Shown one piece after another: positions 1-64,000 of a DNA stretch of 64,000 nucleotides. The stretch comes from Gekko japonicus (taxonomy: Eukaryota), in assembly GCF_001447785.1 (NCBI RefSeq), contig NW_015175975.1:798142-862141 (forward strand), written 5' to 3'. Made by a program: the position numbers and the translations under genes. A model generated the notes under the pieces. The model saw only the letters and a program-made list of their open reading frames with translations. It was not told where the DNA came from and did no database searches. The first letter of the stretch is position 1, and the number at the start of each line of letters is the position of its first letter.

Positions 1-191
1 AATTCCAGGAGATTTTGTGGTACAGTCTGAGGAGGCCATGGTTTGGGGAGGGAGAGGCCTCAGCCTGGTATAATGCCATAGAATCCACCCTCCAAAGCAG
101 ACATTTTCTCCATGGGGAAGGAACTCAGTTGTCTGGAATTCAGCTGTAATTCTGGGAGATCGCAGGTCTCACCTGAAAGCTGGCAACCCTA
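1..191 (+). mobile_element. Partial non-autonomous hAT-like MITE (TAGGGTTGCCA TIR family)
   Basis: Ends in TGGCAACCCTA; body matches the copies at 607-1044, 11430-11640 and 47017-47202. Confidence 0.75.
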
Positions 192-290
192 GGTCTAGAA
201 GCAACTTCTGGGTGATTTGATACCATCTGATCTGCATGACTCAACTGGGCCTGGCTGCTTTCTGCTGTTTAACAGCAGCCACCCAATGAA

Positions 291-512
291 AGCCAGTGTA
301 GTGTAGCGGTTTGAGCTTCAGAGCAGGGTTTAGGAAACCCAGCTTAAAATTCCTACCTTGCTGTGGGTGATTTTGGACAAGTTACATATGTTCAGCCTAA
401 CCTACCTCCCAGGATTATTGTGTGGATAAAAAGGAGGAGAGGAAAATAATGTAAGCTCCTTTGGTCCCTACTGTGGAGAAACAGGGTTATAAATTAAGTA
501 AGTAAATAATAA
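291..512 (+). mobile_element. tRNA/CORE SINE (Squam3-like), old copy embedded in the composite element
   Basis: gccagtgtagtgtagcggtt head, cagcctaacctacctc CORE segment, TAAA-rich tail. Confidence 0.75.
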
Positions 513-606
513 ATATAGCTGAAGATGGCAGGCAGATGAAAGGTAGGTTGGTGAATCACTGAAAAGGAGAAAACGAGGCAGGGAAAGGGTAGAGGTGGGC
601 AGGAGA

Positions 607-1044
607 TAGGGTTGCCAACCCTAGGTTAGGAAATTCCTAGAGACTGGGAGTGTGGAGAGGGTGGGATTTAAGGAGCAGAGGGACCTCACTGGGGTATAAT
701 GCCACAGATTCCACCTTTCAAAACAGCCATTTTCTCCAGGGGAATTATGGTTGCCAGCCTCCAGGTGGAGCTGGAGATCACTCAGAATTACAAATGCTCT
801 CCAGATGACAGAGATCGGTTCCCCTGGAGAAAATGGCATCTTTGGAGGGTAGACTCTATGGTATTAAACCCTGCTGAGGCTGCTTCCATCCCCAAACCTT
901 GCCCTCCTAAGGCTCCACCTCCAGCTTTCCAGGAATTTCCTAACCTGGAGCTGGCAATCCTAAATGGGAACTGATCTCTGTAGTTGGGAGATCTGTTGTA
1001 ATTCCAGAAGATCTCTGTGCTCCATCTGAAGGTTGGCAACTGTA
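607..1044 (+). mobile_element. hAT-like MITE with a second copy of the same family inserted in inverse orientation (746-962)
   Basis: Outer TIRs TAGGGTTGCCAACC...GGTTGGCAACTGTA with 8-bp TSD gcaggaga/gaaggaga; inner copy TATGGTTGCCA...TGGCAATCCTA. Confidence 0.85.
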
Positions 1045-1056
1045 GAAGGAGAGAAG

Positions 1057-1575
1057 TGTCACGGCTCAGGTGGGGTGTCACCTGATGCTGCCACCACTCT
1101 GGTTCCAGGCTCCCTTGAGAAGGCCCAGAGCACCCTCCCAAGACCAGACCTCCCTTTTGGCTGAATAATAGGTGTGAGGACCAGGCAGAGTAAACAATGA
1201 AAATAGTTTATTTTATAGGAGATCAAACAAACAAGGTGCAGAATAATAACAGTAAATGGGTGAAAAGAAATCAAATGCCCTAACACATCTAAATATATAC
1301 TGTCCCTAGCTCACTATCTCAAGTGGCCTTAAACTACTCACCCTTCCCTCAGGATGAGGGTTTCTCCCTACAGCAGCCTTCCTTCTGGCTCAGCCCTCTG
1401 GGAAAAAAGAACAGCTTTCCCTGTTGTACCAGTTCTCTTCTTCCCTATTGGTCAAAATTGGCACCAAAACTTCCCAAGGCCTTCTGGGATTTGTAGGCCC
1501 AGCCTCCTCCCACTGCTAGCCAGGCTCCCTGGGCCTAGTAGGCCTCTGGTAGCAAAGCCCAGATCAATTTTGACA
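1057..1575 (-). mobile_element. Solo LTR (Gypsy/ERV-like)
   Basis: TGTCA...TGACA termini, 5-bp TSD agaag/ggaag, AATAAA on the minus strand near 1207-1212. Confidence 0.7.
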
Positions 1576-1970
1576 GGAAGTATGAAAAGGGGACAGGCTA
1601 TAGGGGTTTTCAGAAAAGAAAAGAGGAAATAGTGGGGGAGGGGGAAATGAGATGTATTTAATTATCTTAGGCATCTTCCACAGCACCATATGTAGTTTAC
1701 AAACTCATTATTCCCAAACATGAGCGTGGATCCAGAACAGTATTTCTGTGAGCTCAAAAGACTTCCACCCATTAAGTGACTTTCTCACTCACACTTCCAG
1801 CTACGCCCCCAAAATGCAGTGCCTGGGAGCCCAAAGAAACCCTGCTCTGGGTCCAAATCAGAGGGTTACATTTCAAAGTCCTATGACAGGCATATCTTAG
1901 CATTAAAGCATTACGTGTCTTAAAAATAACGTATGTCACTTGTTTAACCCAATTTTTTCTTGTTTAAAAC

Positions 1971-2310
1971 TAGGCTTGCCAAGTCCCCCCGGGGGTGGGT
2001 GGGAAAACCCCCACCCTAGAGGCCTGTTACTTGCCGCCGGCGGATCGGGCCCCGGGGGAAACCCCACCCCCAAAGCACGCGCCATGCCCGGCGTCAGCAC
2101 GTCACCCTGAAGTGACGTAATTACATCGGACACATTGGGGGCGGGGCCACAATCATCCAAGGGAAAACTCGGATGATTGTGGCTCTGCCCTCAACGTGCC
2201 CGGCGTGATTGTGTCACTTCCGGGTGATGTAATTGCGGTGCGCGTGCATGGACTACCGGACGAGGACGGGACTCCCCCGCTATACAACAGGTGAGGACTT
2301 GGCAACACTA
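1971..2310. mobile_element. Young CpG-rich hAT-like MITE
   Basis: TIRs TAGGCTTGCCAAGTCC / GGACTTGGCAACACTA, perfect 8-bp TSD tttaaaac, internal palindrome centred near 2165. Confidence 0.88.
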
Positions 2311-2880
2311 TTTAAAACAGTATAATCATCCCCACAATATTGTCATCTTCCCCGTCTTGCTTGACCCTTAATCCTCTTGATCTATGGCATAATGTGGCCA
2401 CAAATACTTTTGTTTGCTTCATAATTGTGGCTCTAGAGTTAGAAGATGCCCCCTCTGAGACCTTTGTTGTAACCAAATGCTGTGCTCCAAGTACTCAGAA
2501 TTTTACAGTGCAATCGTATGCAGTAACTGTTAGCTTCCTGACCTGCCTTCTAGGAAGACCTAAGCCAGGCCAGCACGATATATAACCTATCAAGACCTTC
2601 AAAAACAGCCCATTTCTGCTGCTGGCCAGAAAAGGAATATTCAATACCTGGCCCAATACACGTCTAGTTCAGCCTGATAGTTCACAAGTTGTGCAGGCCT
2701 GCTCTGAGCTAAAAGGTTGTCGGGGGTGTGTGTGTAAACTTAACAAAGGTCAGGATTTTAGAAGTTACCTTAAATGGTTCATGAAATCAAACAGGTTAAG
2801 TGTTGTGAGATGCCTAAAAATGTGAGAACTGACCAAGCAGGAGGATATTTATTGGCCAGAATCAGCATTTTACATTTTTA

Positions 2881-3232
2881 AAGGTAAAGGTAAAGGTTCC
2901 CTTGCTTGAAAGCCAGTCGAATCCAACTCTAGGGTTGCGGTGCTCATCTCCGTTTCAAAGCCAAAGAGCCAGCGCTGTCCGAAGACGTTTCCGTGGTCAT
3001 GTGGCCGGCATGACTAAACACCAAGGCGCACGGAACGCTGTTACCTTCCCACCGAAGTGGTACCTATTTATCTACTTGCAATTTCTTGCTTTCGAACTGC
3101 TAGGTTGGCAGGAGCTGGAACTAGAGATGGGAGCTCACTCCATCATGCGGCACCCGGGTCTCGAACTGCTGAACTACTGAGCTTCCACAGCCTGCAGTTC
3201 AGCGTCTTAACCACTTGAGCCACCGCAGCTCC
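2881..3232 (-). mobile_element. Sauria SINE, apparently full length
   Basis: (ACCTTT)n BovB-type tail at the left end, tRNA-like head at the right end, flanking acatttttaaa-like TSD; near-identical to 19391-19622 and 35919-36176. Confidence 0.9.
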
Positions 3233-3627
3233 TAACATTTTTAAAACTTGGCTTTAAAACAGCAGTTAAAAAATGAACTGTGATCACTAACTGTAGTTCT
3301 AGCAATATTCCAAGGAGTCATGAAATTACATGCCAAGAAATTTACAGCCTTCAGCAACACACACACATAAATTCAAGGCCATTTCACATGATCTCTTGCT
3401 ACCTGACGACTCTGGGACAAGCATACTAGTCAGACACACCCATGTGGGCACACTACTGAACTCACAGTCTGCAGGGGTTTTCGAGGAGGCATCATTTATA
3501 AGAACTAGTGCTTACAAGTGGGGAACTCTACACCTGAATTTGTCAAAATCTCTGGAAGTGTGACACAGTCTCCCCCAACAGGGCTCACTTACAGCATGAA
3601 TCCCCCTTTTCTTGCATGGTAACTCAC

Positions 3628-3735
3628 CTGTGACTGGACATAGTCCCATGCATTCTCAATGGTCCTGTTTTTTTCATCATCAGGATTATAATCCTGGATG
3701 AGTTTATGGACGATTCCAGATACTTCTGCTTTGAG
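3628..3735 (-). CDS. CD82: CD82 coding exon 5 (108 nt; LKAEVSGIVHKLIQDYNPDDEKNRTIENAWDYVQSQ), start of large extracellular loop; gene continues left of the window
   Basis: Acceptor tttgccAG, donor CAG|GTGAGT; WDYVQ motif that precedes the CCG motif; NRT N-glycosylation sequon. Confidence 0.95.
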
Positions 3736-5920
3736 CTGGCAAAGAAACATGGGAAGGTTAATATCTTAGTGAGGCTTGCCCATTACATTACAAAACTGCA
3801 TTTGGTCCACTTGAATTTTGGCAACATGTGCAAGTTACTATACTATCTGATTAACTTCGTCCATAAATCATACTTTAACTTTCCAAACACAAAGACACAG
3901 TATGAGCATAAAAACTGTATATACAATCTACACAGAGCAGAATGCGTATTAAAAGGATAAATACATGAGCATTTATTCAAATTTGTACAAAAAGCTGCAG
4001 CAATGAAATATGTAATTTAAGAGTGTCAGGCCCTGATACAACATTAAACTGATGCTTACCTCACAATTTACAGGGGACCGACTTCTTTGCAGTTTCTTCC
4101 CACATTGCTCTGAACTATTTGGATGCAGGACTACATTAAGGGGATTGTATGGTTCCCTCCTTGGGAAGGAATCCTAGAAGGCCCATCCGCTGCTTGGATA
4201 CTCATTCTGTGCACCATCAAGGTCTCCAGGCTTGCTGGCAAGAGAGCTTTAGGTGCCACCTTAACCTTTAAGTTATCCTGTTGCTATGTTCTTCCCTATA
4301 GGCTTCATTGAGAAGTGCAGGACTTCCTCATCACCTGTCTTGAAGCAGGAAAGCGTGTGTTCTTACGCAACTCCCCCCTCCCTTCTATACTACTTACACA
4401 AGCATCCTTGTGTATCCATGTGTACATGGGATGCATGCTCACAGTGAGAACAGGCCATTATTTAATATACTTTAAGTTTAAGACTAAGACTAGGCTTGCC
4501 ATGGAGTATTAAGGAATTTCTCTTTGGACAAAGGGCAGCCCAAATTGTGCTTACCACAGCTAGCAATGTCAAACAAAGGCCCATCTCCCACATTAGGCAA
4601 GACCTACTGCTTGGAGGTGACACTCCTCTGTCATGGGAGTCACAAGGCTATCAGGGTACGTTCCAATTGGGGTCAGATACAGAGAGAAACATTAAGCCAA
4701 CCCTAAAACTGTATTTTCCCTCCAAGAATACTGCACAGATGAGGCTGTGGAAGATGAGGACTTTCTTAGCCAATGCAACTGAGAGAGTGTGTGTATATAT
4801 GGGGGGAGTGCTGCAGGTTGTACCGCTGTGCTTCTGCCAGTAAGCAGATCTTCCTCAGTGGACCACATGAAAATGTCTCATTCAGTGGGGGTGGCCTAAT
4901 AACCTATTTCAGTCATACAGCCAGTCTGTGTCTTCCTCATCCTGCTTTGCCTCCAGTCACTCAAAAAAGCCCCAAGCAGCCAAGTGCAAGAACCCAGCAA
5001 CAACTAGAGAGTCAGGCAGGGGATTCAGCTGGCACTTGAAGGCACTGGCAATGGGCTTTCAACTGGGTCAAGTTCCACAGCAAATAAGTAATTGTGAGCA
5101 GTCTGTCATGCTGCCAGATTCTAGCATATGGCGACCCTGTTCAGCTCCAATAAAGCTTGGCAGAGAAGCTCAGACACATAAACCCAAAAATGCTGTGGCG
5201 TAGAAGCTACACGCAGACTGCCTTTCAGCAAAGCTGCTTGGAAGTAGGCTACATTATCTGCTTATGCACTTCTACTGGACTTCCATGGGGAAAAATAATC
5301 ATGCAACCTTGCCCATCCTTCCCCTCTTCCCCACCCCAGTTGATGTCTAACCCTCATCCCATTACTTAACTGCTCATTCTTGCCCCCACCCTTATAAGCA
5401 GGAGGGGACTGATGAGAAGCAAAGCAATTTGACCTGGTTCCTGCAGCTAATGCAATTGGTTTTGGCTACTTTTGTCCTAAGTGGCAGTAAGCCTGCGGGC
5501 TTTTCTCTCTCCTCTGTGTTCTGCATAGTGGGGCAAGAGAAAGCTGCTTTCGTGTACTAGACTTCAACCTGCTGCTTTCAAAGACTTCTAATGGTGACTG
5601 AAGCTTCCATTCCAAATTGTGCAACGTTCTGTGTGCTTGCCTAACCAAGGAGCAAGGATTCATCTAGGCTAGCGTCATCATGACTTAGGCCCCAAATCTA
5701 ATTTTTATGCCCAAGATGAATCCAATTACTATACTTCTGGATTTGGGCTTCTGAGGACATGTACAGTGTAGAATCACAGTCTCTTCCCACACATGAAGTA
5801 CTAAATCAGGAAGGCCTAAAATAGGATGCATGGCTTTCAAGTGAATGCAGTCTCATCACCATTGATACAATCATCCCCAATAATTTGAAACACCAACTTC
5901 CCAGTGACCATGTCCTTTAC

Positions 5921-6704
5921 TAAGGATGGGCACAAACCAGTTCATGAGCCAAAATTTAGGCTAGAGTTGCCAGGGCTCCAGGGTCTGCCCTGAGATTACA
6001 TTGTTGACATTGGGTGGGGGGTGATGCTCTAGTTTTGGGGCAAAACTCTATGGTTTGAGCCCAATTTTACCATAGAGTTTTGCCCAAAAACTAGAGCATC
6101 ACCCCCTCCAGCGGCGTGATGACGCCACCTCTGGGTGACATCATCATGTCGTGTTTGGGGGCATTTGCAGGTGGGTTTTCCCCCACTGGCCAGCTGGATG
6201 GCAGCAGAAAGGGCTCTGTAAAAATGGGGGAACCCCCACCCAGACCAGGGGCCTGGCAACCCTAATTCAGGCCAAACTATGTCTGGTTTGAAGCTCAGTA
6301 ACCGCTATTCAGGGAAGATGCATTCCCTGAACATTTACCAGACTTTTGGGTCCATTTGGCTGTTTGGGGCCAGCCATTTAACCCTTTGGTTTTGCTCCCT
6401 GCCACTTCAAGGGGGGAGCCAAACCAAAGGGTTAAATTAAGCCCCTTTCCAGCCAATCCCCACCCCTTTCTCCCAGCTGCAGTGAGCCATGTCTGGGAGA
6501 AAGGTGAAAGGGAAGTCCCTCTCAAGGTGATCCCCACTCCCTTTCTCCTGGCTGTGGCTTTCCATGGCTGGAAGAAAGGGGGAACTGAACTTACCAGACT
6601 GGTTCAGTTCGTGTGGGGCCTGTTCAGTTCAGCTTGGGATTCAGTTCATGTGCTGCCCGGAACCTTGAATTGAACCCCCTTTTTTAGGTTCGTGCCCATC
6701 CCTA
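5921..6704. mobile_element. hAT-like non-autonomous element (TAGGGATGGGCACGAAC TIR) containing a nested TAGGGTTGCCA-family MITE (5962-6264)
   Basis: Outer TSD tcctttac/tcccttac; inner TIRs TAGAGTTGCCAGG / CCTGGCAACCCTA with TSD atttaggc/attcaggc. Confidence 0.82.
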
Positions 6705-7673
6705 TCCCTTACACACTACATCAACCATAGTTTTCCCCCCAAAGACCCCACATATTTGCCCAAATACCATGGGACTTATGAGCAGGTGAACTTGGTTTAA
6801 TGGTGCCATTAAAGTGAACAACTCTAACGCCCCTACCAAGGGCATATAATGGAAAATAAAATTACTGTTTAGTAAGACCTTTTGCTTTCCAGTTTGAGGC
6901 AGGGGAAGGAGATGTTGCACACACTTCACCCTGCACAAACAGATCTTTGAACCATCTCAATCATTTATAGAAGTGCTTGCAAGAATCAACGCTTGTTGTC
7001 AAAACCAAACTTTTATTTCTTCAGCATCAGCTGAAATAATTCCAGTGTCATAAAATGAGGTTTAGATCTCCACAACTTAGAACATTGCTTTAGTTCTGCT
7101 TTCAGTGAAAGTGGGACAAAAGGTCATAGCAACAAATATGTACAGTATCTTGTTTTTGTGCTTTCCTCAGATGGAAGTCTTATAATGGGTTGCTTTAAAG
7201 GAGTGCAGCACTAATAGTGTGGATTTGCAGGAAGTGGAGCAAAGAAATTAGACCTGAGGTAACAAAACCACATACATACCCCTACCTAATCTCTAAAGGG
7301 AGGCAGGGCACAGCAAGTACAAGAAAGAATATAGCTAGGCACAGCTTGATGACAGTTATTTTAAAAGATGTCTTTCAGGAATGTTCAGGTGGCTTATTTA
7401 AAAGAGACAATATAAAAACCAGGAAGCAGAACAGACAGAGACAGATATCAAACCCAAAAGCCACTGTATAAAACAGAGATGCAAGGCCATAATAAGAAAG
7501 AGGCACACCATACTATCAATGTAGTTCAAATGGCTGCTGAAAAAAGGGCACTGAAAGTATGCGCTTGTTATTTTGGGAGGAGTACATCCTACCAAACGTA
7601 AGTTGAATGGAGGTGGTAACTTCTATCAAGTTGCAGTGGACTTATGGAAATCCCATATGGTTTTCAAGGTGAG

Positions 7674-8222
7674 AGACATTTGGAGGTAGTTTATCAAATC
7701 ACTGAACCACAGCCTAGAGCACCTCAGTCTTGTCATGATTGTTTGCCCCATCTAGCCCACCACAGAATCCAGACTCAGATTAAGAAGAGCCACAGCTTTA
7801 GTGGACAAACTAGCTGCTCCATTTAACTCATGGCCATCACAGGGACTTGGAGTCAGACAGCAGCTGCAAGTTCCCTGTGGGAACTCGCTTCTATAGCCCC
7901 ACAGGGTCCCAGTTCTGATCAAGAACTGCAGTGTGGGGGGCAGGATCAGACATTTGGAGGTAGTTTACCAAATCACTGAACCACAGCCTAGAGCACCTCA
8001 GTCTTGTCATGATTGTTTGCCCCTTCTAGCCCACCACAGAATCCAGATGCAGATTAAGAAGAGCCACAGCTTTAGTGGACAAACTAGTTGCTCCATTTAA
8101 CTCATGGCCATCACAGGGACTTTGAGTCAGACAGCAGCTGCAAGTTCCCTGTGGGAACTCGCTTCTACAGCCCCACAGGGTCCCAGTTCTGATCAAGAAC
8201 TGCAGTGTGGGGGGCAGGATCA
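7674..8222. repeat. Tandem duplication, two units of about 274 bp
   Basis: agacatttggaggtag... starts at 7674 and again at 7948; only a handful of substitutions. Confidence 0.95.
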
Positions 8223-8521
8223 GCTCTAGCCTTCCTCGTGCAAGTTTCCTGACACAAGACAGTACACATGCAGCCCCGATATGGGGCAAACAGCATTCAA
8301 TTCAGTTAGCATTCTTTTTTTTTTTAAAGCTACAGGCATTGCTTCTGTTATTTCAGAGAATTTTAATTCCCCTGATTTTTTTTTTAAGATTTCAGATTTT
8401 CCTGTAACCTTGGGACTTCCTTCAGGTTTGTAGAGAGATCCCCTGTTATCTCTCCCTAATTCCATCCTGGAGCTCTATCAATCACATTCCCTATAGCCTG
8501 GTTCCAAAATAGATATACCAA

Positions 8522-9290
8522 CAAGCAGGGGACCTGTGAGGACTGGCAGGGGACATCTCATTTCCCCTACCCCACTGTTTCCTCTTTTTCTTCCCTAAAA
8601 GTCCCATAGCCTCTCCCCTTTTCCTGCTTTATTCTTTCCTTCCCCCCCACCAGCCAATCTACTGTTATCGGCTCCCCAACTTCAGCCTTCCCTCCCCCAG
8701 TGGCATCTGCCTAGGAAAACTATGGTCCAGTTGCATGGTGTCTTCTGCCAAGTCAGGCCCAGTTGTATGTTGGGGAGCTCACAAGGGCTTGCAGGGAGGC
8801 ACCTCATTTCCCCTGTATCCCCCCTCCCTTCACTATTTTCCTCTTTCCTTCATCCTGGCAAGCCCCATTTCCTCTCTCTTTTATCATTCTCTCCTTCTAA
8901 GCCATTCACCAACCTACCTTTTATTTGCCTCGCATCATCAGCTATATTAATTATTGGCTTCATTTATACCCCACCTTTCTCCATAATAGAGCCCCAAAGC
9001 AACTTGTATCATTCTCCAATCCTCCATTTTATCCTCACAACAATGCTGCAAGGTAGGTTAGGCTGAGAATGTATAACTAGCCCAAGGTCATCCGTGAGTT
9101 TACATGGAAAAGTGGTGATTTGATCTGGGTCTACCAGATCCTAGTTTGAAACTCTAACCGCTATACCACACTGGCTTATGTGGGATGGCCACTGTTGAAC
9201 AGCAAGCTGAGCCTGGTTGAGTCATGGAAGTTGGGTGGTAGCAAGTCGCTTGGTGGTTGCTGGTAGGCCTGGTCCCCTTAAAAGGCCAAA
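8522..9290 (-). mobile_element. Composite non-autonomous Helitron-like element with embedded SINE (about 8945-9176) and two 3'-end-like modules
   Basis: Minus strand ends ...gagatgtcccctgccagtcctcacaggtcccctgCTTG|T (hairpin plus CTRR-like end); a related module sits at 8771-8820; homologous to 192-1655. Confidence 0.55.
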
Positions 9291-9959
9291 ACAGTCCAGA
9301 AAAGAACCTAACACCTTACCCCTGCTTTTTCCTGACAGAAATTAAGACTGGAACCAGCTGGCAATATTGTGTGGTTGCCTAGCAACAGCCACTGAGGGCA
9401 TCTGTTTCTTAAAGCTACAGGCTCTGCTTCTATTATTTGGGGAGGGAGTTATTTCAGATTTTTCTGCAAACCTGGGGCATTTTTCAGGTTTGTAGAAAGA
9501 CTGGTTGTGTCTGTTCACAGTTCCCATCTCTGGATTTATGTATCCACAGATTCAGCCACACTGAGAATTAGATACATTGATTAGATACATTAGATACACT
9601 GAAAAAGAGTGAATGCTGGGTGTCATCGAAAAACTGATGACAATGCACAGAATATTTCCAAATGACCTATCCCAGCAGCTTTTTGTTGTTGATGATGATA
9701 ATGAAGTTAAATACCATGGAAAGAAAGCCTCTCTCCTTGAATGTTCTCACGTGACAGCTTCACTCTTCCCAGTGGAGTCTATTGGCTCTCCCCTCCCCTG
9801 TCTACAATGTACTCTGACAATCTGGGCTGGAGCTTTTTCAGTGGCTATCCCATGCTTTATGGAACACCCCTGAGAAGCCGGGGGGGGGGGCTTCTACCCT
9901 CCTGGCTTTCCAATGAGGCTGTGAAGCAGAACTATTCCACAGAGCAGTTGTAACAGTCT

Positions 9960-10250
9960 AAGACTGGGCCTCTGTTTAGGCTTTTAATTATGTGATTTTA
10001 TATGGTTTGTATGCATTTGATTTTATTACTACCCTCCCTGGGTCCTGGCTTGGTCAGTAGAAAGGCGAATTCATAAATATTTTTAAATAAATCAATAGGA
10101 CCCAGATGGAGATGAACAGCAATCATGTGAACTCTGCCCTCTAGAAAAGATGAGAGCCACTGAAGCATGGTACCTCCAGATCCCATCGTATTCTGCGGTC
10201 CAAAAGGATACCATGGTAGATGGTATTTAAAAACATTCAAGGAAATGAAC
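9960..10250. mobile_element. Old L2 LINE fragments (plus-strand 3' tail, then minus-strand RT piece)
   Basis: TAAA-type 3' end near 10090; minus-strand peptide GTMLQWLSSFLEGR resembles the L2 RT segment seen at 22530. Confidence 0.5.
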
Positions 10251-10619
10251 AGGGACTCCTGCACAGGCTGTCCCTCCTGCACAGGTTGTCAGCTATGGTA
10301 ACATGGCCATTTCAAAACTAAAGCCACAATGAAAGAGACCTACTTAAATCATCCAAAAAGCTACCACATGCCCAATTGCTTTCACTCAAAAATAGAACAC
10401 TGCAGACCAACCTACAGTTACGACTGGGCACATCATGGGAAATCCCCCACCTAGAAGCATACAAGGGCCTCCTTCAGTAATGCTAGGACAGTCCTGTCCC
10501 TTAATGAGGTATTTGCTACTTCAGCCTTTATGTAGGGAACCTTGAAAGTACCAACCTTGAAAGTGCTGAATGTGCACAAGGTAAACTGGTCATTTATAAG
10601 TTTCTCTTAGTTGCCTTTT

Positions 10620-11260
10620 TTCTAGAGGTTTATAAAATTGCACATGTATTAAAAAAAACTGGATAGACAACTTTTTCCTCTCTCTCCCCTACTAAAACTT
10701 GCAGATTGGATGTTGTGACAGCCACTAGCTCTGCTGGCTTCAAAAGGGGATTTGTGACCCAATTGTTAAGCTCTTTGACATAAAATTCTACCGTTTAATT
10801 ACTCATGGACTCCTTTTTGTAATCAACTTAATCTAAAAAAGTATTATTAATTTCTTACATCATAATTTATTTTGGAATAACAGTGAGATAAACCGACTGT
10901 AAATAGCATCACCTTTACTGTTTGCCCTGAATTCTAGTTTTATGGTAGAGAGAGAAAGATTTATATCTACTTTCTCTGCCCCATGACTAATTTTATAAAC
11001 ATCTCTCCTCCCTTAGCTATCTGTTTTCTAAACTGAAGAGTCCCAGACTCATTAGCCTTTCCTCACTGGTTTAATCATCAATCCTGTTCTGTATTTTTTC
11101 CAGTCCTGCAACATGCTTCTGGAGATAGAGCAACCAGAAACTTATGCAGTATTCCAAGTGAGGCTATACCATAGATCTAAACAAAGGCATTAAAATGTTG
11201 AAAATAAAATTGAAATCTCCTTCTTAATAATATCCCATATGGAGTTTGCCTTTTCACCAC
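10620..11260. mobile_element. Two old CR1 fragments in opposite orientations (about 10620-10755 +, about 10960-11260 -)
   Basis: Degenerate matches to gaggtttataaaat..., gcagtattccaagtgagg..., ctaataatcccc of the younger CR1 copies in this window. Confidence 0.6.
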
Positions 11261-11429
11261 TGCCACACACTGAGTTGTCTGTTTTGTAATCAAGCCTTCC
11301 CCTACAATACCCAAAATTTCTTTCTTTCGAATCCCTTTTGGATGGGTCATTTTGAACTGGAGGCTCTGCCATGTCTTTTGGTTTCCTATGAATTTCTAAA
11401 CTGTCCTCAGCAAGAGGGCCTTAGATGAA

Positions 11430-11640
11430 GAGAGCTGCCAGCTCTGAGTACCTGGAGATTTTGGGGGTGGAGCCTGAAGAGGGCAGTGTTTGGGGAGGAA
11501 AGGGACTTCAATGGGGTATAATGCCACAGAGTCCACCTTCCAAAGCTGCCATTTTCTTCAGGTGAACTGAGCTCTGTTGTCTGGAGATCAGTTGTAATCC
11601 TAGGAGATCTCCAGCTACCACTTGGAGGTTGGCAACCCTA
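11430..11640 (+). mobile_element. TAGGGTTGCCA-family hAT-like MITE
   Basis: Body matches 607-1044; ends GGTTGGCAACCCTA. Confidence 0.8.
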
Positions 11641-11789
11641 TGGGTGATCATTCACTTTCCTCCAGCACATTTAATGCCACCTTCACTACCTCAGGCAGGA
11701 AGACTGGGAGCTTGGCAACCCTATGGATGATCAGTCACTTTCCTCCAGCACATTTAACGCCACCTTCACTACCTCAGGCAGGAAGACTG
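11629..11789. repeat. Tandem duplication of about 83 bp beginning inside the MITE right TIR
   Basis: ttggcaaccctatgg...ggaagactg occurs at 11629 and 11712. Confidence 0.9.
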
Positions 11790-12223
11790 CTGGTCTGCAG
11801 GGTGGATGGTACACTTGCAGAATCTCTATGTGCACCTGAGTGCAATACCAGACTGTTGGATGGTATACCTGTAATCCTGGCAGACCAGACCATAGCAGCA
11901 ACTCATCTAGCTCTGACTTGTACTGACCTATGGATTCACAGCTAGAAGAGATACTTACCCTTCCGAGTTCACCCACCCAGGTCTCTAATACATGTTGCGG
12001 CTGTTTGCTCATCAGAAATTAAGCCCTGCATAACTTCATCAAACAGCAGCAGTCTTAGACTAGGGAAAGTTAGTAGAATGATAGCTAAGGTACACTCTGG
12101 CAGGAAGAGGGACCAGAAGGAGAACAAACAGCAAAATCAAATTCCTCCTTATGTAGCCCCATATATCTTCCACCACCCATATTCCATCATTGTTTAACAG
12201 AGATCACACATATTTCTTTATTT

Positions 12224-13573
12224 ACATAAGAACATAAGAGAAGCCAATGTTGGATCAGGCCAATGGCCCATCTAGTCCAACACTCTGTCACACAGTGGCC
12301 AAAAATACCAGGTGCCATCAGGAGGTNNNNNNNNNNNNNNNNNNNNNNNNNNNNNNNNNNNNNNNNNNNNNNNNNNNNNNNNNNNNNNNNNNNNNNNNNN
12401 NNNNNNNNNNNNNNNNNNNNNNNNNNNNNNNNNNNNNNNNNNNNNNNNNNNNNNNNNNNNNNNNNNNNNNNNNNNNNNNNNNNNNNNNNNNNNNNNNNNN
12501 NNNNNNNNNNNNNNNNNNNNNNNNNNNNNNNNNNNNNNNNNNNNNNNNNNNNNNNNNNNNNNNNNNNNNNNNNNNNNNNNNNNNNNNNNNNNNNNNNNNN
12601 NNNNNNNNNNNNNNNNNNNNNNNNNNNNNNNNNNNNNNNNNNNNNNNNNNNNNNNNNNNNNNNNNNNNNNNNNNNNNNNNNNTACCTCTTTCTCAACCTG
12701 CTCTATCCCATGAATAATCTTATAAATCTCGATCATGTCACCCCTCAGCCGTCATTTCTCCAAGCTAAAGAGCCCCAAGCGCTTTAAACTTTCTTCATAG
12801 GGAAAGTGTTCCAACCCTTTTATCATTCTAGTTGCCCTTTTCTGCACTTTTTCCTATGCTATAATATCCTTTTTGAGGTGTGGTGACCAGAACTGTACAC
12901 AGTACTCCAAATGAGGACGTACCATCGATTTATACAGGGGCATTATGATACCGGCTGATTTGTTTTCAGTTCCCTTCCTAATAATCCCCAGCATAACATT
13001 GGTCTTTTTTATTGCAGTCACACACTGTCTTGACATTTTCAGTGAGTTATCTACTACGACTCCAAGATCTCTCTCTTGGTCAGTCTCTGCCAGTTCAGAC
13101 CCCATCAGTGTGTATTTATAGTTAGGATTTTTGGCTCCAATGTGCATCACTTTGCACTTGGCCACGCTGAATCCCATTTGCCACAATGACGCCTACTCGC
13201 CCATCCTTGACAGATCCCTTTGGAGTGCCTCACAATCCTACCTGGTTCTCAGCACCCTGAACAACTTCGTGTCATTTGCAAATTTAGCCACTTCACTGCT
13301 TACTCCCAACTCCAAATCATTAATAAACAAGTTAAAAAGCATCGGACCGAGTAGTGATCCCTGCGGTACCCCACTGCTTACCACCCTCCACTGAGAAAAT
13401 GTCCCATTTATACTCACTCTCTGTTTCCTATTAATCAGCCAGTTTTTGATCTACAAAAGGACTTGTCCTTTTATCCTGTGACTACTGAGCTTACTTAGGA
13501 GCCTTTGATGAGGAACTTTATCAAAAACTTTCTGGAAGTCAAGTTAAACATCTATTGGGTCCCCCTTGTCCAC
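12224..13573 (-). mobile_element. CR1 LINE 3' portion (RT C-terminus and 3' UTR), spans the assembly gap
   Basis: Minus-strand peptide KCKVMHIG...ERDLGVVVD...RPHLEYCVQFWSP; (TTCTTATG)n tail at the left end. Confidence 0.93.
12327..12682. other. Assembly gap (356 N) inside a CR1 element
   Basis: Run of N; both flanks match the CR1 copy at 29529-30349. Confidence 0.99.
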
Positions 13574-15789
13574 TGCTATCCTGCCTTTCCACCCAATCAG
13601 GGTCCATAAGGTGGCAAATATAAGAAACATTCAAGCAATTACAGTTAAAATTATAAAATTCTATTAAAATACGTAAAGAACACTAGCAAGAGGTTCAATA
13701 ACCATTACTGGGGGTATGCCAAACAGGACAAAACAAAATTACCTTCCATCCCATGGACATGCCAGATACATTATCATATCCCAACATATTTGCAGAAAGT
13801 CAAAGAGCTCTCTGTAAGGCTCAACACTTATAACCCCAAGGAAGCCAAAACTCTGACCCCTCTCCAACTTAGCAGTGCCTCAAAACAACACCACTCTCAC
13901 AGCAGCAGTGCTCTTCCAGCTCTCACAAGTAAAGGAAATCCTTACCCTTCTCTCACAAGTGATGGGAAGCAAGTCATAGAGTTCAGCTTGGCTAAATCAT
14001 CAATGGTTATCGCCTGCAACACTTCCCAAAGCTTTATGGTATTGTCCCACCAGAATATCTACCACTGAAGTGGTTGTTGGGAGTGGGCATTCAGCAGCCA
14101 ATACTGCTTACAGCCCTTGTGTGCAAGGGTGGATGTTCCTCTCCTGTGCTAGAGCTGCTCCTCTATGGTTTCACTTACAGCAGCAGCAATGGAAAGAAGG
14201 AGCAGGGTTTTAAATACACACCTTGATCCATCCAGTATTTTGGCTGACATGTCTGATGGCTATGGGATGCTCACATGGAGAGGAGTTATGAAAAAGAGCA
14301 AGCCGTAATGAACAAGACTTGCCTGTGATATAGAGCATCCATAGAACACTGCAGTTTAAGGACTTGATGTTCACCAATAGCATAGAGCCCAGAAGCGTCA
14401 TATCAGCAAAATGCAAGTTTCAACTTCAAAAACCACACCTGGCTTCCTCAGGAGCAGAATTCACTGGCAGCACTGGTTGCTGAGAAATGTATGTGTTGTT
14501 TCTCATGGCTATGAAAAACCTTCCTTCTTACTACAGAAATGAGAGACAGAGACACCAGTCTTCTTGTCTATCCCCTAGGCTAAAGACATCGCAGTCTGCA
14601 AAGAACAGTGTTCTCATATACAGTATCCTCAATACCTACTAAAATGGAGGGGGCACTCATGAGAGGGCCAGAAAAAAAATGCATGAAGGCAGGCTTGTGG
14701 TACTTTTAAACTTCATGTCCCAGTACATGGATATACAGTGCATTTTCACTGGGTTACTTGAGTAAATGTATAGAATAAGCTTCAGCCACTGAGCTAGAAT
14801 AATTTAACAATTGGTCCTGGCCTGGAGGGACCCTACTTTAAAAGCCAGCTTAGCTGTGAAGAGTCTGGATGTGATTCTTTAAGTTCCTTGGAGAGGGCTG
14901 GGTAAATATGTGATAAAATGGGGATTTCAGAAACTCAGTAGAGCACCCAGTAATTCGTGGCCTATCAAGTAATTCAACACAATTGGAGACTTGTGATATT
15001 AGAAAACAAGTGCAAAAGAGAAAAGAACGAGTTTAGAGAAGCCCAAGGAAAGCCTAAGAAGAGCCTGCAATTTTCAGCCCTAATAAGGCAAATGTATCAG
15101 GTCTACCTTTCAAGTGAATTCAAACCAAGGGGGAAAATGGCTTCTTAGAATATTGTAAACCAGGCCAGTGAAGAATGATAGAGGGGGGCCTTCCATCCCT
15201 CTGGCATCCAGCAGGCCAGTTCCAACTGGAAGTGGGCCACATTCATCAGGAGACATGTGGGAGAAGAGTTTGGTGTGCCAGCTTCTTCCTGCCAAGAAGA
15301 ACCCAGTGATATTTCCATGGATGCTTCTCCACTATGTGCAAAGAGGGGGGAAAAAGACGATGCCTCATGTCTAACTGTTGCTGGAGAGTTGCCCTAGCAA
15401 CAACAAATACAGGCCCCTGTCTTTATCAGGGTGAGGAAAAATAATGTAGAAGCTCTGTTTCTGGCTCTTCATTAAGAAGAGGAGAGTGGGATGAAAAACT
15501 TTAGAGCACAAAAAGCTACACCCCAGAAAATCAAGCTTTGATGTAGAGAAAGTCTCTATGCAGACAGTTTGTTCTTACTGTAAAAAAAGAAGAAACTAAA
15601 GAAAAACATTACATGCTTACTTTTTCATTAACTTATCCATTTCTTTTCATTGCTTTACATATACAGTATAGTAGAGGCATTTCACACTGAACAAATTAGC
15701 TGGTATAGTGCACAGAAAGGATACGAGGGAGGGTGGGGGAGGGGGAGGAGAGATAGACTTGAAAGCTCTCCAACATGCAGCAAATAAAT

Positions 15790-15985
15790 GTGTGGTATAG
15801 TGGTTAAGAGAGGCAAACTCTAATCTGGAGAACCGGGTTTGATTCCCCAGTCATCCACATGAAGCCTGTTGGGTGACGTTGGGCCAGTCACTCAGAACTC
15901 TCTTGGCCCCACCCACCCCACAAGATACCCGCTGTGGGAAGAGGAAATGGCTAACAACAGCAGGGCAGAGAAAAGTGGGGTCTAA
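15790..15985 (+). mobile_element. Squam3-like SINE
   Basis: tggtatagtggttaagag...actctaatctggagaaccgggtttgattcccc head and CORE segment. Confidence 0.75.
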
Positions 15986-17132
15986 AGACAACAAAAACCA
16001 ACTCTTAGCATTTCTAATGAACACTACATAGAGAAAACTAGATGGATTTCACATTTAAATCAATGGAAAGCCTACACAGTTTATGTCCTTAAAAATTTGT
16101 TCTATATAGATGCCTGTGTCCTATTCCTCTAAAATCTGGCAGGTCCAATGATTTTAATTTCATGCCATTTGGATGCAGCACACCAAAGTTACAAGCAGGA
16201 GAAGACCAGTTTGGCCTCCCATTGATATAATGGAAAACAAAAATAAATGGCAAAAAATAAAAAGCTAATGAAAAGGATGGAGAAATAGGAAAATTCCATG
16301 CACCCTCCTAATGTGAATGCAACACTAATTCCATAAATCCACAGTTTTATATATCTTGTATTATAAATAGGCAAAGTGGTTAGAATGCTTTTTAACTAGA
16401 CCAGGAGTTGGCAATCTTCTTTTTAATGAAAACTACTACTGAGCTACTCCACATGTTAGCAAGCATCCAGAAAAAGAACATAGATTAGGAAAAGCACTAG
16501 AAGCAAAGCTATTGACTAAGCAATGCAGAGAAAAATCCTATGAAACAAAGGCTTTCTTAAAACAAGTCTAGAGCATATCATTTCCTAGGTCTTCTAGGGT
16601 TGCACAAACTATTCTGCAGGAGAGTTACTGATAGAGACCCATAAACAAGATTATGCTTCTAATAGGACCCAAATGTGCACAGGATTTCAGTCCTACACCA
16701 GTTCCAACCACCTCCACAATGGAGGGCTCCTTAATCACTAAGTTAGTGTAGTGTAACACCAGCAGGAAGTTAACCTAGAATCTTCCAACTCTTTAGTAGT
16801 TATTATGGTGCATTTAACCATTTTTCCCACTCAGTGAGACCTACAATGTCAACAACAAAAACCTGTCAACTACCACAAATATTTAAAACAGGTTACTGAA
16901 CAAGCCCACCTGTCATCAACCAACTAATTCATCTGGGTAAGAAAGGAGGCAAATGCAGGAAGTAGCAGCTCTGCCCTTGATAGCAATAGTCTCTCCACAG
17001 GCACCTTCCAAATATTTCCCTTCAAAGCAGTCTCTCACATTGAAACATTTGCCCTTGGAGAGGGGATATTTAAGAAAGAAACAAGAAAATAACTACTCAA
17101 ACCATTACGTGGGCCACAACCCATCTTGACCA

Positions 17133-17804
17133 CAAATACAAGTCCCTGGATATAATAGAGAAACTTCCCATGTTGGGTTAGAAGAACGCATAGTCCAGAG
17201 AAGAGGACTCTTCCCTGCCATAAGATGTTTCATGTAGTGGTGGATTGGTGGGAATTTATGCACCACACAGACTCCTCAGCGTCCCAGAGCAGAAGTTTGG
17301 TGTAGGTGAGCCTTACAACTTGAATTCACTAGTCAGTATGTTATGTACTCATGGTTCACATGAACATAAGAACATAAGAACATAAGAACATAAGAGACGC
17401 CAAAAGCTAAATGACATCACCTGGCTTCATTATAGTCTATGTATCTTTGATGGGGGCACTAAGAATGCCTCCTCACAGATGTTCTCTAGGCTGAGAGACA
17501 GCATTCTCTCTCTCTCTCTCTCTCTCTCACCCCCCCCCCCCAGAAGTTTCTCCTTCCAGCCCAGGGGCTTGCAAATACAAGTCCCTGGATATAATAGAGA
17601 CACTTCCCATGTTGGGTTAGAAGAAGGCATAGTCCAGAGAAGAGGACTCCTCCCTGCCATGATAAGACGTTTCATGTAGGGGTGGATTGGTGGCATTTTA
17701 TGCACCACACAGACTCCTCAGCGTCCCAGAGCAGAAGTTTGGTGTAGGTGAGCCTTACAACTTGAATTCACTAGTCAGTATGTTATGTACTCGTGGTTCA
17801 CATG
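17133..17804. repeat. Direct duplication of about 230 bp (17133-17362 and 17572-17804) flanking a 40-bp CR1 tail and a (CT)n-containing spacer
   Basis: caaatacaagtccctgg...ggttcacatg appears twice; (AACATAAG)4-AGACGCCA at 17363-17403 is the reverse complement of the CR1 3' end at 30320-30349. Confidence 0.92.
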
Positions 17805-18454
17805 CTAGACAGATTATCCAATACACCCAAGCCAAAATACCTTACAGTGTTTTCTGAGACCACAGATTGTTACTACTCCAAAAGTAGACAGAAGGGACAG
17901 GGAAGAATGGTGGAAGTAATTTACACTGACTCCTTCCATATGCTGTATGGTTGGTATGATATATCTGGGGAACCACAAAGTAGAAGAAAAAGGTGTCCCT
18001 GTCAAGGAACACATGAAGAGTTTGTATGCATATTGAAAATCACAGACAAGAAAGAATGAGTTTGAAACCATTTACACAGTTACCCAAGGTTTTATTTCCC
18101 TGTAATTTTACGTTATGATTATGTATTCTTATTACACCTTTGCTTGTTTAAGATCAAACTTCCCTTGGTTATACTTCATCCACTAATCTACTTGGCACAT
18201 AATTAACTGGTGGTTTTATCTGGACATGATGCAGATGGGTAGAACATGCAGCCGGGGGGAGGGGAAGGGAGCATCACCATTAAAATGCCTATGTAAAGCT
18301 TACATCATGAATTTTCTTAGAATGGAATGGGAATCCAAGTTTAGCACCAGAACTAGAGGGCAGCAAGATAGGTGATCACAGCACAAGACTTTTACAAGTG
18401 CAGATTCAGTTAAAAATGGGGGAAAGGAACAGCAAGGAGATGTGGGTCACTTAC

Positions 18455-18529
18455 TGCACTTCGTTGTAAGTAGATGAGCAGCCCGGCAGCTATCTGACCT
18501 ATCAGGATCAGCAACAGGCAGGTGAAGTA
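18455..18529 (-). CDS. CD82: CD82 coding exon 4 (75 nt; YFTCLLLILIGQIAAGLLIYLQRSA), TM3
   Basis: Acceptor ttcctctAG, donor GTAAGT; hydrophobic helix with the conserved polar Q; phase 0/0. Confidence 0.95.
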
Positions 18530-18594
18530 CTAGAGGAAAGGAACAGAAAAGACTCAATGCTATTTTCCAGGCCCCAGGACCTTATTGTTATAAT

Positions 18595-18797
18595 TATTAC
18601 TATCCCACTTTTGTCCCTAATCAGGACCTAAAGCAGCTTATTCCTCCTCCACCCAAACCCCACCATCTTGTGAGGTAGGTTAGACTGAGAGATTGCGATG
18701 AGCCTTGGTCACCAGGTGAGCTTGCATGGCAGACTGGGGATTCAAACCTGGTTGTCCTTGGCCTTAGTCTGACACTAACCATTATGCCACACTGGCC
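18595..18797 (-). mobile_element. Squam3-like SINE, old
   Basis: tgtgaggtaggttagactgagag CORE segment; ...accattatgccacactggc head on the minus strand. Confidence 0.7.
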
Positions 18798-19390
18798 CTA
18801 AATATCATGAAATGGGAATATATGGAAGACAGCTAGAAACTACAGCTTCAGAATCAGTTTTCTTTCATTTCAAACCCCCAAAATATCTTTCACAATGTAA
18901 GAGTTCCTCATCTCAAGGAGATTTCCAGTTTCCACCTGTTCATGGACTACAGGGAGCTCAAAGAATCTGCTAATCAGGTTTTCCCATAGCAGCTCCAACA
19001 AGGATTTGGCACAGATTTACACAGGGTGCACTAGACTGCATGGAAGCAGAGTGAGTAGCTCCAAACCTATCTCAGCCTACCTGGTGTTCACTGAGGCATA
19101 TATTAGAGGCCATAACTGCACAGGGACATATGGGGGTATTTTCACCTGGCACAGACAACCAAAAAAAGAGACTCATGGCAGCTGGTACTAGAAGAGCTGC
19201 TGCGGCTTCCAGCAATCTCAGAAGACTTGTACAGAAAGATCACCTTTGTGACTCTGGGACTTCATACTGCAGATGAGTACAAATGACAAGCTAAGGTCCT
19301 TGTCAAATTACTATTGCCTTGCTGGCATTGCTAAGTGTATCTCCGTCACTTGTGGAGATTAAGCTCCTCCATATATGTTGGTCTCTAGAC

Positions 19391-19622
19391 CAGCTCCTGC
19401 CAACCTAGCAGTTTGAAAGCAAGAAATTGCAAGTAGATAAATAGGGACCACTTCGGTGGGAAGGTAACAGCGTTCAGTGCGCCTTGGTGTTTAGTCATAC
19501 TGGCCACATGACCACGGAAACATCTTCGGACAGCGCTGGCTCTTCGGCTTTGAAACGGAGATGAGCACCGCAACCCTAGAGTCGAATTCGACTGGCTTTC
19601 GAGCAAGGGAACCTTTACCTTT
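19391..19622 (+). mobile_element. Sauria SINE, 5'-truncated
   Basis: Reverse-complement match to 2881-3120; ACCTTT tail; TSD tagacca. Confidence 0.9.
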
Positions 19623-19878
19623 AGACCAACTGTTACCAGAAAGAACCTTAGATAACATTTGGGTTTTTAAAAATATTTTAATTAAATTATCATAGACCAA
19701 CAACATTTTTCAACTTATATCAGAGCGGCATAAATAATACATCTCAGAATGAATACAATGTATGAATTGAGAGTAAATTCCCAGGTCTTAACAACTCAAA
19801 ATATAAAAGGTGCTATAAGACAGCTATAATATATATTGAAGACATTTGGTTTTAAGTGACTTTGTCTACATCACTCAC

Positions 19879-20003
19879 CAGTCCCAAGAGACATCGAATC
19901 TCATTGACTGCTCCAAGGCAGCCCAGGAATCCCATCAACATGGTGACGGCCCCAACTCCAATGAGAATGTATGCCCCAGTCTTTAATGATGATGATGACA
20001 TTT
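19879..20003 (-). CDS. CD82: CD82 coding exon 3 (125 nt; [42 protein letters not shown]), TM2
   Basis: Tetraspanin GFLGCxGA..E.RCLL signature; acceptor cccacAG, donor GTGAGT; phase 1 in, phase 0 out. Confidence 0.96.
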
Positions 20004-20929
20004 CTGTGGGAGCCAGAAAAGAAATAATGTTTAGAACAGGCTAGTTTACACATTTATCAGGAATGCGAGACAAATGTATCCAGTCTGCACTCTAACAACA
20101 ACAACAAAACCACCAAGAGAAGCTACAGTACCACCTGTATTAATTATGAAATATTAGCATATTTTGCATCGTCACTTCCCCTATATGTAAAGGGTATGAA
20201 CATTGTGGTCACAAAGATGTATCCAGAGACAGGGCAAGAGGAGTTTCCTACATACCAGAGCAGGGGAACCATAGACAGTAGGAAGTCCTAATATTTAAAA
20301 CACACACACAAAATTAGCTCTAGGCCCAAACCTTTCAAAAGTCACTTCAATGAAGAAAGGTGGGAAGGAGAATTAAAATGAGTGGCTCACTAGGCTCACT
20401 CGGCCAACATGGGACTGCTGGGACCTGCCAGGCAACAAAGCCACTGCCGTCAAGCAACAGCTGCTAGACTATGTCTGTTTCCTCTCGGATGACAGCTCCA
20501 TAGAACAAGCAAGCAAGAAGCAAATAGACAAAGTGAGGAAGAAGAGCCAGTGGTAGGAACTGAGGAAAGCAGGGACACATTCCTTGAACAGGAGCTGTTC
20601 TACCACATCACAAACCTCACAAAACAAACTAGTTTGGTAAATGGAAAGGTTTGTGAAGGTTTGTAAGACTCGATGAACTATGAACCAGGATGAACTTCCA
20701 TCTTCCCAGTTCATGCACATCCCTAGAGGAGAATAGAGATGTGAAGGACACATTTTTATCTGTCTTCCCAGAATATAACTCTCCCAGTGGAATCTTTTAA
20801 GCTGCATTTGACACACGAAAGGACCCTAGGTGAAGAAAGCTGGCTCTGAAGAATGCACATGCTCAGGATCACAACGCACAGCCCCCATTCCCCCTCCAAA
20901 AGCTACAGATCCTTTAAGTAACAAGAGAG

Positions 20930-23849
20930 CCACTGTCCCCTTGGAACAAGGGTTGTGTCTGTGGGGAGGAGTGGTGTTATTTATCTGGGAGGCTTACTCC
21001 TTCAGGGCGTTCCCGTCACTGGGGATCACAGGCATAGAGTGTGCCAGCCTGGTGTGGGAAGCCGAGGAGAGTGTGGCGATTTGGTTGGTATACTGACTGC
21101 CCAACGCACTGCCCAATAGTCTACCGTCCCTGGTGGAGGCCATATCAGGCTGGGAACACCCTAGACTGATAGTCTTGGGCGATTTCAACGTCCATGCTGA
21201 TGATGCAGCCTCCACTCAGGCAGCGGACCTAGTGTCGTCCATGGTGGCCCTAGGACTCTCCCAACTTGTAACGGCCCCCACTCACCAGGCTGGGCACACG
21301 CTCGATTTGATCTTCGCAGCAGGAGTTACAGTGGACTGGATGACTGCCTTGGCAGTGCCATGGTCAGACCACTTTGCCTTGAAGGCTCGCTTAAATACCC
21401 CACTCCGACCCTGTTTGGGCGGCGAGCCTATTTGGGCTTGCCCGCGGAGCCAAATGGACCCAGTGCGGGTTCAGATGGCTCTTCGGGATCTGAAGCCCCC
21501 TGGCGGCTCGTTGAATGAGCCTGTAGAGGACTGGCACAGCCGACTCTCGACAGCCATCAATGAGATTACTCCCTGCCACCCTCTGCGCCCCCGATCTAAG
21601 CTTGTTCCATGGTTTACCCAGGAGTTGCGGCTGATGAAACGGGGTCTAAGACGGCTAGAGAGGCAGTGGCGGTGTGCCCACAACGAAGCGTCAAGAGGAC
21701 GTTATAGGATGTTTATGAGATCCTATGAGATGGCAGTCAAGGCCGCGAAGAGACAGTATTATACGGCCACGATTGTGTCTGCAAAGCTCACATCCAGCAC
21801 AATTGTTTAGAACGATTTGGTCAATTACAGCTCTGTCCCAAGACCGGCAAAACGGTAGGGAATTGGACATTGGCTGTGAGGCTTTTGCGAGCTATTTTGT
21901 GGATAAAGTTTTGTCGCTCCTCCACGATCTCCCTGTCACAGTTGAAACAGTGAATGAACTCGAGGCTCCAAGCACATCTTCTTGTCATATTAAGGATTAT
22001 TTTAACCTGCTCAGCCTAGAGGAAGTTGACAAATTGCTCCTAACTGTACGCCCTACCACATGCCTCCTTGATCCGTGTCCTTCATGGCTAATTAAAGCTG
22101 GCCACAAGGGGTTTTGGGGTGCCTTGTGGGAGATTGTCAACAAGTCCCTCTCTGAGGGGCTTTTCCCAGAGGCACTTAAGGAGGCAGTGATGCACCCCCT
22201 CCTGAAAAAGCCATCTCTGGATTTGGCCAAATTGGCCAATTATCAGATGGTTTCCAACTTGCCCTATTTGGACAAGATAATAGAGGGCGGTGGTAATGCA
22301 GTTACAGGGCTTCTTGGATGACACTTCCATTCTAGACCCCTTCCAGTCCGGCTTTCACCCGGGTCATGGGACAGAGACGGCACTGGTCGCCTTCACAGAC
22401 AACCTCTGGAGGCATTTGGATCAGGGCAGATCGGCAGTGCTGTTGCTGTTAGACCTGTCGGCTACGTTGGACACGGTCGACCATCAGCTACTGACCCACT
22501 GCCTCGCCGACATTGGAATTCAGGGACTAGCCTTGCAGTGGCTTGCTTCCTTTCTCCAAGATTGGGGACAAAGAGTGGTGCTGGTGGACCAGCTATCCCA
22601 AAGGCACCCATTGTAATGTGGAGTGCCTCAAGGGGCAGTGTTGTCTCCGATGCTTTTTAACCTATATGCGCACTCTTGCCCAGATTGCCCGGAAGCATGG
22701 ACTGGGTTGTCACCAATATGCGGATGACACCCAACTCTACCTGTTGTTGGACGGCCAGTCCGACTCCAAACTGGAAGATCTAGACCGGGCGTTTCAAGCT
22801 GTGGCTGGTTGGCTTAGGCTGAGCCAGCTGAAATTGAATCTGATGAAGACGGAAGCCCTGTGCCTGAGTCAGAGTGGTCCGGGGGTAGGGATCCCACTCC
22901 CGACCGTCAATGGGGCACCATTCGTGCCAGCGCCAGAGGTTAGGAGCTTGGTGCTAGATGCCTCAACAATGGAGGCCCAGGTAGCAGCCACTGCCAAGTC
23001 GGCCTTTTACCATCTGTAGCTGATTAGGCAGTTGGTTCCCTTCCTTGAATGCAATGACCTGGCAACAGTGATCCACACGATGGTCACCTCGAGATTGGAT
23101 TACTGTAATGCCCTCTACATGGGGCTGCCCTTGTCGCAAATTCCGAGGCTGCAGCTAGTGCAAAACGCCACGGCCAGGTTGTTGATGGGAATCTCGATTT
23201 GGGAGCACATCCGACCTGTGCTAAAGACGTTGCACTGGCTGCCAATAGCATACCAGGTTCACTTCAAGGTGCTGGTTCTTACCTTTAAAGCCCTTTATGG
23301 CCACGGACCTGCATACCTGTGGGACTGCCTTTCCCCATATATACCCCAGAGGATACTGCACTCTGGGACCCAGAACCGACTGGCTCTCCCGAGTTTCAAG
23401 GAGCCAGACTGGTGGCAACTAAGGCCAGGGCTTTTTTGGTGGTGACTCCACTCTGGTGGAACGAGCTCCCAGAAGAGACCAGGGCCATGCAGGACCTCTC
23501 GCTGTTCCGCAGGGCCTGTAAAACAGAGATCTTCCGCCAGGCATTTGGAGCCTCCTCCTCCTAATATCTCTACCGCCAACAATTGGTATCTATGTTGGTG
23601 GAACCCTGGCCCGCTGGTCCCTTAAATACTGCCCGAGCCAATCACCCAAGACAGCTGCAGAAGGCTGAAGAGCTGATCGCAAAACGAGGAATGCTGCTAG
23701 CGCTTTATTATGTTTGAGTTTTAACACTGTATTTATATTAATTTATGTGATTTTATGCTACTGTATTGTTGAGAGCTTACTTTGTTGTAAGCCGCCCTGA
23801 GCCGGCCCAGGCCGGGAGGGTGGGATAAAAATCGAATAAATAAATAAAT
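20930..23849 (+). mobile_element. L2 (LINE2) element, degenerate ORF2 (APE endonuclease remnant and RT) with frameshifts and stops
   Basis: Peptides VLGDFNVH, HTLDL..WSDH (EN), QSGF..HGTETAL, LLDLSA.LDTVDH, QYADDTQLY, SRLDYCN (RT); (TAAA)n 3' tail. Confidence 0.95.
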
Positions 23850-24137
23850 ATGTGCATACAAGGTGGGGGTGGTCTATTTGAACACGTTATGCACTGCTGA
23901 CCACCATAAAATGAAATGCACATACCACTAACTCCCCTCCACACATTTACTTCCTGACTAAGCAGAGGGACTGTGGTGACCATGACTGACGTCTGGGTGG
24001 GGATGGAAAAAAGTGTCACTCTGCTACTCTCCTCTCTATCACTGACAAACGTGCAGGCTGACAACAGTTTCTCTTACTTTCTAGCTTCTTGGGGATACCG
24101 AAGTTTTGATTGACAGCCAATGAAAAGAGATTATGAG

Positions 24138-24343
24138 CAATGTTCCCTCTAAATTGTGGAGTCTTGTGAGCAAAAATTCTACTTTGTGAGTTACTGGCAT
24201 TAAAGTTGTGAGCGAGCGATTGGACTGCTGTATAAATTAGTTTGCTCTGGAGCCATCCTTCCTGAGCTGAGACAAAAATGTGTGAGCCAGAGGCTACAAA
24301 ACTGTGAGCTAGCTCACACTAACTCAGCTTAGAGGGAACACTG
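24138..24343 (+). mobile_element. hAT MITE (CA(A/G)TGTTCCCTCTAAGCTG TIR family)
   Basis: TIRs plus 8-bp TSD attatgag/gttatgag; four copies in the window. Confidence 0.9.
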
Positions 24344-25940
24344 GTTATGAGATATTCTGGAGTGTCTCCCAATTTTTCAAGCATCTTGTTACAATCATAA
24401 GAGCTATAAAGGTCTTCCCCTCCCCCCCCATTAAAAGAAGCTACCTTGCACATTTTCTGAGGGACTGCAGCACCCTCAATCCCTTATACATTCACACAGA
24501 AGCAGATACAAGGCAGCTTCTCATTCAACTGCAAGGTGTTCACTCGTCATAAAATGTTTTAAGAGTGATAGCTCTCAAAGCTCAAAAGACCAACCTAATG
24601 AGTATCACAGGAAGGCTTTTCAACTTCAGCTACAATCTCCAGGAAAACTGTTACAAGAAATTATAAACAACGAATACAGCTTCAAGGAGCTTTGTTCTAA
24701 AGCTTGCCTAACTAGGCTGAACATTTAGGAGGTAGCCATGAAGCCAACAATGGGCGCATCTTCAACATAATTTTTTGCAGGCCCTCCTAGAGCTCAAGGG
24801 CCCACTGGAAATTTAATATCAGCAGAAGCTAAATTGCCTTTGCATGCAACACACCCTGCATTGCCCTCCTTTCCAACTGTACAGCCAAAGCTCTTCAAAG
24901 CTCATAGCCGAAAGACTGAGCCTGGACGCAGCCCACAGTTTGCAGCACGTCTTTGCTATTCAAGGAAAATTCCGCAGACCTTGTTGGCAAGAGGCCTCCA
25001 CTGTTTCTATTCCCCCTTGCTCCATCTTTTTTCCTACTCTGGGAAAGGTGCCAGAGAAGCACAAGAAAAGATGGGGGCAGGCCTCTCTGGCAACACGCTG
25101 GAATGCCCTGCTGTGCAAAGTTCCTTCCCAGACTCTGTTACGGTTACCAGAGCAAAAGGGAGAAGGAAACAGGAGAGGAAAGAGCTTCATCTGCAAATCT
25201 CAAGGCGGGAAGGAAGCAAGAGCTTCTCCTGCATGCACAGCTAAATCCCAAGCCAAAAATCAGAGCTAAATGGAGTTGACACACAGGAAGGTTCCAAGCC
25301 CTTGGCAGCCCACAAAGCCCGCAGGATCAGTGCCTCCATGGTAAACGGACTGGAGGGCCTTTCAGCTGCTCAGCCCATTTTGTTATGAGTTTTGGTTCCA
25401 GACCACAGGGGGGAAACTAGGTCACAAATCAAGCCCTCAGTCATTTCTGTAGTCTTGAAAAAAAGGGCTGCAGCATGAGAAGGAGAAACAGTCCAGGCTA
25501 ACACTTCTCAAAATAGTCCTTACACTTCTCAAAACAGTCCTTTCTTGCCTTTTCTCCCTTGCAAGTACATTGCAGCAGTAAAAAAACCCAACACAACCCC
25601 ACATGCTGGGTCTTTTTAAAAAATGCATTCAGTTGGTAACTTCACATTTCACAGACTTTTACAGAAGAAAACCAAAGTGTAGAACCACAGCCCAGAGCAG
25701 AGATTTTCTCAAGGTACTGCTCCGAGTTTGCCCTGGGATAACCTCCAAGAAAAAAGCTACAGAAGGTTCTTCTAGATCTAGGCAGAAGCCAGCTCTGTTT
25801 AGGACTGGGATCTACAGATGGGCTGCTGCTTCAGACAGGATTCCTGTTGCAATTAATTTACCAGAACAGTGCTCTGTCTTACTGGCCATATCCAGGATGC
25901 TATACAGGAAAAAGTCAAAAACACCAAAACACTGTCTTAC

Positions 25941-26013
25941 GCAAAACGTAAATGAAGCTGTTTTTGTCGACCATAATCCATATTCCGAAGCCCAAAATCA
26001 CAGCACCCAAGAT
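25941..26013 (-). CDS. CD82: CD82 coding exon 2 (73 nt; ILGAVILGFGIWIMVDKNSFIYVL+1 nt), end of TM1 and small loop
   Basis: Polypyrimidine acceptor ttttgttttccAG, donor GTAAGA; phase 0 in, phase 1 out, in frame with neighbours. Confidence 0.95.
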
Positions 26014-26197
26014 CTGGAAAACAAAAGACAAAATGGGTAATAAAGAGAAAATACAATAGATCAGAGGCTCATCCCGTTTTCACCCTTTTGCCCAAAATAT
26101 TTCTACACACGCCCAGAGCCAGGCAGAGGCACACAGTGAACATCTTACTTGGCTGTGAGAGGACAAGCCTAAAGACAGACAGGTAGATACATTAGAG

Positions 26198-27337
26198 CAG
26201 CGGTGTCAAACATAAGGCCCGGGGGGGGGGGGCTGGAACAGGCCCATCCAGGGCTCTTATGCGGCCCGCAAGCAACTAGTAGTGCAAGGGAGGGAACAGG
26301 AGGCTGCTTAGGGGGAGTGGGCCAATTGTGGCTTCAGCATGGCGGAACAACCTCATCTGCAGCAGTCAAGCAGCATGGGCTCAACTGCCCAGTGCTGCAC
26401 TGCTGGCTCTCCAGTCTGCCCATATGGATTTTCTTTTGTACCCCCCACCCAGCCCATGAGGCCTTGCAGTGAGAATACACCAACTCAGAGTTTACCAGCT
26501 TTATACAGTTTATATGACAGCAGCTCATGTGAAATGGATCTAGGTGTTCTGGTTGATCACAAGCTAAACATGAGCCTGCAGTGCGATGTGGCTGTGAAGA
26601 AAGCTAATGCAATCTCAGGATGCATTAACAGAAGCATTGTGTCCAGACCACGGGAGGTGGTAGTTCCGCTCTATTCTGCTATGGTCCGGCCTCAGCTGGA
26701 GTACTGTGTCCAGTTTTGGGCACCACATTTTAGGAAGGATGTTGACAAGCTAGAGTGTGTCCAGAAGAGGGCAACCAGGATGGTGAGAGGGTTGGAATCC
26801 AAGCCTTATGACGAAAAGCTGAAAGAATTGGGTATGTTTAGCCTGGGAAAAAGAAGACTTAGAGGGAACAGGATTGCAGCCTTCAAGTATTTGAAGGACT
26901 GTCATGTAGAAGACGGAGCAGATCTATTCTCTCTTGCTCCGGATTGCAAGACTAGATCTAATGGGTGGAAATTACAAGGGAGTCATTACCAGCTAAATAT
27001 CAGGAGAAACTTCCTAACTGTAAGAGTGGTTGAGCCGTGGAACAGTCTGCCTCAGGAAGTGGTGGATGCTCCTTCGCTGGACGTTTTCAAGCGGAGGCTG
27101 GATGACCATCTTTCAGGTATGTTGTAGGTATGTATGGGCTGTCTTTCGGCTATGCTCCTGCAGAGTGCAGGGGGTTGGACTAGATGACCTGCAAGGTCCC
27201 TTCCAACTCTAACATTCTATGATTCTATGATTATCTCCGGTACCTGGCATTGCATTTCATGGCATACATGGCCCGGCCTGACAAAGTGACATTTATGTCA
27301 GATGCAGCCCTCGTAACAAATGAGTTCGACACCCCTG
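26198..27337 (+). mobile_element. Charlie-type hAT non-autonomous element with a nested CR1
   Basis: TIRs CAGCGGTGTCAAAC / GTTCGACACCCCTG; perfect TSD cattagag. Confidence 0.88.
26515..27232 (+). mobile_element. CR1 3' fragment of a second subfamily, with an open RT C-terminal frame
   Basis: DLGVLVD..LNMS.QC..RPQLEYCVQFWAP..WNSLP; (ATTCTATG)n tail. Confidence 0.93.
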
Positions 27338-29034
27338 CATTAGAGATTTTAAAATGAAGAATTTTGTTTAATTTTCATGCTAGTTCAACTCCAGAAAAAG
27401 TCACTACTGAAGAATGTGGTTTCTAAGAGGTGCCAGAAATACCTTTGGAAGATTACAGGCAGAGTATGAAGGTGGCATCATCTCCAGCATTTGGTATAAA
27501 GAGATGTACTGCCTCTGTACATAGAGACTCAAATTAGTTACAACGGCTTATCAATTCCATCCACCTCTTATTTTTCCCTCCAAACTTCTTGATGCATGAG
27601 CTACCACTTTCTTTTCATACTGACCAGTTCAATCCTCACCAAAGTTTCCCTAACAATGATGCTGGTTAGTAAAACAAAGAGCTGAGCCCACTACACAACC
27701 ACAAACACACACTATGAACGATGGCTCAGTTCCTTTGCCCTACCGTAATCCTGGTACTTTTTGAGGCTATAGATAAAATTTACAGTTCTTCCAAGGATTT
27801 GGTTTGTAAAGGTCTTGCAAGGATGGAGCACCTATACCAGCAATATGCAAGAGTCCTCTAGACAAAGACACCAAGTACACTTAACACAGCAGCTCAAGTC
27901 TCTTAGTTTCTTTAGGGCACTCAGTTATCATGAGCCAAAAATGTGGGAAGAGAGTGGAACATACAGCTGCAATTCTATATTTGCTTACTTTCCAGGTATG
28001 CCCCAGTGAAATCAGAGGGACTTACTTCCAAGCAAGCATCTGTTGGATTGCTTAAAAAGTCATTTAGTTAAAACACTTTTGCAAACAAGTAGCTATGAGC
28101 TGGCCATTTAAAGCAGGAAGTTATGTCAATTCTTAAAAGGATGCTTCAGAAGACTGGGGGGGGGGGGCACAGAGTTCTCACCAAGGTAGAAACCTTGTGC
28201 CTGGGCTGCACTACATCAGGCTGGGGATAGAATGCTTGCATCATTCTCTAAGCACCTTGTGGAAGCCAAGCCTCTCTAAGGACTTCTCTGCCAAGTTCTA
28301 CAGCTAGAGTTTCCCCCTCAATTACAAGAGAAAAACTGCCCTATTCAGGAGCTTTGTCCAACAGTTTCCCTCTCTCATCTCCTATTTAGGAGCAGAGCCA
28401 GAAATATACAGAGTGGGATCTCATATACTGGACTTGTTAGAAGGCTTTTTGTTGTTGTTCAGTCACACAGTCAAGTTCGACTCTTCGCAAGCCCATGGAC
28501 CACATCACGCCACGCCCTCCTGTCTTCCGCCATCCTCCAGAGTTTGCTCTAAAGAGCAACAAAACCCTAACTAGGGTGATCCCTTGAACTCTATACATCA
28601 CCCAATCCCATGAAACATTTCTTGGAAGTCAGAATGGCAAGACAAGTCCTGGTGGGTGCCAAAAAATCACAGTAGTCCAGGGGAAGCAAGACAGACATGA
28701 TAAAGAAGCAGTAAAAGGAAGTCTGGATAGCTTAGAACTCTCCATAGTTGCCGTTCCCAAGACAGCAGAATTCTGGGGGAGAAATTCTTCAGTTCAGTCT
28801 TCCTCTAAAAATCCGGGTATGATGAGGCAAACTTGACCATAATGTTGCTGACATTTGAGAAGTGAGCCTGAGGCATAAGCAAAGTTGCAATGCTGCTGAC
28901 AAAAGCCAGAACTCCTTCTGAGCTGCATTCCTGGAGGGCTATTTGTTGCCAAGAAAGACAGCTAACTCCTCTGCATTCAACACTGCCGTAACAGAGAATA
29001 TTCCACATTTGTGTGTAACTACTTTAAAGAAAAA

Positions 29035-29250
29035 GCACATGAAGTTGCCTTATCATGAATCAGATCACTGGTCCATCAAGGTCAGTATTATCTACTCTGA
29101 CCGGCAGCAGCTCTCTAGGGGTTCAGCTAGGAGACTTTCACATCACCTACTACCTCATCTTTTAAATCTGAAATCCCTGGAAAAGCCAGGGGATAAGCAC
29201 AAAACCTTCTGCATGCCAAGCAGATGCTTTACCATTAAGCCACAGCCCCT
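29035..29250 (-). mobile_element. tRNA-derived SINE with CR1-like 3' end (Squam2/Anolis SINE2-like)
   Basis: Minus-strand head ggggctgtggctt..tggtaaagcatctgcttggcatgcagaagg; related copies at 37060-37226 and 55710-55866. Confidence 0.7.
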
Positions 29251-29528
29251 GCCCAGAGAGAAGAGGAATAAGCAGGTAATTTACATGAAATACCTTTAGA
29301 AATACTTCAATTTACACTAAATACCAAGACACTCTAGTTTTTCTGTTGGTAGATTCAGCACTGGATCAAGGAATTTTAGTCAGTCCATGCTTTCCCCCTG
29401 TCCAAGACTGTCAACTTAAACTTGTGAAATCGTACCAAGGCATCCATACATCTGAGCCAGTTAATTAAAAGGGAAGGATGAAAGAAGGGTACCCAAGTTT
29501 AACTTGAGGCTAAAAAGCTGAATTGATA

Positions 29529-30349
29529 CAGAGACTGATCAAGAGAGAGATCTTGGAGTTGTAGTAGATAACTCACTGAAAATGTCAGTGACAGTGTGTG
29601 ACTGCAATAAAGAAGGCCAATGCTATGCTGGGGATTATTAGGAAGGGTATTGAAAACAGATCAGCCAGTATCATAATGCCCCTATATAAATCAATGGTGA
29701 GACCTCATTTGGAATACTGTGTGCAGTTCTGGTCACCACACCTTTGGAAAAAGTGCAGAAAAGGGCAACTCGAATGATAAAAGGGTTGGAACACTTTCCC
29801 TATGAGGAAAGGTTAAAGCGCTTAGGGCTCTTTAGCTTGGAGAAAAGACGACTGAGGGGTGACATGATCGAGGTTTATAAGATTATGCATGGGAAAGAGC
29901 AGGTAAAGAAAGAGGTACTTTTCTCCCTTTCTCACAATACAAGAACCCGTGGGCACTCCATGAAATTGCTGAGCGGTCGGGTTAGAACGGATAAAAGGAA
30001 GTACTTATTCACCCAAAGAGTGATTAACACATGGAATTCACTGCCACAGGAAGTGGTGGGTGCTACAAGCATGGACGGCTTCAAAAGGGAATTAGATAAG
30101 CATATGGAGCAGAGGTCCATCAGTGGCTATTAGCCACAAGGTATAGCTAGGGGCTCTGGGGCAAGTGATGCTCTGTCTTCTTGGTGCTTGGGGGGGGGAA
30201 CAGTGGGAGGGCTTCTAATGTCCTGGCCCCACTGCTGGACCTCCTGATGGCACTGGTATTTCTGGCCACTGTGTGACACAGAGTGTTGGACTGGATGGGC
30301 CTTTGGCCTGATCCAACATTGGCGTCTCTTATGTTCTTATGTTCTTATG
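29529..30349 (+). mobile_element. CR1 3' fragment, young
   Basis: [15 protein letters not shown]...WNSLPQEVV; (TTCTTATG)n tail; very similar to 12224-13573 and 40319-41316. Confidence 0.95.
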
Positions 30350-30559
30350 TACATGGCAAATTCAGTAGAAATACAATATATTGACAAAAAACAAAATACT
30401 GGCTCATATTTGACATCAGCTTAGACCCACCACCGAAAGAAGATAAGAAGTTTGTGTTTGTATGGGAATTCCACCCCTCCCCCCAAATAAAAACCCACTA
30501 CAGAACCAAAACAGTGATATATCTAGCACCATGATGCAGTCTACAGCAATGTTCCATGA

Positions 30560-31870
30560 ACTACTGTCCGGACCGAAGATCCAGGGGTAATTTCCTGCGG
30601 GAGCACACAGGAGCGGAGCTCCGGCAGTAAGGAGCCCAGAGGGTGGGCACGTGCAACAAGCCCTGCCCCCTGCTCCCAGCAGCCCTCAGTTGGGCCCAGG
30701 CCCATAGCTAGGACTTTTCTAGTGGGAGGCCCTGGGGAAAGTGGGGCGGCCGGAGGGTGTGCGTGCACGCGCAAAGCGCACACATACCCCACACACATAC
30801 CTGCAGGGGGGCCTAGATCCCCTGCGCACACGGCACCGCCCGCACCCCTGGAGGCCACAAAGGCGCCCTGCCTGCCACTCTCTCTCCCCGCCGGCACACT
30901 TTTCAGTTCCACGCAGTCTGGCGAAGGAAACGGACTTGAACTTCCCAGCTCCGGAGATGGCTGGCCGCCCGCCCGCAGGCCGCATTCCTCCCTCCCTGGG
31001 GCTGGTCAGCCCAAGAGGGCGGGGCTCTCCTCTCCCTGGCTCCTGGCCAGGGCCCGGTGGGGTGGAGGTGGGTTGGTGGGGGAGCCAGGTGGCCAGTGGG
31101 AGTCGCTCTGAAGCCAGCCCGGGGGGGCGGGGAAGGCAGAGGAGGCGGGTGGCCTTTCCCGACTGTGCCTGTAGATGGCGCCCCGCAGTTTGGTTTCCGT
31201 GCCACGGCCGCGGCCAGACCCGGAGGGAAAAGTTTCAGGTGCGCCGGATCTTAACTTCGCCTCACAACTCGTGGCGGCCCCTTTCGCAACCCCCAAGACA
31301 CCTCGTCAGACACACTCACCGGTGGGGACGGTGGGGGGAGGGGGGAGCAGGCCCGGAGATTTAAATTCTCCCGCTTCTCCCCTCCAGACCTCGGGGGCTC
31401 CGGAACAAAACTGGGGCGTCCCTTGAGGCCACGAGCGCTGCCTGGAGACTCCGCTGGCCGGCAGACTCAGAGTGTGGCGCTCAACCTGCCTTCCTCTCCC
31501 CCTCCAAGACACACATTGCTCCATGCTTCATTGAAACCAGAACCCGCCTGGGCACGGCGAGGAAGGGGGGGAGGAGAAGGGGGGAGGCCGCCGCACCCGG
31601 CCTCAAGCCCCCTGATGCCGTCTCGGCCTCCAGCGCCGCTGCTGCCAGTCTCTCGTCATCTTCGGCCGGGGGGAGGGGGAGCAGAGGATCGGGGAGGGGG
31701 GCCCACAATACCCACGGGAAGGTCGGGCCTCGTGGGCCCCATGCGAGCTACGGGCCTGGGCCACGAGGAGCAAGAAGCATCCAGATAAGTTGCAGAGCCC
31801 CACCCCCCCAGCCCGCCTTCAGGTACAAGGTCTCCCTCCTCTGTGAGGGCAGATCTGCGCGTTCCCCCCC
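30560..31870. promoter_or_regulatory. CpG island inside the first coding intron of CD82; candidate alternative promoter/first exon (minus-strand donor at 31319)
   Basis: About 1.3 kb GC-rich, CpG-dense, non-repetitive stretch in a CpG-depleted background; GC boxes; CCG|GTGAGT donor on the minus strand. Confidence 0.75.
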
Positions 31871-32429
31871 CCCAATAGCTAGCAATCCAAAACAGTCCAG
31901 TGGAGCCTGAGCAGTGAGTGTTGCCTTCTGACACACTTCCAGTGATGTCAGGGGGTGTGGCATATGCGAATAAGTTATGCTAATGAGCTCCAGCACCTCT
32001 TTTTCTACAAAATGACCCCTGCGAAGATCAATACCCCTTTTGTAACTATAAACAATTACATTGGCCTTCTTAGCTATAGCATGGCATTTAAAGCAAATGC
32101 CTCCAGTAGCAATTTTTCCCTCTTGAGGTGGGCAAGTAAAAGCCCTCTGTTAAAAGGTGGCTAAATACTTCTAAACATTGTATTTCCTTCAAAGTCACAA
32201 CAACAGAGACACAGCACTGTTCAAACATGGGCATGTATTAGAACTATTATTAGGGCTCCTGAATATTGGGTTGGTTGAGAGGGCCAGGGAGGATGCAGAC
32301 TAATAAAACAATCGTGAGATCCTTCCTAAAGAAAGCATCCCTAGGCTCAAATGTTACAAATTGTTAGTACTCTGTGGCCAGAATTCACTTCTTGGGTAAG
32401 CTGGAAAGTGAGTGGTGGCTACATAGCTT

Positions 32430-33760
32430 CAGGTTGTTTTGGCAAAGCTGAATTCTTTAGACCTATTTTAATGATTCGAGCCTGGGTTTTGGACAGGCAC
32501 AACTTTGCCAGGAGTGAAAGGGAAGCAAGACCTTATTGATTTTTCTGAACTTCTTGGCAGTTTTCAACATCATTGACCACAGGAACCTTTTAGAAAGTCT
32601 AACTGGATTGGGAGCAGGAGCAGTAATGTGCTTCAGTGGTTCTACTCTTACTTGGCCAGTCAAATTCAAGTGCTAGTGCTGGGGGGCTGCTGCTTGACTG
32701 TAGCATTTATACTGTACGGTACTACAAGGGCCCACTTTGTTCACTGTGCCATTTAGTACTGACATAAAATTAGGAAAGTTCACCAAAGGATTTGGAGTGA
32801 GGTGCCACCAATCTACTGGCAACACACAGCTCCATTTCTCCTAACACCCAACTCAGGTGAGTCTGCAGAAATCCTGCACAAATGTTTGGAGAAGGTAATG
32901 AGATGGATGATGGTTAATAAATTGAAGCTCAGCTGAGATGAGACTGAGGTCCTGTTGGTCAATGACAAAGCCTCTTGAGGACTTAGAAGTCAATCTATCC
33001 TAAAGGGTTACATTCTCCCTGAAGAACAGTTCTATAGATTGTGGGTGCTGATGGATTCTGGTCAATGGTTAGAAGCTCAGATCTCCTATTGTGTCATGTT
33101 GCACTATTTGTCAGGTTCAGCCATTCCTCGACAAGTACAAACTGGCCATAGTTATTGCACCTGAATGTGACTGCAGCATGGATTGTTCAGATATGCTTCT
33201 CATGGGGCTGCTTTTGAGACATGTCCAGAAACATCAGTTGGTCCAAAATATAGTAGCCAGGCTATTGATGGGGGCTTGATGCAGGGCTTGCATCATCCTT
33301 TAGCTGAAAGATCGGCATTGGAAACCCATTTGTTTCTAGGTACAATTCAAAGGGCTGATTCTTACTTTCAAGTATCCTCCCCAAACCATTTAGGACCTTA
33401 GAAGGACTGCCTCTTTCACCAGTTAAGATCTTCTGCTCATGCTGTAGAGGTGAGCCAGGTGGCAAAGTTTCTTTTTCAGGGGTAGAACATGCCCCCCCTC
33501 CTTGTGAATCATCTGGCACCCACTTTACTGTCTTAGGCACCAGGCCAAAAGACTTTTCTTTACCCAGACTTTTAATTGACAGGTTTCCTATTCATTATGG
33601 ACTGCTCCCAGTTTGAAAACTGTTTGCATCCATAATGGGCTCTTTGCTTGTTTTACTATTGATTTCTATACTTGATTTCTGTGATTTTATTGTTGTATTG
33701 TGTTAACCTTGCAAGCTGTCTCAAGCATGTCTCTAGAAAGACAGCATAAGATGGATTTAA
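32430..33760 (+). mobile_element. Old, heavily degenerate L2 fragment
   Basis: Remnants of LLDLSAAF.TIDH, W...NKLKL...KTEVL, QLVQN..ARLL; L2-type 3' end near 33700-33760. Confidence 0.75.
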
Positions 33761-35918
33761 AAAAACAAACAAAGAGGGATCCAAAAGGCTTTAAAAATAT
33801 TATCATTTCCACTGAAGTACAGAACAGTTGCAATGACTTCTCTTGCATGAGAAAGAAGATTCATATCTCTTCTCAGTGACAGAACACAGAAAATGCAAAG
33901 GATACCTTGGGGGTACATGCATAGTGTTTTATACTCACCACTGAGCTATGCAATTGTTTAGAAATTAAGCACCTAGTATATTGCAGGAGACTTTGAAAGA
34001 AACATGTAGGAGTTCACAGCATGCCAACTTGCTCATCAGAAAGACAGCAAATCAGAAGCTTAAAAACTTCTTGTCGTTTGAGAAAAAGCTGGAATACCAA
34101 CATTCTGCATACCAGATTATGTGAAGCAATAGGTATTTGGTCTGATCCTCAAGTAAGACATCATAATTTATGCCATCAGCAGTAATGCAGAGTTTCACTG
34201 GCCCAAGGCTGACCTACAAAGCTGTCTTCAGAAGCACAGTGATCCAGACAAACATGAAAAGCAATGTAGTCCAAAAAGCAGTCAATATAGCTCATCTGCC
34301 TCACATGGACTGTAGACAAGGCGTGGCCACTGCAAAGTTGATACTAGACAGGAGAAGAATAGCAAGACTATATAGTTCAGTCGGCTTTTCTTGTTCAAGG
34401 CGCTGGAATTAGAAGTTCTAGGATTAGAGTTTAATAGACAGGCTTATCAACTGAAGTATCATAGGTAAGAAAAAAAGATCAAAAGATAGTAACATCTCAT
34501 CAGGAAGCCTGATCTAAGTATCTTACACCTGACAGCCACCATGTAGCACCTGCTTCTCATGTAAGCAGTTTACATGGACTACAGTCTAACTTTATTCCAT
34601 CATAGTACCTATGTTCAAAAAGGCATTTTTTCACAAGTATGGAGAGTCATTTCAGAAGACCAACTTAATATGGGGTAAGACACTTTCCCATGAACAACTT
34701 ATTATAAAATCACTATGTTTTATGCTAAGTAGAATTACTTGCCAAGCCTGTCACTGTAGTGTGCTGATCTGGGTTCCCAGTGTGCTATATGCCATGAAGC
34801 TATAAAAGAAACCAGTTTTTTTCCCCCATGGGGCAAGTGTCAGTGCAGAAGAAACTCAGGGGAGTGGAAGGAGAAGAGTGCCTAGAAACCAGCTGCTTTC
34901 TGTCACCTGTGGCCTAGCCAGGGGAAGTCCAGCAAAGCCTTTATCAGAAACAATTCTTCAAAGAGAATGCCAACAGCCTCCCCTCCCCCAGTCTTCCCCT
35001 ACACTGTTTGCTTCTCTCTTCAGCAAAGCATCTCCCTCAAGAGACTTTCCACTTCTCTGTGCAGAATGTGGGAAAATACTTTTCTGTTTGGATCTGAGCT
35101 TATTCAGCCAAACAGCTTGGATCCACCTCCTGTCAGCTCAGAAGCATACCAACAACACTCCAAAATAACATACTTGGCTTGACTGGCTAAAAAGAGGGAA
35201 GGGGATACATGCAAGGACTGAAGCAGACAAGGACTGAAAAATCTCCACCGATTTCTTAAAGGACTGTGGCAATGAGAAGATGAGCACAGTTACTACAGGG
35301 CAAAGCATTCCCCACAGGCTATTATAAGGTATCCTGTGTCTTCCATCACCACACTCAGATGAAGTTTCCTTTGGACCCTCTCGTTCTTTGTTGGGAATGC
35401 AAGCTCATGGTCTCTATGGGCAACTCTTTCACAGAAGACAGAGCCAGACCAATTCACCTGACATTCGACCCACTCCCTGTACCACTTCACATTGTATGCA
35501 GCAGGCAAGGGTGCTGTACTTATACCAGTACATATCTGACAAGACACAGTAGAGCATAACACAGAAGTATGTATGCCATACAAATTCTACCTTTTCCTAA
35601 TACCACCTCTCCTTTAGGGGTCTAGCATGAGTCTTCAAGGGTATGTTTTGTAGAGAAGAATAAAAACATTACATCTGTGGCTGCTCCCCATGAACATTCT
35701 TCAGGACTCTAGCCTTCTAGTCTACTAGGTACTGGAGACCGCCATGATGAATGTCGGAGTCCAGTGCCTGAGTCATTCTGAATTTTTTTCTTAACCACCT
35801 ATATTAGTACCAATAGAATCAGTGTTGACTTGAAATGGGCCAAGAGGGACTGGCAGAATATTAGCATTGCAGGTTGCAGCTGTGATCATAAGCTAGGCGA
35901 ACGGCCAGTTTAATGAAC

Positions 35919-36176
35919 AGGAGTGAGCTCCCATCTCTAGTTCCAGCTCCTGCCAACCTAGCAGTTCGAAAGCAAGAAATTGCAAGTATATAAATAGGTA
36001 CCACTTCGGTGGGAAGGTAACAGCGTTCTGTGCGCCTTGGTGTTTAGTCATGCCGACCACGACCACGGAAATGTCTTCGGACAGCGCTGGCTCTTCGGCT
36101 TTGAAACGGAGATGAGCACTGCAACCCTAGAGTCGGATTCGACTGGCTTTCGAGCAAGGGAACCTTTACCTTTACC
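35919..36176 (+). mobile_element. Sauria SINE, 5'-truncated
   Basis: Near-identical to 19391-19622; aacctttacctttacc tail. Confidence 0.9.
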
Positions 36177-36397
36177 CAGTATGAAGAGGCCCAGTTCCTG
36201 ATGAAGAATATGAAGATAACAGGTTGGTGCCCAATTTCCCAGGCTTCAGATAAATCAGTGATTATTGCTTTTTATCCACCTGTTTTTAGCCTGTCTAATT
36301 AAAGAAATTAAGCTTGCAGCATCTATGTAGCAGCTGGGACAGCAGAGGAGGTTATGACTGAAGGGGAAAGCAGGAGTGAGGTCCATGGTTGGCAAAA

Positions 36398-36670
36398 AAG
36401 AAGAAGAAGAGATATTGGATTTATACCCCACCCTTCACTTGGAGTCTCAGAGCAGCTTACAATCTCTTTTCCCTTCCTCTCCCCACAACAGACATCCTGT
36501 GAGGTAGGTGGGGTTGAGAAAGCTCTGAGAGAACTGCTGTTGAGAGAACAGCTCTGAGAGAGCTGTGACTGTGCCAAGGTCACTCTAGCAGCTGCATGTG
36601 AAAGAGTGGGGAATCAAACCCGATTCTCCCAGATTAGAGTCCGCGCTCTTAACTGCCACACCAAACTGGC
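36398..36670 (-). mobile_element. Squam3-like SINE, young subfamily with (CTT)n tail
   Basis: gccagtttggtgtggcagttaagagcgcggactctaatctggg head on the minus strand; (AAG)n at the left end. Confidence 0.88.
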
Positions 36671-37059
36671 CTTAGGTTCTGCTGGACTGATGAGTACAGC
36701 AGGTTTTGCTGGGTTAATGAATAAAGTAAATTACCATGCACAAACTCAGGTAGTGGAAGAAGCAATACTTATCTTCCCAATAGTTCATGTAACATTTGAG
36801 TATAACATTTGGTATAACATTTGGTATAACTGTTCCAGCACAGCACTGGTTGATTTGGTATAACTGTGAGACTAAGGTAGGTACATTTGACCTAGGACTG
36901 TGCATAACATGCCAGAATTAAGCTATGAACTGGGATCTATGGTCCAATTATGGCTTGGATTCTATACATTTCCCCCCCACTTCATCTGTTATGGAGGCAG
37001 GAGGCAGTCTTCTGCTGTGGAGCACATTCTTCTTGCACTAGGCACTGTTCAGGCCCTTG

Positions 37060-37226
37060 AAAGACACTGGTCTTGTGTCTACTCTGATTAGCAGTAGCTC
37101 TCCAGGTCTTGTGTAGAGGTATTTCACATCATCTACTACCTGATCTTTAAAACTGGAGATGCCATGGATTAAACCTGGCACTTCATACATGCAAAGCAGC
37201 TGCTGTACCACTGAGTCAAGGCCCTG
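37060..37226 (-). mobile_element. tRNA-derived SINE fragment (Squam2-like)
   Basis: Matches 29035-29250. Confidence 0.65.
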
Positions 37227-37655
37227 CACCATTAAGCATAGCTTTCAGTTAAACTGCCTAGCTTCCTCTTTAGGCTGAAGGAGGGGACAGATGGGAACTT
37301 CATCTCCAACAAGGATTTGATGCCTTAGCCCTACCTAGTGCCATTGTTGCAGCAGTTCTTTAAGATTTTTCCATTATATGCTAAAGCCATTCATGACCTT
37401 TGGTCCCTGGCAGCATTAATTGGAACACTGATTATTCAGACATGGAAGCAAAACAAACAGAAGGGGGGAAAAACAGTGCTGAGAGCAAATTGAAAACCAG
37501 CTCCAGGTATGTCCCAGATGCACCATCTAGGCCAGCTTTTCTGCATGCACTCTTACAGTATTACATATTACATGATGGAAAGGTAGTGAAGGATAAGGAA
37601 ACCATAAATTCACAATTTTGTAAAACAAAGTCTCTTATTTAGTGATGTAGACAAA

Positions 37656-37898
37656 GTGGAGTTGATTTTATACCCTGCCTTTCACTACCCTAAGGAGTCT
37701 CAGAGTGGCTTACAATCACCTTCCCTTCCTCTCCCCACAACAGACATCCTGTGAGGTAGGTGGGGCCGAGAGAGCTCTGAGAGAGCAGTGACTGACCCAA
37801 GGTCACCCAGCTGGCTTAATGTGGAAGAGTGGGGAATCAAACCCAGTTCTCTAGATTAGAGTCCGCTGCTCTTAATCACTACACTAAACTGGCCCTCT
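37656..37898 (-). mobile_element. Squam3-like SINE
   Basis: Matches 36398-36670. Confidence 0.85.
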
Positions 37899-39483
37899 TT
37901 GCATTTGAAAACGAAAGTCAAAGCTAGAAGAGAGCTGCAGCTTGCACCTAAGGCACTGTTGTATACTTTAGAAATTATGGACCACAACCAGAAATACTCC
38001 CACTTGTCACTTGTAAGTTGTCTTCTGCACATCTCTCTCGTTGTGACAAGTTGAACATACTTTTTGCCCTTTATATGTTCAAGGTAATTGCAAGTCAAGC
38101 AATAATTCCAAGGCACAAGCTCAAGGCAATGCTCAGCTTCCCCTTCCCCAAAAACTCTGCTTTAGAAAAAAGGCTTCTTGAACTTTGTGAAGTGATGGTT
38201 TAGCCCTTCAAAAGAAGAATCTATCTACTTGCAAGTGTGCCACAGCAAGACATTTTGCCCACTACAGTCCATTCAGTCTACCCTAGAGGAAACAAGATGA
38301 ATGAAAGGACCCCCCCCCAAAAAAAAAGAGTGTATGAAAGAGGGTTTTTCTACTAAACCTTTCAGAGTGGAGTAGGTATAAGTAAAATTCTCCACTTGTT
38401 TGGTGAGTCCATTGCCAATGAAAGACTTATTTAAGCCAAAGAATACTTCAGTTAAGAGAGATACTACAAGTTAGAACAAGAGATGAGGCACAATTCTCAC
38501 TGTAATCAGAACAGATGGCACACAAGACAATGACGTCTCCCTTCCAAACAATCATGTGCCTTCAGTATATAATTACAAATAAAAGACTCAGTTGAGAAGT
38601 GAGACAGTCTCTAGAATGACTGGTTTGATGCTTCAGTTTTATAAACCTTGGCAGGTTATTCAGATGTGGTATTACAGAAGGAAGTTGCATTTATTGTTCT
38701 GTAAAAAGGCACTTGAGGTTTGTTTCTGCAGAAGAAGTGGCAGCTGAATAGGAAACTTACTAAAGCACACAGAAAGGGGAAGCCCTCCTGAGTGGCAGTT
38801 CCTCAGTACTTCTGACGGTATTTTCCAAGTAAAACACATGACTTACCAGTCATTCATTCACAAATATAGCAAGTCATTCACTTCTACATGCTGCCGTAAC
38901 TATGATTCCACTGTCTCCAACAGTGGCTGATACGTTAAAGTATTTTTTAAAAGAACCATCAGTTTGAAGTCCCTCTCCTTCCCCCCAAATGCAAGAGAAT
39001 ACAGCCCTTGATTTTACTGACTTTACTGTATTCAAGCAGCCAATATGTTTACAAAAAAAAGAGAGAGCCCTCTACTGACCCTGCAGCAGGGCAGCAACAA
39101 AAACAGTTCTGGTATACAGTAACTTTACAAAGACAGCTGCTCTTCAGCCTGCTCTTTGGCCTGTTTTTCTAAAAGCAGACCTGCTGCCCATCTTGACACT
39201 GATTTGCATTTTGCAGATAGCAACAGAACGCATTAAAAATACACCATTTTGTATTGTATACTCTCAATCTCCTTTTGTCTGTACTGTACACAGCTATCAG
39301 GGATAAGGAACACCACACAGAGAAAACTCATACTGACTAATGAAGCCCAGAGCTGCTCCAGGAGTGTCATAAATCACGGGTCTTGCTTATAAGCATTCCT
39401 TGGCCTGACAAAGAGTCTTCTGTAGCTGTTTGTACATTTTTGTGCTGGATAGGCTTTAATGTGAGAGTTGCTACAGAAGACTA

Positions 39484-39564
39484 GCAGTGCAATCCTAAAC
39501 AGAATTACACCCTTCTTACATCCATTGATTTCGAAAGGATTATTTCTGTTTAGGATTGCACTGC
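39484..39564. mobile_element. Short palindromic MITE
   Basis: Inverted arms gcagtgcaatcctaaacagaa / ttctgtttaggattgcactgc. Confidence 0.7.
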
Positions 39565-39683
39565 AGACAGCTTAGGCAATTTTGGTTTTGCTTACCAGCA
39601 TCTCTGGTTTGTCTTCTTAAGAACCTGACCACCATTTCTCCTGGTAGGTTATTTTTTTAATGTAATTGGAGTATGCCCTATGG

Positions 39684-40001
39684 CAGTGATGGCGAAACAT
39701 TTAGAGACCGAGTGCCCAAACTGCGACCCAAAACCCACTTATTTATCGCAAAGTGCCAACACGGCAATTTAACCTGAATACTGAAGTTTTACTTAAGAAA
39801 CTTTATTTCTACATTAACTTAAGATGATCCAAACAATGTAAGGAAAGCAACCCCAAATGCTTTCATTTACTTAAAAATATTTGGCAGAGAATTCGACACT
39901 TTAATGATGGTCTGGGCCTGGCTGGGGTGATGGCACGCGTGCCCACAGAGAGGGCTCTGAGTGCCACCTCTGGCACCCGTGCCATAGGTTCGCCACCACT
40001 G
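39684..40001. mobile_element. hAT non-autonomous element (CAGTGATGGCGAAC TIR)
   Basis: TIRs CAGTGATGGCGAAAC / GGTTCGCCACCACTG; TSD poorly preserved. Confidence 0.8.
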
Positions 40002-40002
40002 T

Positions 40003-40220
40003 TCTAGGTGGTCAGCTGTGTTGGTCTGAAGCAGTAAAACAAATTTAGAGTCCAGTGGCACCTTTAAGACCAACAAAGGTTTATTCACAGTAAGAGCTTT
40101 TGTGTGCATACACACATCTTCCACAAAAAAAAAGTGTGCATGCACATGAAAGCTCATACCTTGAATGAACCTTTGTTGGTCTTAAAGGTACCACTGGACT
40201 CTAAATATGTTCTATCATTT
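40003..40220. mobile_element. Penelope-like retroelement terminal remnant, inverted pair
   Basis: tttagagtccagtggcacctttaagaccaacaaagg ... cctttgttggtcttaaaggtaccactggactctaaa inverted arms; followed by a 31-bp tandem duplication (about 40192-40253). Confidence 0.6.
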
Positions 40221-40318
40221 TACACTGGACTCTAAATATGTTCTATCATTTTAAGGTATAACACCATATAGCAATCTGAAAACACTTTCCAGAACACAGT
40301 GTTTAGGTAGCCATAGAT

Positions 40319-41316
40319 CGCAGGGATCAGTACTTGGTCCAATAATTTTTAACTTGTTCATTAATGATTTGGAGTTGGGAGTAAGCAGTGCAGTGGCTAA
40401 ATTTGCGGATGACACTAAATTGTTCAGGGTGGTGAGAACCAGGGAGGATTGTGAGGCACTCCAAAGGGATCTGTCGAGGATGGGCAACTAGGTAACAATG
40501 TGGCAAGTGGGGTTCAATGTGGCCAAGTGCACAGTGATGCACACTGGACCAAAAATCCTAACTATAAATACATGTTGATGGGGTCTGAGCTAGCAGAGAC
40601 TGACCAAGAGAGAGATCTTGGAGTCGTAGTAGATAACTCACTGAAAATGTCCAGACAGTGTGTGACTGCAATGAAAAAGGCCAACACTATGCTGGGTATT
40701 ATTAGGAAGGGAATTGAAAACAAATCAGCCAGTATCATAATGCCCCTGTATAAATCGATGGTGTGACCTCATTTGGAATACTGTGTGCAATTCTGGTCAC
40801 CTCAAAAAGGATATTATAGCATTAGAAAAAGTGCAGAAAAGGGCAACTACAATGATAAAAGGGTTGGAACACTTTCCCTATGAAGAAAGTTTAAGGCGCT
40901 TAGGTCTCTTTAGGTTGGAGAAATGACGACTGAGGGGTGACATGATAGAGGGTTATAAGATTATGCATGGGATAGAACAGGTCGAGAAAGAGGTACTTTT
41001 CTCCCTTTCTCACAATACAAGAACTCGTGGGCACTCCATGAAATTGCTGAGTGGTTGGGTTAGAACGGATAAAATGAAGTACTTCTTCACCCAAAGAGTG
41101 ATTAACACATGGAATTCGCTGCCACAGGAGGTGGTGGCAGCTACAAACATGGATGGTTTCAAGAGGGAATTAGATAAACATATGAAGCAGAGGTCCATCA
41201 GTGGCTATTAGCCACAAGGTATAGATAGGAACTCTCGATCTGGGGGCAAGTGATGCTCTGTATTCTTGGTGCTTGGAGGGGGCAAGACTGGGAGGGCTTC
41301 TAGTGTCCTGGCCCCA
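40319..41316 (+). mobile_element. CR1 fragment truncated at both 5' and 3' ends
   Basis: [23 protein letters not shown] motif; lacks the final ~120 nt and tail seen in 29529-30349. Confidence 0.93.
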
Positions 41317-41662
41317 ATGGTGTTATTATGTTTTTATGCTTTTATGCATATCCTTGCAAAGCTCAACAGGAAAATGCCTTTCCAAAACTAACCCACACCA
41401 GTACCCTAAGTCTGCCCCCACCCTACTCTCAGAAATGGTCCAAAATTTGGTCTGCATCCATCTTCCACTATTAGAAGCCAACTGCATTGAAACTTTGAGA
41501 TCTTTGAGGTATGCAAGCAGCTTCCTCTGGGTCTCTCCCCCCCCCTCCAAATTTGCTATATCTTCTTAACAATACTATAATTCTCTCATTTATTAACCTA
41601 CTAGGATTCAACTTGAGTTTAACTTAGACAAGCCACACAGACCCCATACCCCAAATACTTAC

Positions 41663-41725
41663 AAAGAAAAGCAGGTTGAAGAGGAAAAGGAAGTACTTCG
41701 TAACTTTCAGGCATCCAGATCCCAT
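41663..41725 (-). CDS. CD82: CD82 tetraspanin, first coding exon (MGSGCLKVTKYFLFLFNLLFF); exon with 5' UTR spans 41663-41743
   Basis: ATG at 41725-41723, acceptor ...ttgctcAG at 41745-41744, donor GTAAGT at 41662-41657. Peptide is near-identical to the CD82 N-terminus as I recall it (human MGSACIKVTKYFLFLFNLIFF). Confidence 0.95.
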
Positions 41726-43477
41726 CTTCTCTTTTTATAAATCCTGAGCAAAACACAGAAACAGTTGGCCACATGAAAAAACAGCTACAAGAATATGCAT
41801 CTTCTACTCTACGTCACCACTTGCCAGGAAATCTTTTGCCACTTCCTCCACCCCAGAAATGCAAACATTTCAATAGATTACTTATGCTAGACTGCTTTTC
41901 TTACGAGAAAGAGGGTAATTTTTTTCTCATTTAAAGATAATGTAGTCCACCACACCCGTATATCTTCAGGCTATCATGCAAAGGAAGTACACTATCTTGC
42001 TAGCACACAGTAATCTCAATTTGGATACAGCCACCAGGACTAAATATTTTCCAAGATATTGGGTAGAATTCTTTCAGAGCCCTGTCAGGCAAGACTAAAG
42101 ATACCAGAGATCAGTCTTGTGCATACAGCCTTACAGCTGTTCTAGAAGTACATACCCTTTCTATGGTGAACTGCATAGAACAAAGGCAGTTACCAGTTGT
42201 GTAACTGGTTACCAGAGATACCAGTATCGTCTGTTCACAAACCTGGAGCAGACTCCAGTCATATAGACTACATGTTTGTTTGTTTTAAGATGCATTTAAG
42301 ACTACTTGGCAGTAAAACCAAAACTTAGGCATACTGTGACTATTGATACATGAAACTTTCAGAGATGTGAAAAGGTTCAATAATGTTACATTGGGACAAG
42401 CATCTGAAGAGGCCAGAACTTTGTGATGGTTTAGCCTGTATTATTGTGCCACCCAAAAAATCTGATGCATCTCAGCTGAGGCATCCACTTGAAGAATGGG
42501 ACAGTTATTTTTTTTAAAAGGTGGTACAATAATGTTCAGTAACATACCAAGGTATCCTGTGTCACAGGGGCCACTTACAGAAAAAAAGGAGGAGAAAATG
42601 ACAGATTTAAAAGAGAGCAAGATGAATGATCATGTCTCATAGCCCTCTGAGATGGACTCTCCCTATCTGCAATGAAGTGCTGACTCCTCTAGCAAAGAAT
42701 GGAAATTACCAATTCTCATTAACTATGTTGAATGACCACACTTCATCCTCAATGGCCTTCTGTGGCTAAGAAACAGGAAATGAACACACTGTCGTAAGAA
42801 CAGCTATCCTTTAAAAATCATGTCCAGCAGATCTGTATTCAGCGATGCAATAAGGCAAGTTTTTCTGTTTCTGTACAAAACCCATTTTTAATCCTAACAA
42901 ATATATAGGTCAATATTGAGGTCAGTATGGAATTGGAGCATCATTCTAATTGAGTAGTACTCTCACCAATCAGCGGCAATTTTCAGAAATACATCCATTT
43001 GTTAGATATTGCTTTAATTTTCTGAGGAAGGTAAAAATTGCTACTTGGATCCATAATATGGATAAATGTCTCATTTTCATCCTGGAAACCTACTAGTAAT
43101 ATTTTGGCTCTGTTCTTTCATTATAAAATGTATATAAATTGTTCATTCTTTTCAGGCAACATGGTGGCTGCTTGAAATATTCAGCTATACGCATTAGCAG
43201 CTCTTTTTGTAAAACTCAAGAGAAGCACCTATGAGGCAGGAAAGGGATAGAACACAGGTCATGGTGGATCAATGCAGTGCACATCTCATGTCATGTGAAA
43301 TCATTATTCATTGCCCAAACACGCATCCACACGGTTCTGTCCCTGAATTGTATGCCTGTTCACCTGAACAAATTGATCAATTTCAAGCATTTGAATTGCA
43401 CCGTTTTTTACAATAGTGCATCTATTTGTATGATAAAAGTTTTATATCATGTTACATTAATCATATATTCTTTTAGG

Positions 43478-44207
43478 TTGATGGGAAGGCAATACAAATG
43501 AGAGTCACTGCAGAAAACATCCTAATAATAAGAGAACATGCTTTACTTCTGATAAAACAGTTACCGGAAGCATGAGACTAATCCTCAGAGTTGACATCCA
43601 GAATAGACCAAAACTGTTTCATTAGGTGTACTGGCTTGCAGGCTCCAAGTATCAGGTACCAGAAGCCAAGCAAGGTGTGGTCATTCAGTCCGAAGTCGGG
43701 GGTCCAGGAATCAGGGAAAACAGAGTCATTCAGTCCAAGGTCAGAGGTCCAGAAGTCAGGCAAGGCAGAGTTGGTGGCTTAGCATCTATCATACGTGTTG
43801 CATCCACACAACCTTTCTTGACTGGTTTTATAGGCCCATGCCTAAGGGTCATGCTTGCAACCAGTTGCTCAGAAGCAATGCTATAAGTACTCATCTTTGT
43901 TATCAGAAAGCAGCTGGCATCAGGCCAGGAGGCATGCACTTTGCTATCTTGTCTGTAGCTCTGTTCACAGCCTCCATCTGAAGCGTTCTAAGGGTGTGAT
44001 ACTGGTGGGCTGGGAATGGCCAACTGAGCTTCACCTGCTTAATCAGGGCTGGAGGGTGTTGATGGCTCTGCACCAGCTGTTGGCTGTGAATCCTGACAAG
44101 CCTGCAGCTCAATTTCCTGCTGGTCAGCTTCTAAGCTACTTTACTCCTAAGGTGTCCTCTTCTGCTGAGGAGACTCCCTGTCACTGAGCCCTGGCTGTCC
44201 CACAACA
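43478..44207 (-). mobile_element. Probable Gypsy-like solo LTR
   Basis: Flanked by ttagg on both sides; right end TCCCACAACA, degenerate inverted left end; internal tandem of about 47-49 bp (gtcattcagtcc...). Confidence 0.5.
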
Positions 44208-47016
44208 TTAGGCTTTTGTTTTTCTCCTTCAATAAAATTTTAGTCAGCACCAGAGTTGTAGTTAGATATTTGGGACTAGTATCCAAGCCAATTTTACGCA
44301 ATAAATACCACGAATCTTTGGTGCTTCAAGCACTTGTTCTCCATGCCAATCCTTTCCTTTGTGGGGAAACCAGAAATGCAATCAACCCAGTGGCTGAGAA
44401 AGGATGACAGAGGACACCTTATTAGGATATGGATAAGAGCACTCATGCAGTTCAATCCTGAAATGCAAGCCCAATTAGCCTCCAACTAACCTCCCCTTCA
44501 AAGGAATAAAGAGGCAGGCAAGGGATTTCACAGCTCTCCCCCCCCCCCCAATATTTTGGCAAAGAACTGTAGTAGAGACATTTGTGGGGAGTTATAAGAC
44601 AAAAAAGTCTAAGCATGCCAGAAACATCTTTTCTCACTGTAAGAATGGTACTAGAATTTTAAAAGCCTCCACAACATTTTCGGATTTTTTTTTCTTTCTA
44701 AGAACAAAAGACCTCTAATATACAGCTTCCTAAAAGTACCATGACCCCAGAGGACAGTGTGGTACTCAGCGCATGAAGCTACCCTGATATACAAATCAAG
44801 CCACCTGCTTGTATTCCTATTATTTGGGCCTAAAACCAGTCTTAAAAGCAGCTACAACTTTACCAATCCTAATGTATACTTACAAAGTCTTGAACACCAT
44901 TGATCAACACTTCATGCCCTTTGTCAGTATTGCTGTTGCTATAAAATGGTCAAGAACACCCCTAAACTCTGTTAATGGCAACTGTTTATTATAAAACCCA
45001 AAAATAGCATCTGAGAACCTTCGAACCCCTTCATGACCTGAGTTCTGCCTTCTTTCCCTTGCCCTCCATTTTACTGGGCTCAAGACTCTTCAGCATGGAC
45101 TTGTACAGGATCAGAGCCTTTCCTTAAAGAACTATGATTCATATTTGTTTATCTGGCAATTTTGAGCAGTTCAAGTCTGTACTATTGCTCTAGGAGGACT
45201 GGCTGCTACAACCCTGAAAGGCAGAGATGTTCCACCAGGCATTTGGTTGAGGACAGCGATGGCGTCCATCTGGCTGGAACTCTCACCCCCTCCCCTCTGC
45301 AAGATGGTAGCACAACTGGAAATTTCGACCATCTGTTTAATTTTGAATAGATACCAAAATCTTATTGTAATTTTTAAATGTTTCTAACTATATGATATGT
45401 TTTAGTATGCCATTGTGTACTGCCCTGAGCCTTGTTTTAGGGAATGGGTGCTATAAAAATTGAATGTAATAAACTCTGTTGCTTATAAATCTTCCTCCCT
45501 CCCCACCCCTCCTAGCCAATGCACACTCCAAAAGAGGGTTTGCATTTGATCCTATGCATAAAGTCCCATTGAGTTGAATGGGGCTGACTCCCATACAGCC
45601 ATGTGTACAATCACAGCATCCCTTGTTCGGCTTCTTACTGTCTCCCACTCTGCCCAGGAAATGAAATGAGAAGTTGTTGCCTATTCCCAGGCCTAGTGGC
45701 TGCAGTTATTTTTGCAAAGCAGCAGCAATTTGTCATTTTAAGAGAAAAATGGCCACTGCAGGGACTGGACGGACTGGGGTGGGGGAGACTGTGGAAGTTG
45801 CTGACTCTTGTTTCCCTTCCTAAAGAACACTATGCAGCACAGTGAGCATAAGTCTGCACACAGTGACCTGGTAGTAAGCTGCAATGAACAGAATAGTATC
45901 TACTTCCAAATGAAAAAGATAGCTTCTAGATACAACAGAATTTCTCATGCTAACCATCTCTGGCTCCTCCCAAGATATTACTTTCTGGTAATATCACTCA
46001 ATACAATGTGCTCTTTGTTTCTACCCAGAAGTTTGGAAGCTAAGTATGATAGATGCCGGTTAACACAACTCCAAGCCCCTTGACTCTCAGTCTACTACTA
46101 TAAGAGATAAATGACCATTTCGTTTTGATGCAGCAAGATCTACAGAATTTAAACAAAAAGATGAATGAGTCCTAGCCATAAGGGGCACTTAAGATCAATC
46201 TAATCAACAAGATCATAAGGAGCTTTCCCACTAAGGTGGCAAGCCACAATCTCTTTGCTTACTCTGTAGCAGTTCATCCGGAGGGAGTGAAAACTAGCCA
46301 GAGATAACCAGCAAGGGGATGAATTGGCTCAATAAGCACCATCCATTAACGCTGCATATTAAATTCCTTGGCTAGATCAATTTTACCTCCAGCCCAAGGC
46401 TATTTTAAAGCTATGGAAGAGAGAATGCCAAACCCACAGAGGAGGGCCAGGTATGGTGTTCTGTTACACAAGCATACTACACCCTCATATACCTACTGTA
46501 AACTAATGAGCAGCAGCAGAATTAATGATCCTTTTGTTTACTAACAGCACATTCCCCAAAGGCAGTGATCCCTGAAGACTCTGGCTACTGATCAGGTTAA
46601 TCAGGTGCATACTACAAAACTGGGTGTGTATGGTCAGCTTTAATAACCAAAGGTCACAAATAATCAAGTCACACCAGTTTTGTAATTAAATGTGTCCTGC
46701 CAGAGTAATTTCATTATCTGTCAACACAGAGCACAGTGAAATCTAGCTGTGAAGTCAACTGCAAGCACTCTAGGTATTGTGGAGCATTTTCTAGCTAAAC
46801 GATCTATTCAGGAAGAGGAAAGACAACTTATTCATAAAAATATATTTATACCCTATTTGTACCCTGCTCATCCAACCTAGCACCTGACAACAGAGAAGAG
46901 GGAAATACAATACAAGAAGGTAATACAATATAATACTTGGTTTCCAGTTTCTCAACAGGGCTGCCCTGGCAAAGTGATACCAGAAGGGAAAAGCAAAGAT
47001 TGACATGACAACCAGC

Positions 47017-47202
47017 TAGGGATGCCAGCCTCCAGGTGGAACCTGGGGAGCCCCTGGAATGACAGCTCATCTTCAGACCACCGACCCAGGAGAAAAGGGA
47101 TGCTTTGGAGGGTGGACTCTATGGCCCCACTGGGGTCCCTGTCCTCCCCAAGCTCCATCCACCAATCTCCAGGAGTTTCCCAACCTGGATCTGGCAACCC
47201 TG
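47017..47202 (-). mobile_element. TAGGGTTGCCA-family MITE
   Basis: TAGGGATGCCAGCC...CTGGCAACCCTG; body matches 746-962. Confidence 0.78.
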
Positions 47203-47276
47203 CCTCCCATCCCCAACCCTACACCCAGTCCTGTTGTTACTAAATCTCCATTTGTCTGACTGCACAACACACATTG

Positions 47277-47410
47277 TTGAAGAAGAAGAGAAGATTGGAT
47301 TTATACCCCACCCTTCACTTGGAGTCTCAGAATGGCTTACAAACCCTTTCCCCTTCCCCTTCCCCTCTCCACAACAGTTAGGTAGGTGGGGCTGAGAGAG
47401 CTCTGAGAGG
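47277..47410 (-). mobile_element. Squam3-like SINE, 3' half
   Basis: Matches 36398-36540. Confidence 0.8.
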
Positions 47411-47468
47411 TGCTTACCCGATGGCCCTACTCCCAAACATCATCATTTCATCACACAACCATGCCGAG

Positions 47469-47659
47469 CAATGCTCCCTCTAAGCTGTGGAGTCTGGTGA
47501 GCAAAAATTCTACTTAGTGAGCTACTGGCATTAAAGTTGTGAGCGAGCGATTTGGCAACTGCATAAATTAGTTCGCTTTGGAGCTAAGACAAAAATCTGT
47601 GAGCTGGAGGCTAAAAGCTGTGAGCTAGCCCACACTAACTCAGCTTAGAGGGAATACTG
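47469..47659 (+). mobile_element. hAT MITE (TGTTCCCTCTAAGCTG family)
   Basis: TIRs; TSD atgccgag/atgccaag. Confidence 0.9.
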
Positions 47660-47801
47660 ATGCCAAGCATATGCTCTGCCACTGAGCCACAGACCCTCAC
47701 TCTATTATGTGATATTGGAGGATGAGCCCAAGGTAGTACTGCTGATATTACTAGGCCCTGTGATAGTGCTGAGGTGAGTATGAAGACAAAGTTGGCATCT
47801 A

Positions 47802-48080
47802 CAGTTTGGTATAAGTGTGCGGACTCTAATCTGGGAGAACGGGGTTTGAGTCCCCACTCCTCCACTTGCACCTGCTGATGTGACCTTGGGTCAGTCACAA
47901 GCTCTGGCACAGCTGTCCTTGAAAAAGAGCAGTTTCTGTTAGAGCCCTCTCAGCCCCACCCGCCTCACAGGGTGTCTGTTGTGGGGAGGGGAAGGGAAAG
48001 GAGTTTGTAAGCCGCTCTGAGACTCCAAGTGAAGGGTGGGGTATAAATCCAATCTCCTCTTCTTCTTCTTCTTCTTCTTT
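47802..48080 (+). mobile_element. Squam3-like SINE with (CTT)n tail
   Basis: tRNA-like head, CORE segment, (CTT)n tail at 48058-48080. Confidence 0.88.
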
Positions 48081-51000
48081 GTTTGTTGCAGGTCCAGTTC
48101 CCACGTTTGTACCTGTTATGTGGTCCATAGATGTAGGTGACAAATCGTTTTATGTTAGGGGTTGTGTATGCAAAGAAAGGCTTGTGAAAGAAGTATTATT
48201 CCGTATAGGCTCCAAGTTGCTGCTATGCTGAACTGGTTTGAGTTGCAAGCTGTAGGGGACAACAGAACCACACTGGTTATCTCCTTTGAGCCTGTCATAT
48301 AGGAGGCTGTTTCTGACAAAGTCAGGCTGGTACCCAGTCTCTCTTTTTATTTCGGCAGGTACTGTAATAATCAAGAAAGCCTGTTGTAGTTTCTCCAGGT
48401 AAGAGAGTTCCTATCTGAGGAATCGGAATAAATGCAGTCATAACCTAGTGCTTGACTGTGGACAATTAACTGTTCAATATCCTTTGGGTGGCAACTGGAC
48501 ACTCAGTGAAGTCAGATGTGTTCAAGTCACTATACAATTTGCTTCACAGTGCAGCAATACTAATTCCAAGTTTGTACCACCCCTTTTTACCTGACACTAA
48601 AGATATGCCCATTACAGCTGAATCATAGTATTCTGACAATCTCAAGTAATGTTGGCAGCACTATAAGAAGAACATTCATTGATCAAGTCAGTGTGATTAA
48701 ATAAGGGTCTGATCATGGATCCCTACCAGCTTCTCAAATGGAAGTGGAATATGCCCCATTTCTAAAGAGGGGTAATAAAAAAAAGCCTCACATTAAGAGA
48801 GAGCCGCTCCTATCACATCTAGTGATATTGAGAGTCTCTGGTTGGGTTATGCATTTGTAGTTCAGATTCTTTAGCTGTTGCTTTCATGGATTATGATTAA
48901 TATCTTTCTCCTTTCATTTATTTAAGTGCCACAGCTTACACATTTCATCAACAAGTTTTTGAGATAGTCCCAAAGGAAACTACTTTCAAGACTGCACATA
49001 GCACTCAAGTTACAACACAAAGGCTAGATAACTGAAACAATGATAGAGGCTGTTCCAATAGAGATGACAGAGACAAATCTACTTTATTATAGGCAACACA
49101 GTAAAAGCCATGTCAGAGAATGAGCATGTATCCAAAAGGTTTAAACTCTGATCAAGGCAGCAGTTGATTAATGCTACATGTACATATATTCATTTAACTG
49201 GGAATGTTATACTGCCACAAGAAAATAGCACTATACACTCTATTGACACATAAGAAAATGAGACTATGTCAGATTCTACCAGGAGTTTCAGGCCACAAAT
49301 ATACTTATTTGGGTGTTCTAAGAATAGGAAGGATTCTCACTTCTTTAAAGATAATCCATATGACTAATCAAAACAAGGCAATGAAGTTCAAATGATATAT
49401 CCTTAGAAGAACAAAGTAAAGAAGAAACTTCAGCAGAACTGGAGCATATCATTTTAGATTTTCTTGGGCAAGAGTTGCTAATATGGCCAGACATCACACT
49501 TTTTGAACAAGAAGACTATTCAAAATTAACACATACCATTGCTATAGAAAATGGTTCCTTGAAGGGAAGGTGAGCCATCCTTCACCAGTAAAACTGGATA
49601 AGGACTTTGCATACAGGACAGAAGGGCAATGTTAGGAAAGTATTTAATAACTTATAGATCATCTTATGACAGAGCAGCTTACAAGCATGATTAATGGTGA
49701 TATATTGCAATATTTAAATATTTTAATGTTTACCATCTTGGGTACCCTGAATTGGGTGAAAAGGCAACATAGAGATATGTTAATATTAAAATAGAAGACA
49801 TGATGGATCAAGACACTGGAACAAGTAAAGACAATACACAAGACCCAGAATGCCATGGAAGGCAGTCATTAACCTACCCTGGACCCAGACTATTTAGGGT
49901 TTTAAAGGACAAAGTAAGTAAGTACCATACTGAACATGGAAATGGAGCCAAATGATGCATGTTTCTCCTGGTGATTTGCCCCCTACCAATAACCTACTCT
50001 AGAATGAGACTGCCAGATGTTGTTTTCAGACACTATTCAAATGCAACCTTAAGTAGACTGTTGTACAGTAATCTAGATGCCATGAATAACTATTCTGCCA
50101 CATCCATTCTGCCAAGGAAAGCACACAACAGACATTCCTGGTCACAGCTGCCAATTGGCCATCCAGGAACACCCCCCTATTGCAGATATGGGTTTTCAGA
50201 GGAAGCATAATCCCATCCCACTGTTTTGTAGCTGTACTTTTCCTCCAGTGTGCTCATGGTGGCACTTTGGCTCCAAACATTCCAATGAGGAAAGATAGGC
50301 TGAAATATTAGATCTTATCCAATGTGAATTTCAAGGCTGAGTTAAGTTTTTAAAAATGTATTTAAAATAAATATTTCTCTGTCCACCATTCCCCTGAGCA
50401 ACCCAGGCCTCAAGGCCTGAACCCGTGTCTCTCCATACGTATATTGCAGCCACAATATTATAGAATTCAGCATCCTAAATTGTACAATACTCAGCCTCTA
50501 AATTTTCTGCTACAAGACCACTGCAGATAGTTGTAACACCTGCAATTAAACATACCTCAAATCAATCACCAGTGGAGAAGGAGAAGTCTCACTTGCCAAA
50601 CCCTGCTCCTTGTGAAGAAAAAAGTTAAATGCATAAACTGAAAGAAATACTGGCTGAAGTTTTTTAGTTCCCACCTAGGACTGGAATCTGGATACACCCA
50701 TAGACATTGTTATGGCCCTTGCCCCACACATGTTCACAAACAGCCCTGGTTACTTGATGCACACATTCCCTTCTGGAAACATTTCTGAAACAGACTATCC
50801 TAGGATAAAATACCTAGCAGAGGGATGGTCAAAGTCAAGGCCAATCCAAACACAGTTCTTTCTGACCCTCAAAGTCCCCACCATTCCTTAATCAAGGTGT
50901 GGTTAAGTTTTATTCAATGTCTTGAAGTTTCAGAGGGAAGAGAAACAGGCCTGCCTAACCATGAAATAGCAATACAATAAAATTCTAGAAAAGTAAAGGG

Positions 51001-52154
51001 TCATTGTCAATCTAGCTCCGAAGAGAAAGACCCCTTCAGCTTATCTACTTCATAACTCTGGCTCCATTCTCCTGAAGTTTACACCTAGGCAATGAAAGCT
51101 CTATTATGTTTAGCTGAAGGTGCAAATCACATTGGCCCCTGAACAAAATCCAGGAAATTAGTGGCCACCCATTAATGCAGAATACAATGGTTTAGAAGAG
51201 ACAGATAGTCCTTGAGAATATCTATTGTTAAAATGTATGTTCTCTAGTCAAAGTTGAACACAGGAGACAGCGAAATTGACTGTAGTAACTTTGCCTGTTG
51301 TTCCTAGAGGCAGGCACACTAGCCAACCATGAAGTGAAGTAAGAGTCATGCAGGCCATAAATACCCTGGAGAAATGCAGTTTTCTCTCCATCACTACAGC
51401 TGGCAACAACCCACACAGGTAGGGGGCCATTTTATTCTGTTCATATAAAATCCTGTTGGGTGCATCAAGGAAGGATTTTTTCCCTGCTAAATTGCTTCCT
51501 TGACAATCAATTACATTTTTAAAGTTACATTCAACATCCTCAACTGAATTCCATCAGTCAGTTTTCCATTCTGAAGGCTTCAGAGTGTCTCAGAAAACAA
51601 ATCTCATTGTAAAGCTGCTATTAAATGCCATCCTTGTTAGTTACCAGATGTGGTTAAGTATCTATATAAAACTCTGGTGTCCTACTACTGAAGCAGCCAA
51701 TCCATGACACTGGCAGGCCAAACCTCTAGACAAGCATTACTGCTGCAGGAGACAGATGTGTTAAGTCCACTGAATGACAAAGACATAAGCCTAAGCATTT
51801 ACGCATGTGGGCACTGGCCTGACCCAAAACTGGAATTAACCTAATCTATATAATTAGGTACAAGAGGAAGACCCTCCCATGTTCACCTATCCTCTGTTGC
51901 AGACCCATTTCCCAAGTTTACTGACCTCTTATTGAAATAAGCCATCTTCTATAGAAACTCAAATACTGGGGCCAGCTTTGTACAAGTTGTGCATGGGTGG
52001 TGTTTTCTTCTACAAAAGTGGAAGAGCTATAGCATATGTGCATACGCCAACTGCTTAAACTGACAGTCCACCACAAAGCTTCGTGCCTCAACACTTCTTG
52101 CTATGCTATGGCTCAAACACACAAAAGTAAGATGCTTGGTTCCTTTAAAAAAAA

Positions 52155-54400
52155 GTGTTATTATTTTTCAACACATAACACTTAACACAAAAAACAAATA
52201 AAACAAATAAAATAAAACATTGAGCAGGAGTACATTCCATTAATTGTGCCTAATGTTTCCCTTTTTATACAGCAGTAATTGTTTTGCACCTATTCTATCA
52301 CTTTATATATGGACATATACTAACTGAAATTTCTATTTCTATTACTATTCTATTTGTACTTTCTAATGGTTATAACATGAGTCACTTAAGGTACCACTCA
52401 ATCCATTTATAGAGTCTTGACCATGTTTTCTCAAAAATATCTTCTCTCTTCTCTCTTGCCTTGTAATATCAAAGTTAATTTGTCCATCTCAGCCGTTTCT
52501 AAAAGTTTATGTTATTTCTTCTTTTGATGGAATTTCTTCTTTTCTCCAATATTTAGTGTACAAGATTCTAGCAGTGATTACCACATGTATAATCATATAA
52601 GCATCCGTTTTTTATAATGTTCCGGTATTATATTCAATAAAAACAATTCTGGTACAAAAGGTATATTTGTTGCTAATATTTCTGGTAACATCTCATACTT
52701 TTTACTTTTATTGCATGTCCACCATATATGAAAAAAGATCCAATATTTTGTTTACATTTCCAACTACCATTTGACATATTAGGATAAAATTTTGCTAGTC
52801 TGTCTGGCATGATATACTACCTATAAAACATTTTATATTCATTTTCTTTATGTGAAATAGCTTTGGTATATTTTATATTTGTTTTCCATACTTTGGACCA
52901 TTGATCTAATTCAATATTATGTCCTAAATTTTGTGCCCATCTAATCATTGAACATTTAACCACCTCATCTTGTGTTTTCATTTCCCACCAACTCAATTCA
53001 GTACCTTGTTTTTGGAGAATATCCTGAGTTTTTAGATTATTTTAATTGTCTAACAAATCCTCATACCTTCACATTGGATGTTTCATGAATAGTCTGGGAT
53101 TCGTAAAGGCTTCAAGTGGTGAGACCCATTTTGGTATTTTTGTATAATAGAGTTTTTTCATTTCTTCCCATATTTTCAACAATGACCTTGTAAGGATATG
53201 TATGCTGTTTAAAATACTTATGTGTATTGTCTCTACCATACCATGCAAAGGCAACCAAGTAATAGGTCATGTCCTTCTAGCTTCAAAAGTCTTGAATTGT
53301 CCAATATAATCCATTCTCTCACCCATGTCAAGATGTTGCTTTGTAGTATAAGGACCAGTCTGGTAAAGCAAATCCTGCTCTTTCTTTCGTATCTTGACGT
53401 CCTTTCATCTTTGTTCTGGGTCCCTTGCCCCTGAGAGCACTGCGATCCGGGTCACAGGATCGATTAGTCCCCCCTAGCCCTAGGGATGCCAAATTAACAT
53501 CCACGAGATCTAGGGCGTTCTCTGTCGTAGCACCAACGCTATGGAATCAGCTCCCCCAGGAGATCCGCGCCCTCCGGGATCTCAGTCAGTTCCGGAGGGC
53601 GGTGAAGATGGAGTTGTTCCGCCAGGCATTCAACGACTTAGATTGAGTATGCCAGCGTTTATGGTCGCCATCTTGTGTATCTTATAATGTGTATTTTATA
53701 ATGTCGGAAAACCGTGATTTTAATGTATTGTATGCTGTTTTACAGGTATTGTTTTACTGTTTTACTGTTGTAAGCCGCCTTGAGCCGCCTCGGCGGGAGG
53801 GCGGGATAGAGATCAAATAAATAAATAAATAAATAAATAAAATAATAAATAAACTGTCTTAAAAGCTTGTCTAGGTATTTAAAATACTGTTGGTTTTTAA
53901 AAATTGGAATAGTTTGAAATAGAAAGAAGAGTCTTGGTAAAATATTCACTTTTACAGCAGCTATTCTTTCCATAAAAAATATCTCCAGGTCCTTCCATTT
54001 TTCCAGATCCTTCTGAATTTCTGACAGAAGTTTCATATAGTTATCCAGCTGTAAAGAACTATATCTATTTGTCAGGGTTATTCCTAAATATTTCACTTTC
54101 TTTTGGACTTCAATGCCTGAGATACTTTGTAGTTGTTGGATCTAGTTTTTAGTACAAGTTTTTGCCAATATTTTAGTTTTCTTAAAATTAAATTTTAGGC
54201 CAGCTACCTGTCCATATTCTTGTAATGAATTTATAAGTTGAATAATAGATTCTAGTGGATCTTCTAGAATAAATACTAAGTCATCTGCAAATGCTTGTAA
54301 TTTATATTCTTCTCCTTTTATTTTGAGTCCTTTAATCTGAGTATCTTTTCTCACTGTGTCGTTTAATGTTTCAAGAGCAAAGATAAAATGTAACACTTGC
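52155..54400 (-). mobile_element. L1-clade LINE, 5'-truncated and degenerate, interrupted by an L2 insertion
   Basis: Minus-strand peptides EEYKLQAFADDLVFILEDP, KYLGITL, ERIAAVKVNILPR..FLFQTIP; AT-rich composition. Confidence 0.9.
53427..53850 (+). mobile_element. L2 3' fragment inserted antisense into the L1
   Basis: RAFSVVAPTLWNQLP..R..F...K..LF motif; (TAAA)n tail; CpGs retained. Confidence 0.9.
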
Positions 54401-55629
54401 CTATTGACTTAGCTACTATCCGTTAGAGATAGATCTGAAGTTTTGAAAGGGTTTGGATGCAGTAAGTAGGACTAAGCACAGAGACGGAAATACCAAAATA
54501 ATACACACACTTGATTTCCAGTATGAGTTGGGAAAATCCATCACTCTCTTATTGATGAATCTGGTTGGTAGCTCTGGCCCCACATCCGGAAAAAAAGTGG
54601 CACAATATAGTGGATGGCACCAGCCATGATAGTGGATGGTGTAAATTTGATGCTGCAACGGCACTGTGTTGAATGATTGGTGCTACACCTAGGGTACAGC
54701 ACTGTGGTATGACACATGCTCCTCCCAATCTCTGGCATCTAAACCAGATTAGCCACTAGCAGGCTATCTGGATGAGCAAATGCATATACCAGTGGCTCAA
54801 GTAGCTATATAGTATTTTGGTAGAAAACAGTACTTGTCCCATCTTATCAGCAAATCCACTTTCATAAGAATGTCATGTTCACTGTACCTGGGATCAGATG
54901 CAGAACTGTGCACATTACAGGTAGGTGGGTGACCCCAATAGAGTTAACTGAAGCAACATGATACTATTAGTAATTTACAGACCTGCCAGGCCTCATACTG
55001 AGCCCTGCCACTTACAATTAGAATCATTCCACACTCCCTGCTATTCTCTGCATTGTGATCAAACAGCCATGAGAAAGGTTTTTCATCACTTTGACCATAA
55101 GAGTCTGTGCAGAAGGAGCTCAGGCAAGGCAAAGTGGGGGGTGGGGAATATACATATGGGATACGTTCCACTGGAATTTGGCAGCTGAAGAAGAGGCAGA
55201 GAAGACTGGGTTGGTTTCAGCAGGAAGGGGTTCTAAGATTTCCATATTTTCATATGAGGTATTCTGTTTCAGCAGTTGATAGTCTGGAAATGTGTTCATC
55301 AGAAAGAAAGGCAGACAGGGTGGGTGGCCTTTTCCAGTTGCTAAGTTGTCCTATCTCCCATGTTCCAAGTTCCGAAAATGGAGAACATGATAATTACAAT
55401 CCCTGTCTGGAATAAGCCAGAATCATAGGATCTCAGGCAGAAGTCAGCCTATTAAAAGACTTGGTTATGCTAGCCATCGTGCCTGGTAACATGTTCTTTA
55501 ACTATGCAGACTCAACCCCATGTGTGTGAGCCAAGGAAAAAGAGAATTCCAAGAACTTATAGAGCTCTCATTTTGCCGTTCTTCTAAAGAGAATAAAACA
55601 GAGTTTCTGTCAGAAGTTAGTATCTAGAA

Positions 55630-55700
55630 CAGGGGCGTCAAACATACAGTGACATTTATGTCAGATCCGACCCTCATAACAAATGAGTTTGACACCTCTG
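55630..55700 (+). mobile_element. 71-bp minimal Charlie-type hAT element
   Basis: CAGGGGCGTCAAAC...GTTTGACACCTCTG with perfect TSD atctagaa; ends match 26198-27337. Confidence 0.88.
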
Positions 55701-55709
55701 ATCTAGAAC

Positions 55710-55866
55710 TTGAGTCAAGATTGTTGATTCTGACTGGCAAAAATCAGTCTTAAGCTGAGGTCTTTCACATCACCTGCTGCCTGATCCTTATAACTGGAGC
55801 TGACAGAGACTGAACCTAAGATCCCCTGCATGCAAAACAGATGCTCTGCCACTGAGCCACAGCCTC
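55710..55866 (-). mobile_element. tRNA-derived SINE fragment (Squam2-like)
   Basis: Matches 29035-29250. Confidence 0.65.
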
Positions 55867-56629
55867 TCTTGATATTGCATGAAAATAAATCACTCAAATT
55901 GGTGCTCCAGTTAGGGGAAGTAACAGTAATTCTTGAACCATGCAGGTAAAGGCATGAGGAGGAGCTCCACACACCTACACACCCCAGCAATTTTAATAAA
56001 CTAATTGGATGCCCATTTCCAAGCTTCACAGCTTTTATTTCATCTGTGCTGCTGTTTAGTTTTTGTTTTGTTTTTAAACTTCTATACCTACAAGTAGATT
56101 CCCCCATTAGACTTGTAGAGGTCTACCCCTAAGAGAAAGGGGGGAAAGCCATGTGAAGTGCCTTGTGTTAGTCACTGCACTAACCAAGGTACCTGGTTCT
56201 CATTTCTGTCACTTTATGATCTCCAGCAGTGGCAGTTGGTGAATTTTGAAACTGATTGGGCAAAAGTGGGGTAAAAGTATGTTTCCCTTAAAAACTGTGT
56301 TTTGTAAGAACCTAAAGAATTGTTTTGTGAATTGTTTCTGCTTCAACCACTTGCATTCAAATTTCAGCAAATATCTTATTCGTAGTTTTCGGATTTTTAA
56401 CAGCTTCTGTTTAAGAGATTCTGGTTAATGGTCTTCCTGTGTTCAAATTGAATCTACTGGGTATCCATTTGGAAGTCCAGCTAGTAGTACTAAAATGTTC
56501 TTCTAGTTTCAGTACCTAGCAAAGGGCAGCCAAGATTGTCTGGAGGAACCCAGAGTTTAAAGAGAAGAGTTTTAGTGTTAGTAATGCCAGCCACACATGA
56601 ACAGGTCTTATTATTCTACGTCACTTGAG

Positions 56630-56835
56630 AAGTGTTCCCTCTTAACTGAGTTAGTGTGAACTAGCTCATGGTTTGTTAGCCTCCAGCTCACACATTTTTG
56701 TCTTAGCTCAGGAAGGAGGGCTCCAGAGCAGAGTAATTTATGCAGTAGCCAAATCACTCGCTCACAACTTTAATGCCAGTAGTTCACAAAGTAGAATTTT
56801 TGCTCACAAGACTCCACAGCTTGGAGGGAGCATTG
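56630..56835 (-). mobile_element. hAT MITE (TGTTCCCTCTAAGCTG family), inverse orientation
   Basis: TIRs; TSD cacttgag/cacttcag. Confidence 0.88.
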
Positions 56836-58385
56836 CACTTCAGTAAACTGTCCAACTCTGCCCTCCAAGCCAAACATAATCTTGGCTCCTTATACAAACA
56901 TTATTGCCATCACCTCAGAATACAAAAATGTGACTAGCCACATTAAGCTATCTCAGGTTAAGGATAGATATTCCTCACCCACCATCACTGCTCTGGTCAA
57001 ATTAGCAAACCTTCCCGATACCTTTCATTTAGAAGAGAACACACAAATCAGGAGATCCAGCTATGGAACTCCTGCATGACATATAAATAGGCCTTTCAGT
57101 TCAGCTGCCTGGCCAGTAGACAACCTTTAAGTCCTAGTGAGAGGGAAAAGGGATATCAGAGTGACAACTAATCAAATAGATTTCTGAACATGCATAGAAC
57201 CAAAATCAAGGATCATATCCAAAGTCTGTACTCTCTCCCCTCCATTTCAACTCTATCCAAGCCCCACAGTTGTTAATGCAGATCAAACTGTTGCTCCAGT
57301 ATGCTCTAAATGACACCAGGTCAACTTCAGTGTCTGTGGGGTCTGTTTAACTTAGCCCTTGGCAATGCTTTTTCTAGTAAACAGACTGTAATGTTTTACC
57401 CAAAGGTAAATGGATATTGCCATTTAACTCACCATAAAAGAGGACTTTTACAAAATCTGCTTAGCGTATGTTACAACTCAGCAAATATACAAGATGGCAA
57501 GGTAGAAAGAAGAAAGAACATAAGAGGGAAGCAAGGAAGGTGGCAGGCAAGGAGGTTAAGTGTGCATGTCTTATAAACAGCCAAGTCGACTAGTATTTAC
57601 GTATTTGAGCATCATGCTGCCATTTTGATGCTTGGTCTTATGTATGATCACAATGTGAATGACTGTTCTTATATTCACCACTATAGAATACACAGTGTCC
57701 AGTAAAATACAACTGTTAAGCATCACATCAATATGTAAACTCAAATCCTCCACCCAAGTGTTGTATAGAGCCCATTTGACATTAGAAAAGACCGTTTCAC
57801 ATCTAGGGTTCATTTTTGCCATTTTCTTACACATTTCAGCATTATGATAGCTTCCCCCCCACACACACACCAAGTGATTTGAGAGATTTTTAAAAGTCAT
57901 GGCCATTTGATGTTTTGCTTCCTAGGGGAGCAAAGCAGCCACCTCATCTGCAGGTTGCATCCAGCACTATTTTGCTTACTGGAAACCAGCAGAACCTTAC
58001 TTTTGGAAGACTGTGTGTGCTCCTACAGGTCCTCCCATTTCCTTGCTGTTGTTCCTTTGTCTTTACTCTGTGAATGTCATGGCCTTACACAATTAGCTAT
58101 TCTCACTGCCTCCAATTATGCCTTGCTTCTCAGATTCCCATACAAATTGTCCACTCAAGGCTTATGCCAGGATCTAATGAAAGCAACAAAACAGGAAGCA
58201 AGGACTAGAAGAAACTGTAGCACACCACACACTACATATTAAAAGTAAAAAAGCTCTGGGAGTAGAGGCCATTCCAGTTGCACCTTTGGTAGAATGCATT
58301 AGAGAAGTGTCTCAGCAACTTTGTTCTTTTAGGACATTACCACACGTACATTAGTAAACAATATCCCCAGAGTACAGCTGCTTAT

Positions 58386-58701
58386 TGTTGGCAGAGTAAT
58401 TAACACAGCAATGGTGCACAACCTGATTTAAGAATAAAGGCTTATTTAGGAATTAACATACTTGATAGGAAAGAGGAGAAACAGATATAGGTTCCTAACT
58501 GCATTTCTAGCTGAGAGAGGAGACTAAATGAGGCACTTCTGAGAAGAAAGAGGAAACTATCCTAAAAGCAGCAATCTGGAGACAGACAAGGAATGCCACT
58601 TCAGGAGAAAAGGTGCTGACCTCACTATCCTGTCTAATTGTCTTTTTGTTGCCCCCTGCAGGGTCTTCTTCTTTGTACACTAAACATTGCCTTTTCCAAC
58701 A
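58386..58701. mobile_element. Solo LTR with Copia-like termini
   Basis: TGTTGG...CCAACA, 316 bp, 5-bp TSD cttat/cttag. Confidence 0.6.
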
Positions 58702-59178
58702 CTTAGCACTTAACAATTTTCCTTCTGTAAACAAAAGAGCACCTATTATATAAGATTACTCTTGAAAGATTCAAGTATCCCCATATTTGCAAGAGAAAAC
58801 TGACCCACAAAAATAGTGACGTGCTATAGTTGTGTGTAAGCTAGCACAAACCATCAGCTTCACTGAAAAACATTTACCTCAACACAGACAGGTCAGCGCT
58901 TGGGGTAGAAAAATAACCCCACAAATACAAAACACATTAGTGATTAATGAGATGTTTGAAACATGCTGACCAAACACACAGATTTTTCAGGCATGGTATT
59001 TTACTACCCCAAGATACAGTGGCATTGGGCCTGGGGTAGTGAATAACCTTAAAGCATACTACTACTGATTTCCCCCCAGTAATAATAATTAATAATCATA
59101 TGGCATTGTATATACAACAGCCAGGAGATCTTAAGATTGTCTGACAGCCAGAAGTTCTAGCTCTTTACCGTTTAATTA

Positions 59179-59359
59179 CAGGGCTCTACTGGTAGCAGGA
59201 GCTCCTTTGCATATTAGGCCACACACCCCTAGTGTAGCCAATCCTCCAAGAGCTTACAAAGCTCTTCTTACTGGGGCTACTGTAAGCTCTTGGAGGATTG
59301 GCTACACTAGGGGGTGTGGCCTAATATGCAAAGGAGCTCCTGCTACCAGTAGAGCCCTG
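59179..59359. mobile_element. Near-perfect fold-back MITE (arms of about 78 bp)
   Basis: cagggctctactggtagcaggagctcctttgcatattaggccaca...gagcttaca and its reverse complement around a spacer of about 22 nt. Confidence 0.9.
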
Positions 59360-59384
59360 TGCACCACTAACTGGTGAGTTAGAC

Positions 59385-59546
59385 TTGTTTTTAAGGCAAG
59401 AGATGTTTCAGAGGTGGTTTGCCATTGCCTGCCTCTGCATCATGACCCTTGTATTCCTTGGATGTTGCCCTTCCAAGTACTACCTAAGGCCGACCCTGCT
59501 TAGCTTCCGAGATTTGATGGGATCAGGCTAGCCTGGGCTATCCAGT
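59385..59546 (-). mobile_element. 5S rRNA-derived SINE (5S-Sauria-like), partial
   Basis: ccaagtacta...ccgaccctgcttagcttccgagat is the reverse complement of the 5S rRNA internal control region, joined to a non-5S body. Confidence 0.8.
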
Positions 59547-59927
59547 TTTTCCAGTTTCTCCCAACTTAAGCAAATTGTTCTTTTCCAGCATAGAACTCCT
59601 AGAATTACTACTTGCACAGCTCTGATGCCACAATGCAACACACATACATCCCTGAAGAGTGAAGCAGAAGGTACTGACCAAAGCTAAGTGTTCCTGTGAT
59701 AAGAGTGTGACTTCAGGAAGAGGAAGCCATTCTAAAAGGATTTTATGCAAGGATTTGTAAGAACCAAGGAGAAAGTCTTACAAAGAAGATTTTGTGTGCC
59801 ATTGCCGCCCTGGGCCGTACGGGTAGGGCGGGATATAAATCCCAAAATAAATAAAATAAATAAATACCCAGCACACAGGTAGTTTGAAGACAGCTGGTAA
59901 CATTGCAGATACAGTTGCTGCAATTCA

Positions 59928-60146
59928 GTGTGTGTTTAAAGTGTCATCAAGTCACAGCTGACTTGTGGCAACCTTGTTGGGTTTTCAAGGCAAGAGACTA
60001 ACAGGGGTGGTGTGCCATTGCCTTCTTCTGCATAGTGACCCCGGTATTCCTTTGTAGTCTTCCAGACAGATACTAACCAGGGCCAATCCTGTTTAGCTTC
60101 TGGGATCTCATAAGATTGGACTAGCCTGAGCCATCCAGGTCAGGGT
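59928..60146 (-). mobile_element. 5S rRNA-derived SINE (5S-Sauria-like)
   Basis: cccggtattcc..tactaaccagggcc...ttagcttc 5S head; (AC)n tail; TSD-like gctgcaa on both flanks. Confidence 0.82.
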
Positions 60147-61714
60147 GCTGCAACTTTACTACAGACAAATATAATCCCTTCCCTTCTTTAATGAAAGCTA
60201 TAATCTTTTTTGTCTGCAAGAGAACAGAGGCTACTTGCCAAAGATTAAATTGCCCTTCCAGATGTACAATTGAGGGCTCTTTGCTCTCTCATTTGCTGCG
60301 CTGAACCAGGCTACTTTTATGCAGCAAGGAAAGGAAAAATCCCATTTAAACAATATGAATGAACAAAGCAGAAAGAGAAACCAGTTCTTGCAAACCCCAT
60401 CTGATAGGTTTTAAAAGTGGCGCACATCTGATACACAGAAATGCAGTTTTAAACACACACGAGGGCCTATGTGTTAACAGCTGCATTTGTCTCACTTACG
60501 GACAGGTGCTTTGCAAATATATTTATGTTTCCATTTTCAGCTGCCCACATCTTTCTTCAGTTTGACAGTGCTTCTCCTCCTTTCCACATAGCTAACAGTT
60601 TCACCAACACCAAGAAAGCCTTCATCAGCCTCTTCCTTGCCACCACTTGGTTAGGCAGTTGGGAGGAATACTTTTTCAATGCCAGATGCATTGACACTTA
60701 CGATTTACTTCATTTATAGTCTGTCTTTCTTGTCAGAAAATAAAGCAGATTGCAGAATTAGAAAACAATGCAATAAAACCCAGGACAATACATCAACAGT
60801 AATAAAACTGCATTTGAAATTAGAGATCAATGAACTAAGAACAGTAAAAGGGGGGGGGGACTGAGTATTTTCCTCCTCACAATAAAGCCTACAGTCCTGT
60901 TTTTATATCTATAAAAAGAGCCTTCCTTAACAATCTCAGTTCACTAAACATTTCAATTTTACTATCACCCTGTTCTTTTAAAAAATGTCTTCCATTTTAC
61001 ACATCTTGCAGAATGATAAAACATGGGAGCCTTCCTGACCTTATCAGGCTATTTCACCAGGTAGGAGCTACTATAGAGAACACTCTGGTATGGGACACCA
61101 TTGATCTAACTCATTTGCTAGTGTGATTAGTGCCCACGTTTTCCATTTAGGTGTCAAGCACAGCTAAGTCATCTATTTGACTACAAATGAGAGGTAGACT
61201 TCTGTATGGTAAGCTATTGATATTAATAGCACCCAATGTTCTGTGGACATACGTTAATCACAACCAATCCAAGAAATGGAAAGAGGCAACCACGCATATA
61301 TAAAAGAGACCCAACACTCTGGGTAAGAACACTTCTACCTGCTACGAGTCTGGCAAGGCACAGATAGTATAACAGCATTAACAAGGCGTCTTCAGAGGAT
61401 TTTTACAACAACAAGTTTTACAAGTTGGGTCCATCACTTCATTCACACCCAAGTCCCTTAGTAAATTAGCAGGTTACAGAGTTATGCATCATAACAAGCA
61501 GGGAGGAGGTTTTTGAAGTCCAAGAGTCCATTTCCATAGATGATTAGATGAAAGATAGGGAGTCTAGCAGTCCAGAGTACATCTTTCACCTGTTTATGTG
61601 CAGTCACTTCCAAGTTATCTGCATATACTTCCAATTTACCTACATATCTAGTAATGAGCATACTTTTATCTCAGTAGTCTAAGCAGAGAGCAAGTTGTTT
61701 ATGTATAAAGGGAG

Positions 61715-61916
61715 CAATGTTCCCTCTAAGCTGTGGAGTCTTGTGAGCAAAAATTCTACTTTGTGAGCTACTGATATTAAAGTTCTGAGTGAGCAATTTG
61801 GCTGCTGCATTAAATCAGTGTGCTCTGGAGCCATCCTTCCTGAGAAAAAAATCTGTGAGCCAGAGGCTAAAAAACTGTGAGCTAGCTCACACTAACTCAG
61901 CTTAGAGGGAACACTG
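61715..61916 (+). mobile_element. hAT MITE (TGTTCCCTCTAAGCTG family)
   Basis: TIRs; perfect TSD aaagggag. Confidence 0.92.
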
Positions 61917-64000
61917 AAAGGGAGAGGCTACATCTACAGTCCTAAGTAACACCACTGCAACCAAACCCCCTGTATGTTCACACAGATGGAGTAGGAAAGA
62001 ACAGGGCAGCTACTATAGCTTTTAAAGTAAGTACTCAAGAACTACCACTGGTTTTAACGGGTAAGCATGCATGGGACTGGGTTTTGAGATTCATAGAACT
62101 CTCAGTCTGAGAAGAATTCCATTATGTAAACAAGATGGAACATTTGCCTTTCCCCGGGATAATGAAGGTCAGTACAGAAGCACAAAAACAAAGATAGTAG
62201 GTTCTCCAGCCTTCTTGACCCTGCAAGCACTTCTGACATTGAGAAAGGGTAGTGGGTATTGCTACAAGATGACTGCCACAGAGGCAGGGCCAATCACAGA
62301 ATGACCCACATGGGTACATTTCTCTTGCAAAAAATTAAAAATAAATCAGTGCAGCAAGCAACAGTGCTTCTTTCATCCACCCTAGTCAGGGTCAGGCATA
62401 CCACAGTCCAAGGAGTGAACCATATTACTGTGCATGGCTGGTAGACAGTATTTACATGCAGGTGCTCCAAACAGTTGCTCATCTGCTCAAAAAAACCCAA
62501 AACCAACCAAACAAAAAACAACCATAATCAGTTATGGGGGCAGAACACAATTAAGAGGGGAGCCAGTACCACACTGAATTTCACTGAATGTTGAGAAGTG
62601 GTGGAGGAATGATTCTGGGAAAGTTTGGGGAACAAGTTTGGTAAGGTGCCTCTATCCAGGAATTGACTTGAGGACTAGAGCCTAGAAGCCCCTTCCTTTC
62701 ATGAGGTAAGGACGGGTGCAAATCACTACCCTACCAATACATCAAGGCAAACTATGGGTTGTGTACAGTTCTTTGTCTTTAAAACTATAAATATGACTAG
62801 TACTTCCCCCTACCCGATCCGTTATCCTCAATATGCGTTGGCAGATCACAAGATATAGGAAAAGAGGGGGGAGGGATCAGAAATGCAAGAGCAGAGACTA
62901 CCCAACCTACAGCCCAGGTTAGATCAAATACTGTCTCTTGAGCAGCTTCAGCAGTCAGCTGGCTCAGAGCTAATTTTGGTAACCAAGAGACCCTCCTTAA
63001 AATGCCCCCGGAAAAGCCAATGTGCACAGCATAAACAAGCATAATAAAATGTTGTCTTGTGAATTAAGCTTCTGCACATCACTTGAGGGGAGGCAAATAC
63101 CATCAAGTTATTTTATGCACCATCATCCGTTAGTAAACTCTAAAGGCAATAATTTGTAGCTCAAGAAGCTACCTCTCATCTGGATGCACACAGAGGACCC
63201 TCTTTCAGCAGCCGCCGCCAATTCACACAGACTTGAAAGGTGAAGCCACCTCATTACAATTCTAAATCCCGGCTGCACAACATGTTTTATTCATTTATCC
63301 ACTGCAGTTTGCAGAGCATCTACTGTAGCCTGCCTGTCCACAAATACTTCCATCTTTCTCTTAAGAGAATTGCAGTGAATTCCGAAACTGTCTTCAGGCC
63401 ACGCACATCATTCCTACCAACAGCCTTTGGGTTGTTTTGCTTACGGCTCTCATTTTTTAACTAGCCATTCACCTCATCTATAGGGCTGTCAAACTCCCAT
63501 TTATTCAGCTGGTGAGTACAGTCTGCAGATGGGAAAGGCTGGTGAAGAGAGCAGATTGATTAGGCTAGCGGTTTCTTCTCAATGCCAATCCCACCATACT
63601 TCACCCCCAGCAAGGCCCATTCACGCATGGCTCACCTGCAATGAGCAGCAATTGCTAGGAAGAAAGGAATTAGGGCAGTCTCTCATCTTCCTTTTTGCCA
63701 TCACTCAACAAGGATTTGTACTCATCCTTGGAAGCTTTTAATTGTATGGTCAGAGAGAGAGAGAGAGAGAAACCATGTCGGACCAATTCAGACAAAAATT
63801 AACAATTCTTCTTTCTTTTTTAATGAATAAGGTATGCCTTTATGGTCTCCTGGCAACATATCATTCAGTCCCTTTGACCCTACTCTTGTTTTAGAAAGAG
63901 ACAGAAAACATTTCCGGACTTACCCACCCCATAGCCTTCCTTCTGTGCAGAGTAGCTATCTTTACGTGTGTTTTTATGCACACACACCCCTAGATTACAT

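Follow-up and report, generated by a model that had tools for sequence, protein, structure and literature searches.

SINE fragments have already been reported inside a lizard Helitron. Helitron-2N3_AC of Anolis carolinensis is non-autonomous, has >1000 copies and is called, in the part of the report available to us, a rare composite with Poseidon and SINE fragments (PMC3014272). The gecko family described here shares the first two features and likewise contains SINE-derived sequence, but in it a whole SINE has persisted across at least three sub-lineages that differ in age, MITEs have been added, and the end is CTTG. HelibatN and Helraiser of vesper bats resemble it in their TC start and in a hairpin 11 nt before the end (PMC4224331, PMC4778049, PMC5876387) and, as far as the excerpts at hand describe them, in insertion at A|T without a target site duplication (TSD), head-to-tail junctions, sequential capture that includes retrotransposons, and long persistence. 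Bat Helitrons differ in ending with CTAG. Within the same excerpts CTTG is given only for truncated Helraiser insertions and cited for maize; a CTTG end has precedent (PMC4778049). In the non-autonomous hAT families hobo-N of Anolis, as described in the accessible text, a lineage likewise inherits SINE cargo and raises its copy number, and common cargo deletions mark sub-lineages, but the hobo-N families are cut-and-paste elements with terminal inverted repeats (TIRs) and TSDs rather than rolling-circle elements (PMC3014272). Among the publications found, in the parts available to us, none concerned a Squam3-bearing gecko Helitron or a left-end-like Helitron target motif, and PMC10702118 contains 0 occurrences of "Helitron."

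The window, a 64,000-nucleotide stretch of the Gekko japonicus genome, contains two collinear inverted copies of one element, as the preliminary description had proposed. Positions 191-576 align with the reverse of 9270-8884 (70.6% over 398 columns, E 3e-45), 1578-1655 align with 8629-8553 (82%, E 9e-14), and both the left and right SINE flanks are common to the two copies. The limits first given for them were wrong. The minus-strand copy extends to 9580 rather than 9290, the plus-strand copy begins not at 192 but 325 bases before the window (G000:C16265:797817), and 601-1575 is no single insert but a MITE block followed by a solo-LTR-like insert. We consider it very probable that both copies are separate insertions of a non-coding A|TC/hairpin-CTTG|T family that has Squam3A at a fixed position and is likely copied in trans by RepHel, the SINE, captured once, having likely multiplied as its passenger.

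The minus-strand copy (8522-9580, 1059 bp) is a full-length, non-autonomous Helitron-type copy of the old subfamily B, bounded by A|TC at 9580/9581 and CTTG|T at 8522/8521 and identical to the subfamily B consensus at 897 of 1,053 positions. On the same strand lie the Squam3A cargo (8952-9179), with its tRNA-like head, CORE, L2-type end and TAAA tail (judged by eye from the subfamily B cargo consensus against Gekko japonicus Squam3A), and two GA-rich units. The internal unit 1 (8772-8943) closes with a second, decayed version of the terminal hairpin (internal repeat of the consensus, 661-836 versus 924-1086) and likely represents a 3' end that is either older or duplicated; the terminal unit 2 (8522-8687) holds the hairpin at 8533-8550 and the CTTG end. 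Directly behind that end, head-to-tail on the minus strand, lies a more diverged relative, represented by its 5' part (8316-8521). Rfam returned two tRNA-like matches outside the element and none within it over the whole window.

The plus-strand copy is interrupted by several inserts, all on the plus strand. Positions 1-191 are a MITE-type insert with a GGCAACCCTA inverted end, which other copies carry at the same position. The body, of the derived subfamily A, covers 192-606 and includes the SINE cargo at ~288-511. It is followed at 607-1044 by a nested MITE pair with TAGGGTTGCC-type ends, short TIRs and a duplicated 8-bp target with 1 mismatch, which by the 8-bp rule we take to be of the hAT type; this block is also present in other copies, e.g., L168 and L174, and is therefore likely inherited cargo. 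The solo-LTR-like insert at 1057-1575, so called on observation of TGTCA...TGACA ends and a 5-bp duplication with 1 mismatch, is missing from L168, in which the MITE block joins directly to the sequence of 1575-1654. Only a remainder of unit 2 (1576-1655) follows in the window, and the hairpin and CTTG end are missing after 1655.

The possibility that the pair arose when a region that chanced to hold a SINE was duplicated locally and in inverted orientation long ago, as two inverted copies 7 kb apart could suggest, has a vanishingly small probability given the genome-wide copies. Exact matching of a 20-base pattern spanning the flank/SINE junction gave 949 dispersed matches, far above two copies (control, 0). 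In addition, each of the two copies is of another subfamily. The plus-strand copy (body 192-606) carries A and B states at 16 and 4 diagnostic flank sites and at 13 and 5 SINE sites, and it matches the subfamily A consensus at 350/401 positions and that of subfamily B at 328/398. The copies are ~71% alike, below the 85-87% that each shows to its own subfamily consensus. The window copies are thus not a local duplication; each was inserted separately, and both are members of a non-coding Helitron-type clan dispersed in the genome.

First-look searches with the SINE-free parts gave 4,727 (3') and 3,798 (5') candidates. Nearest-neighbor weighting put the family at ~3,800 copies (3,100 to 4,600), an estimate biased low, and capture-recapture, which had only 2 overlaps to go on, at ~5,000 to 10,000. 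A figure of ~31,000 copies, obtained by weighting against the A/B consensus, was rejected as inflated because 23 of 40 sampled copies were classed as subfamily C, mostly young. Young 3' ends numbered 685. Later sub-lineages gained MITEs, changed their 5' end and lost the SINE tail by deletion. Contigs spanning the junctions of the old minus-strand window copy are present in two related organisms, B and C; both carry the copy, and neither contains an empty site for it. One young copy, L185, is absent from organism B. The cargo is in this sense a nested record of Helitron activity across a species split.

Helitron-type ends had been predicted and were largely borne out. Full-length copies were called automatically in two sets of 11, and A precedes TC in 10 copies of each set. 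The 3' hairpin and the T after the end were also recovered, while the expected CTRR tetramer was not: of 53 ends, 52 close with CTTG and 1 with CTAG, in a search that admitted CTTG or CTAG only. T follows the end in 9 copies of the first set, which includes one false 3' call (L178), in all 11 of the second, and in 45/47 and 26/26 unique flanks. The left and right flanks overlap by 0 nt in 17 of the 22 full-length copies and by 2 to 4 nt in the remaining 5. No TIRs were found in the consensus, whose best end-to-end match is 5 bp; in the window copy 11 columns with 1 mismatch match but are not terminal. The hairpin that canonical Helitrons have ~11 nt from the 3' end (16 to 20 nt) is present as a 7- to 8-bp stem in the RepHel copy described below and in L185, with a G-C/C-G swap between families. 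As for the 8522 end, CTTG|T stood, but the hairpin 11 nt from it has decayed in the window copy (6/8 pairs by reading; fold z, −0.87), and in the subfamily A consensus the hairpin is not the best predicted structure. In its TC start, insertion at A|T without TSD, lack of TIRs and hairpin the family matches canonical Helitrons (HLE1), from whose CTRR end it departs.

Empty sites agree with these ends. An initial search recovered only the window's own tandem. Five paralogous empty sites in repeats (L184 in a free Squam3, L286, L304, L306 and L307) were then found to be contiguous at A|T, and an orthologous one was found in organism B, where the two flanks of L185, a 1.73-kb copy, lie together on one contig, the aligned pieces being 29 letters apart and the insertion point placed within ~10 nt. 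No TSDs were seen among the full-length copies or the empty sites. Head-to-tail CTTG|TC junctions occur in L019, L174 and L179 and may be genomic signs, though only genomic signs, of rolling-circle transposition by RepHel.

A RepHel relative had also been predicted, and broken copies with the same 3' end and 5'-end motif were found among 34 PF14214 matches in the genome. The copy at G000:C8342 terminates in a hairpin and GGGTCCCCTCTTG|T, encodes PIF1 domains and has Helraiser as its best PDB match (E 1.4e-73); HUH and Tyr motifs were read in a 92%-identical sister. No intact RepHel open reading frame was seen among the RepHel copies. The motif upstream of RepHel scored 46 against subfamily B 5' ends (maximum of 200 shuffles, 40) and 69 against those of subfamily C (shuffle maximum, 42), and neither the subfamily A 5' end nor the window copy's own 5' end scored above shuffles. 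At the 3' end, the stretch matching the RepHel copy is just 18 nt long and scored 28 against a shuffle maximum of 36 over 19.8 kb; it carries weight because it is placed exactly at the end. RepHel copies remain alike further upstream of the 5' motif, over 220 bp in three copies and ~2 kb in two, and the motif is therefore internal there. Another RepHel family (7 of 10 loci examined) was rejected as partner, with CTAG at the 3' end in the 5 read.

We consider it very unlikely that the family falls with the non-autonomous Helentron/HLE2 elements (HINE, DINE-1-like) and not with the HLE1-type Helitrons. The non-CTRR end would fit such elements, and DINE-1 ends in CTTGT. Against this, subterminal inverted repeats of 12 to 15 bp were not found in the element, and insertion is at A|T, with no T|T insertion seen (definitions in PMC4067079 and PMC11417382). 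Similarity to Helraiser is strong, and the RepHel copy ends ~0.8 kb after its last listed helicase frame, an interval in which no endonuclease-like frame was found by eye.

With RepHel as the putative partner, the route of copying can be outlined by analogy to Helraiser biochemistry, as far as the accessible text describes it (PMC4778049, PMC5876387). RepHel made elsewhere in the genome would act on the non-coding family, nick the 5' end and peel off one strand; it would stop at the hairpin/CTTG, and the copy would then be joined into an A|T site. Everything from the 5' nick to the hairpin stop would be copied, and so all sequence between the ends would travel along. The competing notion of a composite retroposon, with L2 LINE enzymes copying the entire 1.1-kb unit by way of RNA, draws on the pol III SINE inside and on the lack of a TSD, a trait given for Squam3 in the part of PMC7983390 available to us. 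We judge it extremely unlikely: the SINE lies inside the unit, with 430 bp between it and a precise 5' end, the terminus is hairpin-CTTG without a simple-repeat tail, the ends are common to RepHel copies, and young sub-lineages that lack the SINE tail or most of the SINE head are still multicopy.

By eye the cargo shows the Squam3A traits: a tRNA head, a short CORE bearing the Squam3 deletion, an L2-type end and a TAAA tail, and it lacks the 3B/3C insertion. It shows ~10 differences in 217 nt, counted by eye, from the published Gekko japonicus consensus, which shares the TAAA tail (PMC7983390, as available to us), and its consensus matches a mixed free-Squam3 consensus from the same genome at 195/227 positions. 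The SINE position is fixed across copies, with the same junctions on both sides, and SINE mutations follow the flank subfamily, which supports the proposal of one insertion followed by copying as cargo. When the SINE was searched by itself, 26 of the 29 best non-self matches fell within the same flanks. Flank and SINE subfamily agree in 60/61 copies, a partly circular comparison. Of 40 held-out copies, 35 could be scored, and the two agree in 32 of these (P = 0.0014). A tree built from the SINE alone places 39 derived cargo rows in a single clade (100/99) that includes no free SINE.

Many independent Squam3 insertions at a hotspot in an otherwise SINE-free Helitron could be suspected, as B-type cargo is near the free Squam3A consensus and is not separated from free copies on the tree. 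To this reading we assign almost no chance: the junction is the same on both sides, the derived mutations of the 39 cargo rows are tied to flank type, deletions within the SINE are shared and mark young sub-lineages, and the SINE-free ancestral form has 0 matches in the genome. Apparent SINE-free joins proved to be deletions inside the SINE. With ~1,000 exact junction matches and the SINE at a fixed place, a rolling-circle transposon therefore likely multiplied the SINE as a passenger. Copying of the SINE as Helitron cargo is a clear example of a type of event already known. As to its origin, we lean toward retroposition of the SINE into an existing element over its capture from neighboring DNA when copying read through an end.

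Matches to the derived SINE type were inside the element in 30 of 30 cases (two share flanks), with 0/30 escapes to free retroposition, whereas PMC7983390, in the portion available, treats Squam3A copy numbers as retroposition and does not mention cargo copies. Among sampled Squam3 heads, 5/60 were cargo (8%; 95% interval, 3 to 18%), and the initial idea that at least one third of Squam3A is cargo was not supported; the weighted share, 0 to 43%, is too noisy for use.

A wider reading, which we put forward tentatively and rate slightly below an even chance, is that a long-lived CTTG Helitron clan made about 1/10 of apparent Squam3A-type SINEs without reverse transcription and that its transposase picks left-end mimics (CTAA 7 to 10 nt past the nick), driving insertion into relatives' 5' ends and forming nested composites. 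Target DNA is enriched for a motif resembling the element's own 5' end; the CTAA motif is weak in old non-autonomous copies alone (2/22). For the targets of HelibatN and Helraiser, by comparison, the available text describes only AT-richness 3' of the insertion and no left-end-like motif. The target motif offers a lead on RepHel site choice. The history of retroposition is read from SINE copy numbers, subfamily trees and age profiles, and SINE insertions serve as phylogenetic markers; with a derived SINE "subfamily" found only as cargo in the 30 matches and with cargo among the sampled heads, such annotations therefore combine two mechanisms in this lineage. CTTG ends would also escape CTRR-based Helitron finders.

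The inverted similarity between the two window copies proved real when the window was compared with itself by BLAST (191-576 versus 9270-8884, 70.6%, E = 3e-45), and the same search returned a second inverted match (1578-1655 versus 8629-8553, 82% identical). A first look at the genome yielded 4727 and 3798 candidates for the SINE-free parts on the two sides of the SINE (40 scored for each). These thousands of candidates indicate that the window match is a dispersed family. Alignments of 20 and 24 copies outline an element of ~1.1 kb, in which a 5' part of ~425 bp is followed by the SINE, a GA-rich unit with a decayed hairpin at its end, a spacer, and another GA-rich unit, this one closing with a hairpin, ~7 nt, and CTTG.

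Of the two window copies, the one on the minus strand is complete and runs from 9580 to 8522; directly behind it lies the 5' portion of a relative that has diverged further (8521-8316). The plus-strand copy starts 325 bases upstream of the window and lacks the 3' end. Thus, of the extents in the preliminary description (192-1655 and 8522-9290), the 8522 end stands, while the 9290 end and the start of the plus-strand copy do not. The plus-strand copy also carries two MITE blocks, one ending at 191 and one at 607-1044 with an 8-bp duplication, both found at the same place in other copies. Its solo-LTR-like insert (1057-1575) is absent from another copy, L168. Just beyond the minus-strand copy, a 9-base stretch of the element 5' end is present twice more at 9581-9602, each time with a private change of this copy; slippage is the likely cause, and the real terminus may be 22 bases farther out. 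A third SINE-bearing copy (L146 1085-1500), of the old type, subfamily B, lies on the same contig ~7 kb upstream of the window.

The ends were called automatically in two sets of 11 full-length copies. TC was preceded by A in 10/11 copies of each set, and T followed the 3' end in 9/11 and 11/11; L178, in the first set, was called wrongly. The element terminates in the tetramer CTTG, an end that PMC4778049 reports for truncated Helraiser insertions and for maize Helitrons. No TIR was found in the element, and the overlap of left and right flanks was 0 in 17 of 22 full-length calls. Five copies (L184, L286, L304, L306, and L307) have paralogous empty sites at A|T, where the joined flanks align continuously with uninterrupted repeats; SINE sequence is present in L184, L286, and L307. 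For a young copy, L185, one contig of the related organism B links both flanks without the 1.73-kb element, and contigs of organisms B and C span the junctions of the old window copy. Precise head-to-tail CTTG|TC junctions occur at L019, L174, and L179. Separately, 3' ends are repeated 158 bp apart in L298/L299 (C56) and 120 bp apart in L301/L302 (C99).

Compared by eye, the subfamily B cargo and the Gekko japonicus Squam3A consensus in print differ at ~10 of 217 positions. Between the cargo of B and that of the derived subfamily A, 19 sites differ. Flank type matched SINE type in 60 of 61 copies, some of which had been used to build the consensus sequences. The two types also agreed in 32 of the 35 copies that could be scored in a sample of 40 taken in even steps through the first 100 junction matches. 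Cargo made up 26 of the 29 best hits when the SINE alone was searched, and all 30 loci fetched from 142 matches to the derived-SINE pattern. In a tree of the SINE part (114 rows), all free copies fall outside a single clade (100/99) made up of 39 derived cargo rows; B cargo and free copies are not separated, with bootstrap not fully settled. A third group, C, accounts for 23 of the 40 sampled copies and is nested within A in this tree; it has a different 5' part, additional MITEs, and a deleted SINE tail, and some copies have lost most of the SINE head too. Its nearest neighbors are up to 98% alike. The SINE therefore behaves as a neutral passenger, decaying while its vehicle goes on copying. 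At L283, L297, L304, and L308, clan members have the ends of subfamily C but lack the SINE and carry different internal sequence. The same flanks at L260 and L265, on different contigs, reflect either a segmental or an assembly duplicate.

Exact junction matches set a floor of 949 copies (control, 0). Estimates range from ~3,800 up to 5,000 to 10,000; an estimate of 31,000 was rejected. Squam3-head matches numbered 2952; among the first 100, 60 loci were fetched, and 5 of these are cargo. The share is rough because Squam3A and 3B are mixed in the free class and the heads of young cargo are altered.

The genome contains 34 Helitron_like_N matches. Ten were extended, of which seven belong to one RepHel family and two to another. 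The former, located at L096-L099, L102-L105, and L108-L111 (G000:C11350, C15658, C14036, C3412, C4483, and C9018), has a canonical hairpin and CTAG|T ends, CTAG being present in the five ends examined; its copies are 80 to 95% alike, and one has a 981-aa open frame. The two-locus family ends in a hairpin and CTTG|T, and its last 18 nt follow the pattern of the element. It encodes PIF1 domains and HUH and Tyr motifs, and its best PDB hit is Helraiser. A motif upstream of its ORF matches subfamily B and C 5' ends above all 200 shuffles; in this comparison, neither subfamily A nor the window copy by itself scored above the shuffles. Because these RepHel copies remain alike farther upstream, the motif is an inner and probably older left end. 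Every copy seen is broken. We infer that this CTTG family moved the element.

CTAA lies within +6 to +13 (start +7 to +10) in 15 of 47 unique 3' flanks, excluding those abutting a family 5' end, versus a shuffle mean of 1.7 and 1.7% of window AT sites. It was present in 5 of 26 new flanks, one of them mostly N (shuffle mean, 0.7; P = 0.0008), and in 2 of 22 old copies considered alone. CTAA also stands at +10 in the 5' end of the element itself, and decayed tandem ends could contribute to the signal. For Helraiser targets, the available account reports AT-richness on the 3' side alone. A relative's 3' end lies 2 to 3 nt inside subfamily A 5' ends at L006, L008, L013, L014, L015, L017, L018, L041, L162, and L165; several different upstream ends meet at that one junction, a pattern that fits recurrent insertion 7 nt ahead of CTAA.

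The element behaves as a non-autonomous HLE1 Helitron would, but it does not end in CTRR, and for this reason we file it as a CTTG variant. An HLE2/HINE identity was rejected on the definitions in PMC4067079 and PMC11417382. Precedents in the literature include an Anolis Helitron with fragments of SINEs and hobo families that carry SINEs as cargo (both PMC3014272), as well as retrotransposons inside bat Helitrons (PMC4224331); the accessible parts of PMC12001565 and PMC13286980 hold nothing contrary to this. The original proposal of a rolling-circle family that amplifies a SINE as cargo is supported. The family is not described in the literature searched; it may be recorded in Dfam, Repbase, further supplements of PMC7983390, or the supplements of the Anolis and bat papers.

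Elsewhere in the window, 7674-8223 is a tandem duplication of 274 bp (97% identical). A run X1 contig skips one unit, which may reflect polymorphism, collapse within this contig, or an artifact of assembly. Two tRNA-family Rfam hits, at 29188-29249 and 55795-55866, are probably SINE heads.
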